A stretch of DNA of 64,000 nucleotides from an uncultured Chloroflexia bacterium (GCA_963728205.1 CAVSIV010000004.1:64001-128000); one strand, 5' to 3'; positions 1 through 64,000 are shown, counted from the stretch's first letter. Made by a program: numbers and translations. Notes: generated by a model not told the origin, from the sequence alone.

Positions 1-75
1 CGAGGCGTGGTCGGGATGACGGCCGCGATTCTCACGCCCGGGGCGCGGCGCGTCAACGCGGACGCGACACGCACG

Positions 76-164
76 CAACCACAGCGGCGGCAGACATGCC
101 GCCGACAGGGGGGCCGCTGCTGCCGGCGGTTCTGTCGGCGGCATGTCTGCCGCCGCAGTGGTTG
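76..164. repeat. REP/REPIN-like palindromic element, copy 1
   Basis: 33-nt inverted arms (76-108, 132-164) with one mismatch; each arm holds the internal hairpin CGGCGGCA-GACA-TGCCGCCG; intergenic, just downstream of the MBL gene. Confidence 0.85.
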
Positions 165-179
165 GGCCGACCTGACCGA

Positions 180-1028
180 CTACAGCGCCCGGAACCAGCG
201 CCGACCGTGAAGCCGCACCACTTCGCCCCACCCGGGCTCGGGAAGGTGCCCGCCCACCAGCCGCATCCCCTCCGCTTCGACGCGCTCGACGAGCGCGACG
301 CGCGTGCGGATGCCCTGCGCACGGTCGAGGTCGGAGCCGAACGGCCGCTCGGGCTCGCTCACGTAGAACGGGCTCACAATCACGTCGCCGGTCACCACGG
401 CCCGCTCGCCCGCGGACGCAATCAACAGGCTCATGTGACCGGGCGTGTGGCCCGGCGTCTCGATCGCGGTCACCTCGTCGGTGAGCGCGGTCTCGCCGGC
501 GAGCAAATCGAGCACGCCGCGGTCCCGCAGCGGCGCGACGAACCGCTCGATGTAGCGCGGCGGCGGCTGCCGGTGCTCGGCGTACTCGTGCCAGTCCGCG
601 CGATGGAGCAGGTAGCGCGCCCGCGGGAAGAACGGCGCGCCCGCGCCGTCGAGACTCCACCCGACGTGGTCGGGGTGCGCGTGCGTGAAGAACACCGTGT
701 CAACGTCGCCGGGCGCGACGCCGGCGCGCACCATCGAGTCGGGCAGGCAGCCCTCGAGCCCGGCGTAGCGGGGGTACGGCCCAACGCCGACGCCGAGGTC
801 GACGACAATCGACCGTCCCCGCGACCGCAGCAGGTAGCAGCCGTTGTGGATGCGCCAGTGATGCTCGTCGCCGTGGAAGCCGTCGGGGTGGCGCGCGTGG
901 TAGGCCGCCCAGTCCGCGGGCGCGGCGTCGGCGTCGACGTCGCGCCCCATCGGGTGCCCGCCGAGGTTCGCCGCGCCGTCGGGCAGCGACACCACCTCCA
1001 CGTTGCCCACGCGCATCTGGTCGATCAT
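180..1028 (-). CDS. MBL-fold metallo-hydrolase
   Basis: THAHPDHVG (HxHxDH), TPGHTPGH, TGD and C-terminal GGH motifs; start MIDQMRVG preceded by GGGAGGG. Confidence 0.9.
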   Translation of the reverse strand: MIDQMRVGNVEVVSLPDGAANLGGHPMGRDVDADAAPADWAAYHARHPDGFHGDEHHWRIHNGCYLLRSRGRSIVVDLGVGVGPYPRYAGLEGCLPDSMVRAGVAPGDVDTVFFTHAHPDHVGWSLDGAGAPFFPRARYLLHRADWHEYAEHRQPPPRYIERFVAPLRDRGVLDLLAGETALTDEVTAIETPGHTPGHMSLLIASAGERAVVTGDVIVSPFYVSEPERPFGSDLDRAQGIRTRVALVERVEAEGMRLVGGHLPEPGWGEVVRLHGRRWFRAL

Positions 1029-1070
1029 GCCGTCGCCCTCCCGGGCGGGAGTATGACACGATGCCGGGCG

Positions 1071-1688
1071 ATGACCGCCACCGACGCGACCCGCGACCCG
1101 TCCCCCCCGAGCGATCCCGAGCTCAACGCGTGGCTGCGCGGCGTCGCCGACGTCGACCGCCCGCGGCGCGTCGTCCGCGTCGACGACGACCGCATCCTCG
1201 TGTCGAAGTTCGAGCCGGGTTTCGCCGCGCGCCTGCACGAGCTCCTCGACCTCATGCCGGAGCTGCTCGACGAGGGGTCGGTGGTCGCCGCGTACGACCG
1301 GCTCGCGGCCGCGACCGACCCCGGCGCCTCGCGCACCGCGACCTGGCGCGAGGCGCTGCACGCTGCGCTGCGCGCCGCGGGCGAGCGCCACGCGATCCCC
1401 GACCTGCGCCAGGCCGAGGTGCGCACCGGCATCGACTCGGTCGCCGCGGTGCTCGACTCGGTGCTGTGGACCGACCCGAAGGTCGGCGCGGACTACGCGC
1501 CCGGCGCGGGCGAGGTGGACGCGTACCGCGACGGTCTGCAGAGCCTCGATCCCGGCCGCGACCTGTTCACGCGCCACTACGGCGTGTGGGACGGGCGGGC
1601 CGTGGTGAACCATTGCCCCGGTGCCGCCTTCGCGCGGGTGATGCTCGCCCACGCCTGGCGGGCGTGCACGGGAACGCCCGCGCCCTAG
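1071..1688 (+). CDS. hypothetical protein (~205 aa)
   Basis: C-terminal part of ORF 96..1688 with typical high-GC codon usage and globular composition; divergent from the MBL gene; family not recognised. Confidence 0.7.
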   Translation: MTATDATRDPSPPSDPELNAWLRGVADVDRPRRVVRVDDDRILVSKFEPGFAARLHELLDLMPELLDEGSVVAAYDRLAAATDPGASRTATWREALHAALRAAGERHAIPDLRQAEVRTGIDSVAAVLDSVLWTDPKVGADYAPGAGEVDAYRDGLQSLDPGRDLFTRHYGVWDGRAVVNHCPGAAFARVMLAHAWRACTGTPAP

Positions 1689-1690
1689 GC

Positions 1691-1811
1691 GCGCGGCAGG
1701 CGTGAGGCCTCCGTCGGAACGTCAAAGCGGCGGCAGACATGCCGCCGACAGAAGCGCGGCGCCAGCCGCGGACAGCATCCGCAGCCTGGCGGCGGCATGT
1801 CTGCCGCCGCT
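1691..1811. repeat. REP/REPIN-like palindromic element, copy 2
   Basis: AGCGGCGGCAGACATGCCGCCG from 1726 and its inverse ending at 1811; between convergent genes; flank and spacer align with the copy at 60321-60442. Confidence 0.85.
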
Positions 1812-1854
1812 GAGGGAGACCGTGAGGCGCTCACAATCGACGGCCGGCCTCAGC

Positions 1855-3384
1855 TCAGTCCTGCCGCGCGCCCAGCCGCTCCCGCACCGCGTGGCGCTGC
1901 ACCTTGCCCGACGCGGTGCGTGGCAGCGGCTCCCCCCACAGCGCGATCGCCCGCGGCACTTTGTAGCCGGCGAGTCGCTCGCGCAGGAACGACTGCAGCG
2001 CCGCCTCGTCCGTGTCGTCGCCGTCCCCGGCGACCACCACCACCGCGGTCACGCGCTGACCCCACCGCTCGTCGGGCACGCCCACGACCGCGCACTCCAC
2101 GACGGCCGGGTGCGCGAGCAGCGCCGACTCCACCTCCGCGGGATAGACGTTCTCGCCGCCGCTCACGATCAGGTCGTCGCGGCGGTCCACCACGGTGAGG
2201 TAGCCCGCGTCGTCCACCGTCCCGAGGTCGCCGGTGTGCAGCCAGCCGTCGCGCAGCGCCTCCGCCGTCGCATCCGGCCGGCCCAGGTAGCCCGGCGTCA
2301 CGGTCGGCCCGGCGACGAGGATCTCGCCGACCTCGCCGGCCTCGGCGCGGCGGCCGGCGACGTCGATGCACAGCGTCGTTCCGGCGAGCGGCAGGCCCGC
2401 GGACCCGAGCCGGCGCAGCGCCTCGTCCGGCGCGAGCGTGCTCACCTGCGAGGTCGCCTCGGTCAGCCCGTACGTCTGCAGCACCGGCATGCCGCGGTCG
2501 CGCGCCGCCTCGAGCAGCGGGCGTGGCGCGGGGCCGCCGCCGAGCAGCACCGCGCGCAGCGTCGCGGGATAGGCCGCTCCGTCCGCGGCGAGCATCCGCT
2601 GCAGCATCGTCGCGACGACCGAGAGCAGCGTGATGCGCTCCTCGCGCAGCGCGCGGTTCACTCGCGACTCGTCGAACCGCTCCTGGATCACGGCGGTCGT
2701 GCCGTAGATCGCGGAGCGCAGCAGGATGCTCAGCCCGCCGACGTGAAACAGGGGCATGCAGGCGAGCCAGCGGTCGTCGGGCTCGACGCCGAGGTTCGCG
2801 GCCGAGCCGGCGGCGCTCCAGTAGAAGTTGCCGTGCGTGAGCAGCGCGCCCTTCGGCCGGCCGGTGGTGCCGGACGTGTAGATCACGCTGTGCGGCCGCG
2901 CCGGGTTGACCGCGCGCTCCGCGAGCAGCGGGTCGCCCGGCGCCGCGTCGGCGCCGGCGACCGCCTCCGCCTCCACCACGGTCGCGCCGGCGTCGGCGGC
3001 GACCGCCGCCGCGACGTCGCGCGACGCGGCGTCGGCGACGACCAGCCGCGCGCCGGCGTCGCGCACCTGCCACACCATCTCGCCCGGCCGCAGGCGCGCG
3101 TTCAGCGGCATCAGCGCGCCGCCGGCGCGCGGCACGGCGTGCGCGACAATCGCGAACGCGGCGCCCGCTTCCATCAGCACCGCCACCGGCTCGCCCGGCG
3201 CGTCGAGCCGCGCGGCCAGCGCGGCGGCGGCGCCCGCGACGCGGCGGTGCAGCGCGGCGTAGGTGAAGGCGCCGTCCGGCGCCTCGATCGCGGGGTGCGC
3301 CGCGTGGGTGCGCGCGCGCAGCGCCATCCAGTCGGCGAGCGCGACGGCGGGCGGCGCGCCCGCCGCGTCGGCGTGGCTCGTCAC
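1855..3384 (-). CDS. menE: o-succinylbenzoate--CoA ligase
   Basis: YTSGTTGRPKG, TYGLTE, WLHTGD, SGGENVYPAEVE and LPRTASGK motifs; GTGA overlap with menC stop; men cluster. Confidence 0.92.
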   Translation of the reverse strand: MTSHADAAGAPPAVALADWMALRARTHAAHPAIEAPDGAFTYAALHRRVAGAAAALAARLDAPGEPVAVLMEAGAAFAIVAHAVPRAGGALMPLNARLRPGEMVWQVRDAGARLVVADAASRDVAAAVAADAGATVVEAEAVAGADAAPGDPLLAERAVNPARPHSVIYTSGTTGRPKGALLTHGNFYWSAAGSAANLGVEPDDRWLACMPLFHVGGLSILLRSAIYGTTAVIQERFDESRVNRALREERITLLSVVATMLQRMLAADGAAYPATLRAVLLGGGPAPRPLLEAARDRGMPVLQTYGLTEATSQVSTLAPDEALRRLGSAGLPLAGTTLCIDVAGRRAEAGEVGEILVAGPTVTPGYLGRPDATAEALRDGWLHTGDLGTVDDAGYLTVVDRRDDLIVSGGENVYPAEVESALLAHPAVVECAVVGVPDERWGQRVTAVVVVAGDGDDTDEAALQSFLRERLAGYKVPRAIALWGEPLPRTASGKVQRHAVRERLGARQD

Positions 3385-4502
3385 ACGCTCGCCTCGCGCC
3401 ACGGGCTGGTCGCCACGGCGTCGAGGGCGGCGGCGTCGTAGTCGACCCCGAGCCCGGACGCCCCCGGCAGCGCGAGCCGCCCGGCGCGCGGCCGCAGCGT
3501 CTTCGCCACGACGTCGGCGGCGAGATGCTCGCCGGTGCCGAGCCCGTGCGCCGCGTCGGACGGCAGCGCGGCGGCCAGCTGCAGCGCGGCCGCGATGCCG
3601 ATCGACGAGTCGTAGGTCGTCGTGACGAAGGCGCCCATGCCCTGCTCCGCCGCGCGCCGCGCGATCGCGAGCGCCGGCCGCAGCCCGCCCAGCAGCATCG
3701 GCTTCAGCACCACGAGGTCCGCCGCCTTCGTCCGCAGCACCTCCTCGCGCGAGTCGGCACGCTGCACCGACTCGTCGGCGGCGATGCGCAGCGGGGCGGT
3801 CTGGCGCACGCGGCCGAGCGCCGCGACATCGTCGGCCGCGACCGGCTGCTCGAGCAGCTCGATGCGCTGCGGGTACAGCAGCGCGATGGCCTCGCGCGCC
3901 GTCGCCTCGTCCCACGCGCAGTTCGCGTCGATGCGGATGGTCGCCTCCGGGCAGGCCTCGCGCAGGCGCTCGATGCGCAGCAGGTCTTCGCGCACCGACG
4001 TCATCCCGACCTTCACCTTGAGCACCGAGTAGCCGGCTTCGAGCGCCTCCAGGCCGTGCTGCGCGACCTCGCGCGCCGGCCCGCCGCCGATGATCGCGTT
4101 CGCAGCCACCCATGGGGCAGGCTCCTCGGCGAGCAGCGCCGCGATCGGCAGATCGCGCGCGCGCGCCTCGCGGTCGAGGTCGGCGACGTCGAGCGCGCAG
4201 CGCAGCGCCGGCGCACCGGCGACGTCGCCGAGCGCATCCGCCGCCCCGGGCGCGAGTACCCCGGCGCGGAGCGCACGCAGCAACTCGGCGCCGTGCGCGT
4301 CGAGCAGCGCGAGCACGTCCGCGACCACCCCCTGGCCGAGCGCCGGCAGCGGCGACGCCTCGCCGACGCCGCGCCCGCCGTCGGCGTCGCGCACCTCGAT
4401 GAGCACGCCCTCGCGGTCGTCGAGCGCGCCCGTCGCCGTCTCGAAGCGCGCACGCATCGGCAGCCGGAACGGCCGCCACCGGATCGTCGCAGGCTCGGTC
4501 AC
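3381..4502 (-). CDS. menC: o-succinylbenzoate synthase (enolase superfamily)
   Basis: LKVKVG, RIDAN, LLEQP, AADES and VLKP motifs; GTGA overlap with menA. Confidence 0.9.
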   Translation of the reverse strand: MTEPATIRWRPFRLPMRARFETATGALDDREGVLIEVRDADGGRGVGEASPLPALGQGVVADVLALLDAHGAELLRALRAGVLAPGAADALGDVAGAPALRCALDVADLDREARARDLPIAALLAEEPAPWVAANAIIGGGPAREVAQHGLEALEAGYSVLKVKVGMTSVREDLLRIERLREACPEATIRIDANCAWDEATAREAIALLYPQRIELLEQPVAADDVAALGRVRQTAPLRIAADESVQRADSREEVLRTKAADLVVLKPMLLGGLRPALAIARRAAEQGMGAFVTTTYDSSIGIAAALQLAAALPSDAAHGLGTGEHLAADVVAKTLRPRAGRLALPGASGLGVDYDAAALDAVATSPWREASV

Positions 4503-5407
4503 AGCAGCACCCCCACCGCGAGCAGGATCCCGAACACGATGTGCAGCCGCGCAGTCGCCTTCAGCGCGCCGTTGAGCGGCGGGCCGTCGGTTCGCGTGAG
4601 CACCGCGCGCACGGGGGCGATCGCGAGCGGGAGGCTCAACCACGCGACGAGCACGCCCGCCGAGAACCCGGCGAGCGGCCACAGCAGCGCCGCGGCGACA
4701 TAGGCCGCCGCCACGGTCAGCACGTACTGGATGCGCGCGCGCGGCCGGCCGAGCATCACGGCGATCGTGTGCTTGCCGGCGGCGCGGTCGGTGTCGACGT
4801 CGCGCACGTTGTTCACGACGAGGATCGCGGTGACGGTGAAGCCGATCGGCACCGCCGCGGCGACGGCGCTCCCGGTGAGCGCGCCGGCCTGCACGAAGTA
4901 CGTGCCGGCGACCGCGACGAGCCCGAAGAAGATGAAGACGAAGACCTCCCCGAGCCCGCGGTAGCCGAACGGCCACGGCCCGCCCGTATAGGTGATGGCC
5001 GCCGCGATCGAAGCGAGCCCGACCGCGATCACCGGCCACCCGGCGACCCACGTGAGGTACAGGCCGGCGACGGCGGCCAGCCCGAAGACCGCCCACATGC
5101 CGGCGAGCACCTGCCGCTCCGTGAGGATGCCCTGCGCGGTCACGCGCAACGGGCCGAGGCGCGTCTCGGTGTCGGCGCCGCGCCGGAAATCGGAGACGTC
5201 GTTCGCGAGGTTCGCGCCGACCTGCAGCAGCAGCGCGCCGAGCAGCGCCGCGAGCGCCGGCCACGGCGCGAAGACGCCGTCGCGCTGCGCGAGCGCGGTG
5301 CCGACGAGCACGGGCGCGACGGCGGCCGGCAGCGTGGCCGGCCGGCTGGCGAGCAGCCACGCCTGCGCGCGGCTCGGTCGGGACGCGGACTGCGAGAGCG
5401 ACGTCAC
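4499..5407 (-). CDS. menA: 1,4-dihydroxy-2-naphthoate polyprenyltransferase
   Basis: RPATL, NLANDVSDFRRGAD, YTGGPWPFGY and VNNVRDVDTD motifs; multi-TM UbiA fold. Confidence 0.93.
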   Translation of the reverse strand: MTSLSQSASRPSRAQAWLLASRPATLPAAVAPVLVGTALAQRDGVFAPWPALAALLGALLLQVGANLANDVSDFRRGADTETRLGPLRVTAQGILTERQVLAGMWAVFGLAAVAGLYLTWVAGWPVIAVGLASIAAAITYTGGPWPFGYRGLGEVFVFIFFGLVAVAGTYFVQAGALTGSAVAAAVPIGFTVTAILVVNNVRDVDTDRAAGKHTIAVMLGRPRARIQYVLTVAAAYVAAALLWPLAGFSAGVLVAWLSLPLAIAPVRAVLTRTDGPPLNGALKATARLHIVFGILLAVGVLL

Positions 5408-5508
5408 CGGCGACCCCTCCGGTTCGGGCGGGAGGCCCGCGCCGGGGCGGGCGTCCGTGCCCGACCCCACCTCACGCGGCCTCCGCGCTCTGACGCGAGA
5501 TCGGCAAC

Positions 5509-6345
5509 CTACCGGCTGCCGCTCGTGCCGTGCACACGGCGCAGGAACTCGAGCACGAGCGAGTGGAACTCGTCCGGCTGCTCGAGGTGGGCGGCATGCC
5601 CGGCACCGTCGATCTGGCGAACGGTGGCGTCCGGCAGCGACCCCGCCATCTCCCGCGCGATCTGCGAGAACTTCGCGTCGAGAGTACCGGTCACCAGCAG
5701 CACGGGCACGCCGATCTCCGCGAGGCGCGCGTGGACCGGCTCCTGCGCGCCGGTACCCATCCCGCGCAGGCTGTTCGCGAGGCCGGTCGCGCGCTGCGAC
5801 ATCCGCTGCGCGCGCAGCGCCTCGTGCTGCACCGGCGACAGCGTCTCGCGCTGGCTCGCCCACAGCGGCAGCGACCCCCAGTAGTCGACGAACCAGTCCA
5901 GGCCGTCGCGCTCGATGCGGTCCGCGAGCGCCTCGTCCGACGCGACGCGCGCCGCCCGCTCCCCGGGGTCGGCGAGGCCGGGCGTGGCGCCCTCGAGCAC
6001 CAGCGCGGACACCACCTCCGGGTGGCGCGCCGCGACCTGGAGCGCAACGCGGCCGCCGAGTGAGTAGCCCAGCCACGTCGCGCGCTCGTAGCCGAGGCGA
6101 TGGAGCAGTGCGGCGAGATCGTCGACGGCGCGGTGCATGCGGTAGCGGTCCACCTCCGTTGGCGAGCCGGAGAGGCCGTGGCCGACGAGGTCGACGGAGA
6201 GCGTCGTGAACTCGGCGTCGAGCGCGCGCACGAGCGGCCGCCACGTCTCACGCGAGCCGGTGAAGCCGTGGATGAGGACGACCGGCGGGCCCATGCCGTA
6301 GCGGTCGACGTTCAGCGCGAGCCCATCGACCTCGACGTGCGGCAC
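5509..6345 (-). CDS. menH: SHCHC synthase (alpha/beta hydrolase)
   Basis: HGFTGS, GYSLGGR and AGHAAHLEQP motifs; between menD and menA. Confidence 0.9.
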   Translation of the reverse strand: MPHVEVDGLALNVDRYGMGPPVVLIHGFTGSRETWRPLVRALDAEFTTLSVDLVGHGLSGSPTEVDRYRMHRAVDDLAALLHRLGYERATWLGYSLGGRVALQVAARHPEVVSALVLEGATPGLADPGERAARVASDEALADRIERDGLDWFVDYWGSLPLWASQRETLSPVQHEALRAQRMSQRATGLANSLRGMGTGAQEPVHARLAEIGVPVLLVTGTLDAKFSQIAREMAGSLPDATVRQIDGAGHAAHLEQPDEFHSLVLEFLRRVHGTSGSR

Positions 6346-6347
6346 CG

Positions 6348-8114
6348 CTAGTCCCCGGCGGGCGTCGCCACGGCGACGGCCCCGCGCACCGCCTCCGCGA
6401 CGCGCGCCCACACCTGGCGGTGGAGCGCGACGTTGCGGTCGCGCTCGGTGCGCAGCTCGAGGACGTCGAGGCCCGGGCGGGCGAGCGCGGCGGCGATGGC
6501 GGCGGTGATGTCGGTGGCGCCGTCGAGCACCCCGTGGCGGCCGCCGTGCAGCGCGACCGCGTGCGCGAGGTCGAGGCCGTGCGGCGTGCCGAACCACGGC
6601 TCGAACTGGTCGGGCGCCTGCTGGCGCTGCGGCAGGAAGTGGAAGATGCCGCCGCCGTCGTTGTTCACGAGCAGCACCGTGAGGTCGAGCCCGTGGCGGC
6701 CGACGGGCCACAGCCCGTTGAGGTCGTGTAGGAACGAGAGGTCGCCGATCAGCAGCGCAACGGGCCCGCTGCGGGCGGCGGCGGCGCCGGCCGCGGTGGA
6801 CACGACGCCGTCGATGCCGGACGCGCCGCGCGTGCCGACGATGCGGATGCGCCGGTTGGTCGCCGGGAAGAACGAGTCGATGTCGCGGACGGGCATGCTG
6901 TTGCCGGCGACGAGCGTCGCGCCGTCGGGCAGCGCGTCGGCCAGGGCGAGCGGGAGCGCGCCCTCGAAGGGCTCGCCGAGCGCGGTGACGGCGTCGCGCA
7001 GCACGCCGCGGGCGGCGCCGTTGGCGGCGACCCACGTGCGGCGCCAGCCCGCGTCCGCGGCCGCGCGTCCCGCCAGCGCGGCGCCGAGCGCCGCGCAGAA
7101 CGCCGCGGGGTCGGCCGTGACCATCGCGGTCGCGACCTGCTCCGGGTCGCGCCAGCCGCCGGCCGGGTCGACGACGACGGCCTCGAGCCCGGCGATGCCG
7201 CCGAGCCACTGGTTGAGCGGCTTCGAGGTCATGCCGGCGCCGAAGCGGATCACCACCTCCGGCTCGGCCGCGTCGAGGAACGCCGGCTCGCGGACCAGCG
7301 CGTCGTAGGTCTCGACGACGCCGTCCAGCGCGTGATCGCCGGCGCGCAGCCCGGAGAGCGGGTCCGCGAGCACGGGCCAGCCAAGCGCGTCGGCGAGGGC
7401 AACGATGGCGTCCGCGGGGAGGCCCATCGACTCCGGACCGCAGAGGACGAGGCCGCGCCGCCCGGTGCAGGCCTCCGCGAGGCGGGCGACGTCTGCGGAC
7501 GCCGGCTCGCGACGCCCGGGCGTCGTGGGCGCGAGGGTCGCGCCGCCGGCGGTCGCGAAGCGCGGCGGCCCGCCGGGCTCGAGCAGCGGCTCGCGGAACG
7601 GGAGGTTCACGTGCACCGGCCCCGGCGGCGCCTCGAGCGCGAGCGCGGCGATGCGCGCGGCCGTCGCCGCCCACGCGCGCTCCACCGCCGGATCGCCGTC
7701 GGCGACCGGCAGGTCGGCGGCCCACTTCGCGTGGCTGCCGTACATGCGCACCTGGTCGATGGTCTGCGGCGCGCCGATGTCGCGCAGCTCGGTGGGCCGG
7801 TCGGCGGTGAGCACGAGCAGCGGCACACGCGACAGCCGCGCCTCGACGACCGCGGGCAGGAAGTTCGCGGCCGCGGTGCCCGAGGTGCACGAGACCGCGA
7901 CCGGTCGCCCGGTCTGACGCGCGAGCCCGAGCGCGAAGTAGCCGGCGGAGCGCTCGTCGAGGTGAAGGAGGGTCTCGAACGGGCTGTCCGGCAGCGACGC
8001 CGCGAGCGTGAGCGGGGTGTTGCGGGAGCCCGGCGCGATCACGATGTGGCGCACACCGCTGCGCGCGAGCTGCGCGAAGAACGCGAGGACGGCGCGGTCG
8101 GCGGGTGGGGTCAT
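6348..8114 (-). CDS. menD: SEPHCHC synthase (ThDP-dependent)
   Basis: APGSRNTPL, DERSAGYFALG, CTSGTAAAN, RGASGIDG and GDLSFLHD...NNDGGGIF motifs. Confidence 0.95.
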   Translation of the reverse strand: MTPPADRAVLAFFAQLARSGVRHIVIAPGSRNTPLTLAASLPDSPFETLLHLDERSAGYFALGLARQTGRPVAVSCTSGTAAANFLPAVVEARLSRVPLLVLTADRPTELRDIGAPQTIDQVRMYGSHAKWAADLPVADGDPAVERAWAATAARIAALALEAPPGPVHVNLPFREPLLEPGGPPRFATAGGATLAPTTPGRREPASADVARLAEACTGRRGLVLCGPESMGLPADAIVALADALGWPVLADPLSGLRAGDHALDGVVETYDALVREPAFLDAAEPEVVIRFGAGMTSKPLNQWLGGIAGLEAVVVDPAGGWRDPEQVATAMVTADPAAFCAALGAALAGRAAADAGWRRTWVAANGAARGVLRDAVTALGEPFEGALPLALADALPDGATLVAGNSMPVRDIDSFFPATNRRIRIVGTRGASGIDGVVSTAAGAAAARSGPVALLIGDLSFLHDLNGLWPVGRHGLDLTVLLVNNDGGGIFHFLPQRQQAPDQFEPWFGTPHGLDLAHAVALHGGRHGVLDGATDITAAIAAALARPGLDVLELRTERDRNVALHRQVWARVAEAVRGAVAVATPAGD

Positions 8115-8175
8115 GCGCCGGACAGTGTAGGCGGACGGACTGCTGGGGGCACGGCGACCGAATGCGCGTCGCGGG

Positions 8176-9001
8176 TCAGGCCGGCGGGCCCGCCGCCAGG
8201 CGCTCTCGCACCACGCGGTCCCGGTCCGCGTCCGCGACCGTCCATCGCGACTCGAGCCACCACGTGCACCCGGCATCCGCCCACGGGGCAACCGCTGCGC
8301 GCGCGGCAGCCGCGTCGGCCGCGGGCGTCTCGCCCTCCGTCACGACGTCGAAGCCGGGCCGCAGCGGGCCGCGCTCCTCGAGCCACGCGCGCATCGCCCG
8401 GATGTCGTCGGGCGTGGGGGGGCGATGCCCGTTCTCGTCCACGTAGTTCGGGAGCAGACCGTCGCAGCGCAGGACGCGCCGCATCGACTTCGGCCGCGGC
8501 CACGCGCCCACCACCCAGATCGGGACGCGCCCCTGCACGGGCCGCGCGTCCGGCGCGAGCGCGACCGCGCGCCGTGAAGTCGACGGCGTAGTGGCGGCCT
8601 TCGAAGCGCAGCCGGCCCGCCCACAGCCCCGTGATCAGGTCGATGCCCTCGTCGAGGCGCTCCGCGCGGATGCGGCGGTCCGTCTCCTCGCCGCTCTCGC
8701 CGAGCACCGGGTCCGGCGCGCCGAGGCCGACCGCGAGGATGGCGCGGCCGCCCGATACCTGGTCGAGCGTGGCGGCCTGGCTCGCGACCTTCCACGGCCG
8801 CCGCCACGGCAGCGGCGTGAGCATCGTCCCGAGGCGGATGCGCGACGTCCGCTGCGCGATGGCGGCCAGCAATGTCCAGGCGTCGACGCCGTACGCGCCC
8901 TCCCAGGCGAACACTCCGTCCCAGCCCGCCTCCTCGGCGAGCACGGCTTGCGCGAGCTGCTCGGTGGCTGAGCCGCCGGGAAGGACGAAGCCGTAACGCA
9001 T
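8176..9001 (-). CDS. LLM-class flavin-dependent oxidoreductase, one +1 frameshift near 8570 (probable sequence error)
   Basis: N-part MRYGFVLP...AEEAGWDGVF...RIRLGTMLTPLPWRRPWKVA...TLDQVSGGRAILAVGLG; C-part PVQGRVPIWVVG continues in ORF 8176..8538. Confidence 0.85.
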
Positions 9002-9062
9002 GCGGCGCATCGTAGCGGCCCGACGGAGCGCGCGGCGTGCGTGCGCGCCGCGCTCGATGCCC

Positions 9063-10418
9063 TCAGGGGAACGCGCGCCCCCCGAGCGCCCCGGCCAGCG
9101 GCCGGAACTTGAGCCGCACCTCGGACAGCTCCGACCGCGGCTCCGAGTCGCCCATGATGCCGTTGCCGGCGAACAGCCACGCGCGGTCGTCGCGCACCAG
9201 CGCCGAGCGCAGGCCCACCGCGAATTCGCCCTCGCCGTGGGTGTCCACCCAGCCGACCGGCCCCGCGTACCAGCCGCGGTCGAAGCGCTCGTGCTCGGTG
9301 ATCACGTCGCGCGCGACGTCCTGCGGGTAGCCGCACACCGCCGGCGTCGGGTGCAGACGGCGCACGAGGTCGAGCACGTCGACGCCCGGGCGCGCACGCC
9401 CGGTAATCGGCGTCGAGAGGTGCTGGATGTTCGCGAGCTTGCGCAGCGACGGCGCGTTCGGCGCGCGCAGGTCCTCGGTCGCGCCCTCGAGCCGCTCGCG
9501 GATCGCGCGCACGACGGTCTCGTGCTCGATGCGGTTCTTCGCGCTCTCCAGCAGCTCGCGGCCGAGGCGGTCGTCGTCCTCCTCGGTGGCGCCGCGCCCG
9601 ATCGATCCGGCGAGCCCGAGCGTCTCGACCTGCCGGTCGCGCAGCCGCACGAGCAGCTCCGGGCTCGCGCCGAGGAACACCGCGCCCTCCGCGCGCATCG
9701 TGAAGAGGTGACAGTCGGGATAGCCGAGGCGCAGGCGGCCGAGCGCCCCGCCGACGTCGATCGGCTCGCGCCCGCGCAGCTCCAGCGTCGTCGCCAGCAC
9801 GGCCTTCTCGTAGGCGCCGCGGCGCACCTCGGCCGCGATCGCGCCGACGCTCGCGCACCACGCCGCTTCGTCGACGCCGTGCACCTCGCGCAGCGGGTTC
9901 GGCGCGACCGTGCCGTCGGCCGGCGGGCGCAGCGCCGCGACGAGCAGCGGCTCGACCTCGGCGGCGTCCACACCCGGCGCGACCACCACGCCGCACACGG
10001 CGCCGTCCGCGACAAAGAGCAGACGCGGCAGCACGAGCCACCCCGTGCCGAAGGCCTCCCACGGACGCGTCGGCGCGGGGCCGGGGTTGAAGCGAAAGCC
10101 GCCGAGCGCGCGCGGGCGCAGCGCCGGCTCGTCGGCGTCGACGCGCACCGCGAGCATCCGGCGCGCGGCGCCGCGCGCCGCCGACGGTCCCTCGCGGCGG
10201 CGGACCGCGACGCGGCGCGTCTCGCCGACGGCGACGAGGGCCAGTCCCTGCGACGGCCGCTCGTAGGATGCGACCACGCCGTTCAGATCGGGATGCGTGA
10301 GCAGCGCGCGCGGGTCGAACGCCGGGTCGAGGCGGATCCCGTGGAAGCGGCCGTCGCCGGTGTCGACGCGCACGGCGATGCGCGTGACGGCCTCCGCGAC
10401 GCGGGGATCCGCATTCAC
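9063..10418 (-). CDS. menF: isochorismate synthase
   Basis: YEKAVLA, FLGASPELL, LAGS, KNRIEH, LHPTPAVCG, DRGWYAGPVGW and FAGNGI chorismate-binding motifs. Confidence 0.9.
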   Translation of the reverse strand: MNADPRVAEAVTRIAVRVDTGDGRFHGIRLDPAFDPRALLTHPDLNGVVASYERPSQGLALVAVGETRRVAVRRREGPSAARGAARRMLAVRVDADEPALRPRALGGFRFNPGPAPTRPWEAFGTGWLVLPRLLFVADGAVCGVVVAPGVDAAEVEPLLVAALRPPADGTVAPNPLREVHGVDEAAWCASVGAIAAEVRRGAYEKAVLATTLELRGREPIDVGGALGRLRLGYPDCHLFTMRAEGAVFLGASPELLVRLRDRQVETLGLAGSIGRGATEEDDDRLGRELLESAKNRIEHETVVRAIRERLEGATEDLRAPNAPSLRKLANIQHLSTPITGRARPGVDVLDLVRRLHPTPAVCGYPQDVARDVITEHERFDRGWYAGPVGWVDTHGEGEFAVGLRSALVRDDRAWLFAGNGIMGDSEPRSELSEVRLKFRPLAGALGGRAFP

Positions 10419-10585
10419 CTGCTGGTTCCCTTCGCGCTCGGGCGTGACCGGGGGAGCTCGTGGCGTCTCGCACCAGTATAGGAACCGGCGCGCTGGCCGA
10501 AATCAGGGCCTTGCCGCACCCGCGCACGGCATCGAGACTCGAACGTGCGCCCGCCGCCCCCCGCGCTCGCGGCGCAACACCGGGG

Positions 10586-10990
10586 ATGCTCATGAGCTGG
10601 CTGCAGATCTACTACCGCTCGGCCGTGCTCGGGCGCTGCCCACACTGCGGCGTCGGTGCGATGTTCAAGGGCTATTACTCGCTGCACGAGCGCTGTGCGC
10701 ACTGCGGCACGCGCTTCGAAACCTCCGACGGCGCGTGGCTCGGCGCGGTCGCAGTGGGCTACGCATTCGGCGCGGCGTTCGGGATCATCGCGGCGGTCGT
10801 CGAGATCGTGTGGCGGCCGATCACGCACCTCGGCCTGGACCCCACATGGACGATCGCCATCGCGGCGCTGCCGGTGACGCTGCTCTGCTACCGGCCCGCC
10901 AAGGGACTGTGGTTTGGGCTGCTCTACCAGTTCGGGTTCATGGAGACGCCGGCCGGCAAGCAGGCGCCGCCGCCGGCCGCCGGCGCGTAG
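10586..10990 (+). CDS. DUF983-like Zn-ribbon membrane protein
   Basis: RCPHCGVGAMF...CAHCG followed by two TM helices and RPAKG; alternative start 10592. Confidence 0.75.
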   Translation: MLMSWLQIYYRSAVLGRCPHCGVGAMFKGYYSLHERCAHCGTRFETSDGAWLGAVAVGYAFGAAFGIIAAVVEIVWRPITHLGLDPTWTIAIAALPVTLLCYRPAKGLWFGLLYQFGFMETPAGKQAPPPAAGA

Positions 10991-11017
10991 CGCGCGGCGG
11001 CGGCCCGGCCGCGGCCG

Positions 11018-12682
11018 TCAGCGGATCGTCACCTGCTGCTCGACCGTCGGCGAGCCCTCCCGCTCGCTGACGATCGTCATCACGCTCCCGTGCCCCTGCT
11101 GCTGCGGCAGCAGCAGGCCGATGCACGCGCCGCCGGCGGCGACCACGCCGCAGCTCTTCACGACCGTCCCCTGCGGGTTCGCGGCGCTCCCCGCGTAGAT
11201 CGTGAACCTGCGCGCGGGACCGCTCGCGTTCACCACGCCGCCGATGGTGAACCGAATGCCGGCCTGCGGGACGTCGTACGCCCACGCGAGGTAGTCGAAG
11301 TCGACTCCCCACGCCGCCCACTGCACGCCGCCGGCCAGCGGCCCCGCGCCGGGCGCCGAGCAGCCGACCGAGTTGCAGGCGGCGAGCGTCGTCGCCTTCG
11401 CGCCGCTCGTGAGCACGCGCCGATTGGCCGCGCTCCCCGCCGCGCCCAGCACCAGCTGCCAGCTCACCGGCACCTGTGGCTGCGCGACCGACGAGCAGGC
11501 GCCGTCGGCGCAGAAGCGGTAGTCCGCCGCGTTCGGCACCGCGTCCCACTCGAGCAGCGCGCGGCCCCCGGACGGGAGGAAGCTCGCCAGCGACGGAGCC
11601 GTCCGCGGCGCCATGTTCGCCTGGTCGATCGAGATGGACACGTCGGCGCTCGCCGCGTGCAGGTAGAGATCGCGCGCGGTCACCTGCAGGCGCACCATCC
11701 CGCCGGCGGCCTGCGGCGCCGTGAAGCGCGCTGATGGGCCATCCGCCGTCACGGTCACCGTCGGCCCGCTGAGCTGCGTCCACAGGTAGGTGATGGCATC
11801 GCCCTCGGGATCGGATGCCCGCGCGCTCAGCGACACGCTCGTCCCGGTGAACGCATTCTGCGGACCTTGCAGGGTCACGGTGGGCGGCAGGTTCACGCCG
11901 TACAGCTCGGCGAGGCGCGCCCGCTCGGCGGCGCTCGCCGTCTGGCGGCAGCTGTTCGGGTCGTTCGGGTCGAAGGTCGGGTACATCAGGTCGCCGGGGT
12001 CGTCGCTGTGGCCGAGGCCCAGCGCGTGCCCCATCTCGTGCGCGACGATCGAGCGGAAGCAGCGGTCGGGCACGTTCATCTGGCTGTCGAGGATGATGTC
12101 GAACTCGTCGAACTGGCGATCCTGCACGGTGCCGAAGGACGGGATGTTGATCCAGCTCCCGCGCGCCACGCCCGCCGTCGTGCCCGAGATCACGTGGCGC
12201 GAGTCGTCGAAGGCGATCTCGTTCCGCGCGTCGTTCGTCTGCCAGGTGATCCCGCTGGTGCAGTCGCCGGTGTAGCCCACGCCGACGCCGACGTCGGTGG
12301 CGTTCCACATCGTGGCGGCGGCGGCGACGGCGTCGCGAAAGGCCTGCGCGGTGACGGTGGCCGGCCGGTTCGACTCCATGCTGCAGAACTGGACGGGGAC
12401 GCTCGCCAGTGCCCAGTGGCCGGGCGGGCCGCCGCATCCGCCGAAGTCGCCCGGGCCGCAGTCGGTGAAGAACTGGAGCGACTGCCCCTGGACGGCGCCG
12501 GGCGTGTGGTCGCTGATGACGTAGCCGTGGTCGTATGGGCGTGGGCCGGCGGGGGCGCCGCCATCGGCGCGCGCGGCGGCCGGGAGCGCGAGCGCGACGA
12601 GCGCGACGGCGAGAGTCGTGAGCAGCGCGAACCGCGAGGCCGGCGCCAGGCTGGGGATTCTCACGTGACCACCCGAGTTCAT
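11018..12682 (-). CDS. secreted matrixin-family (M10) zinc metalloprotease with PKD/Ig-like domain
   Basis: signal peptide ending ARA; HEMGHALGLGHS plus Met-turn DLMYP; ASDPEGDAITYLWTQLSGP PKD-like motif; start uncertain. Confidence 0.85.
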   Translation of the reverse strand: MNSGGHVRIPSLAPASRFALLTTLAVALVALALPAAARADGGAPAGPRPYDHGYVISDHTPGAVQGQSLQFFTDCGPGDFGGCGGPPGHWALASVPVQFCSMESNRPATVTAQAFRDAVAAAATMWNATDVGVGVGYTGDCTSGITWQTNDARNEIAFDDSRHVISGTTAGVARGSWINIPSFGTVQDRQFDEFDIILDSQMNVPDRCFRSIVAHEMGHALGLGHSDDPGDLMYPTFDPNDPNSCRQTASAAERARLAELYGVNLPPTVTLQGPQNAFTGTSVSLSARASDPEGDAITYLWTQLSGPTVTVTADGPSARFTAPQAAGGMVRLQVTARDLYLHAASADVSISIDQANMAPRTAPSLASFLPSGGRALLEWDAVPNAADYRFCADGACSSVAQPQVPVSWQLVLGAAGSAANRRVLTSGAKATTLAACNSVGCSAPGAGPLAGGVQWAAWGVDFDYLAWAYDVPQAGIRFTIGGVVNASGPARRFTIYAGSAANPQGTVVKSCGVVAAGGACIGLLLPQQQGHGSVMTIVSEREGSPTVEQQVTIR

Positions 12683-12846
12683 GCCGCCCGCCGTCACCAC
12701 GGCTGGACTGAGTGTAAACGGTCACGTCGCAAGGTTCGTTCTGTCGCGTCGCCGGACGCGCAGGCGCAGCCACGGCCGAGTTGACGGGCCGACACCCGCG
12801 GCCTATCTGTGACCGCGCCGCCCCACGCAGGGGCGAGGAGGTCCCG

Positions 12847-14049
12847 ATGACCGAGACGGCTCCCCGCGCGACCGGCTTCGCGCCCGCCACGATCGAGGCG
12901 CGCATCCGCGCCTTCGAGTCGTTCGGCATCCACCGCACCGGCTGGGAGGGCGACGACCGCACGAGCACGTGGCTGCGCGACGAGCTGCGCGCCGCCGGCG
13001 TCGACGCCGAGCTCGAGCGGTTCGACTTCCCCCGCGTCGAGGTGCGGCGCGCCCGCGTCTCCTGGTCCGACGGCGGCGCCGACGGCCTGCCGATGTACGA
13101 CGGCGGCTTCACCGACGCCGGCGGCATCGACGGCGAGCTGTGCGCCGAGGACGACGCCGACGTCTTCGGCAAGATCGTCGTCGCGACGTCCGGCCTGAGC
13201 GGCGACCGCACCTGGAGCGCACCCGGCGCGGACGCGCGCTACGACGAGCTCGTCGCTCAGGGCGCGGTCGGGCTGGTGGTGCCGTGCGGGGACCCCGACG
13301 GCAATATCGTCGTGCGCAACGCCGAGCGCATCCTGCGGCCGTTCAAGCTGCCCGTGCTGCAGGTCGCGCCGCGCGACGTGCGCGACCTGGCGGGCGCGCT
13401 GGTGGTCGGCACCGAGGGGGTGCTCGAGATCGACGGCGAGCGGCTGCGCTCGCGGGCCACGAACGTAGTCGCGACGCTGCCGGGGACGGACCCGGACGCG
13501 CGACCGGTGGGCGTGATGACGCCGAAGTCGGGGTGGTTCACCTGCGCGGCAGAGCGCGGGGGCGGCATCGCGATCTGGCTCGCGCTCGCCGAGGCGCTGG
13601 CGGCGATGCCGGCGCGGCGGCGGACCGTCCACCTGGTCGCCTCGGCCGGCCACGAGCTGCACCACCTGGGGCTGCTCGACTACTTCAAGCGCCGGCCGGA
13701 CGCCGCGCCGGGCGCGGCGGCGTGGCTGCACCTCGGCGCGTCGATTGGGGCGCGCGAGCCGGCGGCGCGCATGGGCGCGAGCGGCGACGCGCTGCACGCG
13801 CTCGCCACCGGCGCGCTGGAGCGCGCCGGCGCGGGCCCCTACGAGCCGCTGCCGGCGGGCGCGCCGGGGGGCGGCGAGGCGCGCGAGATCCACGAGCGCG
13901 GCGGCCGCTTCGTCACGTTCCTGGGCGGCCACCGCTACTTCCACTCGCCGAGCGACACCGTCGAGCGCGCAGTCGACGCCGAGAGCGTCGCGCGCTGGGG
14001 CGCCGCCGCGCGGGAGATCGTCGAGGGCATGCTGGCGCTGCCCGACTGA
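12847..14049 (+). CDS. M28-like/PA-domain protein with atypical metal ligands
   Basis: HRTGWEGD N-terminus, PA-like insert, ATNVVATLPG, ERGGGIA, GHEL and YFHSPSDT order matches the M28 fold; RBS GAGGAGG. Confidence 0.65.
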   Translation: MTETAPRATGFAPATIEARIRAFESFGIHRTGWEGDDRTSTWLRDELRAAGVDAELERFDFPRVEVRRARVSWSDGGADGLPMYDGGFTDAGGIDGELCAEDDADVFGKIVVATSGLSGDRTWSAPGADARYDELVAQGAVGLVVPCGDPDGNIVVRNAERILRPFKLPVLQVAPRDVRDLAGALVVGTEGVLEIDGERLRSRATNVVATLPGTDPDARPVGVMTPKSGWFTCAAERGGGIAIWLALAEALAAMPARRRTVHLVASAGHELHHLGLLDYFKRRPDAAPGAAAWLHLGASIGAREPAARMGASGDALHALATGALERAGAGPYEPLPAGAPGGGEAREIHERGGRFVTFLGGHRYFHSPSDTVERAVDAESVARWGAAAREIVEGMLALPD

Positions 14050-14097
14050 GGGCGCGGCGCACCCGCGGGGCGCGGAACGCGCAAGCGTTTCCGACCA

Positions 14098-14132
14098 TTC
14101 GGCAGGCAACCGATCTGTTCGGCAGGCAATCG
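14098..14132 (+). promoter_or_regulatory. tandem direct repeat, candidate operator
   Basis: TTCGGCAGGCAA(C/T)CG at 14098 and 14118 (20-nt period), just upstream of the phosphotriesterase RBS. Confidence 0.5.
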
Positions 14133-14154
14133 TTCCCGTCCTGAGGAGGCATCC

Positions 14155-15128
14155 GTGAGCAGCGTCCAGACCATCCGCGGGCAGATCGACTCCTCGGCGC
14201 TGGGAAAGACGCTCTCCCACGAGCACCTCACCAACGGCGTGAGTGGCATGGAGCGCATCCCCGGCCTGTTCGACCGCGACGAGATGGTCGACCGCTGCGT
14301 CGAGGCGCTGGAGCGCGTGCACCGCTCCGGCATCGACAGCGTGATCGACCTCACGCCGTTCGACCTCGGCCGCCAGGTGTGGCTCTTCGAGCGCGTCGCG
14401 GAGCGCTCGCCCGTGAACGTGGTCTGCGCGACGGGCGTCTACCGCTGGGTGCCCTCCATCTACTTCGGGTGGGACGAGGACGAGATCGCCGCGCACTGGT
14501 CGCGCGAGATCCAGGACGGCATCGAGGGGACGTCGGTGCGCGCCGGCATCATCAAGCTGGCCTGGGACTTCGAGTACCGGCTGAACGACGGCAACCCGCG
14601 CTTCACGCCGCGCGGCGATGCTCGAGAAGACCGCCCGCGCCGCCGCCCGCACGGCGAAGGCGACGGGCGTGCCGATCTCGTGCCACACACGCGCCGTCGA
14701 CGAGCTCGGCACACCGCTGCTCGACATCTTCGAGGACGAGGGGCTGGACCTGCGCGCGGTCACGATTGGTCACTCGAACGATACGCAGGACCTCACGTAC
14801 CTGAAGGCGCTTGCCGAGCGCGGGTGCCGTCGTTGGGCTCGACCGCTTCTTCTCGCGCGAGGACGACTACGTCGCGCAGCGCTCCGGCATCGCGCTCGCG
14901 CTGATCCAGGCGGGCTTCGCCGAGCAGGTCTGCCTCGGCCACGACGCCACGCCCGCCGGCCTCTGGGGCCGGTGGCGCGAGGAGCGCAACCCGGAGTGCT
15001 GGTGCCTCGTCCCCGACTACGAGGTCCCGTGGCTGCGCGCCAACGGCGCGACCGACGACGACGTCGACGCCGTGCTGCGCCGCTCGATCCGGTCGACGTT
15101 CGAAGCCGCGGCGGCGATGGCGGGCTGA
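14155..15128 (+). CDS. phosphotriesterase-family amidohydrolase, two +1 frameshifts (~14615, ~14830)
   Basis: VQTIRGQI...LGKTLSHEHL, AGIIKLA, PISCHT, IGHS and LGHD motifs over three successive frames. Confidence 0.85.
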
Positions 15129-15138
15129 CGCCAGCCAC

Positions 15139-15307
15139 GGCGAGCAGGGCGGCGTGAGCCCCCGGTTTCCGGCGCCCCATCCCATCGCGGGCGACCGACC
15201 GCCTCGCCCCGACGCCCGCGCGTGAGGGACCCTGTGGCCTCGTGGCCCCGCTTCGTGATCGGCCGCCGGAAACCGGCGGCTGACACCACCCGGCTCGCCC
15301 CATCCCA
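15139..15307. repeat. intergenic element with 36-nt inverted arms
   Basis: 15139-15174 vs reverse complement of 15264-15299 match 31/36; CGCCCCATCCCA direct repeat at 15173 and 15296. Confidence 0.65.
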
Positions 15308-15451
15308 CCCTTGCCCGGTTGCGCTAGCCTCGATTCGCCTCCGCCCCACCGCTAGGAGGCGCGACCGCCACCCCGGACCTGCTGGGCCGTCGTTGCCGGG
15401 CGCGCGGGCGGCGTGCGTATACTCCGGCTCGCATCGGACGGGGGGACGACG

Positions 15452-17200
<1,749 letters not shown>

Positions 17201-17299
17201 CGGGCCCGGCGCGCGGAACGCGCCAGCGTCCCGACGAGCCACGTAGGTACGGCGGCGCGCCCCGGCGGGCGCGCCGCTGTGTGACGGATGGGACGTGCG

Positions 17300-18448
17300 A
17301 TGCCGACCGACGCGAGCGACGAGATCCAGATCGACCGCGGCCTGAACGGCGTCTACTTCGACCGCAGCAACGTCTGCTTCATCGACGGTCGCGAGGGCCG
17401 GCTGCTCTACCGCGGCTACAACATCCACGACCTCGCCGAGCGGTCGACCTCCGAGGAGACCGCCTACCTCCTGCTCCACGGCGAGTTGCCCACGCGCGAG
17501 CAGCTCACGGCGTTCGACGCCGAGCTGAAGGCGGCCCGCGCCATCCCGGCGCCGGTGCTCGACATCATTCGGGCGGTGAAGGACGCGCACCCGATGGAGG
17601 TGCTGCGCACCGCCGTTTCCGCGCTCGGCGCGTTCGACCCGGAGGTCGCCGACAACTCCATGGAGGCGACGCGCCGCAAGGGCGTGCGCCTGTCCGCGCA
17701 GGTGCCGATGCTGATCGCTGCCCACCACCGCATTCGCTCCGGCGAGGAGCCGGTTGCCCCGCGCGACGACCTCGGCCAGGCCGCGAACTTCCTCTACTGC
17801 CTCAAGGGCGAGGCCCCCTCCGCGGACGCCGCGAGCCTGATGGACACCGACTTCATCCTCCACGCCGAGCACGGCTCGAACGCCTCCGCCTTCACCGCGC
17901 GCGTCGTCGCCGGCACCGCGGCCAACCTGCACGCGGCGGTCACCGCCGCCGTCGCCGCGCTGTCCGGGCCCGCGCACGGCGGCGCGGCCGAGAACGTGAT
18001 GCGCATGGCGCAGGAGATCGGCGAGCCGGAGCGCGCGCAGGCGTACGTCGAGAACCTGCGCAAGAACCGCCAGCCCGTGATGGGCTTCGGCCACCGCGTC
18101 TACCGCGCGGAGGACCCGCGCGCCCGCCACATGCGCGACGGCGTGAAGCGCCTCTCCGAGGAGATGGGCCAGCCGAAGTGGTACGCCATCCTGGAAGCGG
18201 TGGTGGAGGCGATGCGCCCGTACGCGCGGCTCGGCGTGAACGTGAACGTCGACTTCTACGCCGGCGTCGTCTACTACCTCCACGGCATCCCGGAGGATCT
18301 CTTCGTCCCGATTTTCGCCATCGGCCGCGTCCCGGGCTGGTCGGTGCAGGTGCTCGAGCAGTTCGAGCACAACATCCTGATCCGGCCGCTCACCCAGTAC
18401 ACCGGTCCCGACGAGCGTCCCTACGCGCCGATCGAGCGGCGGGGTTAA
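17300..18448 (+). CDS. gltA: citrate (or 2-methylcitrate) synthase
   Basis: LLYRGY, HPME, HAEHGSNAS, GPAHGGA, MGFGHRVY, DPRA and NVDFY motifs. Confidence 0.9.
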   Translation: MPTDASDEIQIDRGLNGVYFDRSNVCFIDGREGRLLYRGYNIHDLAERSTSEETAYLLLHGELPTREQLTAFDAELKAARAIPAPVLDIIRAVKDAHPMEVLRTAVSALGAFDPEVADNSMEATRRKGVRLSAQVPMLIAAHHRIRSGEEPVAPRDDLGQAANFLYCLKGEAPSADAASLMDTDFILHAEHGSNASAFTARVVAGTAANLHAAVTAAVAALSGPAHGGAAENVMRMAQEIGEPERAQAYVENLRKNRQPVMGFGHRVYRAEDPRARHMRDGVKRLSEEMGQPKWYAILEAVVEAMRPYARLGVNVNVDFYAGVVYYLHGIPEDLFVPIFAIGRVPGWSVQVLEQFEHNILIRPLTQYTGPDERPYAPIERRG

Positions 18449-18537
18449 ATGACGTCCCTGCACGTGCCGGCGGCCGAGCTGTCGCGCCACCCGTCGCCGC
18501 CGGCGCGCGGCCGCAGCGGCCCCACGAGCGTGTAGCG

Positions 18538-19164
18538 GTGCCGCTCCTGCCGGCCTTCCGCGGCGCCGCCGTCGCCCGCGGGCACCTTCCCGACGACACG
18601 CCCGTCACGGCCGCCGCCGCCTTCGCGCTCGTGCGCGACATGCCCTACGAGCGCGCGTCGTCGCGCGACCCTGCCGTCACCGTGGACGAGTGGCGCGGAA
18701 CCTGCTCCGGCAAGCACTACCTGCTGCGCGCGTTGTTCGAGGAGCTGGGCGTCCCGACGGTCCTGCTCGCATGCACGCACGCCTTCACGCTCGAGAACGC
18801 CCCGTGGGCGCCGCCCGACCTCCGCGCGATCCTCGAGGGCGGCCCCGTGCCCGACGTGCACAACTTCCTGCGCATCCAGCCCTTCCCCGGGACGGAGCGC
18901 GCCGATGAGTGGACCACCGTCGACGCCACCTGGCCGCTGGCGGCGGCGAGCCTGGGCCTGCCGGTGAACGAGCGCTTCGAGCTCGGTCGCGACCAGCGTG
19001 TGGCCTGTGACCCGATCGAGGTCTTTCACGTCCCGGACGACATCGACCCGCAGGAACTCAAGGAGCGACTGCTGGAGATCCATGTGGGGGACCAGGGCGA
19101 CCGGCGCGAGCGCTTCCTCGCCGGGATGATGCGCTGGCTGGCGGCGGAGCTAGCGGCGCGCTGA
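18538..19164 (+). CDS. transglutaminase-like Cys-His-Asp fold protein
   Basis: VRDMPY...GTCSGKH, DVHNFL and VDATWP pattern; start uncertain. Confidence 0.6.
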   Translation: MPLLPAFRGAAVARGHLPDDTPVTAAAAFALVRDMPYERASSRDPAVTVDEWRGTCSGKHYLLRALFEELGVPTVLLACTHAFTLENAPWAPPDLRAILEGGPVPDVHNFLRIQPFPGTERADEWTTVDATWPLAAASLGLPVNERFELGRDQRVACDPIEVFHVPDDIDPQELKERLLEIHVGDQGDRRERFLAGMMRWLAAELAAR

Positions 19165-19211
19165 GACGCGGTCCGCTGCATTCAAGCGCGAATGGGCGTT
19201 AGCATGCGCCC

Positions 19212-19514
19212 GTGCAATCCCAGTCGTTTCGCCAGTCGCTCGTACTCTCCATGCTCTTCACCGGCGTGTGGGGCGTCGTGGGCTACATCTGGGGCGGCCA
19301 GGACCTCCTGGCGACGCTGCTCCAGCTGCCGCTCTTCTTCGCGATCATCCTGTTGACGATGCGCGGAACGAACCGCATCACGAACATGCTGATGGGGCGG
19401 TTCGGCCCGAAGCCGAAGCCGCCGCCCCCGCCGCTGGAGCCGACCACGGACCGCCCCGAGCACGTCCAGCGCCGGCGCCGGTCGCGGCGCCGCAGGAGCG
19501 GCCGCAACGCCTGA
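19212..19514 (+). CDS. small two-TM membrane protein with basic C-terminal tail
   Basis: two hydrophobic segments, Pro-rich linker, Arg-rich end; -10-like TAGCAT 6 nt before GTG. Confidence 0.7.
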   Translation: MQSQSFRQSLVLSMLFTGVWGVVGYIWGGQDLLATLLQLPLFFAIILLTMRGTNRITNMLMGRFGPKPKPPPPPLEPTTDRPEHVQRRRRSRRRRSGRNA

Positions 19515-19539
19515 CGCGCCGTCCCCGGCGCACCGCCCG

Positions 19540-19585
19540 AAAACGAAGCGGCCCGACGATCAGCCTGATCGTCGGGCCGCTTCGT
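19540..19585 (-). terminator. intrinsic terminator (possibly bidirectional)
   Basis: perfect 21-nt inverted arms 19543-19563 and 19565-19585, ending in TTTT on the minus strand. Confidence 0.85.
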
Positions 19586-19604
19586 ACCTTTGCCGTCTAG
19601 CGGA

Positions 19605-19643
19605 CTAGGTCCACTCGATACCGGCAGTCCACTTCGCGCGCAT
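19605..19643 (-). CDS. 12-aa Trp-repeat micropeptide MRAKWTAGIEWT
   Basis: ATG CGC GCG AAG TGG ACT GCC GGT ATC GAG TGG ACC TAG; SD GAAGGGA 6 nt upstream; own promoter and terminator. Confidence 0.7.
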   Translation of the reverse strand: MRAKWTAGIEWT

Positions 19644-19685
19644 CGCGAATCCCTTCGCTCAGCACCGGCCCTCCGTGGCCGTCAA

Positions 19686-19715
19686 AATCTATGTGGAGTT
19701 AAGAATTCATGTCAA
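19686..19715 (-). promoter_or_regulatory. sigma70-type promoter for the micropeptide
   Basis: TTGACA (19715-19710), 18-nt AT-rich spacer, TAGATT (19691-19686). Confidence 0.75.
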
Positions 19716-19776
19716 TCCGCTGGATGACGTAAGGCCCAGCAGAACGGCGACCCGAGCGTGAGAGGAACGCTGCGAT

Positions 19777-22299
19777 TCAAGAGGCAGCCCGAAGGCCACC
19801 CGAACGTTCGCGAACATATCCTTCGATCACGTCGGCCGGCTGTGGTCGCGAGAAGTAGAAGCCCTGTGCGGTCGCGCACCCGATATCCGACAGGATCTGG
19901 ACCTGCTCGGGGCGCTCGATGCCCTCCGCCACGACCTTGAGCTCCAGCGCGCGCGCCACGTTCACGACCGCGCGGACGATGTTCGCCTCGCGCTCGTCGT
20001 GATCCACGTCGGTGACGAAAGAGCGGTCGACCTTGAGCACGTCGGCCGGCAGGCGGCGTAGGTAGTTCAGCGACGAGTAGCCGGTCCCGAAGTCGTCGAT
20101 TGCGATCTCGACCCCGAGTCCCTTCAGCTCGAAGAAGACCTTCCGCGCGAGCGTGACATCGCGCATCAGCACGCTTTCGGTGATCTCGATGCGGAGCAGC
20201 TCCGGACGCAGATTCGCGTCGCGCAGCGTCTTGGCGACACGCCACGTCAGGTCCGGCTCCATGAACTCCTTCGCAGAGAGATTCACGGCCATCGTGAAGT
20301 GACCGAGGGCGGGGATCTTCTTCTGCCACTCGCGCGCCTGGCGACAGGCCTCAGCGAGGACCCACTGGCCGATGGGCACGATCTCGCCCGTCTCCTCGGC
20401 GAGCGGGATGAAGTCGTTCGGGGGGACCAGGCCACGCGTCGGGTGCTCCCAGCGCACGAGCGCCTCGAACCCCACCACCTGGAGCGTCTCGAGATCCAGC
20501 TCGGGCTGGTAGAACACCCGCAGCTGCCCCTCCTTGACCGCCTGCCGCAGGTCGGCCTCCAGCTCGAAGCGCTTCATCGACGAGGCGTCGATCGCATCGT
20601 CGAAGACCACGTGCCGCGCGCGGCCCTCTTCCTTCGCGCGGAACACGGCGACGTCCGCGCGACGCACGAGGTCCCGCGAGTCATTCTCGCCAGGCGTGCT
20701 CAGTGCGACGCCAATGCTCGCGGTCACCACGGCGCTGTGCACCCCAAACTCCAGCGGCTGCGAGAACGCCTGGAGCAGCTTGCGCGCCATCAGGTCGACG
20801 TCGAGGGGCGAGTGGAGGTCTTCCAGAAGGATCACGAACTCGTCGCCGCCGAGACGCGCGACGGTGTCATCGGGACGCAGCACCTCGGTGATTCGCCGGG
20901 CGGCCGTCACAAGCAGATCGTCGCCAGCTGCATGGCCAAGGCTGTCGTTCACCACCTTGAAGCGGTCGAGGTCGATGAAGAGTACCGCCACCTGCGCGCC
21001 GCGCCGCGCTGCGCCCGAGAGCGCATGCGCGAGGCGGTCGAGGAACAGCGCGCGGTTCGGGAGCTGGGTCAGCGGGTCGTGGAATGCCTGGTGCCGGAGC
21101 TGGTCCTCGAGCGCCTTTCGGTCGGTCACGTCGTGCGCGTTCACGACGATGCCATGGACGGCGTCGTCCTCGAGCAGGTTCTGCACGATTGCCGTGTAGT
21201 CGCGCATGGTGCCGTCGCGCAGCGTGAGGCGAAGGTCCATCGTGGCCTGCAAGTCCGGATTCGCGAGGACCTCGGCGAGGACGCTTGTCACCTGCGGCAG
21301 CTCCTCTGGCCGCGCGAGCGCGAGGAAGTCGCGCTCGGCCTCACCCTCGAATGTGCGGCGCTCGCCGTTGGGACCAGGACTCAGGTACTGGATCGAAGCG
21401 TCCGCATCGAGGACGGCGATGAAGCCGGGAGCGTTCTGGACGAGCGAGCGGAACCGCTGCTCGCTGCGACCGAGCGCACGGTTGGCCTCCTGGAGACGCT
21501 CGACACCAGCCCGCGCGCGGCTCGTGTACTGACGCGACGCCAGCGCCAGCATGGCGACGGGCATCGCGAAGATCGCCACGCCAACGAATCCAAGCTCGAC
21601 GAAAGAGATGGCGCTCGCATAGGCCGCGAGACCGAACGCCCCATAATGCGGCGCGAGCCAGCGGAACTTCTCGTCCCACACCGGGTATGGTCCGCGCCCC
21701 GTGCTAATCGACACCGCCAGCGCGACGAGCCAGGAGTTGACCAGGAAGGCCGTCTCCGCGGAGAGAAGCACGACGGGCAGATCGCGCAGGATCCGGCTCG
21801 CGGACGGACCACCGGTGATCGCGTAGAACATCGCGAGCCCGACCATCGCCGAGAGCGGCACCAGGCAGGCGTTGAACACGTACTTGTACCAGGTGCGCCG
21901 CTCGTGAGCCGACGCAACCAGGATCGAGAGCACGGAGACCAGACCGGCCACGCCCGGGCCGACCACGACCCCCATCGCGAAGACGGGGACGAACGCGAGC
22001 GTGAGCCGGCTGCCGCCGAAGAGGTCCGTCTCCCAGTTCTCTAGACCGGCGATCAGCACGGCCAGAAACAGGATGGACGTCCAGCTCGGGCGGGTGACCG
22101 TCGCGACCGCCAGCGGCCCGAGCAGCGTCGCCCAGATCAGCAGCGCCGTGGCGCCGAAGACGCCCACCAGGTAGACGCCGAGCACGGCCCCCGCGCGCGG
22201 GCGCACGCGTGACGCCGGAGCGTCGGACGTCGCGCGCCGGCCGGCGATTCCGGTCCCGGCGCGAAACGCATAGCGGAGTCGTCGACCAGTCGTTGCCAC
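19777..22299 (-). CDS. membrane-sensor (MASE9-like) PAS-GGDEF-EAL diguanylate cyclase/phosphodiesterase
   Basis: multi-TM N-terminus with KYVFN and FLVNSWLV motifs; PAS (SEQRFRSLVQN...HDVTDRK); HDPLTQLPNR, RPDD I-site, RLGGDEF; YQP, FEALVRW, DDFGTGYSSL, AEGIE; start may extend to 22368. Confidence 0.93.
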   Translation of the reverse strand: MATTGRRLRYAFRAGTGIAGRRATSDAPASRVRPRAGAVLGVYLVGVFGATALLIWATLLGPLAVATVTRPSWTSILFLAVLIAGLENWETDLFGGSRLTLAFVPVFAMGVVVGPGVAGLVSVLSILVASAHERRTWYKYVFNACLVPLSAMVGLAMFYAITGGPSASRILRDLPVVLLSAETAFLVNSWLVALAVSISTGRGPYPVWDEKFRWLAPHYGAFGLAAYASAISFVELGFVGVAIFAMPVAMLALASRQYTSRARAGVERLQEANRALGRSEQRFRSLVQNAPGFIAVLDADASIQYLSPGPNGERRTFEGEAERDFLALARPEELPQVTSVLAEVLANPDLQATMDLRLTLRDGTMRDYTAIVQNLLEDDAVHGIVVNAHDVTDRKALEDQLRHQAFHDPLTQLPNRALFLDRLAHALSGAARRGAQVAVLFIDLDRFKVVNDSLGHAAGDDLLVTAARRITEVLRPDDTVARLGGDEFVILLEDLHSPLDVDLMARKLLQAFSQPLEFGVHSAVVTASIGVALSTPGENDSRDLVRRADVAVFRAKEEGRARHVVFDDAIDASSMKRFELEADLRQAVKEGQLRVFYQPELDLETLQVVGFEALVRWEHPTRGLVPPNDFIPLAEETGEIVPIGQWVLAEACRQAREWQKKIPALGHFTMAVNLSAKEFMEPDLTWRVAKTLRDANLRPELLRIEITESVLMRDVTLARKVFFELKGLGVEIAIDDFGTGYSSLNYLRRLPADVLKVDRSFVTDVDHDEREANIVRAVVNVARALELKVVAEGIERPEQVQILSDIGCATAQGFYFSRPQPADVIEGYVRERSGGLRAAS

Positions 22300-22541
22300 G
22301 GCGTCGGCCTCTCGGCCCCACCCCTCTCGGTTCCTTCTCCCGATCACTATCGACTCGCCATACGTCATCCGTAGAAGCGGTTGCCCCGGGAAGGACGCGG
22401 CGGTCCCACCCGAACCGAGAACGGCCCGAATCAGCGGCTGTCATAAGTCAGTCTGCTGCCGTACACAGCGGCGTCGTGCGGTCCCACCGGGGGATGCGTA
22501 CGTGATGCGCGGACGGTGCCCGGAGGTGCCGGCTCGGACTG

Positions 22542-23525
22542 CTACGGCATCGCCAGCACGAGCTTGCCGAAGTTCTCGTTCGCCTCCATCGCGCGGTGCG
22601 CGTCGGCGACCTCGGCCAGTGGAAACACGCGGTCCACGATCGGGCGCACGGCCCCGGAAGCGAACAGCGGTACCACCCGCGCGACGAACTCCTGCGTGAG
22701 CTGCGCCTTCTGCTCCAGCGGCCGCGCACGCAGCAGCGTGCCGTGCACCTGCAGCCGCTTACCCATCAGCGCGCCGAGGTTCACCTCGAGCTTCGCGCCG
22801 CCCATCGTGCCGACGATGATCATTCGCCCCTGCTGACCGAGCGCCGCCAGGTTCTGCTCCCAGTACGGTGCGCCGATCACGTCGAGCACCACCTGCACGC
22901 CGGCGCCGGCGGTCTCGCGCGCGACGACCTCCGCGAAGTCCTGCTCGCGGTAGTTGATGCCGACATCGAGGCCCAGCGCCCTGGCGGCGTCGAGCTTCGA
23001 GGCCGAGCCGGCGGTGCCGAACGTCCGGCAGCTCGCCGCGTGCGCCAGCTGGATCGCGGCCGTGCCCACGCCCGACCCGGCGGCGTGCACCAGCACGGAC
23101 TCGCCCGTCGCGAGCCCGCACTGCCGGAAGAGCGCGTCGTACGCGGTAAGGAAGACCTCCGGAATCGCCGCCGCCTCGTCGAAGTCGATGTTCGCCGGCA
23201 CCGGCATCAGCATTCGCTCGTGCACCACGACCTTCGACGCGTAGCCGCCCCCGGCGAGCAGCGCCATCACGCGGTCCCCCGGCTCCCAGCCGGTCACGCG
23301 CTCGCCCACCGCCTCAACGACACCGGCCATCTCCAGCCCCGGGATGTCGTCGCGCGTGCCCTTCGGGCCGGGGTACCGCCCGCGCCGTTGCAGGAGGTCG
23401 GCGCGGTTGAGCGCGGTCGCCCGCACCGCCACCCGCACCTCCTCCGCGCCGAACGCGGGGTCGTCGACCTCCTGGATGGCGAAGACGTCGGGGTCTCCGG
23501 GCGTCGTGATCACGGCTGCGCGCAT
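22542..23525 (-). CDS. NAD(P)H-quinone oxidoreductase (PIG3/zeta-crystallin type)
   Basis: LNRADLLQRRGRYP, PGLEMAG, HAAGSGVGTAAIQLA and FGKLVL motifs; RBS GGAGGAGG. Confidence 0.9.
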   Translation of the reverse strand: MRAAVITTPGDPDVFAIQEVDDPAFGAEEVRVAVRATALNRADLLQRRGRYPGPKGTRDDIPGLEMAGVVEAVGERVTGWEPGDRVMALLAGGGYASKVVVHERMLMPVPANIDFDEAAAIPEVFLTAYDALFRQCGLATGESVLVHAAGSGVGTAAIQLAHAASCRTFGTAGSASKLDAARALGLDVGINYREQDFAEVVARETAGAGVQVVLDVIGAPYWEQNLAALGQQGRMIIVGTMGGAKLEVNLGALMGKRLQVHGTLLRARPLEQKAQLTQEFVARVVPLFASGAVRPIVDRVFPLAEVADAHRAMEANENFGKLVLAMP

Positions 23526-23630
23526 GGGGCCTCCTCCGGCCGGATGGTACCCCGCCTCGCCGCTGCGCCGAACGCCGGTGCGGTCGATGGGGCTCCTATA
23601 CTCGACGCGGTCGTCCCCTGGAGGTGCCCG

Positions 23631-25028
23631 ATGCCCGACGCCGCCCCCGGCCCCACCCGCGCGCTCGCCAACTTCGTCGCCTCCGCCGGCGTCCCCGCCG
23701 CCGTCCGCGACGTCACGCGGCGCTACCTGCTCGACTGGCTCGGCTCCGCCGTCGCCGGCGGCGAGTTGCGCCCGCCCGCCATCGCGCGCGCCGTCGTCGC
23801 CGACCTCGGCGGCCACCCGCAGGCGACCGTGCTCGCCACCGGCGAGCGCACCTCCGCGCCCCTCGCCGCCTTTGCCAACGCCGCCGCCGCTCACGTGCTC
23901 GAGATGGACGACCTCGACCGCGAGTCGATCTCGCACCCCGCCGCGCCCATCGTCGCGGCCGCGCTCGCGGTCGGCGAGCGTGAGGGCGCCGACGGCGCGG
24001 CGCTGCTCGACGCCATCGCCGTCGGCTACGAGGTGAGCATCCGCGTCGGCGAGGCGCTCGGCCCGCGCCACTACGAGCACTGGCACACCACCGGCACCGC
24101 CGGCACCCTCGGCGCGGCCGCCGCCGCCGCGCGGCTCGCCGGCCTCGACGCGGCGACCACCCTCCAGGCGCTCGGCAGCGCCGGCACGATGACCGCCGGC
24201 CTGTGGGAGTTCCTCGCCGACGGTGCGATGTCGAAGCAGCTCCACCCGGCGAAGGCCGCGCACGACGGCATCCTCGCGGCGCTCCTCGCCGCCCGCGGGT
24301 TCTCCGCCGCCACGCACATCCTCGAGGGCCCGAAGGGCGTGCTCGCCGCGATGAGCACCGACGCCCGCCCCGAGCGGCTCACGCACGGCCTGGCGGTCGA
24401 CATGAGCGACTGGCGCATCGCAAAGGTGTCGTTCAAGGTCCACGCCTCGTGCCGGCACACCCATTCCGCGGTCGACGCGGCGCTGGCCCTGCGCCGGCAG
24501 CACGCCCTGGCGCCGGACGCGATCGCCCGCGTCGACGTGCGCGTCTACTCGCAGGCGCTCGGGCTGCTCGACGGCATGGAGCCGACCACGCCGTACGCCG
24601 CGAAATTCTCGCTGCCGTTCTGCGTCGCCGCCGCGCTCGTCCATGGCGACCTCGCTCCCCAGCGCTTCACAGACGACTCCATCACCGAAGCCGGGACGCT
24701 CGCCCTCACCGAGCGGGTCCACTTCACGACCGACCCCGCGCTCGACGCGCTCTACCCGACCGCGTGGCCGAGCATCGTCACCGTCACCCTCGCGGACGGC
24801 ACGCAGCTCGAGGCGCGCGTCGACCACCCCGCGGGCGATCCCGAGAGCGGCATCACCGAGGCAGACATCGCCGCGAAGTTCCGCACGCTGACCGACGCGC
24901 TGCTCGGCGACGCGGCGCAGCGCCTCGCGCACGACGTGCTCGCCGCGCAGCCGCCGCCGGCCCCCGGGGCGATCGTCGCCGCCGTGACGGCGGCCACCAC
25001 CGGCCATCGGCTCGTCTCCGCAGGCTGA
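23631..25028 (+). CDS. MmgE/PrpD family protein
   Basis: HVLEMDD, SHP, WHTTGT, KQLHPA, FKVHASCRHTH, AKFSLP and GDPE motifs. Confidence 0.9.
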   Translation: MPDAAPGPTRALANFVASAGVPAAVRDVTRRYLLDWLGSAVAGGELRPPAIARAVVADLGGHPQATVLATGERTSAPLAAFANAAAAHVLEMDDLDRESISHPAAPIVAAALAVGEREGADGAALLDAIAVGYEVSIRVGEALGPRHYEHWHTTGTAGTLGAAAAAARLAGLDAATTLQALGSAGTMTAGLWEFLADGAMSKQLHPAKAAHDGILAALLAARGFSAATHILEGPKGVLAAMSTDARPERLTHGLAVDMSDWRIAKVSFKVHASCRHTHSAVDAALALRRQHALAPDAIARVDVRVYSQALGLLDGMEPTTPYAAKFSLPFCVAAALVHGDLAPQRFTDDSITEAGTLALTERVHFTTDPALDALYPTAWPSIVTVTLADGTQLEARVDHPAGDPESGITEADIAAKFRTLTDALLGDAAQRLAHDVLAAQPPPAPGAIVAAVTAATTGHRLVSAG

Positions 25029-25124
25029 TCCGCGCGTCCGACCCCCGTTCCCCGTGCGTTCGTGCCGTGACGCGGCAAGGGTGCGTGCTACGATCCGCGT
25101 CGATTCACGGAGCGAAGAGGGGGA

Positions 25125-27629
25125 GTGGTGCCCGGACTGAGAGACTCGCACCGACTGACCGTCGACCAGGTCACCGCACCGCTCGATCCCGCGTCCCTCT
25201 CCTTCCAGCGCACCGATGAGCTGCCGCCGATTGAGGCCGTCTTCGGCCAGGAGCGGGCCGTGCGCGCAATCGAGTTCGCGCTCGGCATGGAGGCGCCGGG
25301 CTACAACCTCTTCGCCTCCGGACCGGATGGCATCGGCAAGTCGACCATCGTCGAGTCGTTCCTGCGCCGCCGCGCCGCGCAGATGCCGGCGCCGCAGGAC
25401 TGGATCTACGTCCGCAACTTCCACGACACCGACCGGCCAATCGGCATCGCGATGCCGCCGGGACGCGGACGCGCGTTCGCGGAGGCGGTCGCCAACGCCG
25501 TGCAGGCCGCCGGCCGCGAGATCCGCGCCGCCTTCGACTCCGACGACTACGCCCGCCAGCAGCAGGCACTCGGCTCCGAGCTCGAGGAGGAGCGCTCGCG
25601 GCAGCTGCAGCACCTCCAGGACCAGGCGCGCGAGCTCGGCTTCTTCCTTCAGCTCACGCCGCAGGGCATCAACTCGGCGCCGCTGATCGACGGCCAGCCA
25701 GCCACGCAGGAGCAGTTCGATGCGCTCCCCGAGGAAGAGCGCAACCGCGTGCAGGAGCAGGCCAAGCAGCTCGAGTCGCTCGTGCAGGACACGATGCTCA
25801 AGCTCCGCGCCACCGAGCGCGGCGCCCGCGAGCGCTCGACGCAGCAGGACGAGGACGTCGCGGCGGCGGCGATCCACGACATCTTCGAGGCGCTGCTCGC
25901 CGAGTACGGCGACAATCCGGAGATCCGCGCCTTCGTCGAGGCCGTGCGCGACGACATCCGCAAGGAGCGCGACCGCTTCCGCCAGGAAGGGCAGCCGACG
26001 GGGCTCCCGGCGATGCTCGGCGGCCAGCAGGGCCCGCCGGTGCGGCGCTACGAGGTCAACGTCGCGATCAGCAACGACCCGTCGGACGGCGCGCCGGTGA
26101 TCCGCGAGCGCCACCCGACGTTCAACAACCTCCTCGGCCATGTCGAGTACCAGGGCCAGTTCGGCGCGGTGACGACCGACCACACGATGATCAAGGCCGG
26201 CTCGCTGGCGCGGGCGAATGGCGGCTTCATCGTGCTGCGACTGCGCGACCTCCTGCAGCAGCCCGTGGCGCTGGACGCGCTGAAGCGCGCACTGGACGCC
26301 GGGGAGATCGCGATCGAGAACGTCGCCGAGGCCTATGGCCTCGCGCCGACGGTCGGGCTGCGGCCGGCGCCGATCCCGCTGCACGTGAAGGTCGTGATCG
26401 TCGGAGACGCGCAGCTGTACTCGCTCCTCTACCGCTACGACCCCGACTTCCGCGAGCTGTTCCGCGTCAAGGCCGACTTCGAGGTCGACGTGCCGCGCAC
26501 GCCCGAGAACATCCGCGGGCTCGCCGGCTTCATCGCGAGTCACTGCGAGCGTCACCACCTGCGATGCTTCAGCGCCGCAGCCGTCGCGCGGCTCGTCGAG
26601 CACTCGTCCCGCACGGTCGAGGACCGCGAGCGGCTGTCGGCGAACCTCGGCGGGTTCCTCGACACGATTCGCCAGGCCGACTACTGGGCGTCCGTGGACG
26701 GCCAGGAGACGGTCGAGGTGCGTCACGTCGAGCGGGCGCTCGAAGAGCGCATCTACCGGTCGGCGCTGGTGCGCGACCGCATCCAGGAGGCGATCGAGAA
26801 GGACGAGATCCACGTCGAGGTCGAGGGCGAGCGCGTCGGCCAAATCAACGCGCTGGCGGTGTACGACCTGGGCGACTTCGAGTTCGGCCGGCCCTCGCGG
26901 ATCACGGGCGTGACGTCGGCCGGGCACGGCACCATCGTCATGGTCGACCGCGAGAGCGACCTGTCCGGTCGCATCCATACCAAGGGCTTCTTCATCCTGC
27001 GCGGGTTCCTCACGGAGCGCTTCGGCCAGGTCCGCGGCGGCCAGCTGCACGCCAGCCTCACCTTCGAGCAGCTCTACGGCGACATCGACGGCGACTCCGC
27101 TTCCTCGACCGAGCTCTACGTCCTGCTGTCCGCGCTGGCCGACGTCCCGATCGACCAGGGCGTCGCCGTCACGGGCTCGGTCGACCAGCTCGGCCGGGTG
27201 CAGCCGATCGGCGGCGCGATCGCGAAGATCGAGGGCTTCTATGAGGTCTGCCGCCAGCACGGCCTGAACGGCAAGCAGGGCGTGATGATCCCGGCCACGA
27301 ACGTGCGGCACGTGATCCTGCGACCGGAGATCGCGCAGGCCGTCGCGTCCGGGCAGTTCCACGTGTGGGCGGTGTCGACCATCGAAGAGGGCATCGAGAT
27401 CCTGACCGGCATGCCCGCCGGTGTGCGGGGCGACGACGGTGCGTACCCCGAGGGGACGGTCTACCGGCGCGTCGAGGACCGCCTCGCCGCGTTCGCGCTG
27501 GAGATCCGCGAGCAGGCGGCGCCGCCGGGCGCGGCGCCGGGCATGCGCGTCGTGATGCCGCAACAGCAGCAGCCGAACCCGCCGGGCATCCCGCCGCAGC
27601 CCCCGCCCGAGCCGCCGGTCCACGTGTGA
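25125..27629 (+). CDS. LonC-type (AAA_32 plus Lon_C) protease
   Basis: GQERAVRA, GYNLF, GPDGIGKS, ANGGFIVL, GQINALAV, DGDSAS (catalytic Ser) and GGAIAKIEGF (catalytic Lys). Confidence 0.9.
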   Translation: MVPGLRDSHRLTVDQVTAPLDPASLSFQRTDELPPIEAVFGQERAVRAIEFALGMEAPGYNLFASGPDGIGKSTIVESFLRRRAAQMPAPQDWIYVRNFHDTDRPIGIAMPPGRGRAFAEAVANAVQAAGREIRAAFDSDDYARQQQALGSELEEERSRQLQHLQDQARELGFFLQLTPQGINSAPLIDGQPATQEQFDALPEEERNRVQEQAKQLESLVQDTMLKLRATERGARERSTQQDEDVAAAAIHDIFEALLAEYGDNPEIRAFVEAVRDDIRKERDRFRQEGQPTGLPAMLGGQQGPPVRRYEVNVAISNDPSDGAPVIRERHPTFNNLLGHVEYQGQFGAVTTDHTMIKAGSLARANGGFIVLRLRDLLQQPVALDALKRALDAGEIAIENVAEAYGLAPTVGLRPAPIPLHVKVVIVGDAQLYSLLYRYDPDFRELFRVKADFEVDVPRTPENIRGLAGFIASHCERHHLRCFSAAAVARLVEHSSRTVEDRERLSANLGGFLDTIRQADYWASVDGQETVEVRHVERALEERIYRSALVRDRIQEAIEKDEIHVEVEGERVGQINALAVYDLGDFEFGRPSRITGVTSAGHGTIVMVDRESDLSGRIHTKGFFILRGFLTERFGQVRGGQLHASLTFEQLYGDIDGDSASSTELYVLLSALADVPIDQGVAVTGSVDQLGRVQPIGGAIAKIEGFYEVCRQHGLNGKQGVMIPATNVRHVILRPEIAQAVASGQFHVWAVSTIEEGIEILTGMPAGVRGDDGAYPEGTVYRRVEDRLAAFALEIREQAAPPGAAPGMRVVMPQQQQPNPPGIPPQPPPEPPVHV

Positions 27630-27641
27630 GACGGGCCCCCG

Positions 27642-28202
27642 GTGCCCGCTGAGGCCGCGGACGAGCGCCCATTGCTCACGCTCGACTTCGACGGGGTGAT
27701 CTCCAGCCCGCCGTTCGGGCGCAACCTCGGCATCCATCGCGCGTTCCTCGACGCCGCCGCGCCGCCGCTCCCGGCGAGCCGGTGGCCGCGCTGGCTGGGC
27801 GACCCGCTCGACCGCCTGCGGTTCGACTTCCGCCGACCGCTCCCCGAGGCGCCGCAGGCGCTGCGCGCGCTGGCGACGGTGCGCCGCCTCGTCGTGCTCA
27901 CCGGCCGGCGCTCGTCGCCCGCGGCGTGGATCGCGCGCCACCGGCTCCCGGACGTCTTCGAACGCATCGTCATCAACGACGGCTCGCTGCGCAGCCCGCA
28001 CTTCAAGCTGCACGCGATCGAGCTGCTGGGGGCCGATGAGCACATCGACGACGACCCGCGCACCGCGCAGCTCCTCGCGGAGCGCACCGACATTGCCGTC
28101 TACCTCCGCGACTGGCCGCGCAACCGCGACCTGCCCTACGACCCGCGTGTGACGCGGGTCGCCGACCTCGCGGACCTCGCGCGGCGGCTCACGCAGGACT
28201 GA
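27642..28202 (+). CDS. HAD-superfamily protein
   Basis: DFDGVI motif I, LTGR motif II, K, HIDDD motif IV. Confidence 0.75.
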   Translation: MPAEAADERPLLTLDFDGVISSPPFGRNLGIHRAFLDAAAPPLPASRWPRWLGDPLDRLRFDFRRPLPEAPQALRALATVRRLVVLTGRRSSPAAWIARHRLPDVFERIVINDGSLRSPHFKLHAIELLGADEHIDDDPRTAQLLAERTDIAVYLRDWPRNRDLPYDPRVTRVADLADLARRLTQD

Positions 28203-28293
28203 TCGGCAGCCTGCCGCTTGGCCGCTCGCCGCACGCGGTCGCGATGCGCACCACCTGTTCCCACCGCCGCCCGCCGTGTGCGATCCTCCGCGC

Positions 28294-28956
28294 ATGACCG
28301 ACACGCCCCGACCGTCGGACCCCGACGCCAACGCCGCGCCGGCCCTCCCGTCGCACCTCTTCCGCCGCCAGGACGAGTCGCCGGACGGCGCGTTCTACCG
28401 GGAGCCGCGCTTCGTCACGCACATCGACGACGCCACCATGGACGCGCTCACGCAGCTCTACCGCGAGGTGCTCACGCCCGGCGCCGACGTCCTCGACCTG
28501 ATGTCGTCCTGGGTCTCGCACCTGCCGGAGGACGTCCGCTACGGGCGCGTGGCCGGCCTCGGGCTGAACGAGCGGGAGCTCGCGGGCAACCCGCGGCTCG
28601 ACGACTACGCCGTCCACGACCTCAACCGCAACCCGGAGCTGCCGTACCCGGAGGCGTCCTTCGACTTCGTCGTGAACGCGGTCTCCGTGCAGTACCTCAC
28701 GCGGCCGATCGAGGTCTTCGCGTCGGTCGCGCGCGTGCTGCGGCCGGGCGGGACGTACCTCGTCGCGTGCTCGCACCGAATGTTCCCGACGAAGGCGGTC
28801 GCGGTGTGGCAGGCGCTGCAGCCCGACGACCGGATCCGGCTCGTCGGGTCGTACTTCTCCCTCGCCGGCGCCTTCGACGAGCCCGGCTTCGTCGACCGCT
28901 CGCCGGCGGGCGCCGATCCGCTGTGGGTGATCTACGCGCGGCGCGTCGCCGGCTGA
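28294..28956 (+). CDS. class I SAM-dependent methyltransferase
   Basis: FYREPRFVTHID, VLDLMSSWVSHLP, SVQYL...RVLRPGG and RMFPTKAV motifs. Confidence 0.85.
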   Translation: MTDTPRPSDPDANAAPALPSHLFRRQDESPDGAFYREPRFVTHIDDATMDALTQLYREVLTPGADVLDLMSSWVSHLPEDVRYGRVAGLGLNERELAGNPRLDDYAVHDLNRNPELPYPEASFDFVVNAVSVQYLTRPIEVFASVARVLRPGGTYLVACSHRMFPTKAVAVWQALQPDDRIRLVGSYFSLAGAFDEPGFVDRSPAGADPLWVIYARRVAG

Positions 28957-29140
28957 CGCGATCGCGCCGAGCTCGGCGCCCGCGAGGCGCGATTGGCGCG
29001 AAATTTCTCCGACTTTTTTCGCGATCGGCCATGCGCGACCATCCACGTAAGCAGACCGGACGTTATTCTCATCGTCGTGGGAAGAGGGCCCAACAAATAT
29101 CTTCCCCACAGCTGTGTTCTTGAAGAAAGGAACACCGAAG

Positions 29141-29227
29141 TTGGCCACGAAGAAGGCTCCGGCGAAGGCTGCCCCCAAGGCTGCGCCCGCGAAGAGCGGC
29201 GCGAAGGCCCCGGCCAAGAAGAAGTAA
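29141..29227 (+). CDS. 28-aa Lys/Ala/Pro-rich histone-H1-tail-like microprotein
   Basis: TTG start, MATKKAPAKAAPKAAPAKSGAKAPAKKK*; SD GAAAGGA upstream; AT-rich upstream region; terminator downstream. Confidence 0.75.
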   Translation: MATKKAPAKAAPKAAPAKSGAKAPAKKK

Positions 29228-29270
29228 GTGAGTCCGCGATCGCGGACCGGACTGCAGACCGGGCCGCGAC

Positions 29271-29309
29271 AACGAAGAGGCCGCCGGGTGACCGGCGGCC
29301 TCTTCGTTT
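29271..29309. terminator. intrinsic terminator between convergent genes
   Basis: AACGAAGAGGCCGCCGG-GTGA-CCGGCGGCCTCTTCGTT perfect 17-bp stem. Confidence 0.85.
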
Positions 29310-29310
29310 C

Positions 29311-30138
29311 TCAGATCGGCGCGCCGAGCCGACGCAGCAGCGTGCGACAGGCCTCGGGCGCGCCCGCCGCGTACGGCGGCACCCCAATCTGCTGCGGCGA
29401 GAGGGCCAGCGGAGTCCCGTCCACCCGCAGCACCCCGCCGCCGACCCCTTCGAGCACCGCGACCCCGCCGGCGACGTCCCACACCGAGCGTGGGCCCGTC
29501 GAGAAGTAGACGTCCGCCTGCCCCGTCGCCGCGTGCACGAGCTTCACGGCGGCCGAGCCGCACGGATACACGTCGTAGGGAATCTGGTACTGCAGCTCGC
29601 GCCACTCGTAGTCGTGCCGCGACACCACGACGCGGCTCACCGACCCATCCTCGCCGAGCGCCGCCATCGGCTCGCCGTCGCGGCGCGCCTCGCGACGGTC
29701 GCCGGCGACCAGCCCCGAGAGCACGGAGCGCTCCGGCGGCAACCCCACCGCGCCGAGCACGAGCCGGTCGTCGACGAACAGCCCGACCGAGACCCCGAAC
29801 TCGGGAAGCCCGCGCAGGAACTCGCGCGTGCCGTCGAGCGGGTCGACGACCCAGGTCGGCTCGCCGCGGATCAGCGGCGCGACCTGCACCGACTCCTCCG
29901 ACAGCCAGTGCGAGCCGCCGATCAGCGGGACGAGACGCTCGTGCAGGACGTCGTCGGCCGCGTGATCGGCCTCGGTGACGGGTCCCTCGCCGGGCTTGTG
30001 ACCGACGCGCACGTAGTCCTGGTCGAGCACGCCGCGGATGGCGTCGTTCGCCTCGCGGATCGCGGCCTCCAGGCCGTCCCGGACCGCGTCCAGGTCCAGC
30101 CCCGGCAGGAACGACCCGCCGGCCCGCGGCTCGCTCAC
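29311..30138 (-). CDS. inositol monophosphatase/CysQ family
   Basis: PVTEAD, LSEE, WVVDPLDGTREF, GSAA and WDVAGG motifs. Confidence 0.88.
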   Translation of the reverse strand: MSEPRAGGSFLPGLDLDAVRDGLEAAIREANDAIRGVLDQDYVRVGHKPGEGPVTEADHAADDVLHERLVPLIGGSHWLSEESVQVAPLIRGEPTWVVDPLDGTREFLRGLPEFGVSVGLFVDDRLVLGAVGLPPERSVLSGLVAGDRREARRDGEPMAALGEDGSVSRVVVSRHDYEWRELQYQIPYDVYPCGSAAVKLVHAATGQADVYFSTGPRSVWDVAGGVAVLEGVGGGVLRVDGTPLALSPQQIGVPPYAAGAPEACRTLLRRLGAPI

Positions 30139-30145
30139 CGCGCGC

Positions 30146-30904
30146 TCACAGGCTCGCGCCGCCGTCGACCACGATCGTCTGGCCCGTAACGTGCACGTTG
30201 TGCTCGATGAAGCCGAGGATCGCGTCGGCGCAGGTCTCCGGCGTGGCGACCGCGCCCAGCGGCGCGCGCCGGGCCGCGGCATCGCGCGCCTGCTCGTAGC
30301 GCTCGCCGAGCCCGCCGCGCAGCCAGCGGCCGTCGATGAACCCCGGCGCGATGCAGTTGACCCGGATCTCGGGCCCGAGGACGCGCGCCAGCGACTTCGT
30401 CATCGCGATGATCGCGGCCTTCGAGGCCGCGTACGGGATGGACGAGCCGCCGCCGTTGATCCCGGCGATCGACGCCACGTTCACCACGGCGCCTTCGCCC
30501 GCCGCCTTCATGTGCGGCGCCGCGGCGCGCGTGCAGTTGAACGTCCCGCGCACGTTCGTGCCGATGATGCCCTCCCAGACCTCGTCGGTGACGCGGTCGA
30601 GCTCGGCGTGCGGGATGAACTGCGTCATCCCGGCGTTGTTCACGAGGATGTGCAGCGCGCCGAAGGTGTCGACGGCTTCCCGGATCAGCGCGCGGCACTG
30701 CGCGTCGTCGCCGACGTCGGCCTGCACCGCGTGCGCGGCGCCGCCGGCCGCGCGGATGCCGTTCACGACCTCCTCGGCGTCGGCCGCCGAGTGTGCGTAG
30801 TTCACGACGACCTTCGCGCCCAGCCGCGCCAGCCGCTCCGCCGTCGCCCGGCCCACGCCGGCCGACGACCCGGTGACGACCGCGACCTTGCCCGCAACGT
30901 CCAT
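30146..30904 (-). CDS. SDR family oxidoreductase
   Basis: TGSSAGVG, NNAG, YAASKA, IRVNCIAPG and TGQTIVVDGG motifs. Confidence 0.92.
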   Translation of the reverse strand: MDVAGKVAVVTGSSAGVGRATAERLARLGAKVVVNYAHSAADAEEVVNGIRAAGGAAHAVQADVGDDAQCRALIREAVDTFGALHILVNNAGMTQFIPHAELDRVTDEVWEGIIGTNVRGTFNCTRAAAPHMKAAGEGAVVNVASIAGINGGGSSIPYAASKAAIIAMTKSLARVLGPEIRVNCIAPGFIDGRWLRGGLGERYEQARDAAARRAPLGAVATPETCADAILGFIEHNVHVTGQTIVVDGGASL

Positions 30905-30979
30905 CGCCCGCTCGCTTCCCGTCGCGGCGCCCGCCGCTCCCCAGGCCCTCCGGTGGGCCGATGCTACACTCGCGCCACG

Positions 30980-32435
30980 ATGCCGACGAATGACGCCTCC
31001 CCGCTCGTCCGCGACCTCCAGGCGGCGCTCGGCGAGGCTCACGTCCTCTTCGCACCCGAGGATCTCCTCGTCTACGAGTACGACGCGACGATCGACCGCG
31101 CGCTGCCGGACGTCGTCGTCTTCCCGTGCTCGGCGGAGGACGTCGCCGCGGTGGTGCGCGTCGCAACCGCGCACGGCACGCCGATCGTGCCGCGCGGGTC
31201 GGGCACGGGGCTGGCGGGCGGCGCGCTCGCCGTGCGCGGCGGCGTGCTCGTCGTGATGACGCGGATGAACCGCATCCTCGAGATTCGACCGGGCGAACCG
31301 CGTGGCGGTCGTCGAGCCCGGCGTCATCAACCTCGACCTGCAGCAAGCCGTCGCGGCGCACGGCCTGGCCTACGCGCCGGACCCCTCGTCGCAGCGCGTC
31401 TGCACGCTCGGCGGGAACATCGCGAACAACTCGGGCGGGCCGCACACGCTCGCGCACGGGTCGACGGTGAACCACGTGCTCGGCGTCGAGGTGGCGCTGC
31501 CCGACGGCCGGCTGGTGTGGCTGGGCGGACGGCTGCCGGACATGCCGGGTCCGGACCTCCGCGGGCTGTTCGTGGGCTCCGAGGGCACGCTCGGCATCGC
31601 CACGAAAATCTGCGTGCGCCTGGTCCCACAGGCCGAGGCCGTGCGTACGATGCTCGGCGTCTTCGACAGCGTGGAGGCGGCGTCGGAGGCGGTCTCGGCG
31701 ATCATCCGCCGCGGGGTGATCCCGGTCGCGCTGGAGATGCTCGACCAGGAGATCATCCGCATCGTCGAGCCGCGCATCCAGGCGGGCTACCCGCTCGACG
31801 CCGGCGCCGTGCTGCTGATCGAGGTCGAGGGGCTGCGCGAAGGCGTCGCGCTCGAGGCCGACGCGGTGGTCGCCGCGTGCCGCGAGCAGGGCGCGCGCGA
31901 GGTGCGCGTGGCCGAGGAAGCCGCGGAGCGAGAGCGCCTGTGGGAGGCGCGCAAGGCCGGCATCGGCGCGATCGGCGCGGCCAGCCCGGCGTTCTACCTG
32001 CTCGACGGCGTCGTGCCGCGCACCCGCCTGCCCGACGTCATGCACCAGGTGATGACGCTCTCGGCGCGCTACGGCTTCCGCTGCGCGAACATCTTCCACG
32101 CCGGCGACGGCAACCTGCACCCAAACATCATGTTCGACCCCGACGTCCCGGGAGCGACCGAGCGCGTGCTCGAGCTCGGCGGCGAGATCATGCGCGCGTG
32201 CGTCGACGCCGGTGGCTCAATCACGGGCGAGCACGGGATCGGTTACGAGAAGCGGTCATACATGGAGTGGATCTTCAACGCGGCAGACCTCGACGCGATG
32301 GAGCGCGTGCGCTTCGCCTTCGGCGGCGCCGACCGCTTCAACCCGTGCAAGGTGCTCCCGACCGGTCACGGCTGCGCGACCGGGCACTCGGCCGACGTGC
32401 GCCGAGCGATCGCGACGCCGGGCGTCTACATTTAG
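30980..32435 (+). CDS. glcD: glycolate oxidase subunit GlcD-like, one +1 frameshift near 31285
   Basis: PRGSGTGLAGG, EPGVIN, PDPSS...TLGGN, GSEGTLGI, HAGDGNLHP and GEHGIG motifs. Confidence 0.88.
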
Positions 32436-32501
32436 AGGCGCACGCACGCGCGACGCCCCGCCGCGCGGCATCCGGGCGCCCCACAGCAAGCAAGGGCTGC
32501 G

Positions 32502-33755
32502 ATGAGCAACGCCGACCCGATCGACGCACTGCTGCGCCTCGCGCCGGACGATACGGAGCGCTCCGTACACGACTTCCCGCTCGACGGCCTCCTCCCGCGC
32601 GCCGCGATCAGTCCCGGCACGCGTGACGAGGTCGCCGATCTGCTGCACGCCGCAGCGGAGCGCGACCTCGTCGTCGTGCCGCAGGGCGCGCGCACCGCGC
32701 TCGCGCTCGGAAGGCCGGTGGACCGCTACGACGTCGCCCTCGACCTCACCGGCCTGCATCGCGTCGTGGAGTACGTACCCGACGACCTCACGGTGACCGT
32801 GGAGGCCGGCCTCACGCTGCGCGACCTCCAGCGCACGCTCGCCGAGCACGGCCAGTACCTCCCCGTCGACCCGCCGCCCGGCGACGACGTCACCGTCGGC
32901 GGGATGCTCGCGACCGCGCGCCCCGGCGCGTGGCGCGGCCATACGCCCGGCGTGCGCGACATCGTGCTGGGCCTCACCGCGGCGATGCCGGACGGCCGGC
33001 TCGCGAAGTCGGGCGGGCGCGTGGTGAAGAACGTGAGCGGGTACGACCTGCACCGGCTGCACACGGGCGCGCTCGGCGCGTTCGGCGTGATCGTGGAGGC
33101 GTCGTTCAAGCTCGCCCCGCTCCCGGCCGCGACGCGCACCGTCGCGCTCCGCTTCGGCGCGCCGGCCGACGCCGCGCGCGCCGCCCTCGAGCTGCGCGAC
33201 GCCGACCTCGCCGTGCGCGCGCTCGCGGTGCTCGCGCCGCGCGCCGCCGGGCACGCGGGGCTGCCGCACGAGCCGCACGTGCTGGTCGAGCTCGCCGGTG
33301 TGCCGGCCGCCGTCGAGCGCTCGGCCGCGGACATCACCACGCACGCCTCGCGCGCCGGCTTCGCGCCGGATGCCCCGGGCGACGCCCCGTGGGCGCGCCT
33401 GCGCGCGCTCGCCGGCGACCAGGACGCCACCGTCATCCGCGTCGGCGTGCCGCCGACGGCGCTCGCCGAGACGCTCGAAGCGGTCGTCGCCGCCGACTGC
33501 CTCGCCTGGGCACACGCCGCGACCGGCACGGTCTTCGGTCACGCCACCGCCGGCCTGCAACCCGACGCCGTCGCCGCGCTGCGCGCGCACGCGAAAGCAC
33601 GCGGCGGCTACCTTCAGGTCGAGTCGGCCTCGCCGGAGCTGCGCCGCCGCATCGACCCGTTCGACCTCGACGAGCTCACGCTCGTGCGCAGCCTCAAGGA
33701 GCAGTTCGACCCGGGCCACGCGATCAACCGGGGCCGGTGGGCGGAGGGCCTGTGA
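32502..33755 (+). CDS. glcE: glycolate oxidase FAD-binding subunit GlcE-like
   Basis: DLTVTVEAG, GGRVVKNVSGYDL and LKEQFDP...NRGR motifs. Confidence 0.88.
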   Translation: MSNADPIDALLRLAPDDTERSVHDFPLDGLLPRAAISPGTRDEVADLLHAAAERDLVVVPQGARTALALGRPVDRYDVALDLTGLHRVVEYVPDDLTVTVEAGLTLRDLQRTLAEHGQYLPVDPPPGDDVTVGGMLATARPGAWRGHTPGVRDIVLGLTAAMPDGRLAKSGGRVVKNVSGYDLHRLHTGALGAFGVIVEASFKLAPLPAATRTVALRFGAPADAARAALELRDADLAVRALAVLAPRAAGHAGLPHEPHVLVELAGVPAAVERSAADITTHASRAGFAPDAPGDAPWARLRALAGDQDATVIRVGVPPTALAETLEAVVAADCLAWAHAATGTVFGHATAGLQPDAVAALRAHAKARGGYLQVESASPELRRRIDPFDLDELTLVRSLKEQFDPGHAINRGRWAEGL

Positions 33756-35086
33756 CCGCGATCGACCCCGAGGCGCCGGCCGGCGTCGTGGTGCCCGCCC
33801 CGGGGCTGCGCTTCGTCGGCGCCGACATCCCGGCGCTCGCCGATCTCCAGAACTGCATCCACTGCGGGTTCTGCCTGCCCTCGTGCCCGACGTACGTCGC
33901 GACCGGCCAGGAGCTCGAGTCGCCGCGCGGCCGGCTGCACCTGATCAACGCCGTCGTCACGGGTCGCGCCGAGGTCACCGACCGGCTGCTCGGCCACCTC
34001 GACCTCTGCCTGCAGTGCCGTGCGTGCGAGACGGCGTGCCCGTCGTCCGTCCCCTACGGGCGGATCATGGAGGACGCGCGTGCGTCGATCATGGCGAACC
34101 CGGCGCGGCGCCAGCCGCGCGCCTGGCGCGCGCGGTCCTTCGTGCTGCGGCACGTGGTCGCGCGGCCGCGCGTGCTGCGCGCGGTCACCGGGCTGGGGCG
34201 GCTCTACGCGCGCAGCGGCATGCAGCGGCTCGTGCGCGGCCCGCTCGGCCGGCTGCTGCCGGCCGCGCTGCGGCGCATCGAGGCCAGCGCGCCCACCGTG
34301 CCGCCGCGCCCGTTCCGCCGCTCCGGCACGCTCGCCACGCCGCCCGCCGCGCGCACGCGCGTCGCGATGCTCACCGGCTGCATCGCCGGCGAGCTCACGC
34401 CGCGCATGCACGAGTCGACCGTGCGCGTGCTCGCGCGGCTCGGCTGCGAGGTCGTCGCGCCGCCCGACCAGGCGTGCTGCGGCGCGCTGCACAGCCACGC
34501 GGGCGATGCCGAGGCCGCGCGCGACCTCGCCCGGCGCAACATCGCCGCGTTCGAGGTGGCGGCCGTGGACGCCGTGATCGTGAACGCCGCCGGCTGCGGC
34601 GCCGCGATGAAGGAGTACGGCCGGCTGCTGCGCCACGACCCGCGCTGGGCCGAGCGCGCCGAGCGCTTCGTCGCCTCCGTGCGCGACGTCCTCGAGTTCG
34701 TCGCCGACCAGGACTTCGCGACGGGGCTCGGCCGCGTCGACGCCGACGTCACGCTGCAGGACGCCTGTCACCTGGCGCACGCGCAGGGCATCCGGGAGGC
34801 GCCGCGCCGCATCCTCCGCGCCATTCCCGGGGTGCGCCTCCACGAGATGGCGACGCCCGACCGCTGCTGCGGCTCCGCCGGCCTGTACTCGATGGTGCAG
34901 CCCGGCATGTCGAACGCCGTGCTCGATGCGAAGCTGCGCGACGTGACCGCGACGGGCGCGAGCGTCGTCTGCACGGAGAACCCGGGCTGTACGCTGCAGC
35001 TCCAGGCCGGCGTCCGCCGCGCGGGCCTCGACGCGGAGGTCCGGCACGTGATCGAGCTGCTGGACGCGTCCTACCGCGCCCCCTAG
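33752..35086 (+). CDS. glcF: glycolate oxidase Fe-S subunit GlcF-like
   Basis: CIHCGFCLPSCPTY, CLQCRACETACPS and two CCG domains; GTGA overlap. Confidence 0.9.
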   Translation: MTAIDPEAPAGVVVPAPGLRFVGADIPALADLQNCIHCGFCLPSCPTYVATGQELESPRGRLHLINAVVTGRAEVTDRLLGHLDLCLQCRACETACPSSVPYGRIMEDARASIMANPARRQPRAWRARSFVLRHVVARPRVLRAVTGLGRLYARSGMQRLVRGPLGRLLPAALRRIEASAPTVPPRPFRRSGTLATPPAARTRVAMLTGCIAGELTPRMHESTVRVLARLGCEVVAPPDQACCGALHSHAGDAEAARDLARRNIAAFEVAAVDAVIVNAAGCGAAMKEYGRLLRHDPRWAERAERFVASVRDVLEFVADQDFATGLGRVDADVTLQDACHLAHAQGIREAPRRILRAIPGVRLHEMATPDRCCGSAGLYSMVQPGMSNAVLDAKLRDVTATGASVVCTENPGCTLQLQAGVRRAGLDAEVRHVIELLDASYRAP

Positions 35087-36756
35087 GTCGGCGTCGCCGT
35101 CGGCAGGGACGCGGTGGTGGTCCAGCTCGACGCGAGCCACGCCATGTTGAAGTCGTACGCGCCGTACTCGTAGCCGGTGACGCGGCTCGTGACGCGCGCC
35201 TCCTCCACCGGCGCGGCGATGGGGAACATCGCCGGTACGTCGTCGAGGAGCAGTCGCTGCGCCTTGCGCGACTCGCGGGCGCGGTCGGCGGGGTTGAGCT
35301 GCGACAGCGCCGTGCGCACGGCCGCGTCGTAAACGGGGTTCGAGTAGCCCCACAGCGAGTAGCGGCCGTCGACGCCGCTCGCGGTGTGCAGGCGCAGCCC
35401 GAGGTCCGGGGTCGTCAGCCCGCTCATCTCGAAGACGGCGGCTTCGAAGTCGCCGGCGTTGAACGTGGCCTCCCAGCCCTTCGTGTCCTGGACGAGCGGG
35501 TGCGGGTCGAAGCCCGCCTCCGCCAGCTGCTCGGCGACGAGCTGGCCGTAACCGCGCAGCGGGTCGAGGTCGGGCAGCTGGATGCGAAACGAGAGCTTCT
35601 CCTGGCCGGCGGCCTGCAGCAGTGAGTGCGCCCGCGCGACGTCGCGCTGGTACACCGCGTTGGCGGCAAGCTCCGCCTGCGGCAGCGCGTCGGAGGCATG
35701 CGCCGGACCGACCGGGCCGCTGGTCATGCTGGGGTCGACGGCGAGCAGTGCGGGCCGGTCGAGCGCGAGCGCGATCGCCTGCCGCACGCGCTGATCCTGG
35801 AAGGCCTCGACGTGGCGCACCTGCGTGCCGCCGCGCTGGGGAAGCAGCGAGAGCCCGAGCCCCCGCATGCGCGTGGCGGGTCGGGTCATGCGCTGGACGC
35901 CCGGCGCCGGCGTGCCGACGGGCGACTGCGTCGCGGACTGCGCCCAGACGTCGAGCAGCCCGCTCGCGAAGCGCGCCGCCCAGTCCGCGTCGCTGCGAAA
36001 GTGGGCAACCGTGAGGGACGACAGCCGCGGGTAGCCCTTCTGGTGGTAGCCGGGGTGGCGCGACAGCGTGACCGTGCCGTCGCTGACGCTGCTCTGCGTC
36101 GGTATGAACGGCCCGCTCCCGAGGGGCTCCTGGAACGCGGCATAGCTCTGCTCCGACCGCACCCCGGCAGCGTGCGATCCGAGCAGCTCGAAGAGCAGGC
36201 AGAACGGGCCCTTCAGGTGCAGCGTCAGGACGTTCGAGTGGGTCTCGACCTTGTCGATGACCTGCGTGAAGAGAAACTCGCCCGCGGCGGCGCGGCGTTC
36301 GAAGTCGAACTGGATGTCGGATGCCCGCAGCGGCTGTGCGTGGCCATCGGCGCCGGGGTGAAAGTGCGCGTCGTTCGTCAGCGTGAAGTTCACCGTGACG
36401 GCGTCGGGGGCCTCGACCTTCGTCGCGAGGTCGCCGTAGATCGTCGCGGAGCGCGGGTCGACGGCAACGAGCCGCGAGTAGGCGTAGAAGCGGGTGTCGT
36501 CGGAGAGGTGGGCGGGATCGAGGGTGGTGCTGTCGAGCACGCCGAGGCGCGCGACGCCTGTGGGGGCGGGGGTCTGAGCCCTGGCGCGCGGCTGGAGCTC
36601 GAGTTTCCGGGGCAGGCCCGCGTCGTCGGGCGTACCGGATGGTACGGCGCCCCCGCCGCCGCAAGCGGCGGTGAAGAGGGCGGCGCCGGTGGCTCCGGCT
36701 CCGAGGCGCAGCGCGGCGCGACGGCTGTAGCGACGAGACACCCGTCGGCGCTCCAT
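35083..36756 (-). CDS. family-5 ABC solute-binding lipoprotein with Tat signal
   Basis: SRRAALR twin-Arg, lipobox TAAC, LDP, GDLA, GSGPF and DQRVRQAIALALDR motifs. Confidence 0.85.
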   Translation of the reverse strand: MERRRVSRRYSRRAALRLGAGATGAALFTAACGGGGAVPSGTPDDAGLPRKLELQPRARAQTPAPTGVARLGVLDSTTLDPAHLSDDTRFYAYSRLVAVDPRSATIYGDLATKVEAPDAVTVNFTLTNDAHFHPGADGHAQPLRASDIQFDFERRAAAGEFLFTQVIDKVETHSNVLTLHLKGPFCLLFELLGSHAAGVRSEQSYAAFQEPLGSGPFIPTQSSVSDGTVTLSRHPGYHQKGYPRLSSLTVAHFRSDADWAARFASGLLDVWAQSATQSPVGTPAPGVQRMTRPATRMRGLGLSLLPQRGGTQVRHVEAFQDQRVRQAIALALDRPALLAVDPSMTSGPVGPAHASDALPQAELAANAVYQRDVARAHSLLQAAGQEKLSFRIQLPDLDPLRGYGQLVAEQLAEAGFDPHPLVQDTKGWEATFNAGDFEAAVFEMSGLTTPDLGLRLHTASGVDGRYSLWGYSNPVYDAAVRTALSQLNPADRARESRKAQRLLLDDVPAMFPIAAPVEEARVTSRVTGYEYGAYDFNMAWLASSWTTTASLPTATPT

Positions 36757-36895
36757 CCCGGTCTGGCTCCAGCGCGGCGGGGAGTGACGGGCGTCATCGT
36801 AGGGGCGGGGTGCGCCTCGGACCAGCGCTGCGCGCTGCGAACGCCCGGTCGTCCTGGCGTGCGCGAGATGGCCGTGGCCCCGTAGGATCACCGCC

Positions 36896-37534
36896 GTGCG
36901 TGAGATCGACGAGACCCCCGATTCCACCCGTCCGCGCAACGTCTGGCCGCGGCTGCTCGCGTTCGCGTTCGTGGTCGTCGGTGCCGGCGTCGCCGTGATC
37001 GCGTGCGTCGCTGCGTTCGCGCGCAGCGTGCCGCCGCGCGAGCTGACCGTGCCCCTCGCGCAGCTGGAGCCGGGGCGGCCGCAGCTGCTGGCGGTGACGA
37101 CCTGGGGCGCCGACCGCGGCGGCCACACCTTCGGCGCGTGGGTCGTGATCATGCCCGAGAGCGGCGACGCGCACGCCTACCTCTCGCGCGATCCGGCCAC
37201 CGGGTGCCAGGTCGTATGGCGCGTGGTCGCGCAGGCCGGCCGGCCGACGCACGACGCGTTCGTCGACGCGTGCGACGCGAGCGTGGAGTTCGGGCTCGAC
37301 GGGACGCCATCGGGCACGGCGGCGCCGCCGCCGCGCGCGCTCGATCACTTCGAGGTTGCGGTGGCGAACGGCAAGCTCACGGTCCCGATCGAGCAGGTCC
37401 AGCTCGGCGACTGCGTGCCCGGGGCGACGGGAGCGGCGTACGACAGCGCCGGCTGCTCGAGCGCGGGCGCGCCCCGATTCAAGAACCTCCCCGCCGGCCC
37501 GCTGGCCGGCGACGAGGGCCTGCGCCAGCACTGA
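36896..37534 (+). CDS. membrane-anchored Rieske-fold-like protein lacking Fe-S ligands
   Basis: N-terminal TM; SRDPATGC (Box I-like), FVDACDAS...FGLDG (Box II-like) and PPPRALDHFEV. Confidence 0.6.
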   Translation: MREIDETPDSTRPRNVWPRLLAFAFVVVGAGVAVIACVAAFARSVPPRELTVPLAQLEPGRPQLLAVTTWGADRGGHTFGAWVVIMPESGDAHAYLSRDPATGCQVVWRVVAQAGRPTHDAFVDACDASVEFGLDGTPSGTAAPPPRALDHFEVAVANGKLTVPIEQVQLGDCVPGATGAAYDSAGCSSAGAPRFKNLPAGPLAGDEGLRQH

Positions 37535-37562
37535 TCGCCCGCCTGCGGGCTGACGGACCACA

Positions 37563-37589
37563 CAACGGCCGCCCCGAGGGCGGCCGTTG
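37563..37589. terminator. stem-loop between convergent genes
   Basis: CAACGGCCGCCC-CGA-GGGCGGCCGTTG. Confidence 0.6.
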
Positions 37590-37613
37590 CGGTGAGCGGA
37601 CGCAGAGGCGCGG

Positions 37614-37940
37614 CTACCAGATGCCGAGCGCCATCTTCACATCCTCGGAAGCCATGGTGCGCGGGTCCCAGGGCGGGCTCCAGACGAGGTTGACCTCGAC
37701 GTCTTCCACGCCCTCCATCTGCGAGACCTGGTGATAAATCATCCCCTGCAGCATGGGCCCAATCGGGCAGGCCGGCGACGTGAGCGTCATGTCCACCGTC
37801 ACCATCCCCTGGTCGTCGATCTCGACCCCGTAGACCAGGCCGAGCTCGGTGATCGGCATGCGCAGCTCAGGGTCCTCGACCCCGCGTAGCACCTCGCGGA
37901 TCTCGTCGACCGTCGGTCGAGTGGTCGTCGTCTCACTCAT
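37614..37940 (-). CDS. sufT: DUF59/SufT-like Fe-S assembly factor
   Basis: DPEL...ELGLVY, MTLTSPACP and VWSPPWDP motifs. Confidence 0.88.
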   Translation of the reverse strand: MSETTTTRPTVDEIREVLRGVEDPELRMPITELGLVYGVEIDDQGMVTVDMTLTSPACPIGPMLQGMIYHQVSQMEGVEDVEVNLVWSPPWDPRTMASEDVKMALGIW

Positions 37941-38406
37941 CTCCGGGGCTCCTCTCGTCGGTTGTGACAGGCCCGCCCATCTCGGGGTGTTCGAGCGCCT
38001 GTCGCAGCGTCTTCCACGCGAGCGATGCGCACTTCACGCGCGCCGGGAACTTCGCCACGCCGACCAGCGCCTCGATGTCGCCGAAGTCGTCCACCGGCGG
38101 CTTGCCGGTGACCATCATCGACTGGAAGTCATCGATCGCCTGCTCGGCGCGCTCGACCGACCGGCCCTGCACGTACTCGGTCATCATCGAGGCGGAGGCC
38201 TGGGAGATGGAGCAGCCCGTGCCGGTGAACTCGACCTCGCGCAGGAGACCGTCCTCGACGTCCACGTCGAGGTGGATCTGGTCGCCGCACAGCGGGTTCG
38301 CGCCGTCCGCCGAGCACGTCGGCGCGGGCATCGACCCCTTGTGGCGTGGATTGCGGTAGTGGTCGAGGAGGATCTCGCGGTAGAGGTCTTCCATCAGGTC
38401 AGGCAT
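37933..38406 (-). CDS. sufU: SUF sulfur-transfer protein SufU
   Basis: LYREILLDHYRNPRHKG, NPLCGD, GCSISQASAS and RVKCA motifs. Confidence 0.92.
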   Translation of the reverse strand: MPDLMEDLYREILLDHYRNPRHKGSMPAPTCSADGANPLCGDQIHLDVDVEDGLLREVEFTGTGCSISQASASMMTEYVQGRSVERAEQAIDDFQSMMVTGKPPVDDFGDIEALVGVAKFPARVKCASLAWKTLRQALEHPEMGGPVTTDERSPGDE

Positions 38407-39664
38407 GCACGCCTCCAAAGAACCGCGCTGCCTCCTCGATGGCGTCGGCGAGCACGTCGATCTCGCCCTTCGTGTTGTAGAGATAGAACGAGGCGCGCGC
38501 GGTGGCGGGGACCTTGAGCTTCGCCATGACGGGCTGCGCACAGTGGTGCCCCGCGCGCACCGCCACGCCGCGGCTGTCCAGCACCTGGCCGACGTCGTGC
38601 GGGTGCACGTCCTCGACGGCGAACGACACGACGCCGCCACGATCGTCCGCGCTGGGTGGACCGAAGATGGTCACGCCCGGCAGATCGCCGAGGCGCCGCA
38701 GCGCGTAGTCGACGAGCTCGTGCTCGTGCCGGCGGATGTGATCCATGCCGAGCGCCTGCAGGTAGTCGATCGCGGCCGCGAAGCCGATCACGCCCGCAAT
38801 GTTGGGGGTTCCGGCCTCGAACTTGTACGGGACCTCATTCCAGGTCGACTGCTCCATGGATACGGTGAGGATCATCTCGCCGCCGCCCATGAAGGGATCC
38901 ATCGACTCGAGCAGCTCCTGCCGGCCCCACAGGACGCCGACACCCGTGGGGCCCAGCATCTTGTGAGCCGAGAAAGCGAGGAAGTCCGCGCCCAGCGCCT
39001 GCACGTCGACCGGGAGGTGCGGCACGCTCTGCGCACCGTCGACCAGCACCGTGGCGCCCTGCGCCTTCGCGAGCGGGATCAGCTCCGCGAGCGGGACGAT
39101 CGTGCCCAGCGCGTTCGACATCGCCGTGATCGCGAACAGCTTCGTGCGCGGACCGATGAGGACGCGCGCCGCTTCCATGTCGAGCGTGCCGTCGGGGAGC
39201 ATGGGGATGTACTTGAGCACGATGCCGCGCTCGTCGCGAAGCATCTGCCACGGGACGATGTTCGAGTGGTGCTCGAGCTCAGTGATCAGCACCTCGTCGC
39301 CGGCGCGCAGGAACTTCCGCCCCCAGGCGTGGGCGACCAGGTTGATCGACTCGGTCGTGTTTCGCGTGAAGACGATCTCGGTGGCGCGCGGGGCGTTGAT
39401 GAACGCCGCGACCTTCGCGCGCGCGTCCTCGAACATCTCGCTCGCCTCCATCGAGAGCGCATGCACGCCCCGGTGGATGTTCGCGTTGTGGTCGCGGTAG
39501 AAGCGCGTGATCTCGGCGATCACCTGCACGGGGCGCTGCGACGTCGCGGCGTTGTCGAGGTAGACCAGAGGCACGTCGCCGTTCACCAGGCGCTTGAGCA
39601 CCGGGAAGTCGCGCCGGATCAGATCCAGGTCGAACGGGCGGTGGCCGTTTTCCCGTGCCGTCAT
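38399..39664 (-). CDS. sufS: cysteine desulfurase SufS
   Basis: YLDNAATSQ, HHSNIVPWQ, SAHKMLGPTG and RAGHHCAQP motifs. Confidence 0.95.
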   Translation of the reverse strand: MTARENGHRPFDLDLIRRDFPVLKRLVNGDVPLVYLDNAATSQRPVQVIAEITRFYRDHNANIHRGVHALSMEASEMFEDARAKVAAFINAPRATEIVFTRNTTESINLVAHAWGRKFLRAGDEVLITELEHHSNIVPWQMLRDERGIVLKYIPMLPDGTLDMEAARVLIGPRTKLFAITAMSNALGTIVPLAELIPLAKAQGATVLVDGAQSVPHLPVDVQALGADFLAFSAHKMLGPTGVGVLWGRQELLESMDPFMGGGEMILTVSMEQSTWNEVPYKFEAGTPNIAGVIGFAAAIDYLQALGMDHIRRHEHELVDYALRRLGDLPGVTIFGPPSADDRGGVVSFAVEDVHPHDVGQVLDSRGVAVRAGHHCAQPVMAKLKVPATARASFYLYNTKGEIDVLADAIEEAARFFGGVHA

Positions 39665-39708
39665 CGTCGTCTTCGATTCGTTCGTCGTCGTCGTTCCTCG
39701 TCAGGCGC

Positions 39709-40035
39709 TCAGTCGCCGCACTCGATATAGACGTCGTCCCCGTCGACGGCGACGTCATAGGCCCGCACGTCGCGCACGGCCGGCAGACTGAGCACCTTGC
39801 CGGTCTTCGCGTCGAAGGCCGCGCCGTGGCGCGGGCAGATCACGCGCCCGCGCTGCAGCCGGCCCTCGCCGAGCGGTCCGTTGTCGTGGGTGCACCGGTT
39901 GTCGATTGCGTACAGCGTGCCGTCCACGTTGCTGACCGCCAGCGACTGCTCGCCACACGCCATCACTCGCACCTGGCCCTCGGGCACGTCGTCCTTCGCG
40001 CACACACGTTGCCTGGTCACGAAATGCCTCTCCAT
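39709..40035 (-). CDS. Rieske-type ferredoxin
   Basis: CTH...CPRHG intact ligands; within the suf operon. Confidence 0.9.
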   Translation of the reverse strand: MERHFVTRQRVCAKDDVPEGQVRVMACGEQSLAVSNVDGTLYAIDNRCTHDNGPLGEGRLQRGRVICPRHGAAFDAKTGKVLSLPAVRDVRAYDVAVDGDDVYIECGD

Positions 40036-40062
40036 ACACGCGCGGCGCCGGCTGCGGCGCTC

Positions 40063-41322
40063 CTAGAGCTCCGCCGTCTCGAGCTTCGCGTGGACCGCCG
40101 ACTCCAGCTCCTCGTCGAGCCCCTCCACGTTCATGTCCGCGAGGACGGAGTGGAAGAAGCCCGCGACGATGAGCTGCAGCGCCTGGCGCTCGTGGAGCCC
40201 GCGGCTCTGGAGGTAGAACAGCGCATCGCGGTCCACCGGACCCACCGTCGCGCCGTGGCCGCAGCGGATGACGTCGGACGTCAGGATCTCGAGCACCGGA
40301 TCGGAATCGGCCTTCGCGTGCCCCGACAGCAGCAGGTTGCGGTTCTCCTGCTGCGCGTTCGCGCCGGCCGCCGTCTCCTCGACGCGCGTGACGCCGTAGT
40401 AGACGGACTTCGACGCGCCGGCGAGCGCCGACTTGATCTGGACGTCCGACTGCGTATGCGGGCCGATGTGATCCTGCAGCGTCACGAAGTCGAAGTGCTG
40501 GTCGCCGGCGCCGAGCGCCGCGCCGCGAATCGTCGACTGCCCGCCTTCGCCCTCGACGAGCGACTCGAGCGTCTGCTTCACCAGCGCGCCGCCGATCGCC
40601 AGCGACGCGACCTGGACGTGCGCGCCGCGCCCGACGCGCGAGCGAAGGGTCGCAAACTCCTGCGTCGCGCCGCCCCAGCGCTCGTCGAGCACGAGCCGCA
40701 CGATGGCGTCGGCGCCGGCGACGACCTCGATCACCGGCACGGCCAGCAGCGCCGTCTCGTTCGAGCGGCTGCGGACGTGGATGGTGACCTCGGACGCCGG
40801 CTCCGCGACGATCAGCAGCCGCGGCAGGAACGCCTGCTGTGCGCCGGGCGACGCGTCGACGTGCACCCCCACTGGCTGCTCGAAGCGCCCGCCGCGCGGC
40901 GCGTGCACGAAGACCCCGCCGCTCCAGAGGGCCGCGTTCATCGCCGGGAACTTGCCCTCGGTGGCGCGCACGAGCGTGCCGAGGTGCGCGCGCACCATCT
41001 CCGCGTGCGCGTCATCGTCGAGCGCGCCCGCGAGCGACCCTGCGTACCCGCCCGCCGGCACCGTCGCCTCGACGGTCGTCCAACCGGCGGCATCCGCCGC
41101 CGGATACGCGTCGAGCGCCAGCCCGGTGACGTCGGTGTACTTCCACGGGCGCAGCTTCGGCGTCGGCATCGGCGTCGCCGCGTACGCGCGCGCCGCCTCC
41201 AGCCGCTGCTCGACAAGCCACCCCGGCTCGCCGCGACCCTCGGCCGCCGCGCGGATTGCCGCCTCGGCGAACGCACCGCCCGGCCCCGTGGCCGCCGCCG
41301 TCCCAGTCGTCGGTTCCGCCAT
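40063..41322 (-). CDS. sufD: Fe-S assembly protein SufD
   Basis: [19 protein letters not shown]...CGHGATVG and LFYLQSRG motifs. Confidence 0.9.
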
Positions 41323-41324
41323 GG

Positions 41325-42741
41325 CTAGCCGACCGACCCTTCCATCTGCAGCTCGATCAGGCGGTTCAGCTCGATCGCGTACTCCATCGGGAGTTCCTTC
41401 ACGATCGGCTCGACGAAGCCGTTCACGACCATCTTGGCCGCGCTCTCCTCGTCGATCCCCCGCGACATCAGGTAGAAGAGCTGATCCTCGCCGAGCTTCG
41501 AGACCGACGCCTCGTGCCCGATGTTCACCCGCTCCTCGTCGATCTCCATCGTGGGGTAGGTGTCCGACCGCGAGTTCTCGTCGAGCAGCAGCGCGTCGCA
41601 GCGCACCGTCGACGACGAGTTCACCGCGCCTTCGTAGACCTTGAGCAGGCCGCGATACGAGGTGCGCCCGTTCCCGCGCGAGACCGACTTCGACACGATC
41701 GCCGACGACGTGTCGGGCGCGACGTGGATCACCTTGCCGCCCGCGTCCTGGTGCTGCCCCTCGCCGGCGAAGGCGAGCGAGAGGATCTCGCCGTGCGCCC
41801 GCGGCCCCATGAGGTACACCGACGGGTACTTCATCGTGAGCATGGAGCCGAGGTTGCCGTCGACCCACTCCATGATCGGCGTCCTCGTACGCGTAGGCGC
41901 GCTTCGTCACGAGGTTGTAGACGTTGTTCGACCAGTTCTGGATCGTCGTGTAGCGGACGCGCGCGCCCTTCTTCACGACGATCTCCACGACCGCCGAGTG
42001 CAGCGACGCGGTGCTGTAGATCGGGGCCGTGCAGCCCTCGACGTAGTGCACCTGCGAGCCCTCGTCCGCGATGATCAGCGTCCGCTCGAACTGGCCCATG
42101 TTCTCGGTGTTGATGCGGAAGTAGGCCTGGAGCGGGATGTCGACCTTCACGCCCTTCGGCACGTAGATGAACGAGCCGCCGGACCACACCGCGGAGTTCA
42201 GCGCGGCGAACCTGTTGTCGCCGGGCGGGATGATCGTGCCGAAGTACTCCTCGACGATCTCCGGGTGCTCCGCGAGCCCCTGGTCCATGCCGAGGAAGAG
42301 CACGCCCTGCTTCTCGAGGTCCTCGCGGATGTTGTGGTAGACGACCTCGGAGTCGTACTGCGCGCCGGCGCCGGCGAGGAACTTCCGCTCCGCCTCCGGG
42401 ATGCCCAGCTTGTCGAAGGTGTTCTTGATGTACTCCGGGACGTCGTCCCAGTTCGTCGAGTCCTTGTCCGTGGCACGGACGTAGTAGCGGATATTGTCGA
42501 AGTCGATCGCGTCGAGCAGCTCGGGGCTGCCGGCCCACGACGGGTTCTCGAGCTCGAGGAAGCGGTGGTAGGCGTCGAGACGGAAGTCGAGCATCCACTG
42601 CGGCTCGTTCTTCGTCTTCGACATCGCGCGGATCACGCCTTCGTTGAGGCCGCGTTCCGACATGAACAGCGGCACTTCCGTGTCGTGGAAGCCCCACTTG
42701 TACTCGCCGACGATGCTCCGGTTCTGCTTCGCGGTCGTCAC
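41325..42741 (-). CDS. sufB: Fe-S assembly protein SufB, one +1 frameshift near 41878
   Basis: [28 protein letters not shown], then [10 protein letters not shown]...HEASVSK...ELPMEYAIE in the next frame. Confidence 0.93.
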
Positions 42742-43522
42742 GACGTCACTGCCTCTCCGACCATCCCCAGCTCGCTGAGGATGGGGTCGTAGCCGTTCGC
42801 TTCGATCTGCTGCGCGAGCTCCGCGCCGCCGGAACGGACGATCTTGCCCGCCACCAGCACGTGCACGAAGTCCGGCGTGATGTAGTTCAGGATGCGCTGG
42901 TAGTGCGTGATGATGAGTACGCCGATCTCGGGCGTGCGCAGCGCGTTCACGCCCTCCGCGACCGTGCGCAGCGCGTCGACGTCGAGGCCCGAGTCCGTCT
43001 CGTCGAGGATCGCGAGCTCCGGCTTGAGCATGCCGAGCTGCAGGATCTCGGCGCGCTTCTTCTCACCGCCGGAGAAGCCCTCGTTCACGTAGCGACGCGC
43101 GAACGACTCGTCCATCTTCAGCGTGCTGCAGCGTCCCGCGGAGCTCCTGGAGGAACTCCCGCGGTCGGGACGTCCTCGCCGCGGCGGGCCTTCAAGGCCT
43201 CGCGCAGCAGGTTCACCATCGTCACGCCGGGAATCGACGTCGGGTACTGGAACGAGAGGAAGAGCCCGAGGCGCGCTCGGGCGTCGGCCTTCAGTGCCGT
43301 GATGTCCTCGCCCTTGAAGAGGATCTGGCCGCCGTCGACCGTGTACTCCGGGCTGCCGGCGATCGTGCTGGCGAGCGTGCTCTTGCCGGAGCCGTTCGGG
43401 CCCATCAGCGCGTGCACCTCGCCCGGGCGGATCGTCAGGTCGACGCCCTTCACGATCTGCGTTTCCGGCAGCTTGGTGATGCTGACCTTGAGGTCACGCA
43501 ACTCCAGGATTGGTTCCGTCAT
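42738..43522 (-). CDS. sufC: Fe-S assembly ATPase SufC, two +1 frameshifts (~43165, ~43127)
   Basis: [33 protein letters not shown] and ITHYQR motifs; RBS AGAAGGGG. Confidence 0.92.
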
Positions 43523-43551
43523 CGCTGTCGCTGTCCCCTTCTGTTCGCCGC

Positions 43552-44251
43552 TTAGCGGGCCTGCGACAGCGGAGCCGTCGCCTCGGTGTGTGCTCGGATC
43601 CGCCGCCGCCGCGACGGGCTTCGCCACGAGGTACTCGCAGCTGGTGCCGCCGCGAGCGACGGTGTTGAGCTGGACGACCGGCATGCCGATCAGCAGCTCG
43701 ATGGTCTGGCGGTCCGCGTCGCACGGCGCGTGGTGATCCGTCGCGCACGAGCGGTACGGGCAGCCGACGTTGCGCAGGCGAAACGCGTCGCCCTCGTCCT
43801 CGACCTCGCTGAGGATGCCCTCGCCGCGCAGCGCGACGGTCACCTGCGCGACGCGCTCGTCGAGCCGCTGCGCGCTCACCTCCGACGCGTACTCGCGCGC
43901 CCGGGCCGCGCCGACCTCGGCGAAGAGGCGCTGCAGCACGGTGCGCCCGTCCTGCCCGTCGACGTCGTTCGCCGACAGGCTGTTCAGCGCCGGGTACAGA
44001 CGGTCGAGCAGCCGCGAATAGTACGCGGAGGCGCTGACCTCCTCGCCGCCCTCAGTCAGCGAGTAGCGCGTGAGCGGGCGGCCGCGGCGCTGGCGCACCA
44101 GTTGCGCGCGCACCAGCCCATCCGCCGCCATCAGGTCGAGGTGCCGCCGGATCGACCCCTCGGAGACGCCGACCGCATCCGCGAGGTCGGCCACGGAGCA
44201 CTCACCCCGCGTATGCAGGAGGTGCATCACCTCGTCGCGCGTTCGTTCCAT
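43552..44251 (-). CDS. sufR: SufR-like HTH regulator, probable +1 error near 43600 hiding the stop
   Basis: wHTH (SVADLADAVGVS...RRHL...GRP), GCPY...C...GGTSCEY Cys motif; TAA at 43552-43554 is in frame after removing one base. Confidence 0.75.
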
Positions 44252-44298
44252 CGGAGTTCCCGTCCGGCGCGCACCGCACGCCTTCCCTCGTGAGATCG

Positions 44299-44363
44299 AG
44301 GCTAGGCACGGCCGCCAGCAATGTCAACGATTAATGCATTTTATAGCGTAGAAGTGCGTATAT
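44299..44363 (-). promoter_or_regulatory. sigma70 promoter of the suf operon with AT-rich upstream tract
   Basis: TTGACA (44327-44322), 17 nt, TAGCCT (44304-44299); AT-rich tract 44328-44363. Confidence 0.7.
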
Positions 44364-44487
44364 TCGCCCTCGCACCGGGAAAACGACCACCCGGCGGCTA
44401 TCCTTGTTCGCGGCGAAGGCGTGCTCGTACCATGCGCGCCGCGACGGGCCGCCCGGCCCGCGCCCGGCGGGCGAAGGAGCGGGAACG

Positions 44488-44910
44488 ATGAGCGACGACG
44501 TGCTGGGACTGAAGGTGGGCTCGACCGCGAGCTTCACGAAGCAGGTCACGGCCGAGGACATCAACGAGTTCGCCCACGCCACCGGCGACGACCAGCCCCT
44601 TCACTCGGATCCCGAGTTCGCCGCGCGCACCCGTTTCAAGCAGCCGATTGCTCATGGCATGCTGGGCGCCGGCATCATCTCCGCCGCGCTCGGCACGCAG
44701 CTCGCGCCGGGGCTCGTCGTCATCTACATGGCGCAGAATCTGCAGTTCCGCGCTCCGGTCATGGCCGGCGACACCGTGACCGCGACGGTGACCGTCACGC
44801 GCGCCGACACGGAGCGCAGCCGACTGTCGCTGGATACACTCGTCACCAAGCAGGACGGCACCGAGGTCATCCGCGGCGACGCGCTGGTGATGGTGGAAGC
44901 GCCGCGCTGA
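44488..44910 (+). CDS. MaoC-family (R)-specific enoyl-CoA hydratase
   Basis: [12 protein letters not shown]...FA...IAHGML and FRAPV motifs; RBS GAAGGAG. Confidence 0.88.
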
Positions 44911-44971
44911 GCGCCCACCACCCGCGTCCCGCACGGTCGACGCCTCGCCCGCCAGCGGACGGAGTTCCCGC

Positions 44972-46711
44972 ATGACGAACACGCAGACCGACGCGACCGC
45001 CCGTGCGAACGGCGCCGGCGCCAACGCGTCCGACGGGCCGAACGCCGCTCCGGAGGCGATCGCCGCCGCCCGCCGCGAGTGGGAGGACCGCACGCTGCGC
45101 AAGGTGCTCGAGCGCTTCCCCGAGCGCCGCAAGTCGTTCGAGGCCTCCTCCGCAGCGGTCGAGCGCCTCTACACCCCGCTCGAACGTCGCGGGCATCGAC
45201 TACCTGCAGGACATCGGCTTCCCCGGCCAGTACCCGTTCACCCGCGGCGTGCAGCCGACGATGTACCGCGGTCGCCTCTGGTCCATGCGCCAGTACGCCG
45301 GCTTCGGCACTGCGCGCGAGACCAACGAGCGCTTCCAGCACCTGATCGAGAACGGCCAGACCGGCCTCTCCACCGCGTTCGATCTCCCGACGCAGACCGG
45401 CTACGACTCCGACGACCCGATGTCCGCGGGCGAGGTCGGCCAGGTCGGCGTCGCCATCGACTCGCTCGCCGACATGGAGACGCTGTTCGACGGCATCCCG
45501 CTCGATCGAGATCTCCACGTCGATGACGATCAACGCGCCCGCGTCGATCCTCGTCGCGATGTACATGGTCGCCGCCGAGAAGCAGGGGCACGAGCGCGCG
45601 GTCGTGATGGGCACCGCGCAGAACGACGTACTCAAGGAGTACGTGGCGCGCGGCACCTACATCTTCCCGCCGCAGCAGTCGGTCCGGCTGGCCGCAAACC
45701 TGATCAGCTTCTGCGCGACCGAGGCGCCGAAGTTCAACTCCATCTCGGTCTCCGGCTACCACATCCGCGAGGCCGGCTCGACCGCCGCGCAGGAGATCGC
45801 CTTCGCGTTCTCGAACGCGATCGCGTACGTGGAGGAGTGCGTGCGTCAGGGCGCCGACGTCGACGCGGTCGCCGGCCGCATCTCCTGGATCTTCAACACG
45901 CACAACAACTTCTTCGAGGAGATCGCGAAGTACCGCGCGCTGCGACGTATGTGGGCGCGGCTGATGCGCGAGCGCTTCGGCGCGAAGCAGCCGTCGTCGT
46001 GGATGCTGCGCACGCACACGCAGACCGGTGGCTCGACGCTCACGGCGCAGCAGCCGAAGAACAACATCGCGCGCGCGGCCGATCCAGGCGCTGGCGGCGG
46101 TGGTCGGCGGGGTGCAGTCGCTCGCGCTCTCCTGCTACGACGAGGCGCTCGCGCTGCCGACCGAGGAGGCGCAGCAGATCGCGCTGCGCACGCAGCAGAT
46201 CATCGCGCACGAGTCGGGCGCGGCGGACACGGTCGACCCCATCGCCGGCTCGTACTACGTGGAGTCGCTGACGAACACGCTCGAGCAGGAAGCGCAGAAG
46301 ATCATGGACCGCGTCGACGATCTCGGCGGGGCGGTGGCCGCGATCGAGAGCGGCTACATGCAGTCCGAGATCCAGGAGGCGTCGGTCGCCTACCAGCGCG
46401 AGGTGGAGTCGGGCGAGCGCGTCGTGGTCGGCGTGAACCAGTACATCGACGAGAACGAGAACGCGACGCCGATCTTCCGCCCGAACCTCGAGGTGGCGCG
46501 CGCGCAGCTCGAGCAGCTGGCGAAGGTGCGCGCCGGGCGCGACCAGGCGGCGGTCGACGCGTCGCTCACGCGCCTGCGCGACGCCGCCCGCGGCGACATC
46601 AACCTGATGGAGCCGATCATGGAGGCCGTCCGCACGTACGCCACGCTCGGCGAGATGTGCGGTGTGCTGCGCGAGGAGTGGGGCGAGTACACGCCGCCGA
46701 CGGCCGTGTAG
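44972..46711 (+). CDS. methylmalonyl-CoA mutase family large subunit, three +1 frameshifts (~45184, ~45508, ~46080)
   Basis: [47 protein letters not shown] and ATLGE motifs; no B12-binding domain. Confidence 0.9.
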
Positions 46712-46730
46712 GCGCCGGGCGCCTGTGGCA

Positions 46731-46829
46731 AGCGGCGGCGGACACGCCGCCGATGCCGTCGGCGTCGTCCTGTCGCCGGCCCGCGGGCAGGGTGCCCGCG
46801 GGGATATCGGCGGCGTATCCGCCGCCGCT
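46731..46829. repeat. REP/REPIN-like palindromic element, copy 3 (variant)
   Basis: AGCGGCGGCGGACACGCCGCCGAT (46731-46754) and inverse (46806-46829), one mismatch. Confidence 0.75.
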
Positions 46830-46928
46830 CGCCGCGGATCTGCCGTTGCTCCCCACGCCGCGATCCGCTAACAACACCGGGGCCGGCACGTGCCGGCGAG
46901 CGAGCACGCATACCAGGGGGAGGCAGAG

Positions 46929-47675
46929 ATGGCAGGGGCACTCGACGGCCAGGTCGCGGTCGTGACCGGCGCCAGCCGCGGGATCGGGCGCGCCTGCGCC
47001 ATCGAGCTCGCGAGACACGGCGCGAACGTCGTCGTCAACTACACCGCGAACGAGGACGCCGCCAACGCCACGAAGAACGAGATCGAGGCGCTCGGCGCGA
47101 AGGCGTTCGTCGTGCAGGCCGACGTCTCGAAGGCCGACCAGGCGAAGGCGCTGATCGAGGCCGCCGAGAAGGAGTTCGGCAAGGTCGACATCCTCGTCAA
47201 CAACGCCGGCGTCAACCGCGACCGTACGATCCAGCGCATGTCGCCGGCCGAGTGGGACGAGGTGATCGAGACCGACCTCTCCTCGATGTTCTACTGCACC
47301 AACGCGGCGGTGACCGGCATGCGCGAGCGCAACTACGGCCGCATCATCAACATGTCGTCGATCATCGGGCAGATGGGGAACCTGGGGCAGGCGAACTACG
47401 CCGCCGCCAAGGCCGGCATGATCGCCTTCACGAAGTCGGCCGCGAAGGAACTGGCGCGCTTCAACATCACGGTGAACGCGGTGTGCCCCGGCTTCATCGA
47501 GACCGACATGGTGTCCGCGCTCGCCGACGACATCAAGAAGAACCTGATCGCGCAGATCCCGCTCGGCCGCTTCGGCACCGCCGAGGAAGTCGCGACGACC
47601 GTGCGCTTTCTCTGCACGGAGGGCGGGTTCTACACGGGCTCGCAGCTGAGCCTCAACGGCGGGCAGTACATGTAG
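46929..47675 (+). CDS. acetoacetyl-CoA reductase/FabG-like SDR (PhaB-like)
   Basis: [41 protein letters not shown] and C-terminal LNGGQYM. Confidence 0.85.
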
Positions 47676-47696
47676 GCGGAGAGCGCCGCCACGGGG

Positions 47697-47732
47697 GAGA
47701 ACGGAGGCCGCCTGCGGGCGGCCGTTCTCTTC
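47697..47732 (+). terminator. putative intrinsic terminator
   Basis: GAGAACGG..GGCCGCC-TGCG-GGCGGCCGTTCTC followed by TT. Confidence 0.55.
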
Positions 47733-47866
47733 GGCGGGCACGCGGCGTGATGGCGGCGCGCGCCGCCATCCGCGACAATGATCGCCGCACCGGGTCACCA
47801 AGGACCGCCCGCCGACGTCGCGGGCCGTGTTCGCGTGCGCGCATCCGCGCGGAGGGGGCGAGCGGC

Positions 47867-48439
47867 ATGGCATCGATCGGGCGGCGCGTCGTCGTGATCG
47901 GGAACACCAACGCGGGGAAGAGCACGCTCGCCGCCGAGCTCGCGCGACGGCTCGACGTGCCGTTCGTCGAGCTCGACGCCCTGTTCTGGGAGCCGAACTG
48001 GGTCGAGAGCGACAACGACACCTTCCGCGCGCGCGTCTCCACCGCGATCGCCGGCGACGGCTGGAGCGTCGCGGGCAACTACACCTCGCGGATCCAGGAC
48101 CTGGTATGGCCGCGCGCCGAGACCGTGATCTTTCTCGACTACCCGCTGCCACTGGTGCTGCGCCGCGTGCTCACGCGCTCCTGGCGGCGCTGGCGCTCGC
48201 ACGAGGTGCTCTGGGGCACGAACACGGAGTCGTTCTGGAAGCACCTCACCTCCTGGAACGACTCGCTCTTCACCTGGGCCGTGCGCTCGCACGGGAAGCA
48301 CCGCGAGCGCTGGCCGGACCTCGTCGCCGACCCGCGCTGGGCGCACATTCGCTTCCTGCGCTTCTGCACGCCGGACGAGACGGCACGCTGGCTCGCCACG
48401 GCGGTGCCCGCGCCCGCGGGACCCGCGCCTGTAAGCTGA
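47867..48439 (+). CDS. adenylate-kinase-like/FlaR-type P-loop protein
   Basis: GNTNAGKSTLA, ELDALFWEPNW, GNY and FLDYP motifs. Confidence 0.85.
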   Translation: MASIGRRVVVIGNTNAGKSTLAAELARRLDVPFVELDALFWEPNWVESDNDTFRARVSTAIAGDGWSVAGNYTSRIQDLVWPRAETVIFLDYPLPLVLRRVLTRSWRRWRSHEVLWGTNTESFWKHLTSWNDSLFTWAVRSHGKHRERWPDLVADPRWAHIRFLRFCTPDETARWLATAVPAPAGPAPVS

Positions 48440-48473
48440 TCGACACCCCCGCCCGCCGCCGACCGGAGTCGCG

Positions 48474-50210
48474 ATGCTCTCCTTCGTCGCCTACGCGTAC
48501 CGCTGGCTCCGCTGGCTCGTCGCCTGGCCGTTCCGCCTGCGCCGGCCGCCGGCGTGGATCGCGTTCACGCTCGAGGGCGCCTACCCGGACTACCCGCGCC
48601 CGGCCCCCAACCTGCTCCTGCGCCTCGTCCAGCCGCAGCGCGCGAGCCTCTTCGAGCTGCGCGAGCAGTTCCGCGAGGTGGCCCATGACCGCCGCGTCGA
48701 GGGCGTCGTGCTGCACTTGCGGCCACTCCAGCTCGCCGGCTCGCAGGTCGACTCGCTGCGCGACGCGATCACCGAGCTGCGCCGCGCCGGCAAGCGCGTC
48801 GTCGCCTGGTCCTACCACTGGTCGCGCGCGAACTATCTCGTCGCGTGCGCGGCGGACGAAGTGCTCCTGCAGCCGGGCGGCTCCGTCGACGCGCTGGCGA
48901 TCGGCGCCACGCACGTCTTCCTCGCGGAGGCCCTCGCCCGCATCGGCGTGCGCGCCGACGTCATCCCGATCAGCGGCTACAAGTCCGCGCTCGAGATGTT
49001 CACGTCGAACGCCCTGTCCGACGAGTCGCGCGAGATGGAGAACTGGCTGCTCGACGCCGCCGCGTCCGAGACCGTGGCCGCGATCGCGCGAGGCCGCCAC
49101 GTCGACGAGGACGCGGCGCGCGCGCTGATCGACGCGACGCCGTGCACCGACGAGCGTGCGCGCGAGCTCGGGCTCGTGGACGCCGTCGTCTCCGGCGAGG
49201 ACCTGCCGGCGCACCTCGGGTCCCCCGGCACGCCGGCCGAGGTCGAGCCGTTCGACACCGCGCGCGGCCGCCTGCGGCAGGCGGCGCCATCGGTGCCCCG
49301 CCGCCGTCGTGTCGCGCTGATCCCGATCGAGGGCACGATCGTCGACGGCGACAGCGGCCGTCCGCCCGTGGCGCCGCCGGTGCCGGTGCCGGTGCTGTTC
49401 AGCCCGCGCGCCGGCGACGTCACCGTCGTGCAGGCGATCCGCGAGGCGGCGCGCGACCCGGGCGTCGGCGCGGTCGTCGTCTACGTGAACTCGCCGGGCG
49501 GTTCGGCGACGGCCTCGGAGGCGATCCACGCGGCGCTGCAGCGGCTCAACGCGGAGAAGCCGGTCGTCGTGGCGATGGGGCCGGTCGCGGCGTCGGGCGG
49601 CTACTACGTCGCGACGCCGGCGCGCCGCGTCTACGCGCAGCCGCGGACGATCACCGGCTCGATCGGCGTGGTGACGGCGAAGTTCGTCGCCGGCGACCTG
49701 CTCGACCGGCTGTCGGTGCACCGCGAGTCGCTGCGGCGGGGGCGCCACGCGCTGCTCGGCTCCGCCGAGCGGCCGTTCAGCGACGAGGAGCGCGCGCTGG
49801 TGTGGGCGCAGGTGCAGCGCATCTACGCGCTGTTCGTCGACCGCGTCGCGGCGGACCGCCGGATGTCGGCCGAGGCGGTCGACGCCGTCGCCCGCGGCCG
49901 CGTGTGGACGGGCCGCCAGGCGCGCGAGCGCGGGCTCGTCGACGCGTTCGGCGGGCTGTGGGAGGCGGTCGAGCGCGCGAAGGCGCTCGCGCGCCTGCCG
50001 GACGACGCGCCGATGCGCGTCGCGACGCCGGGCCGCGCGACCCTCGCGCCGGCCGCGGCCGCGCCGCTCCCGGCGGCGCTGCGCGCGCTGCTCGGCGGCG
50101 CGCTCGGCGCGGACGTCTCGGTGGCCGCCTACGCGCTGGAGGGGATCGCGGCGCTGAGCGGCGGGACGCCGCTCACGCTCTCGTCCGTGTTCGCCCGCGA
50201 CCTGCGCTGA
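48474..50210 (+). CDS. sppA: signal peptide peptidase SppA (two-domain)
   Basis: GYKSA, NSPGGSATAS, ASGGYY, ITGSIGV and GRVWTG motifs. Confidence 0.9.
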   Translation: MLSFVAYAYRWLRWLVAWPFRLRRPPAWIAFTLEGAYPDYPRPAPNLLLRLVQPQRASLFELREQFREVAHDRRVEGVVLHLRPLQLAGSQVDSLRDAITELRRAGKRVVAWSYHWSRANYLVACAADEVLLQPGGSVDALAIGATHVFLAEALARIGVRADVIPISGYKSALEMFTSNALSDESREMENWLLDAAASETVAAIARGRHVDEDAARALIDATPCTDERARELGLVDAVVSGEDLPAHLGSPGTPAEVEPFDTARGRLRQAAPSVPRRRRVALIPIEGTIVDGDSGRPPVAPPVPVPVLFSPRAGDVTVVQAIREAARDPGVGAVVVYVNSPGGSATASEAIHAALQRLNAEKPVVVAMGPVAASGGYYVATPARRVYAQPRTITGSIGVVTAKFVAGDLLDRLSVHRESLRRGRHALLGSAERPFSDEERALVWAQVQRIYALFVDRVAADRRMSAEAVDAVARGRVWTGRQARERGLVDAFGGLWEAVERAKALARLPDDAPMRVATPGRATLAPAAAAPLPAALRALLGGALGADVSVAAYALEGIAALSGGTPLTLSSVFARDLR

Positions 50211-50225
50211 GAGGGGCCACCGCGC

Positions 50226-51218
50226 TCAGGCGCTCGCGCTCGTCCCACCCGCGCGCATCGCGGCGTCGACCCGCGCCACGCCATCGGCGTGGAGCGGCCC
50301 ATCGGCCTCGGCGCGCAGGCACTCGTCGAGCTCGGCGCGGTTCTTCACGCCCAGCACCACCGTGTCGACGCCGTCCATCGCGAGCGCGTAGCGGTGCGCG
50401 AGCGCGGCGGCCGTCGTCCCGAGCTCGCGGGCGAGGGCGCGCAGCGGCGCCGCCCGTTCGAAGTCGCGGCGCTCGGGGTGGTCGGCCGGGAGGTCGCGGT
50501 CGAGCGCGTCGGTGAGCGCGCCGCCCTGCACGGCGCGAATCCCCATCACCCCGGCGCCGCGCGACTGCGCCGCCGCGATCACCTCGCGCGGCCGGGGCGG
50601 CTCCTCGTAGCGCGCGAGCCCGCCCGGCGAGTCGAGCAGGTTGGCGATGCACTGCACGACGGCCGGCGCCGGGTCCTCGCGGATCGTCTCGATCACGGCG
50701 GTCGGCACGCCGATCCCGGTGATGCCCCACGCGCCGACGCGCCCCTCGGCGACCAGCCGCTCGAACGCCGGGCGCACGGCCTCGACGAACAGCGAGCGCG
50801 GCGTCCCCGGCGCGAAGCCGCGGCCGCTGCCGCGTTCCGCGCGCTCGTCCGGCACGATCATGCCGTGGAGGAAGAAGACGTCGACGCGCGCGAGCCGCGT
50901 CCGCTCCAGCGAGCCCTCGAGGCTCTCGCGCAGCCGGTCGTACACCTCCGCCGCCGGCGGCGCGCCGAGCACGTGCTTCGTCGTGACGTGCACGCCGTCC
51001 GGCAGGCGCCCGTCGAACGCCTCCCCCACCACGCGCTCCGCCTCGCCGTCGCCGTACGACGGCGCGAGGTCGAGCAGCGTGATGCCGCGCTCGACCGCCT
51101 CGCGCACGACCGCGACGGACTCGGCGCGCGTCGTCTCGCCCCACACCTGCCCGATGCCGCCGCCGCCGAGCGTCAGAGCGCTCACCGGCCACAGCCGACC
51201 CAGCCTTCGTGTCTCCAT
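50226..51218 (-). CDS. aldo/keto reductase
   Basis: RRLG...VSALTLG, LDLAPSYGDGEAE, TTK and DVFFLH motifs. Confidence 0.85.
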   Translation of the reverse strand: METRRLGRLWPVSALTLGGGGIGQVWGETTRAESVAVVREAVERGITLLDLAPSYGDGEAERVVGEAFDGRLPDGVHVTTKHVLGAPPAAEVYDRLRESLEGSLERTRLARVDVFFLHGMIVPDERAERGSGRGFAPGTPRSLFVEAVRPAFERLVAEGRVGAWGITGIGVPTAVIETIREDPAPAVVQCIANLLDSPGGLARYEEPPRPREVIAAAQSRGAGVMGIRAVQGGALTDALDRDLPADHPERRDFERAAPLRALARELGTTAAALAHRYALAMDGVDTVVLGVKNRAELDECLRAEADGPLHADGVARVDAAMRAGGTSASA

Positions 51219-51242
51219 GCCTGCCGCCTTCCGTGCGTCCGC

Positions 51243-52094
51243 CTAGGAGTGCTCGCGCAGAAACGCGCGGATGGTCTCGATGGTCGCGGGCTTCTTCGCG
51301 TCCGAGCGCGCATCGACGTCGAGGCAGCGCGCGTCCGGCGCCAGCTCGCAGATGCGCCGGCCGACACCGGTCGGGTGGAAGGGGTCGTTGCCCGGGATGA
51401 TCAGCAGCGGCGCCGGGCAGGTGCGCAGCCAGTCCTCGGTCACGCTCATGAACGGCGGTCGCTCCGGCCACACGCCGTCCGCGAAGCGCTCGATCAGCGC
51501 GACGTAGTCGTCCGCGCTCATCGCTTCGATCTCCGCACGGAACGCCGCGTCGGCGTGGATGCGCCGCGCGAACGGTCCGCCGCCGTTGTTCTGCACGAAG
51601 ACCGGGTTCTCCATCGCCGCCGCCACCACCGCGGCCGCGCCCTGCGCGCGCGCCAGCTCGAGCGTCGGCTGGAACATCGCCATGAAGACGGCGATGGAGT
51701 TCGTCGCGTCGAGCCCGACCGGGTCCTGGCCGACCACCGCGCGGATGCGATCGGGCGCGGTCTGCACCAGGTGCAGCGCGTGCGCGACGCCGATGCAGCC
51801 GCCCCACACGTGCGCGCGGTCGACGCCGACGGCGTCGAGCACCGCGAGCTGGTCGCCCGAGGTGAGCTCGTAGGAGAAGTCGGGCGGCGCCTGCCAGGAC
51901 GCGCCGGCGTGGCGCTGATCCATGCCGATCACGAGGAACTCCGACTGGAGCTCCGCGATCGGGTTGATCGCGCTGCGCTGCCAGAAGGCGATCTCGCTGT
52001 TCACGCCGCCGAGGGCAATCAGCAGGATCGGCGTCCCGCTGCCCCACGTCTCGTAGTGGATTACGGCGCCGTCGGGGCCGCGTGTCTCGGGCAT
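51243..52094 (-). CDS. alpha/beta hydrolase with Cys at the nucleophile elbow
   Basis: IHYETWGSGTPILL, MDQRHAGAS, WGGCIG and GNDPFHP motifs. Confidence 0.85.
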   Translation of the reverse strand: MPETRGPDGAVIHYETWGSGTPILLIALGGVNSEIAFWQRSAINPIAELQSEFLVIGMDQRHAGASWQAPPDFSYELTSGDQLAVLDAVGVDRAHVWGGCIGVAHALHLVQTAPDRIRAVVGQDPVGLDATNSIAVFMAMFQPTLELARAQGAAAVVAAAMENPVFVQNNGGGPFARRIHADAAFRAEIEAMSADDYVALIERFADGVWPERPPFMSVTEDWLRTCPAPLLIIPGNDPFHPTGVGRRICELAPDARCLDVDARSDAKKPATIETIRAFLREHS

Positions 52095-52245
52095 CGGGCT
52101 CTCGCTTTCACGGCATCGGCCTGCTTCGAGCGGCGCCGGGTCACGGCACCGGTCGTCTCGTGGGAACCGATCGGCGCGTTCACCACGCGCCGCTCGAAGC
52201 GTGCATTGTAGATACGATGGCCGATGGCCCGGGGGAGGACACGCG

Positions 52246-52881
<636 letters not shown>

Positions 52882-52920
52882 CGGTCACGGCGGGTTGGCA
52901 CGGGGCGAGACACTGGACGC

Positions 52921-53363
52921 ATGAGTGACTGTGTCTTCTGCCGAATCATCAGCAACGACGAGCCGGCGAGCCTCGTCCACCGCGACGACCGCGTGACGGC
53001 GTTCCTGGATCACGCGCCGGTCAACGACGGCCACACCGTGATCGCCGCCAACGAGCACACGGCCACCGTGGCCGACCTCGACCCCGAGGTCGGCGCGCAG
53101 ATGTTTCGCGTCGCGCTCCGGGTCTCGCGCGCGCTGCGCGCGTCCGAGGCGCTGCGGTGCGACGGCGTCGACATGTGGCTCGCGGACGGCGAGGCCGCGT
53201 TCGGGCGCGTCGCGCACCCGCACCTGCACGTCTTCCCGCGCTACCGCGGCGACGGCTTCGCGATCACCCGTCGCAACTGGAGCCGCGCGTCGCGCGAGGC
53301 GCTGGAGTCGGCCGCCGAGCCGCTGCGCGAGGCGCTCGGGGAGCCGCGGCCGGCGCGGACACG

Positions 53364-53367
<4 letters not shown>
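52921..53367 (+). CDS. HIT family protein
   Basis: DCVFCRI, AFLD...GHT and HPHLHVFPR motifs. Confidence 0.9.
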
Positions 53368-54566
<1,199 letters not shown>

Positions 54567-54597
54567 CGCGGTCCCCCTCCGGGCTCCGAGGAGCCGG

Positions 54598-55560
54598 CTA
54601 TCCCTTCGTCGCCCCCGCCAGGATCCCCTCGACGAAGTAGCGCTGGAACGCGAAGAACACCACCAGCGGGATCGCCATCGAGACGAAGGCGGCGGCCGTC
54701 AGCAGCTGGTACGAGGAGCCGAACGAGCTGACGAGGTTGGTGATCTGCAGGGTCATCGGCGCGAGATTCGGGTTGCCGAGCAGCACCAGCGCGATCAGCA
54801 GATCGTTCCAGGTCCAGAGGAACTGGAAGATCGCGAGCGCGGCGAGCGCCGGCACCGATAACGGCAGCGCGACGCGCCGGAAGATCGTGAGCGACGAGGC
54901 CCCGTCGAGCTGCGCAGCCTCGATCAGCTCGCGCGGCAGTCCCACGAAGAAGTTGCGCATGAGGAACACGGCGAACGGCAGCCCGTACGCGGTATGCGCG
55001 AGCCAGATGCCGGGGAAGCTGCTGACGCCGAAGAGGTTGCCGCCGATCAGCGGCACCGACACGTGCACGGTGAGGTGGCCGTAGAGCCGCAGCACCGGGA
55101 TCAGGGTCGACTCCAGCGGCACGACGAGCAGCGCGACGACGAGCAGCAGCAGCGGCGTGCGCGCCGGAAAGCGCATCCACGCGAACGCGAAGCCGGCCAT
55201 CGATGCGACGAGCAGCACGATCAACGTGGCCGGGATGCTGATCAGCAGACTGTTGATGAAGGCGCGCCCCATGCCCTGCTGCGAGAGCACCGCGCGGTAG
55301 TTGGAGAGCGTGAACGGCGAGCCGAGCGCGTGCCACCATCCGCTCGACGCGATCGCCGATGGATCGCGGAACGACGAGACGAGCAGTGCGAACGTCGGGA
55401 CGCTCCAGATCACCGCAAGGCCGATCAGCACGAGGTGCAGCGGAAGGCGGCGCCAGAGCCGCCTCGCCCAGCGGCCGCGATCGGCGCCCGACCGCGGGCC
55501 GGACGAGAGCGGCGAACCGGCGCCGGGTGGCGTGCGGGCCGCGACCTGCGTGTGCGTCAT
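54598..55560 (-). CDS. carbohydrate ABC permease (AglG-like)
   Basis: EAAQLDGAS motif, WNDLL and FQRYFVEGILAG. Confidence 0.92.
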   Translation of the reverse strand: MTHTQVAARTPPGAGSPLSSGPRSGADRGRWARRLWRRLPLHLVLIGLAVIWSVPTFALLVSSFRDPSAIASSGWWHALGSPFTLSNYRAVLSQQGMGRAFINSLLISIPATLIVLLVASMAGFAFAWMRFPARTPLLLLVVALLVVPLESTLIPVLRLYGHLTVHVSVPLIGGNLFGVSSFPGIWLAHTAYGLPFAVFLMRNFFVGLPRELIEAAQLDGASSLTIFRRVALPLSVPALAALAIFQFLWTWNDLLIALVLLGNPNLAPMTLQITNLVSSFGSSYQLLTAAAFVSMAIPLVVFFAFQRYFVEGILAGATKG

Positions 55561-56486
55561 CAGGCCGCCTCCTGCGCCTGGAAGCGACGGATCGTGAGCG
55601 ACATGATCGGCACGACCGCGGCCAGCAGGATGAACGCCAGCGCCGAGCCGACGCCGAGGTCCTGGTTGATGAACGCCTCCTTGAAGAACAGCGTCGGCAC
55701 GACGTCCGTCCCGAACCGTCCGCCGGTCATGACCCAGACCAGGTCGAACACCTTCAGCGCCTGGATCAGCAGCGTGGTCGACACCACGACGATCACCGGT
55801 CGCAGCGTCGGCACGATGATCCGCCAGAAGATCTGCCACTCGTTCGCGCCGTCGACGCGCGCCGCCTCGAGCATCTCCTTCGAGATGCCCTTGAGCCCGG
55901 CCGAGAGGACGACCATCGAGAAGCCGGTCCACATCCAGGTCCCGACGCCGATCAGGACGAAGTTGTTCAGCTGCAGCGGGCCGGGCAGCGTCTGCGGACC
56001 GAGCGAGGTCAGCCAGGTCCAGGGCGCGTTCGTGTTCTGCAGCCAGGCGGTCGACGCTCCGCCGAGCTCCGTGACGACCGCGTTCACCGTCCCGATCTCC
56101 GGGTTGTACTGGAGCATGAAGCGCCAGATCACCGACGCCGCGACGAACGAGATCGCCATCGGGATGAAGATGGCCGACTTCGCGACCGACTCGTAGCGCA
56201 CGCGGCCGGTGAGCACCGCGAGCACGAGCCCGAGCGGCACCGTGAGGCCGGTGAACACGACGATCCACATCACGCCGTTGAGCAGCGCCTGGTGCGTGTC
56301 CGCGACCAGCGGATTCGGGTTGTGGGCGATGTACGCGTAGTTGTCGAGCCCGACGAAGTGCTGCGAGCGCGGGCCGAGGAAGCTCCGCCGCAGCGTGTCG
56401 AGCGACGGGTAGACCAGGAAGACACCGACCTCGATCAGCGCCGGCGCGAGCCACAACCACGGCACCCAGCGTCGACGGACGATCAC
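55560..56486 (-). CDS. carbohydrate ABC permease (AglF-like)
   Basis: FVGLDNY, PMAISFV, EAARVDGA and LKVFD motifs. Confidence 0.92.
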   Translation of the reverse strand: MIVRRRWVPWLWLAPALIEVGVFLVYPSLDTLRRSFLGPRSQHFVGLDNYAYIAHNPNPLVADTHQALLNGVMWIVVFTGLTVPLGLVLAVLTGRVRYESVAKSAIFIPMAISFVAASVIWRFMLQYNPEIGTVNAVVTELGGASTAWLQNTNAPWTWLTSLGPQTLPGPLQLNNFVLIGVGTWMWTGFSMVVLSAGLKGISKEMLEAARVDGANEWQIFWRIIVPTLRPVIVVVSTTLLIQALKVFDLVWVMTGGRFGTDVVPTLFFKEAFINQDLGVGSALAFILLAAVVPIMSLTIRRFQAQEAA

Positions 56487-56503
56487 GGCGGCCTCCCGCG
56501 TCC

Positions 56504-56532
56504 GCGGCGGGGCGCCCGTCGCGCCCCGCCGC
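56504..56532 (-). other. intercistronic stem-loop after the SBP gene
   Basis: GCGGCGGGGCGC-CCGTC-GCGCCCCGCCGC perfect 12-bp stem between SBP and first permease. Confidence 0.55.
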
Positions 56533-56543
56533 TCGCCTCGCGG

Positions 56544-57971
56544 CTACGAGCCCCGGGCCTTCTCGATCGATGCCAGGATGCTGTCCAGCTGATCCGGGTT
56601 CGCGAGGTACTGCGTGATCCCCTTGAAGTACGCCTGCTGCAGCGCCCCGCCGATGGCGTCGTCGAGGTCGAAGCGGAACAGGCTGGCCTGCGTCAGCTGT
56701 TGCGCCTGCTTCTTCGCGATCGCGTCCGGGTAGGCGTCCAGGCTGACCTGCTTGTTCACCGACGTGAAGCCGCCCTTCTTCACCCAGACTTCCTGCGCCT
56801 TCGCCGACGCCAGGTAGGACATGAGCGACTTCGTGGTCGGCTGGGCGTCGAAGGCGTAGACGATGTTCGCGCCGACCGGTCACGCCCCCGCCCGGCCACG
56901 GCATGAAGTCGAAGTCCGTCGCCCGCCTTGAGGTCGGGGAACTGTGACGTGATGAAGCCGGCCGCGAACCCGCCCATGTAGACCATGGCCGCCTTCGGCG
57001 GGTTGTCGAACGGGAGATACGTCGAGTCCTGGAAGTTCGTGGCGTTGATGCCCGCGCCGCCCTTCTGCGCGGTCATCCCGTCGCCGAGCGCGATCGCGCC
57101 GAACTTCTGCCAGGCGTCCTTCATCTTCGGGTCGGTGAACTTGATCGACCCATCGACGATGCCGTCGTAGGTGTCGCCACCGGCCTCGTTCAGGATGATC
57201 TGCTGGATCCAGTCCGTGCCCGGCCAGCCGCTGGATCCCGCCGGCCTCGACGCCGATCGACCACGGCGCCATCGACCCCTCGTCCTTGATCTTCTTGGAC
57301 AGCGTCATCAGGTCGTCCCACGTGCTGTCCGTCTTGAGCGGCTTCCAGCCCTTGTCCTTGAACACCTTCGGGTTGTACCAGATGGTCGCCTTCGTATCGG
57401 CTTTCATGAAGAAGCCGTACAGGGTGCCGTCGACCGTCCCGAGGTCGACGAAGCCCTTGGGATAGTTCGACTGCACGTCCTGCGCGACCCCGAGGTCGGA
57501 GAGCGACGTCACCTTCTTCTCGCCGACGAACTGCTTGAAGAGACCGACCTCGGCGGGGATCGCGATGTCCGGGGCATTGTTGCCCTCGACGCGCGTCGTC
57601 AGGATCGCCGTCGTGTCGCGCGTGCCGGTGAAGTCGACCTTCCCGCCGGTGCTGTCCTCCCACGGCTTGACCATCGCGCGGAAGTTGTCGAGCTCGCTCG
57701 AGCCCCAGATGCCGATGACGCTGGCGGTGCCCATCTTGCCGCCGGCCGCGGCAGTGCCGCTGGCCGCGGCCGTGCCTGCCGCGGTGCCCGCGGCGGTCCC
57801 GCTGGCCGCCGGCGCGATCGTCGCCGCGGGTGTCGGGGTGCTGGAGCTGTTGCTGCATCCGATCAGGGCCGCCCCCGCGAGCCCCGTGGTGGCAATGCCG
57901 GCCGCCCGCAGGAAGCCCCGGCGGCTGTAGCGCTGTCTCCGCGATCCACTGCTCTGCGTTCCACTGCGCAT
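56544..57971 (-). CDS. sugar ABC solute-binding lipoprotein (AglE-like, Tat), three +1 frameshifts (~57240, ~56922, ~56878)
   Basis: SRRGFLR, lipobox LIGC, PDIAIP, KATIWYNPK, GWPGTDWI and FRFDLDD across frames. Confidence 0.85.
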
Positions 57972-58252
57972 GGTGCGTTTCCCCCGTCTCGCTCCGTCCG
58001 TGAGCGTGTGGTGGTGAACGGCCCTCTTCTCCATGTTCCAAGCGCGGTCAACCGGCGAGGCGGTCCCAGACCGCGCATTTCCGCTCGTCACGCAGTGGCG
58101 CCGCCTCCGCCGAACTCACACCGACCGTAGGCGGAGGCCCCCCTATACTGACCGCCGGTCGCGCCCGCGAACGCACCCCGCGGCGCCGCCGGGCGCAGCG
58201 CGAGGTATCCCGCGCCGCGCCGACCCGCTCGCGACCATGGTGAGGACCGGAC

Positions 58253-59158
58253 ATGCGGATCGTGCTCTTCGGGCAGGCGGCCTTCGGCCGCGACGTCTTC
58301 CAGGCACTGCGCGAGGCCGGCGAGGAGGTGGTCGCCGTCTCCACCCCGCGCCAGGGCACGCGCCCCGACCCCCTGTTCGAAGCCGCCACCGAGGCCAGTC
58401 TGCCCGTCATCGAGACGCCGTCGCTGCGGCAGGACGGGCCCTTCCAGCAGTACCTCGACCTCAAGCCCGATTTGCTCGTGTTCGCCTTCGTCACCGACAT
58501 CGTGCGCAAGCGCGTGCTCGACGCGGCGACCCACGGCGCGATCCAGTACCACCCGTCACTGTTGCCGCTGCACCGCGGCCGCACCGCGATGAACTGGGCG
58601 CTGATCGCCGGCCGCCGCACCACCGGCATCTCGATCTTCTGGGTCGACGAGGGCATCGACACCGGCCCGATCCTGCTCCAGCGCGAGGTCGAGATCGCGC
58701 CCGACGACAGCGTCGGCTCGCTCTACTTCGAGCGGCTCTACCCCATGGGCGTCGAGACGCTCGTCGAGGCCACGCGCATGGTGCGCGAGGGCACCGCGCC
58801 GCGCATCGAACAGGATCACGCGCTGGCGACGTACGAGGCACCGTGCGGCCCCGAGCACGCGCGCATCGACTGGCACCACCACGCGCAGGTCGTGTTCAAC
58901 CTGATTCGCGGCTGTGACCCGCAGCCCGGCGCGTCGAGCGTCGTCGGCGGGCGCACCGTCCGACTGTTCGACGCGCGCTACCGGCCGGGCGCGCCCGACG
59001 AGCCGCCCGGCACCGTGATGGCGATCGTCGACGACAGGGCTGAGATCGCCGCCGTCGGCGGCACCATCGTCGTCGGTCGCGTGCAGCCCGAGGACGGCCG
59101 CAAGGTCGCCGCAAGCGAGGTGCTCACCGTGGGCGACGTCCTGGAGCGACCCGCATGA
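58253..59158 (+). CDS. formyltransferase-family protein (10-formyl-THF hydrolase-domain-like rather than canonical Fmt)
   Basis: IQYHPSLLPLHRG and FWVDEGIDTGPILLQ motifs; Fmt C-terminal domain. Confidence 0.8.
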   Translation: MRIVLFGQAAFGRDVFQALREAGEEVVAVSTPRQGTRPDPLFEAATEASLPVIETPSLRQDGPFQQYLDLKPDLLVFAFVTDIVRKRVLDAATHGAIQYHPSLLPLHRGRTAMNWALIAGRRTTGISIFWVDEGIDTGPILLQREVEIAPDDSVGSLYFERLYPMGVETLVEATRMVREGTAPRIEQDHALATYEAPCGPEHARIDWHHHAQVVFNLIRGCDPQPGASSVVGGRTVRLFDARYRPGAPDEPPGTVMAIVDDRAEIAAVGGTIVVGRVQPEDGRKVAASEVLTVGDVLERPA

Positions 59159-60273
59159 TCGTCGCCACCGTCAAGGAGACGAAGCTCGAGGAGTATCGCG
59201 TCGCCCTCACGCCCGAAGGCGTGGCCAACATCGTGCACGCCGGCCACCACGTGCTGGTCGAGACGCACGCCGGCGAGGGCTCGAACTACACGGACGACGA
59301 GTACCGCGCGGCCGGCGCCGAGATGATCGCGACGCCCGAAGAGGTCTACGCGCGCGCCGAGCTGATATGCGAGGTGAAGGAGCCGCAGCCGTCGGAGTAC
59401 GGCCTGCTGCGCGCCGACCAGGTGCTCTTCACCTACCTGCACCTCGCGGCGGAGCCCGACGTCACCGACGCCATCGTCGACTCGCGCTGCATCGCGATCG
59501 GCTACGAGACGGTGATGCGCGATGACGGCTTTCTGCCGCTGCTCGCCCCGATGTCCGAGGTCGCCGGCCGCATGGCCGTCGAGATCGGTGCGCACTTCCT
59601 GAAGCGGCCCGGGCCGGGGCGCGGCATGCTGCTCGGCGGCCTGCCGGGCGTGCCGCCCGCGCACGTCGTCGTCGTGGGCTCCGGGAACGTCGGCAAGAAC
59701 TCCGTGCGCGCCGCGGTCGGCTTCGGCGCGCGCGTGACCGTGATCTCGATCGACGAGGACCAGCTCCGCGCGCTGGAGGAGCTGTACGCCGGACGCATCG
59801 AGACGCGACTCTCTTCGCCGCAGACGATCGCCGACGCCGTCCGCAGCGCGGACCTGCTCGTCGGCGCGGTGCTCGTGCAGGGCAAGCGCGCGCCGGTGAT
59901 CGTCTCCCGCGACATGGTGCGGACGATGGGGCCGGGCGCCGTGATCGTCGACGTCGCGGTCGACCAGGGCGGCTGCATCGAGACGACGCGCCCGACCGAC
60001 CACGTGCACCCGATCTACGTGGACGAGGGGGTCGTGCACTACGCCGTCCCGAACATGCCCGGCGCCGTGCCGCGCACGTCGTCGCGGGCGCTGACCGGGC
60101 TCACGCTGCCGTACATCCTCAAGGTCGCGAACCAGGGCGTGGACGCGGCCATCCGCGGCGACCGTGCGCTGGCGCGGGGCGTGAACGTCTATCGCGGGGA
60201 GATCACCCACCAGGGCGTGGCGGAGTCGCTCGCTCGGCCGTGGAAGCCGCTCGAGGCGGTGCTGCGGGCGTAA
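59155..60273 (+). CDS. ald: alanine dehydrogenase
   Basis: KE...EYRVALTP, VKEP, FTYLHLA, PLLAPMSEVAGR, DVAVDQGGC and VPNMPGAVPRTS motifs. Confidence 0.92.
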   Translation: MIVATVKETKLEEYRVALTPEGVANIVHAGHHVLVETHAGEGSNYTDDEYRAAGAEMIATPEEVYARAELICEVKEPQPSEYGLLRADQVLFTYLHLAAEPDVTDAIVDSRCIAIGYETVMRDDGFLPLLAPMSEVAGRMAVEIGAHFLKRPGPGRGMLLGGLPGVPPAHVVVVGSGNVGKNSVRAAVGFGARVTVISIDEDQLRALEELYAGRIETRLSSPQTIADAVRSADLLVGAVLVQGKRAPVIVSRDMVRTMGPGAVIVDVAVDQGGCIETTRPTDHVHPIYVDEGVVHYAVPNMPGAVPRTSSRALTGLTLPYILKVANQGVDAAIRGDRALARGVNVYRGEITHQGVAESLARPWKPLEAVLRA

Positions 60274-60320
60274 CCCCGGCAGGCCCCGTCCGGCCCGGCC
60301 GGCGCCGCGCGCCCACGGCG

Positions 60321-60442
60321 CGCGCGCAGGCGTGTCAGCCTCATCGGACGTCAAAGCGGCGCCAGACAGGGCGCCGACAGGAGCGCGGCGTCAGCCGCGG
60401 ACTGCGTCCGCGTGGGTGTCGGCGGCATCATCTGCCGCCGCT
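60321..60442. repeat. REP/REPIN-like palindromic element, copy 4
   Basis: aligns end to end with 1691-1811 (GCAGGCGTG..GCCTC..TCGGA.CGTCAAAGCGGCG..AGACA..GCCGACAG.AGCGCGGCG.CAGCCGCGGAC..CGGCGGCAT..CTGCCGCCGCTG). Confidence 0.8.
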
Positions 60443-60606
60443 GCGCTGACGTTCATGGACGCACGGCGCACCCGGCATGGTGACTGCGGCGAACTCCCCC
60501 GCGCCGCCGGCAGCATGAGTACCCCCCCGCCGGCGCCCCGGCACGCGACGGGGCGAGCGGGTACCATCGCCCGCGCCCCGCGCCCGAGCGACGTGACGGA
60601 GGCCGC

Positions 60607-61914
60607 GTGACCGAGACCCCGCGCCCCCCGGCGCGTTCGCCCCTGCGGCGCCTGCTGCGCGGGATTGCCCTGCTCCGAGAGCAGGAGCGCCTGCTCATGA
60701 TCTGCATCGCGACCGTGCTGGTGATGGCCGGCCAGGGCGTGATCAGCCCGATCCTGCCCCTGTTCGCGCAGGCCTTCGGCGTCGGCACCGCCGCCGTTGG
60801 GCTCACGCTGACGACCTTCGCGCTGGCGCGGCTGCTCCTCAACGTCCCGCTCGGCGCGGCGTCGGACCGCTACGGTCGCCGCCTGCTGCTGATCGGCGGG
60901 CCGATCGTGACGGCCGTCGGGATGATCGGCTCGGGCTTCGCGCTGAACATCGAGCAGCTGCTCGCGTGGCGGTTCATCGCGGGCGCGGGCTCCGGCATGT
61001 ACATGACCGGCGCGCAGATCTACCTCGTCGACATCTCGACGGCCGAGAACCGCGCGCGCTTCATCGGGACGAACCAGGGCGCGCTGTTGCTGGGGACGGC
61101 CATCGGGCCGGCGCTCGGCGGCCTGATCGCGCAGCTCTGGGGGCTGCGCGCGCCGTTCTGGTTCGTCGGCGTCGGCGCGCTGGTGGCGGCGTTCTACTCG
61201 TGGGCACGGCTGCCGGAGACGCGCGGACCCGCCGAGCGGCAGGCGGAGGCCGAGGCGCGCCGCGCGGAGCAGTCGCGGCCGGAGGCGGCGCCGCGCGAGC
61301 CGCATGCGTGGTGGCGGATGATGCGCTCGCGCGACTTCATGGCCGTGTCGCTGATCACGATGGCGGTCTTCTTCACACGCACCGCGTCACGCAACACGCT
61401 GATGCCGGTGATGGCCTCCGACCGCCTCGGCATCTCGGCCGGCGGCCTGGGCGCGCTGTTTACGGCGATGTCGGTAGTGAACATGGTGCTGATCGCGCCC
61501 GCCTCGATGATCGCCGACCGTTTCGGCCGCAAGTGGGCGATCGTGCCCAGCGGCCTGCTGATGGCAGGCTCACTGCTGATGATGGGGACGGCGCAGGGGT
61601 ACGCGATGCTGATCCTCGGCGCGATGGTGCTCTCGGTGGGCACCGGGATCGCCGGCCCGGCGCCGGCGGCCTACGCCGCGGACATCGCACCGCCGGAGCT
61701 GCGGGGCCTGGCGATGGGGCTGTACCGCTCGTCGGGCGACATCGGGTTCGTGATCGGCCCGCCGCTCCTCGGCGCGCTCGCCGACGCCACGTCGTTCGCC
61801 TGGGGCTTCGCCGCGAACGCGATCCTGCTGGGGGCCGCGTCGCTGTTCTTTCTCGTGGTCGCGCGCGAGACGCTGCAGCGCCCCACGCCGGCGGCCGCCG
61901 CGGGAGCGGGGTAG
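60607..61914 (+). CDS. MFS transporter
   Basis: about 12 TM segments; SDRYGRR and ADRFGRK motif A; RFIAGAG; GPALGG. Confidence 0.92.
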   Translation: MTETPRPPARSPLRRLLRGIALLREQERLLMICIATVLVMAGQGVISPILPLFAQAFGVGTAAVGLTLTTFALARLLLNVPLGAASDRYGRRLLLIGGPIVTAVGMIGSGFALNIEQLLAWRFIAGAGSGMYMTGAQIYLVDISTAENRARFIGTNQGALLLGTAIGPALGGLIAQLWGLRAPFWFVGVGALVAAFYSWARLPETRGPAERQAEAEARRAEQSRPEAAPREPHAWWRMMRSRDFMAVSLITMAVFFTRTASRNTLMPVMASDRLGISAGGLGALFTAMSVVNMVLIAPASMIADRFGRKWAIVPSGLLMAGSLLMMGTAQGYAMLILGAMVLSVGTGIAGPAPAAYAADIAPPELRGLAMGLYRSSGDIGFVIGPPLLGALADATSFAWGFAANAILLGAASLFFLVVARETLQRPTPAAAAGAG

Positions 61915-62038
61915 TCGCCTCGACGCGTGGCCACCTCCCCGGCGCCATCCCGCGCGACCGTCGTCGCGGGGGAAGGGGGCGTGTCGTGACATCCGGAGTC
62001 GGGACGCAGCAGCCTGTTGGCGCCCTGCTCACCCCGGA

Positions 62039-62503
62039 TCAGCGCACGTCCCAGCCGATCGCGCGCATCAGCTCCGCCTCGCGGTCGGGCGGCACCCGGA
62101 GGAACAGCGCCGTCGCCTCGGCGATGCGCTCGCCGCCAGCCGCGTCGATTGTCGCGCCCACCTCGATGCGGCGGCCGCGCACGCGCGTCACCCGGCCGGT
62201 GAGCGCGAGGGTGTCGTCGAGCGACGCCGAGCGGCGATAGCGCACCTCGAGTTTCGCGGTCACCCCAAGCGCGTACGCCTCCGCGTACATCGCCCATGCC
62301 ATCGCCTCGTCGAGCAGCGTGACGAGCACGCCGCCGTGCACCGCGCCGGGGAACCCGACGTCCTCGTCGCGCGGCGTATAGAGCGCGCGCACGCCGCCGG
62401 CGGCACGCACGAAGCGCAGCTGCAGGCCGATCGGGTTCCGGCGGCCGCACGCGAAGCAATACTGCTCGTAGAGCGCGGGATCGAACGGCGCATCGTCCGC
62501 CAT
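62039..62503 (-). CDS. PaaI family thioesterase
   Basis: CFACGRRNPIGL and GFPGAVHGG...LLDEAM motifs. Confidence 0.9.
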   Translation of the reverse strand: MADDAPFDPALYEQYCFACGRRNPIGLQLRFVRAAGGVRALYTPRDEDVGFPGAVHGGVLVTLLDEAMAWAMYAEAYALGVTAKLEVRYRRSASLDDTLALTGRVTRVRGRRIEVGATIDAAGGERIAEATALFLRVPPDREAELMRAIGWDVR

Positions 62504-62515
62504 CGCGCGACGCGT

Positions 62516-62908
62516 TCAGCCCAGCGGCGCGGATGCGATGCCGGTGAGCAGCACCTCGCCGCCCTCGGTCTCGCATACGACGTCGTAGGTCGCGCTGCCG
62601 CCGGCGACGCCCCGCAGCGCGGTGCGCGCCGTGACCGTGACGGGCGGCACCGCGGGCGCGCGCCAGCGCACCTTGAGCGCGCCGCCGGCCGCCCAGCGCT
62701 CGCCGAACGCACGCGTCATCGCCTCGGACACGAGCGCGAGCACGAGCATGCCGTGCGCGATCGGCCGGCCGAACTGGCTCGCACGCGCCTCGGGAGTGTC
62801 GCGGTGGATCGGGTTCGGGTCGCGCGCGGCCGCCGCGTAGCGGTCGACGCGCGGCTGGTCGAGCCGGCGCGAGACGGACGGCACCTCCGGCGCGACGGGA
62901 TCGCTCAC
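62516..62908 (-). CDS. MaoC family dehydratase
   Basis: YAAAARDPNPIH...FGRPIAHGML motif. Confidence 0.85.
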   Translation of the reverse strand: MSDPVAPEVPSVSRRLDQPRVDRYAAAARDPNPIHRDTPEARASQFGRPIAHGMLVLALVSEAMTRAFGERWAAGGALKVRWRAPAVPPVTVTARTALRGVAGGSATYDVVCETEGGEVLLTGIASAPLG

Positions 62909-63336
62909 GCGTCGCCTCCTGTCGCGTCGACGCCCGGCGGCGCGAGCAGCACGGTCGTGCGCGCCGTTCCGACGACCTCGTCGCCCGCGCGCCACTCGCT
63001 GTCGAACGCGGTGATCACGGCGCCGCGGCGCTCCGAGCGCTGCCCCACGGTGATCGCCACCTCGAGCGGCTCGTCGTACCGCACCGGCCGCGCGAACGCG
63101 TACTCCTGGCCGGTGTGCAGGATGCCCGCGGGGACCTCGACGCGCTCCATCAGCCCGGCCAGCGCGAAGGCGCCGAGCGCGAGGGGCGGCACGTGCCGCT
63201 CCCAGGTCGCCGGGTCCTCGCCGGTCGCGTCCAGGTAGTCGCGCACCTCGACGGCGGAGATGCGCAGCGGGAAGGGGGCGATGCGGTCGCCCTTCTGCAG
63301 CTGCTCGAGCCGCGGACGCACCGGGTCGGCCGTCAC
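62905..63336 (-). CDS. MaoC/HadA-like hot-dog partner subunit
   Basis: VRDYLDATGE...VPP...ILHTGQEYAFARPV pattern. Confidence 0.75.
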   Translation of the reverse strand: MTADPVRPRLEQLQKGDRIAPFPLRISAVEVRDYLDATGEDPATWERHVPPLALGAFALAGLMERVEVPAGILHTGQEYAFARPVRYDEPLEVAITVGQRSERRGAVITAFDSEWRAGDEVVGTARTTVLLAPPGVDATGGDA

Positions 63337-63710
63337 CGGTCGCCGATCGCCGTGCCGGCCGCGCGCGCCACGGACTCGTCATCGACGAGATGGCGCCGGC
63401 CCCATGTCGCCAGCGGCTGCAGCGCACGGCCGAGCTCGGCGCCGCGCTCCGTGAGCTCGTACTCGACCCACGGCGGCATCGTCGCAACGATGCGTCGCGA
63501 CACGATGCCGAGCTCCTCGAGCGCCTTGAGGCGGTCGCGCAGCGTGCGCGAGTTGCAGCCGCCGACCTCCGTCGCCAGCTCGTTGAAGCGCAGCTTGCCG
63601 TCCATGAGCTGGTAGACGATGTGCGGCACCCACTTCTGCCCGACCAGCGCCAGCGTGGCGCGGACGGGGCAGTAGTCGCCGTCGGGCGTGCTCGTCAGCT
63701 TCGGCTCCAT
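63333..63710 (-). CDS. HxlR-family winged-helix regulator
   Basis: CPV...VGQKW, LRFNEL, RLKALEELGIVSR and PPWVEYELT motifs. Confidence 0.9.
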   Translation of the reverse strand: MEPKLTSTPDGDYCPVRATLALVGQKWVPHIVYQLMDGKLRFNELATEVGGCNSRTLRDRLKALEELGIVSRRIVATMPPWVEYELTERGAELGRALQPLATWGRRHLVDDESVARAAGTAIGDR

Positions 63711-63719
63711 GGCGAACCC

Positions 63720-64000
63720 CTACTTGATGTGCTCCGCCACCTGCGAGTGGTCGCGGGCGTTCGGGATCGGGTTCTTCGTGTAGTAGGCGACCTTGCCATC
63801 CCGGTCGATCACGATCGTCGCGCGCTCGGCCGCGCCGACCGCCTCGTTCCAGGTGTCGTACTTCCGCGCGGCTTCGCCCTTCATGTCGGAGAGCAGCGTG
63901 TGGTTGAAGTGCTGCTGCTCCTTGAACGCGGCGTGCGCGAAGCGGCTGTCGCGGCTGATGCCGAAGACCTTCGCGCCCTTGCCCATCCACACGTCGTAGT
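63720..64000 (-). CDS. peroxiredoxin/redoxin (AhpC-TSA), 5' end outside the window
   Basis: VFGISRDS, LLSD and RATIVIDRDG motifs. Confidence 0.8.
   Translation of the reverse strand, partial: YDVWMGKGAKVFGISRDSRFAHAAFKEQQHFNHTLLSDMKGEAARKYDTWNEAVGAAERATIVIDRDGKVAYYTKNPIPNARDHSQVAEHIK

Follow-up and report, generated by a model that had tools for sequence, protein, structure and literature searches.

A micro-ORF of 12 codons, with its own promoter and a terminator-like hairpin, lies behind the gene for a membrane c-di-GMP enzyme, and related tiny genes for peptides with Trp ends lie behind the same enzyme in five related bacterial genera. It is therefore probably a real peptide gene and a putative partner of that sensor, an inference from sequence comparison alone. 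The locus is part of a 64,000-nucleotide stretch (hereafter the window) from an uncultured Chloroflexia bacterium (GCA_963728205.1 CAVSIV010000004.1:64001-128000). The initial annotation described a complete transcription unit downstream of the GGDEF-EAL gene, and this observation was confirmed. Its interpretation, that the peptide or a processed xxWT fragment is a ligand or intramembrane modulator of the adjacent enzyme, is only partly supported.

All elements of the unit are on the minus strand. The sigma-70-type promoter consists of TTGACA (19715-19710), an 18-nt spacer and TAGATT (19691-19686), with a transcription start inferred near 19679. It is the only sigma-70-like site found between 18500 and 23000 on either strand, with 0.2 expected from shuffled sequences. 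A GAAGGGA Shine-Dalgarno (SD) motif lies 6 nt before the ATG of the sORF (19643-19605, ATG to TAG), which encodes MRAKWTAGIEWT and includes the family core G-I-E-W. The AKWT and IEWT motifs are both present in this peptide. The unit ends with a hairpin (19585-19540) whose inverted-repeat arms (19543-19563 and 19565-19585) are 21 nt each, 100% complementary and separated by 1 nt. The U-tract reported in the initial annotation amounts to only 4 T (19543-19540), the consensus terminator scan of the same region made no call, and congeners also have short or no T runs. The predicted transcript of about 150 nt folds at -83.2 kcal/mol (z = -5.05).

The neighbouring gene (19777-22368, minus strand) codes for a protein with a MASE9-like membrane domain (PF20972, residues 117-280, 31.9 bits against a curated cut-off of 24.3), a GGDEF domain (160 bits) and an EAL domain (245 bits). 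The RPDD-x5-GGDEF motif, with its RxxD I-site, and the EAL motif can be read in its sequence, but the PAS domain remains below threshold (PAS_4, 21.2 bits against a cut-off of 23.1). The true start of this gene is uncertain because conservation with the orthologues begins near residue 51. The unit lies in a 262-nt convergent spacer. The gene beyond it (19212-19514, plus strand) codes for a 100-residue membrane protein and points towards the unit, so that nothing lies downstream on the unit's strand, which led us to reject a Trp-attenuator function. This convergent gene bounds the unit but is not part of the module, as it was found in 82 of 99 genomes of the family, mostly without the unit beside it.

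Next, we compared loci across this family of Chloroflexota. Genomes are numbered below, G000 being that of the window, and the genera are called g1 (that of the window), g10, g12, g14 and g21. The receptor belongs to one orthogroup with the domain order MASE9-like, PAS, GGDEF and EAL. We examined ten loci of this orthogroup, in G000, G002 (contig C7) and G003 (contig C77) of g1, G016 of g14, G012, G078 and G079 of g10, G014 and G041 of g12, and G023 of g21, in which the receptor is cut by the start of the contig. The sORF is intact in nine of them, within a promoter-sORF-terminator unit just downstream of the receptor gene. In the tenth, G079, the promoter, a '..CCTGGTAG' remnant and the terminator are kept, but the sORF is deleted and the receptor gene is split. 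Absence of a conserved Trp-motif sORF near homologous sensors had been named beforehand as a refuting outcome, and the opposite was found. A TTGACA box with a 17- or 18-nt spacer and a TAnnnT -10 box recurs before the homologous units in G003, G002 (both copies), the metagenomic locus L042, G012, G078, G079 and G023. All of these genomes are uncultured MAGs of a single family, however, and the five genera therefore represent few independent events.

By eye, no such unit was found behind any of 34 other GGDEF-EAL genes, 27 MASE9-HD-GYP genes or two in-genus paralogues. We also scored these controls with loose criteria, namely 6-45 codons, an SD motif, a basic start and a Trp at the last or second-last residue. 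The 34 GGDEF-EAL loci without the N-terminal domain gave 3 hits, all of them Arg/Ser/Pro-rich frames, and the 27 MASE9-HD-GYP loci from elsewhere in the class, 25 of which had at least 382 nt of flank, gave 1 hit, MRTRRW. The reverse complement of the flanks gave 1 hit in 46, and the paralogues in G003 (contig C83) and G002 (contig C238) gave 0 of 2. The HD..GYP motif in those more distant relatives was identified by pattern matching rather than by a domain search; MASE9-HD-GYP is the combination described for MASE9 (bioRxiv 10.1101/2021.11.05.467447). Conversely, the pattern for MRKIR..GIAW occurs in 3 of the 99 family genomes, once each, and each time beside the receptor.

The peptides share an M-R-(K) start and a (G)-I-x-W(-D/T/V) end, with a conserved core that can be written M-R..(G)-I-x-W-(D/T). 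In contrast, the duplicated xxWT motif emphasized in the initial annotation is not conserved: it is peculiar to the window's genome, and G002 and G003 have a single Trp. In g10 and g21 the peptide has the short form MRKIR..GIAW(D). The G078 sORF (ATG CGC AAG ATC CGT GGG ATC GCC TGG) and that of G023 (ATG CGC AAG ATT CGA CTA TCG GGC ATC GCC TGG GAC) show 3 synonymous and 0 non-synonymous differences, with in-frame indels, and G012 differs from G078 by one synonymous change. Within g1 the peptides are poorly conserved (MRAKWTAGIEWT, MRWAVGGTRWD, MRSSSPGWD, MRTERGAAWD and MSVKRGTSWT). Nevertheless, these five sORFs, of 12, 11, 9, 10 and 10 codons, are all in frame, and GC3 of their variable middle is 0.91 (29/32), against 0.66 for the rest of the RNA (binomial p = 0.0014, for sequences that are not independent). 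In g12 and g14 we found forms of 30-32 residues that look like signal peptides followed by a short C-terminal end, MRKKLWLVVSLAAAASALVPGIASA|GSITW and MRRKMKIGLGIALGAAVAALPAVAAA|GNISWV. Each has a basic n-region, a hydrophobic core of 14-15 residues and an A-x-A motif, from which the cleavage site was inferred with the -3/-1 rule. The initial annotation stated that no signal peptide is visible, which is true for the window only.

The pair stays together while its flanking genes change from genus to genus. It is flanked by a quinone oxidoreductase gene and the 100-residue protein gene in g1, by OppA/B/C-like genes and a DrrA-type ABC gene or an SRPBCC gene in g10, by genes for an OmpR-type regulator and an ABC-2 permease in g12, and by a gene for a beta-helix protein on one side in g14, the other side being unknown. 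In g10, g12 and g14 the gene for the 100-residue protein lies on other contigs than the receptor. The unit is conserved in all four genomes of g1, in which the flanking 100-residue protein is only 59-66% identical. However, the sORF can outlive the receptor, at least for a while. In one congener (G001, locus L040) the receptor gene has been replaced by an IS3-type transposase gene whose stop codon lies 13 nt before the first leader hairpin, yet the unit is intact with a GTG start. In G014 the receptor is truncated after GGDEF and the sORF is intact.

In the window's genus the invariant part is the leader, and thus RNA structure is conserved beside the codons. The leader harbours two hairpins with A-N-GGA-N hexaloops. 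H1 (19681-19666) is CGGCC-ACGGAG-GGCCG, and H2 (19658-19645) is GCGA-AGGGAU-UCGC, with the SD-like purines in its loop, 6 nt before the ATG. Both are invariant in 6 of 6 genus sequences, the invariant block of H1 being GCC-ACGGA-N-GGC. In G016, H1 is GCGCC-AAGGAA-GGCGU at the same place and H2 is AGCGA-AGGGAG-UCGCU, and in G041/G014 the H2 stem covaries (GGUGA-AAGGAU-UCACC). The sites are 22 nt apart in the window, 23-24 nt in congeners and 26 nt in G016. A third hairpin, H3 (19615-19599), AGUGGAC-CUA-GUCCGCU, contains the last Trp codon in its 5' arm and the stop codon in or at its loop. All genus copies form a hairpin there with different stems, but only 71% of cells pair on the MAFFT columns because of a one-base register shift. 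By our reading of the sequences, the stop codon also sits in a hairpin in G023, G078 and G012. As the Trp and stop codons lie in a conserved hairpin, part of their conservation may be structural. The helix equivalent to the terminator-like hairpin covaries in the genus, with 3 pairs changing on both sides and 92.7% of cells pairing.

The leader has the layout of high-affinity CsrA targets. Its loops fit the ANGGAX hexaloop-on-a-stem consensus, and ACGGAU is the hcnA loop bound by RsmE (PMC4005645). CsrA bridges two sites 10-63 nt apart (PMC7652899), and the Campylobacter jejuni flaA leader has two GGA hexaloops 21 nt apart (PMC4894983). The genome encodes flgL-fliW-csrA, with a CsrA match (PF02599, 66.8 bits) at 1480893-1481042 of its contig C6, and the 81-residue product matches solved CsrA chains. 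The flagellin leaders of this genome carry similar hairpin loops (AGGGAU, AGGAU) 23-29 nt before a GGCGAAGGAGGCC SD, the spacing being 23 nt in two of three. Nevertheless, the layout alone is not beyond chance. With a strict definition, dual ANGGAN hairpins occur 3 times in the genome, against 0, 4 and 0 in Markov controls. A loose definition gave 188 pairs genome-wide, without a whole-genome control, and 35 pairs on contig C2 alone against 21-24 in Markov controls, mostly in coding DNA, such that neither count discriminates. The g10 and g21 leaders lack the hairpins, the H1 loop of g12 reads AGAGAU, csrA is present whether or not the hairpins are, and a search for CsrA sites in the receptor's own leader revealed nothing clear.

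We favour, with moderate confidence, the view that the unit is a genuine monocistronic micropeptide gene, belonging to a small gene family inherited together with one orthogroup of MASE9-like, PAS, GGDEF, EAL enzymes. The sequence comparisons establish that the sORF, with its own promoter and terminator-like hairpin, follows this receptor in five genera, that its codons are conserved and that the pair stays together while its flanks change, which supports a real peptide gene functionally tied to this receptor, whereas transcription, translation, export, binding to the receptor and binding of CsrA are inferred. In this view, the conserved C-terminal (G)-I-x-W(-D/T) end of the peptide would act on the membrane sensor domain of the enzyme and shift it between c-di-GMP synthesis and breakdown. 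In g12 and g14 the peptide appears to be made with a Sec-type signal peptide and would be released outside as GSITW or GNISWV. In the window's genus and two others, only the basic N-terminus and the Trp end remain (9-12 residues), and the peptide would act from the cytoplasmic face or would need another exporter, as a hydrophilic peptide of this size without an export signal has no known route to a membrane or extracellular site. A complex prediction for the G016 N-terminal domain (6-row alignment) with the 30-residue G016 peptide (2-row alignment) gave scores of 0.14 and 0.25, for a mark of 0.32. More tentatively, translation of the window's sORF would be gated at the two leader hairpins by CsrA.

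Other explanations appear less likely. In the window's genus, the functional product might be the RNA itself, a small stable transcript whose two 5' hexaloop hairpins bind one CsrA dimer and which acts as a decoy resembling a flagellin leader, the tiny ORF being a relic or only helping RNA stability. The invariant leader and variable peptide, the ANGGAX loops, a spacing equal to that of the genome's own flagellin leaders, the presence of csrA-fliW, the near-consensus promoter, the 21-bp hairpin and the titration of CsrA by the C. jejuni flaA leader (PMC4894983) are in line with this idea. However, the reading frame is kept through four different lengths with a GC3 of 0.91, the g10 and g21 homologues conserve the peptide through synonymous changes and lack the hairpins, and the dual layout is not rarer than chance genome-wide. 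Moreover, only 2-3 GGA sites are present, whereas known sponges carry 5-22; a range of 13-22 is given in PMC6546359. We consider this reading unlikely. It is also possible, but doubtful, that the peptide is functional with a target other than the neighbouring enzyme, as a secreted signal read by another receptor, for example after Opp-type uptake, or as a membrane-active peptide, and that the two genes are adjacent only because they are co-regulated. Survival of the unit after loss or truncation of the receptor in G001 and G014, the position of the pair directly behind OppA/B/C-like genes in g10 and the secreted appearance of the long forms support this possibility. Against it, among the loci examined the sORF was found only in association with this one orthogroup across four different sets of flanking genes, apart from the copy that outlived its receptor in G001, and both receptor and sORF are damaged in G079.

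Even less likely is that the unit is a cis-acting 3' element of the receptor mRNA, in which translation of the micro-ORF and its hairpins would set the stability or 3' end of read-through GGDEF-EAL transcripts, the peptide itself being irrelevant. In the window no terminator separates the EAL stop (19777) from the unit, and the stop codon sits in a hairpin in every g1 copy. Yet G003, G002 and L042 have a separate terminator-like hairpin between the EAL gene and the unit's promoter, every unit has its own TTGACA promoter, and the amino-acid sequence is conserved between g10 and g21. Finally, short ORFs are common in 72% G+C DNA and the hairpin could also terminate the convergent gene, but a chance combination of an AT-rich patch, a short open frame and a bidirectional terminator in a convergent spacer is very improbable, being already contradicted by conservation of the unit in 4 of 4 congeners and beside the same receptor in four further genera.

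The arrangement is reminiscent of several systems. In Phr-type/RRNPP signalling of Firmicutes, a tiny peptide gene lies next to that of its receptor, as it does here next to that of its presumed receptor. As in those systems, the g12 and g14 precursors would be a signal peptide followed by a 5-6-residue C-terminal peptide, with an inferred cleavage site, the peptides diverge between species, and Opp-like genes are adjacent in g10. However, no TPR domain was found in the Pfam analysis of the neighbouring protein, which is a membrane enzyme rather than a cytoplasmic TPR regulator or phosphatase, the window's peptide has neither export signal nor pro-region (12 residues without a hydrophobic core), the output is c-di-GMP turnover and the phylum is Chloroflexota. 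For Agr-type systems, neither an AgrB-like protease nor a histidine-kinase receptor was found among the flanks collected: the window's flanking ORFs gave ADH_zinc, a weak transglutaminase-like match and no named family, and those of relatives gave Opp-like, ABC, OmpR-type and beta-helix proteins. CsrA-repressed flagellin leaders, Bacillus subtilis hag and C. jejuni flaA (PMC4894983, PMC7652899), similarly harbour two GGA motifs in adjacent hexaloop hairpins about 21-24 nt apart, the second covering the SD, in genomes with a FliW-type CsrA, but here the ORF has 12 codons and is not flagellin, the unit is a free-standing transcript of about 140 nt, CsrA binding is only inferred and the hairpins are absent from the g10 and g21 homologues. 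Small proteins such as MgrB, which acts on PhoQ, modulate the membrane-embedded sensing part of signalling enzymes, as proposed here, but they are single-pass membrane proteins of about 30-50 residues acting on histidine kinases, whereas the window's peptide is hydrophilic with a Trp end and the hydrophobic cores of the long forms have only signal-peptide length. Like the sponge RNAs CsrB and RsmZ, the unit would be a small, terminator-ended transcript presenting ANGGAX loops, but it has two loop GGA motifs rather than many, the others being in paired or coding sequence, and carries an ORF under coding constraint.

No ligand is known for MASE9, and the study that described this domain could only suggest that binding occurs within the membrane (bioRxiv 10.1101/2021.11.05.467447). 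A genetically linked candidate ligand of 5-12 residues makes the question testable with synthetic peptides and a c-di-GMP reporter. If confirmed, it would extend neighbouring-gene peptide signalling from kinases and TPR regulators to c-di-GMP enzymes, and from Firmicutes to Chloroflexota. Our literature searches revealed no described peptide-MASE9 or micropeptide-GGDEF-EAL pair, which does not prove that none is in print. In a more speculative scenario, which we consider unlikely but not excluded, the Trp-terminal micropeptide is the cognate ligand of the MASE9 intramembrane sensor and switches a bifunctional GGDEF-EAL enzyme, being Sec-exported as a 5-6-mer in some genera and leaderless in others, and its translation in the window's genus is additionally gated by the flagellar CsrA-FliW checkpoint. 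It would then be the first ligand assigned to MASE9 and the first peptide-gated c-di-GMP enzyme, and flagellin homeostasis would be wired directly to c-di-GMP.

These 9-12-codon genes are far below annotation limits, and the case shows that anchoring on the receptor can recover them. The best minus-strand Rfam matches between 18500 and 20500 are noise (E above 6), and no match at gathering score was found in three related loci (L034, L035 and L038). Only DNA runs, three from one study, and no RNA run were listed among the sequencing data. A BLAST-type DNA search of 41 relatives was too insensitive, as it found only G001 and missed G002 and G003, which carry the unit. Exact-pattern scans for the H1-H2 block gave 6 loci in genome contigs, 4 of them true and all from the same genus, and 11 loci in metagenome contigs, 3 of them true (L040, L042 and L050), the rest being coding or unrelated sequence. 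A Luteimonas match (L038) that looked homologous is a dispersed repeat with 13 matches in that genome and was dropped as chance. With a covariance model run over the 99 family genomes, the hits outside the genus were driven by the terminator helix, and only those in G016 and G023 proved real.

Downstream of the stop of the MASE9/GGDEF/EAL gene (19777) on the minus strand of the window, which is G000:C4:64001-128000 of a genome (hereafter G000) of 72.5% G+C, we found a promoter consisting of TTGACA (19715-19710), an 18-nt spacer and TAGATT (19691-19686), followed by a hairpin CGGCC-ACGGAG-GGCCG (H1, 19681-19666) and a second hairpin GCGA-AGGGAU-UCGC (H2, 19658-19645). An ATG at 19643 then opens a frame of twelve codons, MRAKWTAGIEWT, ending in TAG (19607-19605), with the stop in a third hairpin (19615-19599). 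The unit ends in a perfect 21+21-nt inverted repeat (19585-19543) followed by four T. The promoter is the only sigma-70-like site in 4.5 kb (0.2 expected), and the predicted transcript folds with z = -5.05. The terminator scan did not call the hairpin because the T run is short. The next gene (19212-19514, plus strand), coding for a 100-aa membrane protein, converges on the unit. Nothing can therefore be regulated downstream on the same strand, which removes any attenuator reading. The domains of the neighbouring enzyme are as the initial annotation described them, with intact RPDD-x5-GGDEF and EAL motifs, although PAS is only a sub-threshold match. The unit as first described from the sequence is thus confirmed.

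In order to find related units, we first used the gene for the 100-aa protein, present in 82 of 99 family genomes, as an anchor. All four genomes of the window's genus (g1) carry the unit opposite this gene, and exact-pattern scans added a second copy in one of them, G002, and two metagenome contigs. These relatives are recorded as Chloroflexota / Dehalococcoidia MAGs. The five distinct sORFs code for MRAKWTAGIEWT in the window (12 codons), (GTG)MRWAVGGTRWD in G001 (11 codons), MRSSSPGWD in G003 (9 codons), MRTERGAAWD in copy B of G002 (10 codons) and MSVKRGTSWT in copy A of G002 (10 codons). All five are in frame, and the GC3 of their variable middle is 29/32, against 0.66 for the rest of the RNA. 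Only the start (M-R/S) and the end (W-D/T-TAG) are kept, and hence the duplicated xxWT motif stressed in the initial annotation is not a family feature. The two G002 copies each sit at a contig end, one behind the EAL gene and one before the gene for the 100-aa protein (L035:1-240 at the end of G002:C7 and L036:4424-4644 at the end of G002:C98), so that a tandem duplication that broke the assembly is likely. The related metagenome contig L042 has only the second type.

The leader is quite different, as GCC-ACGGA-N-GGC, then 9-11 nt, then GCGAA-R-GGAUUCGC is invariant in 6 of 6 sequences, and the terminator helix covaries. In G003, G002 and L042, the EAL gene has its own terminator-like hairpin before the unit's promoter, indicating that the unit is an independent transcription unit there. 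One or two copies of TCCGGAAA(T/C) lie 3-20 nt upstream of TTGACA in G003, G002 and L042 (loci L034, L035, L036 and L042) and are absent from the window; this may be a transcription-factor site. In the G001-type contig L040 the receptor is gone. IS3-type transposase ORFs (L040:893-1842, minus strand) occupy the place of the GGDEF-EAL gene, the stop codon of the second ORF lies 13 nt before H1, and the unit's promoter is lost. The H1-H2 pattern is also matched by chance by a dispersed repeat of about 50 nt in Luteimonas-type genomes (L038:4118-4170 and many places in the genomes G115, G116 and G121), which forms two hairpins, CCGGCC-ACGGAU-GGCCGG and GCGAA-GGGA-UUCGC, and has 13 matches in one genome.

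Next, we searched the family with the whole receptor and read the DNA behind each full-length homologue, which revealed the same kind of unit in four more genera. In G078 and G012 (genus g10), the promoter is TTGACA-N17/18-TACATT / TAGATT and the peptide is MRKIRGIAW. In G023 (g21), TTGACA-N17-TAAATA precedes an sORF coding for MRKIRLSGIAWD, ending TGG GAC TAG TCCC exactly as in g1. The peptide is MRKKLWLVVSLAAAASALVPGIASAGSITW in G016 (g14) and (GTG)MRRKMKIGLGIALGAAVAALPAVAAAGNISWV in G041 and G014 (g12). Each unit ends in a terminator-like hairpin. Between G078 and G023 the nine shared codons differ at three synonymous sites and at no non-synonymous site, and both indels are whole codons, while G012 differs from G078 by one synonymous change. 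This is selection on the peptide, not on an RNA. The window's peptide keeps the family core, namely M-R-x-K at the start and G-I-E-W near the end. By our reading of the sequences (loci L107-L113 and L117), the last Trp codon and the stop codon lie in most units in a small hairpin of the form CCUGG...CCAGG/CUAGG, with the stop in the loop. The window, G023, G078 and G012 show this clearly, whereas G041 has only a 3-bp stem and no clear hairpin was found in G016; folds were computed only for the g1 copies.

Of the 10 loci of the receptor orthogroup examined, 9 have an intact sORF. Two decayed versions were seen. In G014 (L121, G014:C10) the receptor is truncated just after GGDEF, ending after RFGGDEF..DG, and is joined directly to H2 and the intact sORF. 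In G079 (L116, G079:C5) the receptor is split in two near residue 501 and the sORF is deleted, the unit being reduced to a promoter, '..CCTGGTAG' and a terminator. As controls, we scored other loci with a deliberately loose detector. Thirty-four GGDEF-EAL loci whose match does not reach the N-domain gave 3 hits, all Arg/Ser/Pro-rich frames typical of high-G+C noise, and the reverse complement of the flanks gave 1 hit in 46. The two in-genus paralogues gave 0 of 2. Twenty-seven loci in the class with distant N-domain homologues that carry an HD..GYP motif pattern gave 1 hit, MRTRRW, one further locus from an unpublished genome having been left out. From the sORF side, the MRKIR..GIAW pattern occurs in 3 of 99 family genomes, once each and always at the receptor.

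The flanks of the pair differ between genera. In g1, a quinone oxidoreductase gene lies upstream and the gene for the 100-aa protein downstream. In g10, OppA/OppB/OppC-like genes lie upstream and a DrrA-type ABC gene or an SRPBCC gene downstream; the pair there lies directly behind genes for a family-5 solute-binding protein and two Opp-type permeases on the same strand (L185:7675-13001 and L186:7962-9868), with no ATPase gene seen between them. The neighbours are genes for an OmpR-type regulator upstream and an ABC-2 permease downstream in g12, and a beta-helix protein gene upstream and an unknown gene downstream in g14. The sORF therefore travels with the receptor, not with its surroundings.

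What the comparison shows is that a conserved peptide-coding micro-gene is genetically coupled to one MASE9-like, PAS, GGDEF, EAL orthogroup, although the set of pairs is small and comes from one family of uncultured genomes. That the peptide acts on the enzyme is our inference, as are its export and any binding. No ligand is known for MASE9, whose describers suggested that binding occurs within the membrane. The long forms have a basic n-region, a hydrophobic core of 14-15 residues and A-x-A before GSITW or GNISWV, which we read, on the basis of the -3/-1 rule alone, as a putative Sec signal peptide releasing a 5-6-mer outside the cell. The short forms keep only the basic start and the Trp end, and they would have to act from the cytoplasmic face or leave by another route. 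Losses give mixed evidence, since G079 lost both partners while G001 and G014 lost the receptor and kept the sORF. The proposal of the initial annotation that the peptide is a ligand or modulator of the adjacent enzyme is thus supported only in part: the peptide gene and its tie to the sensor are well supported by comparison, the ligand mechanism, on which complex prediction gave no verdict, remains a reasonable inference, and the motif then emphasized is not the conserved one. Peptide signalling between neighbouring genes is already known, and what differs here is that it would be joined to a c-di-GMP enzyme with a MASE9-type sensor.

An RNA layer may be superimposed on this module. The two invariant leader hairpins of g1 present ACGGA-N and A-R-GGA-U as hexaloops directly on stems, 22-24 nt apart, with the second loop being the SD. 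This is the ANGGAX high-affinity form defined for RsmE/CsrA, and ACGGAU is the hcnA loop itself (PMC4005645). The spacing lies in the 10-63-nt range bridged by one CsrA dimer (PMC7652899), and it equals the layout of the C. jejuni flaA leader (PMC4894983). G016 has both hairpins with other stem sequences, and G041 and G014 have H2 with a covarying stem. However, the g10 and g21 leaders lack the hairpins, and the g12 H1 loop reads AGAGAU. Strict hairpin pairs are not rarer than chance in the genome, with 3 found against 0, 4 and 0 in Markov controls, and csrA is present in the genomes either way. We therefore consider gating by CsrA a tentative possibility, more doubtful than not, and keep as a rival the reading that the RNA is purely a CsrA decoy. 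The only other strict pairs of ANGGAN hexaloop hairpins in the genome are at G000:C6:609040 (plus strand), in the leader of a gene for a protein with a signal-peptide-like start behind an AT-rich promoter-like patch, and at G000:C6:1700452 (minus strand), in a structured intergenic region with a long inverted repeat.

In favour of the CsrA reading, G000 encodes flgL-fliW-csrA, and its flagellin leaders show similar hairpin loops. It has four flagellin genes (G000:C6:1386700-1398300), three of which have leaders with a hairpin-loop GGA site, a GGCGAAGGAGGCC SD and a CCGATGAT motif that resembles a sigma-28 -10 box. The hairpin loops of the flagellin leaders read AGGGAU, AGGAU and AGGAC and lie 23-29 nt before the SD.

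Very long mechanical ORFs around the unit in this 72% G+C DNA (15017-18490, minus strand; 17281-19164, plus strand; 22542-28331, minus strand) are mostly spurious. By GC3 and Pfam, the real genes here include one whose translation looked to us like a citrate synthase, without a Pfam match (17288-18448, plus strand), one for a transglutaminase-like protein, on a weak match (about 18553-19164, plus strand), and one for a zinc-type quinone oxidoreductase (22545-23561, minus strand).
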